This document shows, one piece after another, positions 1 through 11,306 of a stretch of DNA of 11,306 nucleotides; within the stretch, counting starts at the first letter, position 1; the number at the start of each line of letters is the position of its first letter. Source of the stretch: an uncultured archaeon (lineage in GTDB: Archaea > Asgardarchaeota > Heimdallarchaeia > Heimdallarchaeales > Heimdallarchaeaceae); assembly GCA_964549075.1 (NCBI GenBank), contig CAZJUB010000084.1:1-11306 (forward strand). The letters are read 5' to 3'. The notes beneath the pieces are model-generated. The model had not been told where the DNA came from, made no database searches, and saw only the letters and a list, made by a program, of their open reading frames with translations. Position numbers and translations under genes: made by a program.

Positions 1-1
1 A

Positions 2-493
2 GCCATATTACACGAAACATTGCTATCGCACAACAAGGAACTTCCAACAAAAAATCTTGACAGAATTTTGAAATTCTGGGGAGTGGAGAATAATCTGAGC
101 GATTTTTCTAAAAAAATCACACAAGCACGAAGCATTTTAGATACCGCTAATCTCCTCAGAGATACCACCAAAACTTGTATCGAAGAACTCCTTTTCAAGT
201 GTAATTTGTTATTTGATTACTTCAAAGATGTACTCCCACAACGAAACAATCAGCTAGAACAGATTCGCGAACGGATTGAAAGATTAGTCCAAAAAACTAT
301 TATTCCCTATGCCAGCATAAGAGATGCAGTTTTAATTATGATAGTGTCGTTTTTCCCCCTTTACCTTAAAGAACCAGCCTTTAAATTGTATATCATGCTT
401 AATCTTCGAAAAGATTTAAACATCGATTTATCCAGATTAAGGAAAGATTCAACAAGATTTATTCAAAGATTAGAAAAATTAAAACAGTTATAG
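2..493 (+). CDS. Hypothetical alpha-helical protein, C-terminal part (5'-truncated by window edge)
   Basis: Frame is open from base 2 (AILHETLLSHNKE...) to TAG at 491-493, followed by TAA, so the TTG at 20 is probably not the true start. Leu/Lys/Glu-rich helical composition; no recognisable motif. Confidence 0.6.
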   Translation, partial: AILHETLLSHNKELPTKNLDRILKFWGVENNLSDFSKKITQARSILDTANLLRDTTKTCIEELLFKCNLLFDYFKDVLPQRNNQLEQIRERIERLVQKTIIPYASIRDAVLIMIVSFFPLYLKEPAFKLYIMLNLRKDLNIDLSRLRKDSTRFIQRLEKLKQL

Positions 494-675
494 TAAATCT
501 TACTAACTTGAAAACTAGTAAGGAAAAACTTTATTTACCTCTAGATTCTTGGTCACATCTTTTCCGAACAATTTTGAAGTAGTTCAATAAAGAATCTTTA
601 AGCTTCATTGCTTTTAATCCCAAAATTTATGATAAGAAAAGCGTGGGACACATTAACGAGAGCAAAACAGTTACA

Positions 676-718
676 TTTATAAATTTACGAAAAACTCCTT
701 CAACAAAGTATTATAATT
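676..718 (+). promoter_or_regulatory. Candidate archaeal TATA boxes for oppD (TTTATAAA 676-683; TTATAATT 711-718)
   Basis: Match to the archaeal TTTA(T/A)A consensus about 60 and 26 bp upstream of ATG 744. The AT-rich background lowers specificity. Confidence 0.35.
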
Positions 719-743
719 ATTAGCTAATAAATAAAGTGATTCT

Positions 744-1805
744 ATGAGTAGACCACCTGAAGATATACTTTTAGAGATTACAGGACTCAAAACGTACTTC
801 TTTACAGAAGAAGGTGTAGTTAAAGCAATTGAGTCAGTTGATCTTGTCGTTTATAAATCTGAAACATTGGGCTTAGTAGGTGAATCAGGTTCAGGTAAAT
901 CAGTCACTGCTTTATCAATTTTAGGTATCGTTCCTGACCCTCCAGGAAAAATTCTATCTGGTCAGGTAGTTTTTCATGGTCAGGACTTGCGAAAACTCAG
1001 CGATGCAGATATGCGAAAAATCAGAGGAAACCAAATCGCTATGATTTTCCAGGATCCAATGACAAGTCTTAATCCAGTTTTTACTGTTGGTGATCAGATT
1101 AGCGAAGCTATCATGCTTCACCAAAAAGTGACTAAGAAGGAAGCTAGAGAGAAATCAATCAAAATCATGTCTCTCGTAGGTATTCCAAGCGCTGATGAAC
1201 GTGTAGATAATTATCCTTTTGAGTTTTCAGGAGGGATGAGGCAACGTGTGATGATTGCTATGGCCCTCAGTTGTAATCCTGAGTTACTCATTGCTGACGA
1301 ACCATCAACCAGTCTTGATGTGACTATACAAGCACAAATTCTGGAGCTTCTAAAAGCCACCAGTGAAGAGTTTGATATGTCCATCATCTTAATCACACAT
1401 GACATGGGTGTGATTGCAGAAATGTGCGATAGAGTGGCTGTAATGTATGCAGGATACATATGTGAGGTAGGAGATATAATGCTGATTTATAAGAATCCTT
1501 TTCATCCCTACACAAGAGGATTGCTTGGTGCAATTCCGAGACCTGATGCAGAAAGAGAAGATCTTCAAATTATCAGAGGATCTATTCCGAATCTTATCAA
1601 TCCTCCTTCTGCATGCAGATTCCATCCCAGATGTGATTATATGATGCACGAATTATGTGAGATTGTGCTTCCCGAGTTAGTTGAACTAGAGCCTGGTCAC
1701 ATCGTTAGATGTCACCTTTATACTGAAGAAGGAAAAGCTTGGATGCAAGAACGTGGTGAGAAAAAGGAAATTAGCAAAATGCCAAAGGCAGTAACAACAA
1801 TTTAG
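744..1805 (+). CDS. oppD: Oligopeptide/dipeptide ABC transporter ATP-binding subunit (OppD/DppD family)
   Basis: Walker A GESGSGKS, Q-loop MIFQDPMTSLNP, signature FSGGMRQR, Walker B LLIADEP, H-loop ITHD, oligo_HPY motif HPYT, C-terminal Cys motif CRFHPRC...C...CH. Confidence 0.95.
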   Translation: MSRPPEDILLEITGLKTYFFTEEGVVKAIESVDLVVYKSETLGLVGESGSGKSVTALSILGIVPDPPGKILSGQVVFHGQDLRKLSDADMRKIRGNQIAMIFQDPMTSLNPVFTVGDQISEAIMLHQKVTKKEAREKSIKIMSLVGIPSADERVDNYPFEFSGGMRQRVMIAMALSCNPELLIADEPSTSLDVTIQAQILELLKATSEEFDMSIILITHDMGVIAEMCDRVAVMYAGYICEVGDIMLIYKNPFHPYTRGLLGAIPRPDAEREDLQIIRGSIPNLINPPSACRFHPRCDYMMHELCEIVLPELVELEPGHIVRCHLYTEEGKAWMQERGEKKEISKMPKAVTTI

Positions 1806-1809
1806 GTGA
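1804..1809 (+). promoter_or_regulatory. Shine-Dalgarno AGGTGA overlapping the oppD stop; favours ATG 1815 as the oppF start
   Basis: TTTAGGTGAAAAAAATG: AGGTGA lies 5 nt before ATG 1815 and matches the archaeal GGAGGTGA-type motif. Confidence 0.6.
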
Positions 1810-1814
1810 AAAAA

Positions 1815-3038
1815 ATGGGTAGTTCAGAATCTTTTATCGAAAGACTTGCTTCTAAACAAGAGGCAAAAGGTCTTCTAGCAGATCGTATTAGAACAAAAGA
1901 GATGGGAGAAGACGTTATTTTAGATGTAATAAACTTGAGAAAATTCTTTGATATTCCTGTGCCTTTTGAAACCACTTGGTTTATGATTGCATTTGTTGGA
2001 GCACTAGTATTGTTCGCATTTTACCAGCTTTATGGTTTAATCGTTATTGGTGCAATCATTGTTCTGTACTTTGTCTTACCTTACATTCCACCATTTAACA
2101 AACGACCTCGAGTAGCGCATCTTAAAGCGGTTGATGGTATCAGTATACAAATCAAGAAAGGTAAGATTGTAGGACTAGTTGGTGAATCAGGTTGTGGAAA
2201 GAGTACTGCAGCTAAGACTATTATCAGATTGCTTGAACCTACATCTGGTGCGGTTTATTTCAAAGGAATTGATATTAATCGTTTAACCTCTGAGGAAATG
2301 AAAGAAATCAGAAGACATCTACAGATTGTATTTCAAGATCCTTATGCTTCTCTAAATCCTCGTGCAACAGCTCATGATATTATCATCGAACCTTTTGACA
2401 TTCATGGTGTTGCTTCAGGAGATGAAGCTAGTTACAGAGTTCTTACACTTCTGAAAGATGTAGGGCTTGCACCTCATCATGCTTATCGTTATCCTCATGA
2501 ATTCAGTGGAGGACAGAGACAGAGATTAGGAATCGCAAGAGCTTTAGCATTAGAACCTGACTTTATTGTGATGGACGAACCAGTCTCAAACCTCGATGTA
2601 TCTGTTCGTGCTGCTATCATCCAACTAATCCTCGAACTACAGAGAAAAATGGGTTTGACTTATCTGTTCATTGCTCATGATTTATCTCTAGTAAAAATCC
2701 TCTGTGATGAGGTTAATGTAATGTATTTAGGAAAGATTATGGAAGCTGGAACTAGTGATGAAATTTTCGAATCAATGATGCACCCCTATACTAAGGCTTT
2801 GATTTCTGCAGTACCAATTGCAGACCCAACAAAACGATCGAAGAAAATCTTCCTTACAGGAGATATTCCTACTCCAATTAATCCACCTCCAGGATGTAAG
2901 TTTCAAACAAGATGCCCGTTAGTTTCTGACGTGTGTAGAGTTGAAGAACCACCAGCAAGATGGTATTCTGAGAGTCATGTAGCTTACTGTCATAACATTG
3001 AAGGTGGAGAATCAAGTCCAGATTTCTATAAACAATAA
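1815..3038 (+). CDS. oppF: Oligopeptide/dipeptide ABC transporter ATP-binding subunit (OppF/DppF family) with an inserted hydrophobic hairpin
   Basis: LKAVDGIS, Walker A GESGCGKST, Q-loop VFQDPYASLNPR, YPHEFSGGQRQR, Walker B VMDEP, IAHDL, HPYT, C-terminal CKFQTRC...C...CH. Alternative GTG start at 1806. A ~37-residue uncharged hydrophobic stretch is encoded at nt 1977-2087. Confidence 0.93.
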   Translation: MGSSESFIERLASKQEAKGLLADRIRTKEMGEDVILDVINLRKFFDIPVPFETTWFMIAFVGALVLFAFYQLYGLIVIGAIIVLYFVLPYIPPFNKRPRVAHLKAVDGISIQIKKGKIVGLVGESGCGKSTAAKTIIRLLEPTSGAVYFKGIDINRLTSEEMKEIRRHLQIVFQDPYASLNPRATAHDIIIEPFDIHGVASGDEASYRVLTLLKDVGLAPHHAYRYPHEFSGGQRQRLGIARALALEPDFIVMDEPVSNLDVSVRAAIIQLILELQRKMGLTYLFIAHDLSLVKILCDEVNVMYLGKIMEAGTSDEIFESMMHPYTKALISAVPIADPTKRSKKIFLTGDIPTPINPPPGCKFQTRCPLVSDVCRVEEPPARWYSESHVAYCHNIEGGESSPDFYKQ

Positions 3039-3076
3039 CCGTTCTTATTTTCTTTCTCTTTTTATTTTACTTCTTA
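3034..3076 (+). terminator. Pyrimidine/T-rich archaeal-type terminator after oppF
   Basis: TTATTTTCTTTCTCTTTTTATTTTACTTCTT starts 6 nt after the TAA stop; weak AATAA/TTATT stem. Confidence 0.55.
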
Positions 3077-3160
3077 CCTCTTAGACTAAAACAAGATTTA
3101 TTTACTTCAATTCAGAATATATGATGTTATTTAATAGTAACTACTGAGAGGTTATAATCC

Positions 3161-3913
3161 ATGAGTAGAGTTAATCTTGAATCAGCTCAAAACAACATAG
3201 AACGATTGTCGAATAATCTTAATGAATTACAGCAGATGCTATCTAGTAAGAGTGATGAGCTGAGCGCAAAAATCAGAGAATTTAATGATGTTCTCACTTC
3301 CTTCTTCAGAGAAGCAGATGAAAAAACCCAATCATTCAATAAGGAAGAGGACAGAAGGAGAACTAATAATGCAGAATTAGATCAGCTTAATAACAAACTC
3401 CAAGAACTGACCGTTAAAAAGGATATTTTACAATCCGAAATAGCTAGTAAACAAAGGGATATCGAGCAATTAAGTGCTTTAGTGCTTGAACGGGAGAAAT
3501 TACGAACAGAAGCTAGTTTGCAAGTTGATTCGCTTACTGAAAGAATTTCTAATTTTAATAGAAAAATAGAAGAGACAGATGTTCTCGCCAATGCTCTAGT
3601 AGAAGAAACCAAAGAGCAAACAAGAACACTTGAAATCAAAAATGTTGAATTAACTAATCAATATAATAGGATAGTTACACGCGCTAAATCCTTAGAGTAT
3701 CTGATTAAAAAAGACATCGTTATGCTTCCCGAAATTCAAGTTCTTCGCAGTTTGAATACTCCGGGCATTGATACTTTAGATAATCTTCGAAAAACCTCTG
3801 GAGTTTCAGAAGAAGTAATCAGAAAAATATTGCAAGATCTAGCACGACGAGAAATTGTTGCTTATGACCCATCTACTGGAAGAATCCAGCTTTTAACAAG
3901 GATTGATATTTAG
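3161..3913 (+). CDS. Coiled-coil protein with C-terminal winged-helix (wHTH) domain, paralog A; function unknown
   Basis: GAGAGGT RBS at 3146-3152. Residues ~1-180 are Pro-free, E/K/L/N/Q-rich heptads. Residues ~190-250 (PEIQVLRSL..TLDNLRKTSGVSEEVIRKILQDLARREIVAYDPSTGRIQL) fit three helices plus a beta-wing. Confidence 0.85.
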   Translation: MSRVNLESAQNNIERLSNNLNELQQMLSSKSDELSAKIREFNDVLTSFFREADEKTQSFNKEEDRRRTNNAELDQLNNKLQELTVKKDILQSEIASKQRDIEQLSALVLEREKLRTEASLQVDSLTERISNFNRKIEETDVLANALVEETKEQTRTLEIKNVELTNQYNRIVTRAKSLEYLIKKDIVMLPEIQVLRSLNTPGIDTLDNLRKTSGVSEEVIRKILQDLARREIVAYDPSTGRIQLLTRIDI

Positions 3914-3924
3914 GAGGAATGAAG

Positions 3925-4677
3925 ATGTCAATAGAAAAACTTAATGAAATAATGAACGACCTGAAGACAGGTATAGAAGAATATGCATCCCGATCTTCTT
4001 CAACTATTGTTAATTCTAAGGCAATTATTGATTCAACAGCTAATGATGTTAAAGCAATTCCAGAATATCTTCTAACTCTCCAGAATTCTATAAATGAAAT
4101 TCAAAGAAGTAACAATGAATTAGAAGAAAAAATAGCAAATGTCAAACAAGCTACTGATACTGTTACTACAGAAATAGAAATTAATGAGAGTAATAAAAGC
4201 GACCTTTTAGAAACAGAAAGAAAGAAACGAGCTCAAAAAGAAGATTTAGAGAGAGAGATATCTGAGCTCCAAGAAAAGAAAGTTCAACTTGACAATGAAT
4301 TTAACGAAGTAGCTGCCATCTCATCTAGAAAGGAGCAAGAATATAATCAATTACAGATTAGCTCTAAAGAAGAAATAACAAGAATAAATCAACAAATAAG
4401 TGAAGCTACTACTAGGGTTAAACAAGCTGAATCAGAGAACAAATTAATTGTTTATCTGATGGATTCGGGATTAATGGATGTTCCTGAAGCTGAAGTGGTT
4501 GCTATAGTTTCCTCCTATCCTAATGGTTTGAAGTTAGATGAAATTAAGCAGAAAGTCAACATGCCACCGGTAAGAGTCCAACCGACTATTAACAACCTCC
4601 TTGAAACAGTTTTAGAGTACGATATTCCTTCTGATTCTTATAGAATTATTGAGACAATTAGAAAAGAATTTTTGTAA
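3925..4677 (+). CDS. Coiled-coil protein with C-terminal winged-helix domain, paralog B; function unknown
   Basis: AGGAGG RBS at 3912-3917, 7 nt before ATG 3925 (alternative ATG 3919). Long coiled coil, then PEAEVVAIV..LKLDEIKQKVNMPPVRVQPTINNLL.TVLEYDIPSDSYRI, which aligns by eye with paralog A. Confidence 0.85.
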   Translation: MSIEKLNEIMNDLKTGIEEYASRSSSTIVNSKAIIDSTANDVKAIPEYLLTLQNSINEIQRSNNELEEKIANVKQATDTVTTEIEINESNKSDLLETERKKRAQKEDLEREISELQEKKVQLDNEFNEVAAISSRKEQEYNQLQISSKEEITRINQQISEATTRVKQAESENKLIVYLMDSGLMDVPEAEVVAIVSSYPNGLKLDEIKQKVNMPPVRVQPTINNLLETVLEYDIPSDSYRIIETIRKEFL

Positions 4678-4711
4678 GTTTTTTCTTTTTTGCTTACATT
4701 TTTTTCTTTTT
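4673..4711 (+). terminator. T-rich terminator after the coiled-coil pair
   Basis: TGTAAG-14nt-CTTACA inverted repeat with several T5-T7 runs directly after TAA 4675-4677. Confidence 0.6.
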
Positions 4712-4748
4712 ACCAAATCAAAATAAAGAAATTGATTTATGTATTTGA

Positions 4749-6191
<1,443 letters not shown>

Positions 6192-6200
6192 TTCAGAAAG

Positions 6201-6228
6201 ATAGGAAAATCCTATTACTCTTTTTTTT
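6201..6228 (+). terminator. Small hairpin plus T8 between the convergent gdhA and dikinase-like genes
   Basis: ATAGGA-AAA-TCCTAT (6201-6215), then T8 at 6221-6228, which lies inside the last codons of the opposite gene. Confidence 0.5.
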
Positions 6229-9190
6229 CTTCTTGCTTTATTATCATTCCTTCTTTATTTTTAGCATCAATTCTTACTATAAGTGGTTCTTCTAAACTCA
6301 CATGATTCACATATTTCAGCTCATGTTTTGGAGTTTTAGATTTTAGCCAATCCCAATCAATGAAGTGATTTTCTTGGTTGTGTTTTATATAAAAATACCC
6401 GATATTAGCTGTGACTATGTTATGAAAGAAATGAGTACCTTGCGAGAAATCTACAGTAAAATCTTTAAGTGAAGTTTCAATGATTGCTCTAGTACCACTA
6501 ATGTTGCTCCACTTTACAGGAATACCTAAGAACCTATCAGCTGTTCCCCATCGTCCAAATCCAATTAGGAGATATGGTTTGTCTTCTTTGGTCAACAAAC
6601 TATTCAAATTATCTATTTCTTCAACCATTTCTTGAGTTTGAGTTTTATCGAATGTCTCTGGTTTAACATATACAATATCTCTGATGTCTTTTCTAAGCAA
6701 GTTACCAGAAACATGGTTAGAGTAAGCTAAAATTTGACTCATATCAACTGAGCCATAATCTTCAGTTAAGAGGACTTCTTGTTGTAAGAATGGACGTATT
6801 TGTAGAATAGAAAAAACATTTTTCTCGTTAGGTAGTTTTTTGAAATTCCCTGCAAATTCTATTTCAATTGAAGAACCAAGTGCTCTTTCTCCAATTTTTA
6901 GGATTCTTTCAACCAATTCTGCTAAGGGGAAAATTGAATGTTTTAATTGTTGGCTAAATGTAATCACGGGAGAGCCTTCTCCAAAAAAACCCTCTCTTAA
7001 AGTATCAGATTCAAAATCATATGAATCCGCAATTTTTGTTAAAGCTTTATCCTTTATTGCATCAGAAAGATTCAATCTCTCTATGTAAGGATCATCATTT
7101 AAAATATCAAATTCTTTTTTAGTTAAATCAATTCCATAATAATACTTTTGACTCTGTTCAAGAAGTATATCAGGAGTTGAGAAAAAGTTAATTTTTGGAT
7201 ACCTAGGACAAAAACGAACAGAGGCTTCACCTTCTACAATAGTTTTTCCAAGACCTAAAGCGATGTGAGCTATACGATCTTCTGATTTCATATAATCTCC
7301 AAACGGATAGTAATTGTAAGAAGAAGCAGTTCCTGAAAAATCAGGATAGAATCGTTTATTATGTTCTTGTCCTACAACTTCTTGAATAACAACCGCCATC
7401 TTGGATTCTTCTACAGTTTGTTGAATTGTCTCAGCATAAGACTTCGCTAATTTCAAGAATTGAGATGCATAAACCAATTTTATTGCAGTGCAAAGTTGTT
7501 TAACCCTATTTTTTTTATCTACCTGATTGTTTGGTATCATATAGGTATCAAAAATTCCAGCAAATGGTTGATAAGCTGAGTCTTCAAGAAGGCTAGAAGA
7601 TCTTATTGCTAAAGGTCCTTTTAAGTCAGTCAACAAAAACTGAAAATCAGCTATAATTGAATCAGAAAGTTTAGCTTCAACAAATTTTCTTTTAACCTTA
7701 TCATCACTTGCATCAGATAAGGCAAATTTGTATAGATTGTTTTCCTCCATGAATTTATCATACTCATCGGTTCCAATGACGATGGTTTTCGGGATTTCTA
7801 CTGAGACATCTTTGAATTCAGTATCTACCATAAAAGAATTCAAAAGAAACATAAGAAAGGCAATACCTCTCCCTTTACCTCCTAATGAACCAGGTCTCAA
7901 ACGTGTGAACAAGATATCAGGATGATAATTTTCACGTGAAAAATCGTTGATTATACCTTTTGTTTTTTCAATAACAAGTTCATTAATCGTCTTCAATAAA
8001 AAGTCTTTAAGCTCTTCTTTTGTGAACTCAGACACCTTTCGAGGTTTAAGTGTTTCAGCAATTTCAAATTCTCCTCTCGCGTTTAACCAGTTAGAAAAGT
8101 GATCATTTTTACCATGAAAAACCAGAGAATCGACTGGAACTTCTGATAGTTCATTATAGAAGGTTATAACATCGTTAGCTTTACCGAAAACTTCTCCGTC
8201 TTGATTTCGAAAGATAAAGTCACCAAAGCCCACATAATCAAGAAGCCACCTACGTAAGTCCCACATCATACCATGTAATCTCTTGTTAATGAAAAAACAC
8301 CCCATCTCTTCAGCTTCATCCCTATAAAATTCTTTATTAGATTGGAGGACTATTGGTAGGTTGATATTTTCTTCTTTTATCTTCTTTGCAAATAGAAAAC
8401 CAGCATCTTTGTTGAGTTTACCATCAACGGGGAATTCTATATCTGAAATTACTCCCATCAAATAATCTTTGTATCGTTCATAGTAGGAAAGAGCCTCTTC
8501 ATAGGTTTCTGCTAAAAGTATTTTTGGTCTTATTCGCATTTTCAAAAGATCTTGAAAATCATTAGTTCCTTCGCTTAACAATCGGTGTGTTTGTCGCATG
8601 ATTTCGCCATAAATTTCAGGAAGGAGAAGAGAATAAAATCGGATAGAATCATCTACAAATATGAAAACTCTGACATTTGCATGTTGAGTATCATAATCTG
8701 CATTAAATTTATCTTCAAGATGTTTAATGATAGCAACAAAAATCTTGGAGTCACCATTCCAGACAAAAACACGATCGATTCCTTTTCTCTTTTCATATTC
8801 AGGGAGATACTTTATTTCAACAACACTATTCAATAAAAGTATAACAGGGATATCTTTTATTGATTTTACATTAGCTCCAAATGAAAAAGCATCCATATCA
8901 CCCAGTCTTCGCATAGTTATAACTAAGTCAAAATCATGCTCTTCTAAAAGATCGAGAGCTTCATTTGCAGAAGAAACACGAGTAATTCTTGGTAGGGTTC
9001 TTAGATTCAAATTCTGAAATTCTTCATATATTTGATCTGATAAACGACCATCTTCTTCCAACATGAAACTATCATAGATACTAGAAACAAGAAGAACATT
9101 TCTCATTCTTTTACTCATCAATTCATAGAAAATTTTGTATTTAGGCTTGTACTCCAAGAAGAAGCTCTCTGCTTGTTGATGTGGTGTCAT
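6215..9190 (-). CDS. Receiver-domain-containing PEP/pyruvate-binding (PPDK_N ATP-grasp) domain protein; not a canonical PEP synthase
   Basis: N-terminal REC-like domain (NVLLVS..FDLVITM..IPVILL); second REC (FIFVDD180-181, VISD250IEFP, LPIVLQS, FFINK); HxxxxHFSNWL motif; ATP-grasp motifs SLGGK439GRG, LAIRSSSLLED, FAG, MAVVIQE, GLG, IEIEFA, LQIRP; C-terminal GRWG...SQGTH920FF. No PEP-utilising TIM barrel. GGAG RBS at 9198-9201. Confidence 0.88.
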   Translation of the reverse strand: MTPHQQAESFFLEYKPKYKIFYELMSKRMRNVLLVSSIYDSFMLEEDGRLSDQIYEEFQNLNLRTLPRITRVSSANEALDLLEEHDFDLVITMRRLGDMDAFSFGANVKSIKDIPVILLLNSVVEIKYLPEYEKRKGIDRVFVWNGDSKIFVAIIKHLEDKFNADYDTQHANVRVFIFVDDSIRFYSLLLPEIYGEIMRQTHRLLSEGTNDFQDLLKMRIRPKILLAETYEEALSYYERYKDYLMGVISDIEFPVDGKLNKDAGFLFAKKIKEENINLPIVLQSNKEFYRDEAEEMGCFFINKRLHGMMWDLRRWLLDYVGFGDFIFRNQDGEVFGKANDVITFYNELSEVPVDSLVFHGKNDHFSNWLNARGEFEIAETLKPRKVSEFTKEELKDFLLKTINELVIEKTKGIINDFSRENYHPDILFTRLRPGSLGGKGRGIAFLMFLLNSFMVDTEFKDVSVEIPKTIVIGTDEYDKFMEENNLYKFALSDASDDKVKRKFVEAKLSDSIIADFQFLLTDLKGPLAIRSSSLLEDSAYQPFAGIFDTYMIPNNQVDKKNRVKQLCTAIKLVYASQFLKLAKSYAETIQQTVEESKMAVVIQEVVGQEHNKRFYPDFSGTASSYNYYPFGDYMKSEDRIAHIALGLGKTIVEGEASVRFCPRYPKINFFSTPDILLEQSQKYYYGIDLTKKEFDILNDDPYIERLNLSDAIKDKALTKIADSYDFESDTLREGFFGEGSPVITFSQQLKHSIFPLAELVERILKIGERALGSSIEIEFAGNFKKLPNEKNVFSILQIRPFLQQEVLLTEDYGSVDMSQILAYSNHVSGNLLRKDIRDIVYVKPETFDKTQTQEMVEEIDNLNSLLTKEDKPYLLIGFGRWGTADRFLGIPVKWSNISGTRAIIETSLKDFTVDFSQGTHFFHNIVTANIGYFYIKHNQENHFIDWDWLKSKTPKHELKYVNHVSLEEPLIVRIDAKNKEGMIIKQEEKKE

Positions 9191-9240
9191 CTTTATTCTC
9201 CGGATTATGAAGTGTTTTACAATAACGAATAGGGGACTCT

Positions 9241-9250
9241 AAATTTAAAT
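9241..9250 (-). promoter_or_regulatory. Candidate TATA box (ATTTAAATTT) for the dikinase-like gene
   Basis: TTTAAA about 55 bp upstream of ATG 9190, immediately downstream of the MFS terminator. Confidence 0.35.
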
Positions 9251-9256
9251 ATGTTG

Positions 9257-9285
9257 AAAAAAAAGAAATGAGAAAGATCTCATTT
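9257..9285 (-). terminator. Hairpin plus U-tract terminator of the MFS gene
   Basis: 8-bp stem AAATGAGA-aaga-TCTCATTT (9266-9285), followed on the - strand by T8 (A-run 9257-9264). Confidence 0.65.
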
Positions 9286-10633
9286 ATTTCGCTAACACTA
9301 GATCATCTTCTTCTACACCAGTTCTTCTGACAAACATTGTACAAACTAAAGCAGCTACGAAAAAGATAATACAATATAGAAATAGAACATTAATATTTGT
9401 TGCATCAAAAATCGCCCCAGCGATAACTGGAGAAGCAATTGCTGATAGAGCTGAGAAGAAATAATAGAGACCTGTATATGTCCCCAATCTAGCTGTACCT
9501 GCAAGTTCCCAAACAACTACGATGCTATTGATATTTACAAATGCCCAGAACATTCCGCCAAAGAATAGCAGTATTCCATCAATAATAATTTCCCAAGTCC
9601 ATTTAAACGGTAGAAAATTAACTAAAACACGTAGAGAAGGAATGGGTACTAGTGAAAAGATGACTAGGGGGATCATTATCACAATCAATCCTATTAATCC
9701 TATAATCATCGTTTTCTTTCGACCTATTTTCTTAGCAATTAACCCAGCAGGAATTGCAAATATGATGAATGTAAGTGAGTATATACCTAGCAACATACTT
9801 GCATCGGCAGGATTAGTAATATTGACAAGATTTGCATTTGTAGCATATAGACTAAACCAAGTTTCAATAGCATTGAAAGCAAAAAACCAGAACAAGATTG
9901 CAAAAAGTATGAAAATCAGACTTCTATCTTTGTCCATAAACATATTTTTGACCGCATCTACTAATCTCACTTTTTCTGTTTCATCAACATCTTCTCTTTC
10001 TTTGTGTTCTCTAATATTAAAGTAGAGAGCAACTAAGCACAATACCATAACTATTGATACTATTACAAAAGATAAAGTAGGATTGATTTTATAAATTGCA
10101 GCCATGACGAAAAGTCCAATTAGAGCTCCAACTCCACCAAGTAAGTTAATAACCGCATTTCCTCTACTTCGATAATCTTTTGGCACCAAATCTGGCATTA
10201 ATGCAACTACAGGGGCTCGGTAAAGTGCCATAGAGATATTGAAACCACATATGACAATGATCAACAACCATAAGGTTTGATGAACTGTTGGTATCAATCC
10301 AAAGAAGAATGCAGCTATAGGGACACCTATCAAGATAAATGGCATCCTTCGTCCAAATTTTGTCCATATATTATCAGACACTTTTCCTATCCATGGTTGC
10401 ATCGTTATGGCTGCTATATTATCAAGTACCATTATTATACCTATGATTAGTTGTCCATTATCTAGATATCCTAACAGACTGTCCAAATATTTTGGTACAT
10501 AAATGTTAAACATCGACCATGTTATTGCTGTAGTGAAAAAACCTAAACCGATTACAGCAGTGTAAAGGTAGGAAAAACTCTTATGTTCTCTCGCATCAAT
10601 ATAATTCTGTTTAATTCTATTAAAGAATGACAT
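9284..10633 (-). CDS. MFS transporter, SLC45/sucrose-maltose (GPH-like) family
   Basis: About 12 hydrophobic segments; motif A variant QPWIGKVSDNIWTKFGRRMPF; RAPVVALMPDL; second repeat AGLIAKKIGRKK; GTYTGLYY. The sugar substrate is inferred from family only. Confidence 0.9.
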   Translation of the reverse strand: MSFFNRIKQNYIDAREHKSFSYLYTAVIGLGFFTTAITWSMFNIYVPKYLDSLLGYLDNGQLIIGIIMVLDNIAAITMQPWIGKVSDNIWTKFGRRMPFILIGVPIAAFFFGLIPTVHQTLWLLIIVICGFNISMALYRAPVVALMPDLVPKDYRSRGNAVINLLGGVGALIGLFVMAAIYKINPTLSFVIVSIVMVLCLVALYFNIREHKEREDVDETEKVRLVDAVKNMFMDKDRSLIFILFAILFWFFAFNAIETWFSLYATNANLVNITNPADASMLLGIYSLTFIIFAIPAGLIAKKIGRKKTMIIGLIGLIVIMIPLVIFSLVPIPSLRVLVNFLPFKWTWEIIIDGILLFFGGMFWAFVNINSIVVVWELAGTARLGTYTGLYYFFSALSAIASPVIAGAIFDATNINVLFLYCIIFFVAALVCTMFVRRTGVEEDDLVLAK

Positions 10634-10682
10634 AACATCAAGAAATGGAACTCATATTTAACCATTTTTCCCAGAAAAGTAC

Positions 10683-10695
10683 TATATATAAAAAA
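10683..10695 (-). promoter_or_regulatory. Candidate TATA box for the MFS gene (TTTTTATATATA on - strand)
   Basis: Strong TATA-like run about 50-60 bp upstream of ATG 10633, in the divergent intergenic region. Confidence 0.4.
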
Positions 10696-10874
10696 TAGGA
10701 TGGAACTATTTCAGCGTGAGCGTGGCGTTTAAAACATTTTTAGAAGTTTTATAGATCTTATTCCAATTATTAGAAGTACCCGAAAAAATTTTTAATGTGT
10801 GAGTAACTAATTCAAATAGCCCTAACTCAGCTTTTATATGTAAAGTTGAGAAAAATACTGTGATGTGATAGACA

Positions 10875-11306
10875 ATGGATCCTGAGAATCGTGGGAATAA
10901 CACCATAATTCATGATGATGATTTCAAGGAATCAGGTGCTATTATTCCATTGTCTCAACGAGATGCACTTATTGTTGAGATGTATGAAGATGGTTTATCT
11001 ACATATGAAATTTCAGAGCAATTAGATATTAATCGACACACAATCTCCAGAGTCCTCAAAGAAAATGAGATAGAAACCAGAACAATTGCTGATTATCACA
11101 AGTTTAAACATAATGATATTGAGCTGTTATTCAAAGAAGGAAAAAGCAAACACGAGATAGCTAAAGAGTTAGGAATAACATACTATACTGTAAGAAAAGT
11201 ACTTGAAGATAAAGGATTGATTCTCAATAAGAAAGATAGAGAAACAGTGGCCATTGCTCGTTATATCCAAATGAAAAATAAAGGCTATGAAAACGAGTAT
11301 ATAGCG
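10875..11306 (+). CDS. Tandem helix-turn-helix repeat DNA-binding protein (3'-truncated; absent from the ORF track)
   Basis: ATG 10875 is open to the window end (144 codons): MDPENRGNN...IVEMYEDGLSTYEISRALDINRHTISRVLKENEI...IELLFKEGKSKHEIAKELGITYYTVRKVLEDKGL...YIQMKNKGYENEYIA. Two full HTH units and the start of a third. TTTTATAT box near 10833-10840. Confidence 0.85.
   Translation, partial: MDPENRGNNTIIHDDDFKESGAIIPLSQRDALIVEMYEDGLSTYEISEQLDINRHTISRVLKENEIETRTIADYHKFKHNDIELLFKEGKSKHEIAKELGITYYTVRKVLEDKGLILNKKDRETVAIARYIQMKNKGYENEYIA

Follow-up and report, generated by a model that had tools for sequence, protein, structure and literature searches.

The window, a stretch of 11,306 nt, carries on its forward strand a pair of adjacent genes, A and B, which are separated by 11 nt and encode two proteins of equal length (Table 1). 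In each protein, a long helical rod is predicted to lead into a C-terminal winged helix. Two start codons can be considered for B: GGAGG precedes ATG 3925 by 7 nt, whereas its distance from the other candidate, ATG 3919, is just 1 nt. The lengths of relatives support ATG 3925, as 70 of the 75 B-family matches are 250 to 252 aa long, and the original prediction of two ORFs of identical size holds with this start. Among the A-family matches, 45 of 50 are exactly 250 aa.

Table 1. Features of the A/B locus, given as positions in the window.
Feature	Position	Strand	Remarks
T-rich tract following the stop codon of the ABC ATPase gene upstream	3039-3089	+	direct sequence reading
AACAAGATTTATTTA, BRE/TATA-like promoter box	3090-3104	+	~57 nt 5' of the A start
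TGAGAGG, Shine-Dalgarno-like site	3145-3151	+	9 nt 5' of ATG 3161
Gene A	3161-3913	+	753 nt with stop, 250 aa; rod residues 3-183 and C-terminal winged helix 187-250 (nt 3719-3910)
TAGGAGG	3911-3917	+	stop TAG of A (3911-3913) overlaps the Shine-Dalgarno site of B
Gene B	3925-4677	+	753 nt with stop, 250 aa; rod residues 3-180 and C-terminal winged helix 184-250 (nt 4474-4674)
Four oligo-T runs directly 3' of the B stop	4678-4713	+	direct sequence reading

The overlap between the stop of A and the Shine-Dalgarno site of B points to translational coupling. Such coupling had been proposed, and it is borne out by direct reading as well as by relatives, in which the genes lie 13 to 31 nt apart by tblastn edges (23 loci) or, in distant loci, abut or overlap. 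Upstream of A, the T-rich tract has counterparts at the corresponding position of 13 aligned Heimdall loci and is likely an archaeal oligo-T termination zone, isolating the pair from upstream transcription. The alignment of 13 upstream regions also shows the AACAAGATTTATTTA box to be conserved, TTAT being invariant, and we take it to be a BRE/TATA element by comparison with the archaeal promoter consensus. Either TGAGAGG or TGTGAGGA is kept 5' of A's ATG in the aligned upstream regions. Behind B, the oligo-T runs are likely an archaeal terminator. Scans for bacterial-type signals are unsuited to an archaeon; the hairpin scan gave no + strand terminator at these oligo-T tracts, and the promoter and terminator scan stayed at chance level. 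The best explanation for these features is that A and B form a self-contained, probably co-transcribed two-gene unit with a conserved promoter-like box, in keeping with the operon between T-rich flanks that had been predicted.

AlphaFold2 models each chain as one long helix (residues 3 to 183 in A, pLDDT 90.9; residues 3 to 180 in B, pLDDT 87.1) followed by a head of three helices and a beta-hairpin wing (H-H-H-E-E). Residues 187 to 250 of A can be superposed on solved winged helices with Z scores of 7.5 to 8.6 and rmsd values of 2.0 to 2.9, the best being SelB (1lva; Z 8.6, rmsd 2.1 over 60 residues), followed by AF1382 (2qvo; Z 8.3) and by CRP, MarR, IclR, Rio2 and Z-alpha (Z 7.5 to 8.2). 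For B, the predicted winged helix is assigned from the AlphaFold2 secondary structure and from profile matches. Winged-helix heads on coiled coils of about 180 residues, as first proposed, are therefore what the models give, and for A the superposition agrees. In profile searches, the B-head profile matches MarR/EmrR (3nrv, E 3.8e-5) and an Lrs14-like protein (6cmv, E 1.6e-4), and the A-head profile matches LrpA (1i1g, E 3.2e-4) and again 3nrv (E 5.2e-4). Pfam MarR is matched by 11 of 18 B heads; among A heads (n=24), matches are to TFIIE_alpha (5), TrmB (4) and MarR_2 (4). Relatives score up to E 1e-6 against MarR or MarR_2, close to the cut-offs or under them. For the window's own two heads, no wHTH family in Pfam comes up within E 0.01, and they score under every Pfam threshold. 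The closest relatives of the heads in both sequence and fold are the wHTH domains of the MarR, Lrp, TrmB and TFE type (PF01047, PF12802, PF01978, PF02002). Those domains serve DNA binding in compact regulators, whereas here the domain caps a 180-residue rod and is neutral to acidic.

Taken as a whole, neither protein fits a characterised family in Pfam, NCBIfam or the PDB, as had been anticipated; only sub-threshold coiled-coil noise was returned (DUF4200, SMC, Rad50), and phmmer searches of the PDB with A and B gave chance matches only. The tag PF24161 that many relatives carry refers to CCDC39, a coiled-coil model of 925 positions, and was rejected as noise. The automatic JGI name 'chromosome segregation ATPase' was likewise set aside; the SMC/Rad50 coiled-coil matches reach 20 to 25 bits against cut-offs of 567 to 729. 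No ATPase domain with Walker motifs, as in an ABC-type head, is found in the 250 residues of A or B. A literature search found no published description of the pair, and A and B constitute an undescribed family.

The two proteins are nonetheless related to each other. A plain BLASTP comparison of A and B is not significant (E 0.28), but hhalign with full-length Heimdall profiles gives 93.9%, and with the heads alone 98.6% (E 6.9e-16, 73 columns). Homology of the heads is thus visible at the profile level only. The shared head motif that had been noted survives in its essentials, with homology at this level, but its spacing is K-x3-YL-x8-PE and not x7; the conserved Pro does fall at residue 190 in A and 187 in B, as the translations confirm. 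In a tree of 50 rows, the upstream and downstream genes divide on one branch (SH-aLRT 97), which places the A/B duplication before the split of many Asgard lineages, as judged from the sequences. One genome has two tandem pairs whose A and B copies hold mirrored positions in the tree, so the pair appears to have been duplicated as a unit.

A third paralogue, C, is present in the genome from which the window comes (G000:C26:25198-25650, minus strand), and hhalign of C against A and of C against B gives 98.4% in each case. The C family has the same order of coiled coil and winged helix. However, it is single copy, 170 to 337 aa long and variable in rod length, whereas the rods of A and B are near constant. 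C is self-complementary at e/g in 15 of 19 sequences, with a mean of +4.2. It is also much more widely distributed, with a copy in 170 of 190 near-complete genomes of Asgard archaea, some of them from lineages without the A/B pair.

Conservation of the pair can be followed across the phylum. A precedes B in all 44 informative loci: in 23 of 27 Heimdall loci (the other four are interrupted by contig ends), in 19 of 20 distant Asgard loci (one is cut) and in both of two further loci. Care must be taken with the threshold for presence. At E 1e-5 or better, which is too loose, 365 of 400 genomes 'match', and the weak matches in five genomes inspected were coiled-coil noise or the C family; for this reason, presence was called at E 1e-20 or better with a phylum-wide profile. 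By this measure, a full-length A gene is found in 106 of 190 near-complete Asgard genomes, including 23 of 23 of the window's class, and the pair extends to several further classes of Asgard archaea. The remaining 84 genomes, among them all 40 of genome family f31, either lack the pair or carry it undetected, so it is not a universal Asgard function. Wherever the sequence extends far enough, neither A nor B is found alone. The expectation that no homologue would stand alone is upheld for these two, but not for the more distant C. A full-length profile search of 1.84 billion representatives gave 17,304 matches at E 0.001 or better, only 50 of which reach 1e-30, and was swamped by giant coiled-coil proteins. 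Among the best 150 of the 17,304, almost all matches that reach the head are single-stretch proteins of about 206 to 254 aa or shorter fragments, and none is a longer or fused form covering the head.

The rod measures about 187 residues from Met1 to the Pro-Glu motif of the head and is nearly constant across Asgard lineages, even though its sequence has diverged to 15 to 20% identity. As called, rods of 185 to 189 residues occur in 15 of 23 A and 15 of 23 B proteins, most outliers being over-extended start calls, and A is exactly 250 aa in all 21 matched genomes. Numbered from the Pro of the PE motif, the heptads of almost all 23 A and 23 B rods run through phase 5, then 2, then 6, with two stutters common to A and B at about -160 and -40; the four B rows L034, L036, L045b and L052 are shifted by one residue. 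The two rods thus share one frame and two stutters when counted from the heads, which bears out the original prediction that they are nearly in register. The unbroken heptad run is about 116 residues long, and the B rod contains an invariant proline, Pro46. The hydrophobic fraction is 0.65 to 0.69 at a/d but only 0.11 to 0.23 at e/g, a composition that argues for a two-stranded coiled coil and, through the low e/g values, against four-helix bundles. In the 21 matched genomes, the exposed b, c and f positions of A have entropies of 1.05, 0.98 and 1.08, matching the A core, versus 1.70, 1.54 and 1.70 in B. The exposed face of A is as conserved as its core, and that of B is not. Conserved patches on the A face lie at residues 88-100, 112-117 and 134-142.

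Pairing can be assessed from charge complementarity. Using our own script, g-e' charge scores were calculated for 42 same-genome pairs in 13 genome families, lineages that are related and hence not independent. For parallel, in-register rods, A:B scores +5.71, compared with -1.76 for A:A and +1.29 for B:B, and in 37 of the 42 pairs, as in 12 of the 13 families, A:B scores above the mean of the two homodimers. When A:B is moved out of register by heptads, the six resulting scores lie between -2.4 and +2.3, and non-cognate pairings across families (n=1270) give 0.02 +/- 3.29. An earlier run used 21 pairs, two of its four Heimdall pairs being drawn from different genomes. There, a mid-segment scan gave 5.24 in register versus -1.05 to 0.76 for 12 shifts, none of 1000 shuffles attained the in-register score, and a crude antiparallel model peaked at 1.0. 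Charged residues at a/d number about 7 per A chain and 5 per B chain (146 and 105 in the 21 pairs) and coincide in only 8 layers, versus 18.6 expected and 17 to 30 at shifted registers. Layers in which both core residues are polar are not depleted in the 21 pairs (74 observed, 75.5 expected). This complementarity favours a parallel, in-register heterodimer over homodimers, as the original prediction had it, and we consider it probable, going by sequence, that A and B form a physical heterodimer.

The reading that best accommodates these results, which we hold with moderate confidence, is an obligate A:B heterodimer that acts as a non-enzymatic linker or adaptor of fixed length. A and B would wind around each other, in parallel and in register, into an obligate two-stranded coiled coil with a length of about 27 nm, slightly more than the roughly 25 nm of the original estimate. 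The two homologous winged-helix heads would lie adjacent at the C-terminal end and both N-termini at the opposite end. The twin heads could then hold one partner as a pseudo-symmetric clamp, while the conserved outer face of A and the N-terminal tip may bind something else. The pair itself may derive by duplication from a homodimeric coiled-coil/winged-helix ancestor, like the extant single-copy C family. It is the near-constant rod length despite such low sequence identity that leads us to read the complex as a fixed-length linker or adaptor; for the linker role taken by itself, the chances appear about even. A protein is slightly favoured as the partner of the heads, a nucleic acid is a less likely one, and self-assembly into filaments is less likely again.

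The strongest alternative is that the heterodimer is a DNA-binding factor, be it for chromatin, bridging, segregation or the regulation of transcription. The two heads would clamp DNA as a MarR-like pseudo-dimer, with the rod serving as dimeriser, spacer or bridge. The closest relatives of the heads are DNA-binding regulators, which fits this reading at least as well as a protein adaptor, and a parallel dimer would give the heads the pseudo-twofold symmetry used by such clamps. In family f31, moreover, the genes for topoisomerase VI B and A are followed immediately by C in both loci examined. However, the last 64 residues have a mean net charge of -0.2 in A and -2.0 in B, the rods are acidic, basic residues are not conserved at the recognition-helix and wing positions when the phylum is compared, and the recognition helix of Heimdall A begins GVS-[DE]-[DEQ]. 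Charge and conservation thus speak weakly against sequence-specific DNA binding by the heads. The lack of a Pfam wHTH match for the window's own heads points the same way, and no palindromic operator is seen in the conserved promoter region. A fixed-length rod of 187 residues would also far exceed what dimerisation needs. We regard a DNA-binding role as possible but rather unlikely.

Alternatively, the rod could be the unit from which a cytoskeletal filament or lattice is built, as in intermediate filaments or crescentin, its length being fixed because dimers must stagger precisely. Intermediate-filament rods likewise have conserved lengths and stutters, and the A/B rods keep their length and two stutter positions across the phylum, a likeness that concerns design alone. 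Lateral packing through the exposed face of A would also account for its conservation. Some relatives show coiled-coil matches to Filament or crescentin models, but these Pfam matches are under the cut-offs and typical of coiled-coil noise, and the window proteins have none. A pair of globular winged helices with short N-termini differs, in addition, from the head and tail domains of intermediate filaments, and a filament subunit seems improbable.

Separate A and B homodimers, or a mixed four-helix A2B2 bundle, with adjacency reflecting one shared pathway, appear less probable still. Paralogues would inherit the same heptad frame and stutters in any case, B:B is mildly favourable by charge, and in family f4, a single locus, A:A (+10) is favoured over A:B (+5). 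On average, however, A:A is unfavourable, the charged a/d residues of each chain would face themselves in a homodimer, and the A:B signal is specific for register and lineage. The low e/g hydrophobicity speaks against the A2B2 bundle. The duplication of the pair as a unit does not suit independent homodimers either, and the single-copy C family displays what self-complementary rods look like.

The last alternative, an ESCRT membrane-remodelling accessory, would make the pair either a divergent ESCRT-III whose winged helix resembles that of CdvB or a winged-helix adaptor of the ESCRT-II kind. CdvB is similar in size to A and B, and the A-head profile matches its winged helix (2xvc) weakly (E 0.083). 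In main-text passages, Makarova et al. (2024, PMC10936438) describe arCOG11741 and arCOG09748, archaeal proteins in ESCRT loci that combine a coiled coil with a C-terminal winged helix of presumed function in protein contacts, and winged helix and coiled coil are proposed there as ancestral ESCRT building blocks. Those proteins, however, come from non-Asgard archaea, lie beside Vps4 and ESCRT-III genes and have extra domains, whereas A and B have no ESCRT neighbours; the pair is unmentioned in these passages, and Hermodarchaeota, the submitter's label of one homologue, are stated there to lack ESCRT. As searches with whole A and B find neither Snf7 nor any other ESCRT family within E 1, each AlphaFold2 model has a single uninterrupted helix with a long heptad run and not an ESCRT-III hairpin, and Vps4/CdvC, CdvA, Snf7 and ESCRT-II genes are absent beside the pair, both in the window and among 140 ORFs from 20 distant loci, this reading is very improbable.

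For the fixed-length A:B linker, comparable designs are found elsewhere. According to PMC4402518, Hop2-Mnd1, a eukaryotic recombinase accessory factor, is a parallel heterodimeric rod of three zipper segments and two discontinuities, with two winged helices juxtaposed at one end. Like A and B, it consists of two paralogous chains of about 200 to 250 residues, and the A/B rods likewise have three heptad segments and two stutters; a parallel heterodimer of paralogues with adjacent winged helices would be a further likeness. In Hop2-Mnd1, however, the winged helices are N-terminal, before the leucine zippers, whereas those of A and B are C-terminal, and the A/B rod is longer and predicted to be straight. 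A hallmark of Hop2-Mnd1 is that it binds DNA and stimulates Dmc1/Rad51. No TBPIP/Hop2 or Mnd1 Pfam match was obtained for whole A or B (E 1) or for 24 A heads and 18 B heads (E 0.01), and the PDB profile match of the A head to Mnd1 (4y66, E 0.054) is at chance level. The analysis turned up no homology to Hop2-Mnd1, Ska1 or CdvB. Among archaeal proteins, Sso10a/Sul10a resemble A and B in design, a winged helix being joined in Sso10a to a coiled coil through which the protein dimerises. The winged helix of Sso10a is N-terminal, however, and the homodimer is small and antiparallel; we claim no homology. Spc24-Spc25 has a heterodimeric coiled-coil stalk whose paired heads dock onto a partner, as proposed for A and B, but the heads are RWD domains, and again homology is not claimed.

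A bolder version of the linker, which we offer as speculation, is a one-sided molecular ruler or tether of about 27 nm, in which a C-like universal homodimer has become an obligate heterodimer by duplication and charge re-wiring. The heads might dock on the chromosome, on a membrane coat or on a cytoskeletal or GTPase-controlled assembly, while A's conserved face and the N-terminal tip would keep a second structure at a fixed distance. If so, the pair would have followed the same route as the eukaryotic heterodimeric coiled-coil adaptors Hop2-Mnd1 or Spc24-Spc25. Fixed length, conserved register and one conserved face are the usual marks of a structural machine part. The pair may also offer a clean natural case of a homodimeric coiled coil turning into an obligate heterodimer, since the same genomes still contain, for comparison, a single-copy paralogue that is self-complementary. 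Being small, soluble-looking and easily expressed, A and B allow pairing, shape and partners to be tested directly, and identification of the partner could expose a new piece of Asgard cell organisation.

The genomic neighbourhood includes no gene conserved across the phylum, and none hinting at a partner, among the 140 ORFs of the 20 distant loci. Small GTPases lie just downstream of the pair in two of these loci (Arf in L042, Ras in L047). Asgard genomes are rich in small GTPase genes, and these neighbours were for that reason taken as local. A weak kinase-like gene is seen upstream of the pair only in family f20.

Genes A and B represent an undescribed pair of Asgard proteins that has been kept widely and, judging from their sequences, most likely form an obligate heterodimeric rod of fixed length. 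Homologs are linked rather than solitary: A is followed by B in 23 of 27 Heimdall loci (the other four end at contig edges), in 19 of 20 loci from distant Asgard archaea (the remaining one is cut) and in 2/2 further loci, which amounts to 44/44 informative loci, with abutting or overlapping genes being frequent. In one genome with a tandem double pair, the A and B copies occupy mirrored tree positions, so the pair was duplicated as a unit. Genomes G002, G003, G004 and G094 also have two A/B pairs; where a genome has two, they are arranged in tandem, as at locus L045, or lie apart. A is present in 106 of 190 Asgard genomes with a completeness of 90% or more, presence being defined as a full-length match at E 1e-20 or better. 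All 23 genomes of the window's own class carry it (genome families f1 7/7, f4 2/2, f5 11/11 and f7 3/3), as do members of f9 (3/3), f11 (2/2), f12 (1/1), f26 (1/1), f27 (3/4), f20 (71/89) and f19 (1/5). No full-length match at this threshold was found in f31 (0/40), f14 (0/5), f13 (0/3) and several small families. Relatives carrying organism names are exclusively Asgard.

Locations of the genes and features discussed (positions without a prefix are those of the window; L, extracted locus; G000:C26, contig of the window's own genome)
Feature	Location	Strand	Remarks
Open-ended ORF, left edge	2-493	+	163 aa, without family match
Second oligopeptide-type ABC ATPase	1806-3038	+	410 aa, GTG start
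Shared upstream box	3090-3104		AACAAGATTTATTTA
Gene A	3161-3913	+	250 codons
Gene B	3925-4677	+	250 codons
Pro46 of B	4060-4062		Invariant, e position
991-aa protein	6215-9190	-	
Protein at right edge	10875-11306	+	Two tandem small HTH domains (HTH_23, HTH_7, resolvase-like matches)
Tandem double A/B pair	L045:1468-4588		Mirrored tree positions for members of each pair
C gene of the window's genome	G000:C26:25198-25650 (locus L081:1492-2094)	-	About 191-200 aa, single-copy
f31 C neighbourhood	L062:1098-7137, L080:1515-7285		C on strand of topoisomerase VI genes
f30 string with C	L075:2543-6185		C, 346-aa gene, Roadblock again
f20 kinase-like gene	L035:2379-3254, L049:4728-5564, L050:4322-5158	Pair's strand	Weak, sub-threshold RIO/Kdo/APH matches
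Arf-family small GTPase (f7)	L042:1665-2201	-	
Ras-family small GTPase (f4)	L047:2000-2563	-	

The original prediction of a parallel heterodimer with coiled coils nearly in register can be tested from sequence. When aligned at the Pro of the head's PE motif, almost every A and B rod runs through heptad phases 5, 2 and 6 in this order. The breaks, near -160 and -40, correspond to two stutters at the same places in both proteins; in four B rows, a gap of one residue shifts the frame by one. The hydrophobic fraction is 0.65-0.69 at a/d but only 0.11-0.23 at e/g, a composition typical of two strands. Assuming a parallel dimer, charge complementarity was scored at g-to-e' contacts for 42 A/B pairs, each from a single genome, that represent 13 genome families. 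The mean score is +5.71 for A:B versus -1.76 for A:A and +1.29 for B:B, and A:B exceeds the homodimer mean in 37/42 pairs and 12/13 families. Heptad-shifted A:B pairings score -2.4 to +2.3 over six registers, and 1270 non-cognate pairings across families give 0.02 +/- 3.29. The signal thus depends on both register and lineage, a pattern as produced by co-evolving contact positions; it is one of sequence complementarity, and the lineages behind the statistics are related. An additional run of 21 pairs, in which two of the four Heimdall pairs combine different genomes, gave 5.24 in register versus -1.05 to 0.76 at 12 shifts, with 0/1000 shuffles as high and a maximum of 1.0 for a crude antiparallel model. 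Charged core residues coincide in one layer 8 times against 18.6 expected and 17-30 at shifted registers; core layers polar in both chains carry no signal (74 vs 75.5). The predicted arrangement is favored by the charge scores.

Rod length is constrained as well. A is exactly 250 aa in 21/21 matched genomes, and the distance from start to PE is 185-189 residues in 15/23 A and 15/23 B proteins as called, most outliers stemming from gene calls that took the earliest possible start codon. A helix rises by about 0.15 nm per residue, which gives a rod of about 27 nm. Across the 21 matched genomes, the exposed b, c and f positions of A have entropies of 1.05, 0.98 and 1.08 versus 0.98 and 1.06 in its core, while those of B reach 1.70, 1.54 and 1.70 versus 0.96 and 0.94. 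The exposed face of A is thus conserved like its core, particularly at residues 4-25, 88-100, 112-117 and 134-142, and that of B is much freer. Fixed length together with a one-sided conserved face suggests that the rod is a spacer binding something along chain A.

A and B are paralogous, although this cannot be seen by BLASTP, which returns no significant match between them. Comparison of full-length Heimdall profiles with hhalign gives 93.9% over the last 95 columns, and phylum-wide profiles of the heads alone give 98.6% (E 6.9e-16, 73 columns), which bears out the proposed homology of the heads at profile level. In a tree of 50 rows (25 upstream and 25 downstream genes, omitting the L039 pair, which is cut and of unclear start), a single branch with SH-aLRT 97 divides upstream from downstream genes; the duplication therefore predates the sampled lineages and gene order has stayed fixed. 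Searches of Pfam, NCBIfam and PDB sequences with A and B returned only sub-threshold coiled-coil noise and thus no characterized family, and the JGI name 'chromosome segregation ATPase' reflects noise of the same kind. Membership tests rejected ESCRT-III and SMC as identities for the pair, and a compact wHTH regulator is an unlikely one. Full-text literature searches found no description of it; the family may nevertheless have an orthologous-group entry in supplementary tables, which lie outside those searches.

AlphaFold2 models built with family alignments reproduce the anticipated layout of coiled coil plus winged helix in both chains. A (pLDDT 90.9) is modelled as a single helix (3-183) followed by three helices and two strands, and B (pLDDT 87.1) as a single helix (3-180) followed by an A-type head and a final short helix. 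Structural superposition places A residues 187-250 on winged helices of known structure, among them SelB 1lva (Z 8.6, rmsd 2.1 over 60 residues), with AF1382, CRP, MarR, IclR, Rio2 and Z-alpha at Z 7.5-8.3. The best Foldseek match of the A model, to MarR-type regulators, reaches only E 6.5e-3, and the rod unspecifically matches any long coiled coil. Within the continuous helix predicted for B lies Pro46, in the context DDVRAIPEY in 33/33 Heimdall B sequences and without counterpart in A; it may kink the helix locally or serve as a recognition point.

What the heads bind can be approached through their profiles and charge. The closest profiles are DNA-binding domains of the MarR, Lrp, Lrs14, TrmB and TFE types, and cullin, Mnd1 and the winged helix of CdvB match at chance level. 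Nevertheless, the heads are neutral to acidic and no conserved basic residues were found in the recognition helix and wing, so we lean to protein, a reasonably probable ligand, over nucleic acid, which is less probable. In design, the nearest known system is Hop2-Mnd1, a parallel heterodimer of paralogues whose rod comprises three zipper segments and bears a pair of winged helices at one end (PMC4402518). Compared with A/B, it has the opposite order of domains, and there is no family-level sequence match between the two.

Lineages without the A/B pair carry a shorter coiled-coil and winged-helix protein, the C family, which occurs, usually singly, in 170/190 near-complete Asgard genomes (f31 39/40). 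C proteins span 170 to 337 aa and are homologous to A and to B (98.4% each by profile comparison). By charge score, C is self-complementary in 15/19 sequences (mean +4.2); it behaves as a homodimer should, and A and B behave as partners. C serves as a control for A/B and as a model of their ancestor. It may extend outside Asgard, with one Bathyarchaeota cluster (score 0.90, Atlas look-up) as a lead. In f31, topoisomerase VI B and A genes are directly followed by C, an unnamed 334-338 aa gene, Roadblock/LC7 and radical SAM.

The window corresponds to contig C84 in a 3.2 Mb genome that is 89.7% complete, and submitters label relatives of the window's proteins Heimdallarchaeaceae, Heimdallarchaeota or Asgard. 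As first observed, A and B have matched lengths and are linked through TAGGAGG, which contains the stop of A. Its GGAGG lies 7 nt 5' of ATG 3925 and 1 nt 5' of an alternative ATG 3919; relatives' lengths favor ATG 3925 as the start of B, in agreement with the ribosome-binding site proposed for it (B relatives are 250-252 aa in 70/75 matches, and A relatives exactly 250 aa in 45/50, four of the remaining five being fragments). Direct reading shows oligo-T tracts bracketing the pair, and 13 aligned upstream regions have in common the box listed in the table, a T-rich tract 5' of it and a TGAGAGG-type ribosome-binding site. In line with the suggested operon, we take the two genes to be a self-contained unit that has a putative archaeal promoter of its own.

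Conservation of the flanking genes does not extend across the Asgard phylum. In f1, the window's arrangement of two ABC ATPases, the A/B pair, a 446-aa gene and a 991-aa gene recurs in 8/11 loci, a comparison based solely on how large the ORFs are and which way they point; in 8/11 Heimdall loci, the pair is followed by a gene that equals the 991-aa one in these two respects. The 991-aa protein has a PPDK_N (PEP-utilising, ATP-binding) domain and a weak response-regulator receiver domain. The second ABC ATPase is extended N-terminally by ~100 residues that include a long hydrophobic stretch, its ATPase domain starting at ~residue 110; a possible membrane anchor is unusual on a soluble ATPase subunit. 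Elsewhere, a small GTPase gene lies immediately 3' of the pair in 2/20 distant loci (L042 and L047), and in f20 the pair is preceded in 3/3 loci by a closely adjacent, co-oriented gene of 279-292 aa.

Follow-up and report, generated by a model that had tools for sequence, protein, structure and literature searches.

A two-receiver, dikinase-type protein encoded beside glutamate dehydrogenase genes: a candidate regulator at the carbon-nitrogen junction

Glutamate dehydrogenase (GDH) is where carbon and nitrogen metabolism meet, and to our knowledge little is known about its post-translational control in prokaryotes outside a few lineages. The locus described here raises the question of whether such control could be exerted by a protein built around a dikinase module. 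The window, by which we mean the whole 11,306-nucleotide stretch of DNA analysed from an uncultured Heimdall-group archaeon, carries a gene, X, whose product belongs to a large and uncharacterised family that couples two-component signalling with an ATP module of dikinase type and is encoded beside GDH genes. A literature search on the family found no functional description. The layout of X is as follows.

6215..9190, minus strand: gene X (ORF), a 991-aa protein of the order pseudo-receiver, receiver, DUF5752, ATP-grasp, His domain
8687..9133, minus strand: REC1, pseudo-receiver, residues 20-168 (Pfam Response_reg and family profile)
8237..8686, minus strand: REC2, residues 169-318, with intact phospho-site D180, D181, D250, S284, F300 and K303 (Response_reg matches, alignment, conservation)
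8441..8443, minus strand: D250 codon, for the Asp predicted to accept the phosphate (D in 69/75 and 234/245 homologues)
7901..8236, minus strand: DUF5752-like middle domain with HxxxxHFSNWL, residues 319-430 (PF19027 matches)
6776..7900, minus strand: PPDK_N-type ATP-grasp, residues 431-805, including K439 (7874-7876) (Pfam and catalytic columns)
6218..6775, minus strand: end domain, 186 aa, residues 806-991, with GxGRWG, E905 and SQGTH920FF (AF2 model, VIA-align)
6431..6433, minus strand: codon of H920, the candidate phospho-His (H in 74/75 and 242/245 homologues)

This anatomy, a pseudo-receiver, an intact receiver, an HxxxxHFSNWL domain, a PPDK ATP-grasp and an SQGTH920FF domain, had been described in a first-pass annotation of the DNA and was confirmed. 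Pfam reports only PPDK_N and Response_reg in X, and the NCBIfam matches are confined to the ATP-grasp part; neither database revealed a PEP/pyruvate barrel or any other substrate domain, in agreement with the earlier claim that the substrate domain is missing. HisKA and HATPase_c, the domains of GHKL histidine kinases, were not reported in X at E ≤ 0.1. Column conservation was scored in 75 full-length homologues, with a larger set of 245 for D250 and H920; H920, D250 and K439, the residues on which the first-pass annotation had built its model, all proved highly conserved.

Residues 62-119 of REC1 match Pfam Response_reg at 27.7 bits, below the cut-off of 30.2, and a profile built from the 75 homologues finds solved receiver structures across positions 51-162 (3hv2, E 3.9e-6). 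The acceptor position is occupied by T92/M93 (M in 43/75) with no Asp, so REC1 was assigned as a pseudo-receiver. REC2 of X itself reaches only E 0.12 in Pfam; in the family, 25 of 34 members match Response_reg at E ≤ 1, the strongest at 7.5e-6. Judged by its residues, REC2 is an intact receiver, with an acidic pocket (E/D180 in 75/75, D181 in 65/75), the acceptor Asp, a Ser/Thr at position 284 (71/75) and the Lys at 303 (73/75). Receiver switch residues, here S284 and F300, fail to separate relay intermediates from regulators, as outlined in PMC9981736. The middle domain of X matches DUF5752 (PF19027) at E 0.0021 and 17.9 bits, below the cut-off of 23, and the family is matched by all 35 members searched (best 3.8e-11); W368 is kept in 75/75. 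No literature on DUF5752/PF19027 was found.

In the ATP-grasp, Pfam PPDK_N (PF01326) covers residues 435-803 at E 2.4e-33, with 116 bits where the cut-off is 27. The positions that we take to be the counterparts of the PPDK catalytic residues are nearly invariant: K439, R530, E536, D537 and Q797 are kept in 75/75, E778 in 74/75 and R799 in 73/75. With a family profile, the closest solved sequence relatives of this module are rifampin phosphotransferase ATP-grasps (E 1.5e-11). X is the sole PPDK_N gene found in the source genome.

The end domain is similarly constrained. G918, R880 and E905 occur in 75/75 homologues and S/T919 in 70/75, and the core at residues 871-930 is conserved to the same degree as the catalytic stretch of the ATP-grasp. 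An AF2 model of the end domain alone (pLDDT 90.3, pTM 0.89) supports a swivelling β/β/α, swivel-like fold, with H920 (model residue 115) predicted in the first turn of a helix spanning 114-122. We searched this model with VIA-align against 48,161 chains, where a Z below 8 is middling by the tool's own scale; ranks 2 to 8 (Z 5.7-6.9) were phospho-His domains or related mobile domains of PEP utilisers, and a second look agreed. They included PPDK (1vbg, Z 6.9; 2fm4, 6.8), RPH (5hv1, 6.7), the pyruvate kinase C-domain (2e28, 6.5) and Enzyme I (5.7-6.1). The model also aligns to a DRTGG domain (Z 7.1) and to other swivel folds (Z 5-6).

No sequence method made the same connection. Foldseek gave nothing significant for the model either (best match E 0.024). 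Aligned by hhalign to 24 canonical swivel domains, the end domain scored a probability of 0.3%; PF00391 was matched by none of 36 members of the X family at E ≤ 1, nor in a search of the source genome; and a PDB profile search with the end domain returned nothing below E 0.5. Forced alignments to swivel domains paired His with His in 0 of 25 cases, 8 of which covered the C-terminal hairpin only, with negative scores. The tie between the end domain and phospho-His swivel domains would lie in the modelled fold. For the earlier proposal that this domain is a phospho-His swivel, the fold similarity speaks in favour, and Foldseek and all sequence tests do not. A search for free-standing end-domain proteins gave 182 short matches, which were set aside as fragments because almost all lie on contigs of 1-3 kb.

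X has relatives in at least 940 species, drawn from many bacterial phyla and, among the Asgard archaea, from the Heimdall group. Full-length homologues range from 30 to 96% identity, and 1,042 family representatives clustered at 50% identity score E < 1e-30. Compared with an 85%-identical relative, for which Ks is near saturation, Ka/Ks is 0.044 over the whole of X and 0.023 in REC1. Rfam gave no match in the window. The gene is flanked by the following elements.

9198-9201: GGAG near the X start (read directly)
9241..9250, minus strand: TATA-like box ATTTAAATTT, rich in A/T, some 55 nt upstream of the X ATG (read directly)
9284..10633, minus strand: MFS transporter, upstream of X on the same strand (Pfam MFS_1, E 1.8e-50)
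4851..6191, plus strand: gdhA, NADP-type glutamate dehydrogenase, convergent with X (NF006929, 751.5 bits against a cut-off of 536)

The TATA-like box sits after a T-run, which itself follows the MFS gene, and is a putative promoter of X. The MFS protein is 51% identical (E 1e-151) to one adjoining X in another genus and had no match among 80 diverse X loci; it is a second, lineage-restricted neighbour. Opp-type ATPases occur in the wider surroundings of X, and ETF, aldehyde dehydrogenase and M13 peptidase genes in those of its relatives.

The stop codons of gdhA and X are only 23 nt apart. This neighbour was absent from the first-pass annotation. Of 80 diverse loci, 51 have a GDH gene near X; where the flanks reach 2.5 kb or more on each side, the count is 42 of 59. 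The adjacency survives changes of orientation, being convergent here and divergent or co-directional elsewhere; among 58 neighbouring GDH copies, 34 precede X and 10 follow it in the same orientation, and the other 14 are encoded on the complementary strand. Several loci carry tandem gdh-X-gdh-X pairs. In the Asgard sample, 19 genomes match X strongly and 11 of these have gdhA adjoining it, and trees of X and GdhA (48 pairs) both group the Asgard clade with the same bacteria of the FCB group.

Several observations count against a functional link to GDH. In the other 8 X-positive Asgard genomes gdhA is not beside X, and in two of these, which are closed, the genes are about 115 kb apart. Many Asgard genomes encode the same GdhA type without X; one family has GDH in 16 of 17 genomes and X in 0 of 17. 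In a Bacteroidales clade the link was found in only 1 of 52 full-flank loci and 5 of 80 overall. Partnered and unpartnered GdhA proteins differ consistently at two positions only, S98 (versus T) and Q180 (versus A), and the comparison revealed no obvious acceptor site. Three of 104 long GDH proteins carry PPDK_N, each with only 58-63% of GDH; since the GDH part is incomplete, we regard them as merged or deleted gene calls rather than fusions. An apparent fusion ORF at another locus was a frame artefact. Baggio and Morrison are said to have described, in 1996, trans-acting genes downstream of Bacteroides thetaiotaomicron gdhA. A tie of X to those genes was dropped, as the Bacteroidales relatives of X are not beside GDH; the locus BT_1971, considered in this connection, encodes a catalase. 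A DUF5752 search of B. thetaiotaomicron gave no match and is uninformative because it also missed the domain of X itself.

A second class of paralogues extends the association. These proteins, with at least 593 further matches, lack receivers and combine PPDK_N and the His domain with NTP_transf_2 (PF01909). They align to X from residues 381-434 onward only, and most of the DUF5752 domain is missing from them. Their neighbour is a GDH of a second type in 40 of 43 full-flank loci and 61 of 79 overall; the receiver-bearing type represented by X accompanies NADP-GdhA (NF006929).

From these data we infer the chemistry and the target of X as follows. X may well be a receiver-gated, dikinase-derived His-phosphotransfer regulator working on or with GDH, a reading that we favour while giving it slightly less than an even chance. 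The ATP-grasp would load a phosphoryl group from ATP onto H920 of the tethered, swivel-like end domain, and the charged end domain would act on an outside partner, most likely the neighbouring NADP-type GdhA, by phosphotransfer or by phospho-dependent binding. REC2 would be the input: phosphorylated at D250 by a conventional histidine kinase, it would switch the module on or off, with the pseudo-receiver and the DUF5752-like domain transmitting or scaffolding the signal. The paralogue classes would each act on a different GDH isoenzyme.

The route proposed in the first-pass annotation differs in its acceptor. There, phosphate would pass from H920 to the protein's own D250 or to a separate response regulator, making X a histidine kinase of non-GHKL type. 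In keeping with this, H920 and D250 are jointly kept in 232 of 245 members, the predicted end-domain fold resembles that of phospho-His carriers, some of which (Enzyme I) pass phosphate to proteins, and a histidine kinase gene adjoins X in only 9 of 80 loci (kinase-like neighbours, 9/80 and 5/80). However, 10 of the 11 members with D250 replaced, most of them with a degenerate acidic pocket, keep H920, R880, E905 and K439. The receiver-less copies keep the His as well: it was present in all 76 end-domain matches of the paralogue search, and 49 of these have no upstream receiver, with the caveat that the His was itself part of one search pattern out of six. The source genome also contains ordinary kinases and receivers, with six HATPase_c matches over cut-off. 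Because the His persists where D250 or the receivers have been lost, H920 appears to be independent of both, and transfer to the own Asp is unlikely as the main route. X is thus probably not a self-contained His-Asp relay, and the model including a separate response regulator strikes us as very doubtful. As to the "another protein" that the first-pass annotation had named as an alternative acceptor, the gdhA product is, from gene order, the obvious candidate; because relatives of X usually adjoin GDH genes, X probably controls GDH rather than phosphorylating itself.

GDH linkage could also reflect shared metabolism. X might be a metabolic dikinase in which phosphate moves from the ATP-grasp via H920 to a small molecule of glutamate/2-oxoglutarate metabolism, bound on the DUF5752-like or the end domain (R880, E905), with the receivers tuning flux. 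All scoring characterised relatives with an ATP-grasp and a C-terminal His domain (RPH, PEPS, PigC and RedH) use small molecules, the invariant polar residues R880 and E905 exceed the needs of a plain carrier, and the wider gene context is one of amino-acid and peptide catabolism. Against these points, X has no substrate-binding domain like the PEP barrel or the rifampin-binding domain, the receiver-less paralogues have lost most of the DUF5752 domain, and a shared metabolite would not need the pairing of paralogue classes with different GDH isoenzymes or the tandem gdh-X pairs; we consider this account unlikely, if less so than the relay. X could, finally, bind ATP/AMP and GDH as an energy-state sensor, a nucleotide-sensing scaffold devoid of phosphotransfer in which H920 is structural or ligand-binding. 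H920 is a candidate phospho-His, and VadK, in the account given in PMC13400623, is proposed to act partly through competitive binding to partner enzymes. But the catalytic columns of the ATP-grasp and the G-S/T-H motif show the degree of conservation seen in active dikinases, which is not expected of a mere binder, and we find the scaffold as improbable as the relay.

Phosphotransfer-based regulation of GDH by X, the reading that we prefer, is concrete and directly testable with purified proteins, because X joins receivers and an ATP module in one protein encoded beside GDH. Taken further, the two paralogue classes might form a post-translational control system at the carbon-nitrogen node, in which ATP-charged, remodelled phospho-His domains switch specific GDH isoenzymes, one class per isoenzyme (receiver-gated for NADP-GdhA, nucleotidyltransferase-bearing for the second GDH type). 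Such a system would be to GDH what GlnE/GlnD control is to glutamine synthetase; this wider proposal is possible but clearly more speculative.

Among known systems, PPDK and PEP synthase have the PPDK_N ATP-grasp and catalytic columns in common with X, and the PPDK phosphoryl-carrier domain (1vbg, 2fm4, 1vbh) aligns to the modelled end domain at Z 6.8-6.9. X differs from them in lacking the PEP/pyruvate TIM barrel and a PF00391 match, and its end domain contains the motifs GxGRWG, E905 and SQG(S/T)HFF together with an additional helix at model residues 44-63. RPH (PDB 5hv1/5fbs) is ordered like X, beginning with the ATP-grasp and ending with the His domain, a swivel in RPH, and VIA-align matches its residues 756-867 to the end-domain model with Z 6.7 and an rmsd of 3.7 over 112 residues; RPH carries a large rifampin-binding domain between the two, which X lacks, and has no receivers. 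PTS Enzyme I uses a swivel-fold His domain to pass phosphate to a protein, HPr. Its N-domains align to the model at Z 5.7-6.1 in what is a works-like comparison only, as Enzyme I is charged by PEP and not by an ATP-grasp, and no sequence relation to X was found. GlnE and GlnD are dedicated modifying enzymes of glutamine synthetase, a central nitrogen-assimilation enzyme. The nucleotidyltransferase domain (PF01909) in the receiver-less paralogues of X recalls them by analogy only; on that analogy we hypothesize that X might modify GDH covalently.

The first-pass annotation knew of no characterised protein of this kind. That holds for the X family itself in the literature found, and has to be qualified by a precedent and by an earlier listing. 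The precedent is VadK (Rv1127c) of mycobacteria, which PMC13400623 (2026) presents as a barrel-less PPDK relative that autophosphorylates on His422 and is encoded near metabolic enzymes that it binds and tunes. As described there, VadK resembles X at the level of design only: both have a PPDK-type ATP-binding domain and a His domain, lack a pyruvate/PEP domain and are encoded near metabolic enzyme genes. VadK (about 490 aa) keeps the PPDK His domain, has no receivers or DUF5752 in that description and partners methylcitrate-cycle enzymes, whereas the His domain of X is unrecognisable by sequence; the two were compared by description. If our reading of X is true, the VadK idea, that dikinases are re-used as regulatory histidine kinases of metabolic enzymes, would reach beyond actinobacteria into many phyla, archaea included. 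The listing is Table S3 of Galperin, Makarova, Wolf and Koonin 2018 (PMC5847659), in which HeimAB125_05440, 78% identical to X over its full length and of the same family, appears as a REC-PPDK response regulator. The entry there is a domain-architecture listing that gives no second receiver, DUF5752, end domain, GDH linkage or function. The architecture was already known in that form.

The gene for X, a 991-residue multidomain protein, converges with that of a glutamate dehydrogenase (GDH):

6215-9190 (-): X, a single open frame of 991 codons, with two predicted receivers (REC1, REC2), a DUF5752-like domain, an ATP-grasp and an end domain
4851-6191 (+): gdhA, NADP-type glutamate dehydrogenase (NF006929, 751 bits), convergent with X

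The closest relatives of X are annotated as Heimdall-group Asgard archaea. Residues 435-803 form a full PPDK_N ATP-grasp (Pfam, E 2.4e-33), and NCBIfam and PDB sequence matches fell in this part only, to the ATP-grasps of PEP synthases, PigC/RedH and rifampin phosphotransferase. Column counts were taken from an alignment of 75 full-length X homologues (31-78% identity). The catalytic positions K439, R530, E536, D537 and Q797, which we take to be equivalent to the PPDK residues, were each present in 75/75 homologues. Comparison with an 85%-identical relative gave an overall Ka/Ks of 0.044 at a Ks near saturation; judged from these codons, every domain, the pseudo-receiver included, is under strong purifying selection. 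X was the sole PPDK_N match in the source genome (G000; assembly completeness 89.7%), in which the window makes up all of contig C84. A search for PF00391 (PEP-utilizers) gave no match in this genome, although 28 of the 31 Asgard genomes sampled did have one. The assembled part thus yielded neither a canonical PEP synthase nor a canonical PPDK.

The Pfam receiver match at residues 62-119 was below threshold (27.7 bits vs a cut-off of 30.2). The family profile matched solved receivers over positions 51-162 with E values down to 3.9e-6, so that by profile REC1 is a receiver; its acceptor position carries T92/M93 and no Asp. REC2 (169-318) had a Pfam E of 0.12 in the window protein and was matched in 25/34 relatives (best 7.5e-6). 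The predicted phospho-acceptor D250 was conserved in 69/75 homologues, together with E/D180 (75/75), D181 (65/75), S/T284 (71/75) and K303 (73/75). The small HxxxxHFSNWL domain that follows is DUF5752-like, as indicated by matches in 35/35 members (best 3.8e-11; E 0.0021 for the window protein). Small stand-alone DUF5752-like ORFs of 113-177 aa, such as L216:1495-1848 (-), were observed in Heimdall-class genomes having X. The survey of 121 sampled genomes found them in 17, from the same families and with a stop codon in some matches; none was present in G000. Domain matches, column conservation and purifying selection therefore confirm the anatomy proposed in the first-pass annotation (pseudo-receiver, receiver with acidic pocket, small domain, complete ATP-grasp and C-terminal His domain), which was borne out in every particular. 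The residues it had singled out were likewise conserved, K439 and D250 as counted here and the candidate phospho-His H920 in 74/75.

H920 lies in the end domain, the final 186 residues of X, which bears the motifs GxGRWG, E905 and SQGTH920FF. G918, R880 and E905 were present in 75/75 homologues. The core of this domain matches the ATP-grasp catalytic stretch in degree of conservation, and the linker between the domain and the ATP-grasp (801-825) is poorly conserved. The domain had been proposed to be a phosphohistidine swivel. Sequence comparison gave no link to swivel domains: PF00391 matched 0/36 members of the X family, hhalign returned a probability of 0.3% against the swivel domains of 24 canonical Asgard PEPS/PPDK proteins, a PDB profile search with the end domain had no match, and forced alignments to swivel domains never paired His with His. 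An AlphaFold model of the end domain (mean pLDDT 90.3, pTM 0.89) placed H920, model residue 115, in the opening turn of helix 114-122. Foldseek with this model yielded no significant match (best E 0.024). VIA-align, which is independent of Foldseek, compared the model with 48,161 chains.

Highest-ranking VIA-align matches of the end-domain model
Rank 1, 2ioj: DRTGG domain, Z 7.1
Rank 2, 1vbg: maize PPDK residues 378-511, rmsd 3.3, 120 aligned, Z 6.9
Rank 3, 2fm4: isolated PPDK phosphoryl-carrier domain, Z 6.8
Rank 4, 5hv1: rifampin phosphotransferase residues 756-867, Z 6.7
Rank 5, 2e28: pyruvate kinase C-terminal domain, Z 6.5
Ranks 6-8, three entries: Enzyme I N-domains, Z 5.7-6.1

Further swivelling beta/beta/alpha folds occupied lower ranks (aconitase, chaperonin apical domains and the transferrin-receptor apical domain), and a repeat structural look gave the same picture. 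Every Z was below 8, a range that the tool grades as middling. From this ranking we therefore conclude, with caution, that the modelled end domain shares the swivel fold, with phospho-His carriers as its nearest examples, and do not extend this to family membership. The proposed swivel likeness is thus apparent, at middling scores, in the predicted fold (VIA-align Z 5.7-6.9) but not in the sequence tests or with Foldseek.

The first-pass annotation had missed the GDH neighbour. Relatives of X occur in at least 940 species genomes, from many bacterial phyla and from Heimdall, Hermod and Thermoplasmatota archaea. Neighbour clustering of the best 80 loci returned GDH as the one conserved partner, at 48 loci, the next cluster covering 6; tblastn detected GDH at 51/80 loci, and at 42 of the 59 that have 2.5 kb or more of flank to either side. 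It usually adjoins X directly. Of 58 neighbouring copies, 34 precede X and 10 follow it in the same orientation, and the other 14 are encoded on the opposite strand; gdh-X-gdh-X tandems exist at several loci. A receiver-less class, built of PPDK_N, the His domain and NTP_transf_2, adjoins another type of GDH, which shares 31-34% identity with GdhA and is closest to NF040817, at 61/79 loci and at 40/43 full-flank loci. In quick-search, unrooted trees of 48 X/GdhA pairs, with starred support, the Asgard sequences of both proteins group with one and the same set of FCB-group bacteria, which is consistent with the two genes having been inherited or transferred together.

The end domain was found in 23/121 sampled Asgard genomes, among them 18/18 of those sampled from the five Heimdall-class families other than the window's own. 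Among 19 Asgard genomes with a strong X match, gdhA adjoins X in 11. Adjacency is missing in the other 8, two of which are closed genomes with the genes ~115 kb apart; here the neighbours of X are MFS transporters, ETF genes, aldehyde dehydrogenase and peptidases. Many Asgard genomes have the same GdhA type without X, and only S98 and Q180 consistently distinguish GdhA that has an X partner from GdhA that has none. In a Bacteroidales clade, GDH was present at only 5/80 loci (1/52 with full flanks). G000 also encodes a second, archaeal-type GDH outside the window (G000:C28:11223-12329, +; E 1.1e-60 to the GdhA profile); no X-like gene was found for it, the genome containing a single end-domain match. 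A recurrent chimera, represented by the 869-aa protein P0491 (five member sequences on three contigs), runs from the ATP-grasp (profile positions 1-190) straight into the GDH C-terminal domain; it may have arisen by a genuine deletion or through an error of assembly.

Other genes of the window were as follows:

744-1805: OppD-like partner of the next gene
1806-3038 (+): OppF/DppF-like ABC ATPase, matching its family from residue 104 onward only; the N-terminal extension has a long hydrophobic stretch, unusual for a soluble ATPase subunit
3161-3913 and 3919-4677 (+): adjacent 250-aa coiled-coil proteins with weak SMC-like matches and no detectable similarity to each other (E 0.26)
9284-10633 (-): MFS transporter, upstream of X
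10875-11306 (+), running off the end: repeated helix-turn-helix units (HTH_23, E 1.8e-13); nearest NCBIfam, CRISPR repeat-binding Cbp1 (53 bits, below the cut-off of 140)

An orthologue of the MFS transporter (51% identical, E 1e-151) adjoins X in a genome from a different genus of this family, where gdhA is ~115 kb away; no counterpart was seen among the 80 diverse X loci. In one Heimdall family (L301:5077-6992 and L302:5038-6952), X is immediately preceded on its own strand by the beta and alpha genes of an electron-transfer flavoprotein (ETF), and at one of these two loci an M13 peptidase gene follows. Considered alongside the Opp-type ATPases of the window, these neighbours suggest an amino-acid catabolism setting. 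GltD-like proteins with Fer4_20 and Pyr_redox_2 adjoin X at 6/80 diverse loci (L013:10645-12120 and five others), and a 1,234-aa fusion of this module with a molybdopterin oxidoreductase (L095:772-4476) lies upstream of X at 26/80 Bacteroidales loci.

H920 had been proposed to pass its phosphate to the protein's own D250 or to another protein. A relay within X would agree with the retention of both residues in 232 of the 245 family members in which both columns are aligned. However, D250 is lost in 11/245 (N in five, S in two, and C, E, Q and T), mostly along with the acidic pocket, and 10 of these 11 retain H920, R880, E905 and K439; H920 itself is lost in only 3/245. GPGRWGS...E...SFGTHFFQD is retained in receiver-less paralogues from the same loci, and at the 79 loci of the receiver-less class, which were fetched with six patterns, one containing the His, 76/76 end-domain matches had the His, R880 and E905, 49 of them without an upstream receiver. 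This retention argues that the His module does a job that does not require D250. The ordinary two-component parts in G000 (six HATPase_c matches over the cut-off, plus receivers) also speak against the self-relay, which we consider improbable. Kinase-like genes adjoin X in 9/80 and 5/80 loci. We give similarly little credence to X being a non-catalytic sensor, and a role as a small-molecule dikinase seems unlikely, if less so.

Our preferred reading, held tentatively at a little under even confidence, is that the ATP-grasp would load H920 to give H920~P, that the swivel-type end domain would then act on GDH or a GDH-linked target, and that REC2 would serve as a switch fed by a conventional kinase. 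The anatomy of X, its conservation, the modelled fold and the gene linkage are what the analysis shows; the steps of this mechanism are inferred from them. Literature searches found no published description of the function of the X family. Its architecture is already listed by Galperin et al. 2018 (PMC5847659), in which Table S3 includes rows HeimAB125_05440 (our P0014, a relative of X) and HeimC2_11830. VadK, a PPDK relative that lacks the barrel, undergoes autophosphorylation at His422 and binds methylcitrate-cycle enzymes encoded near it (PMC13400623).
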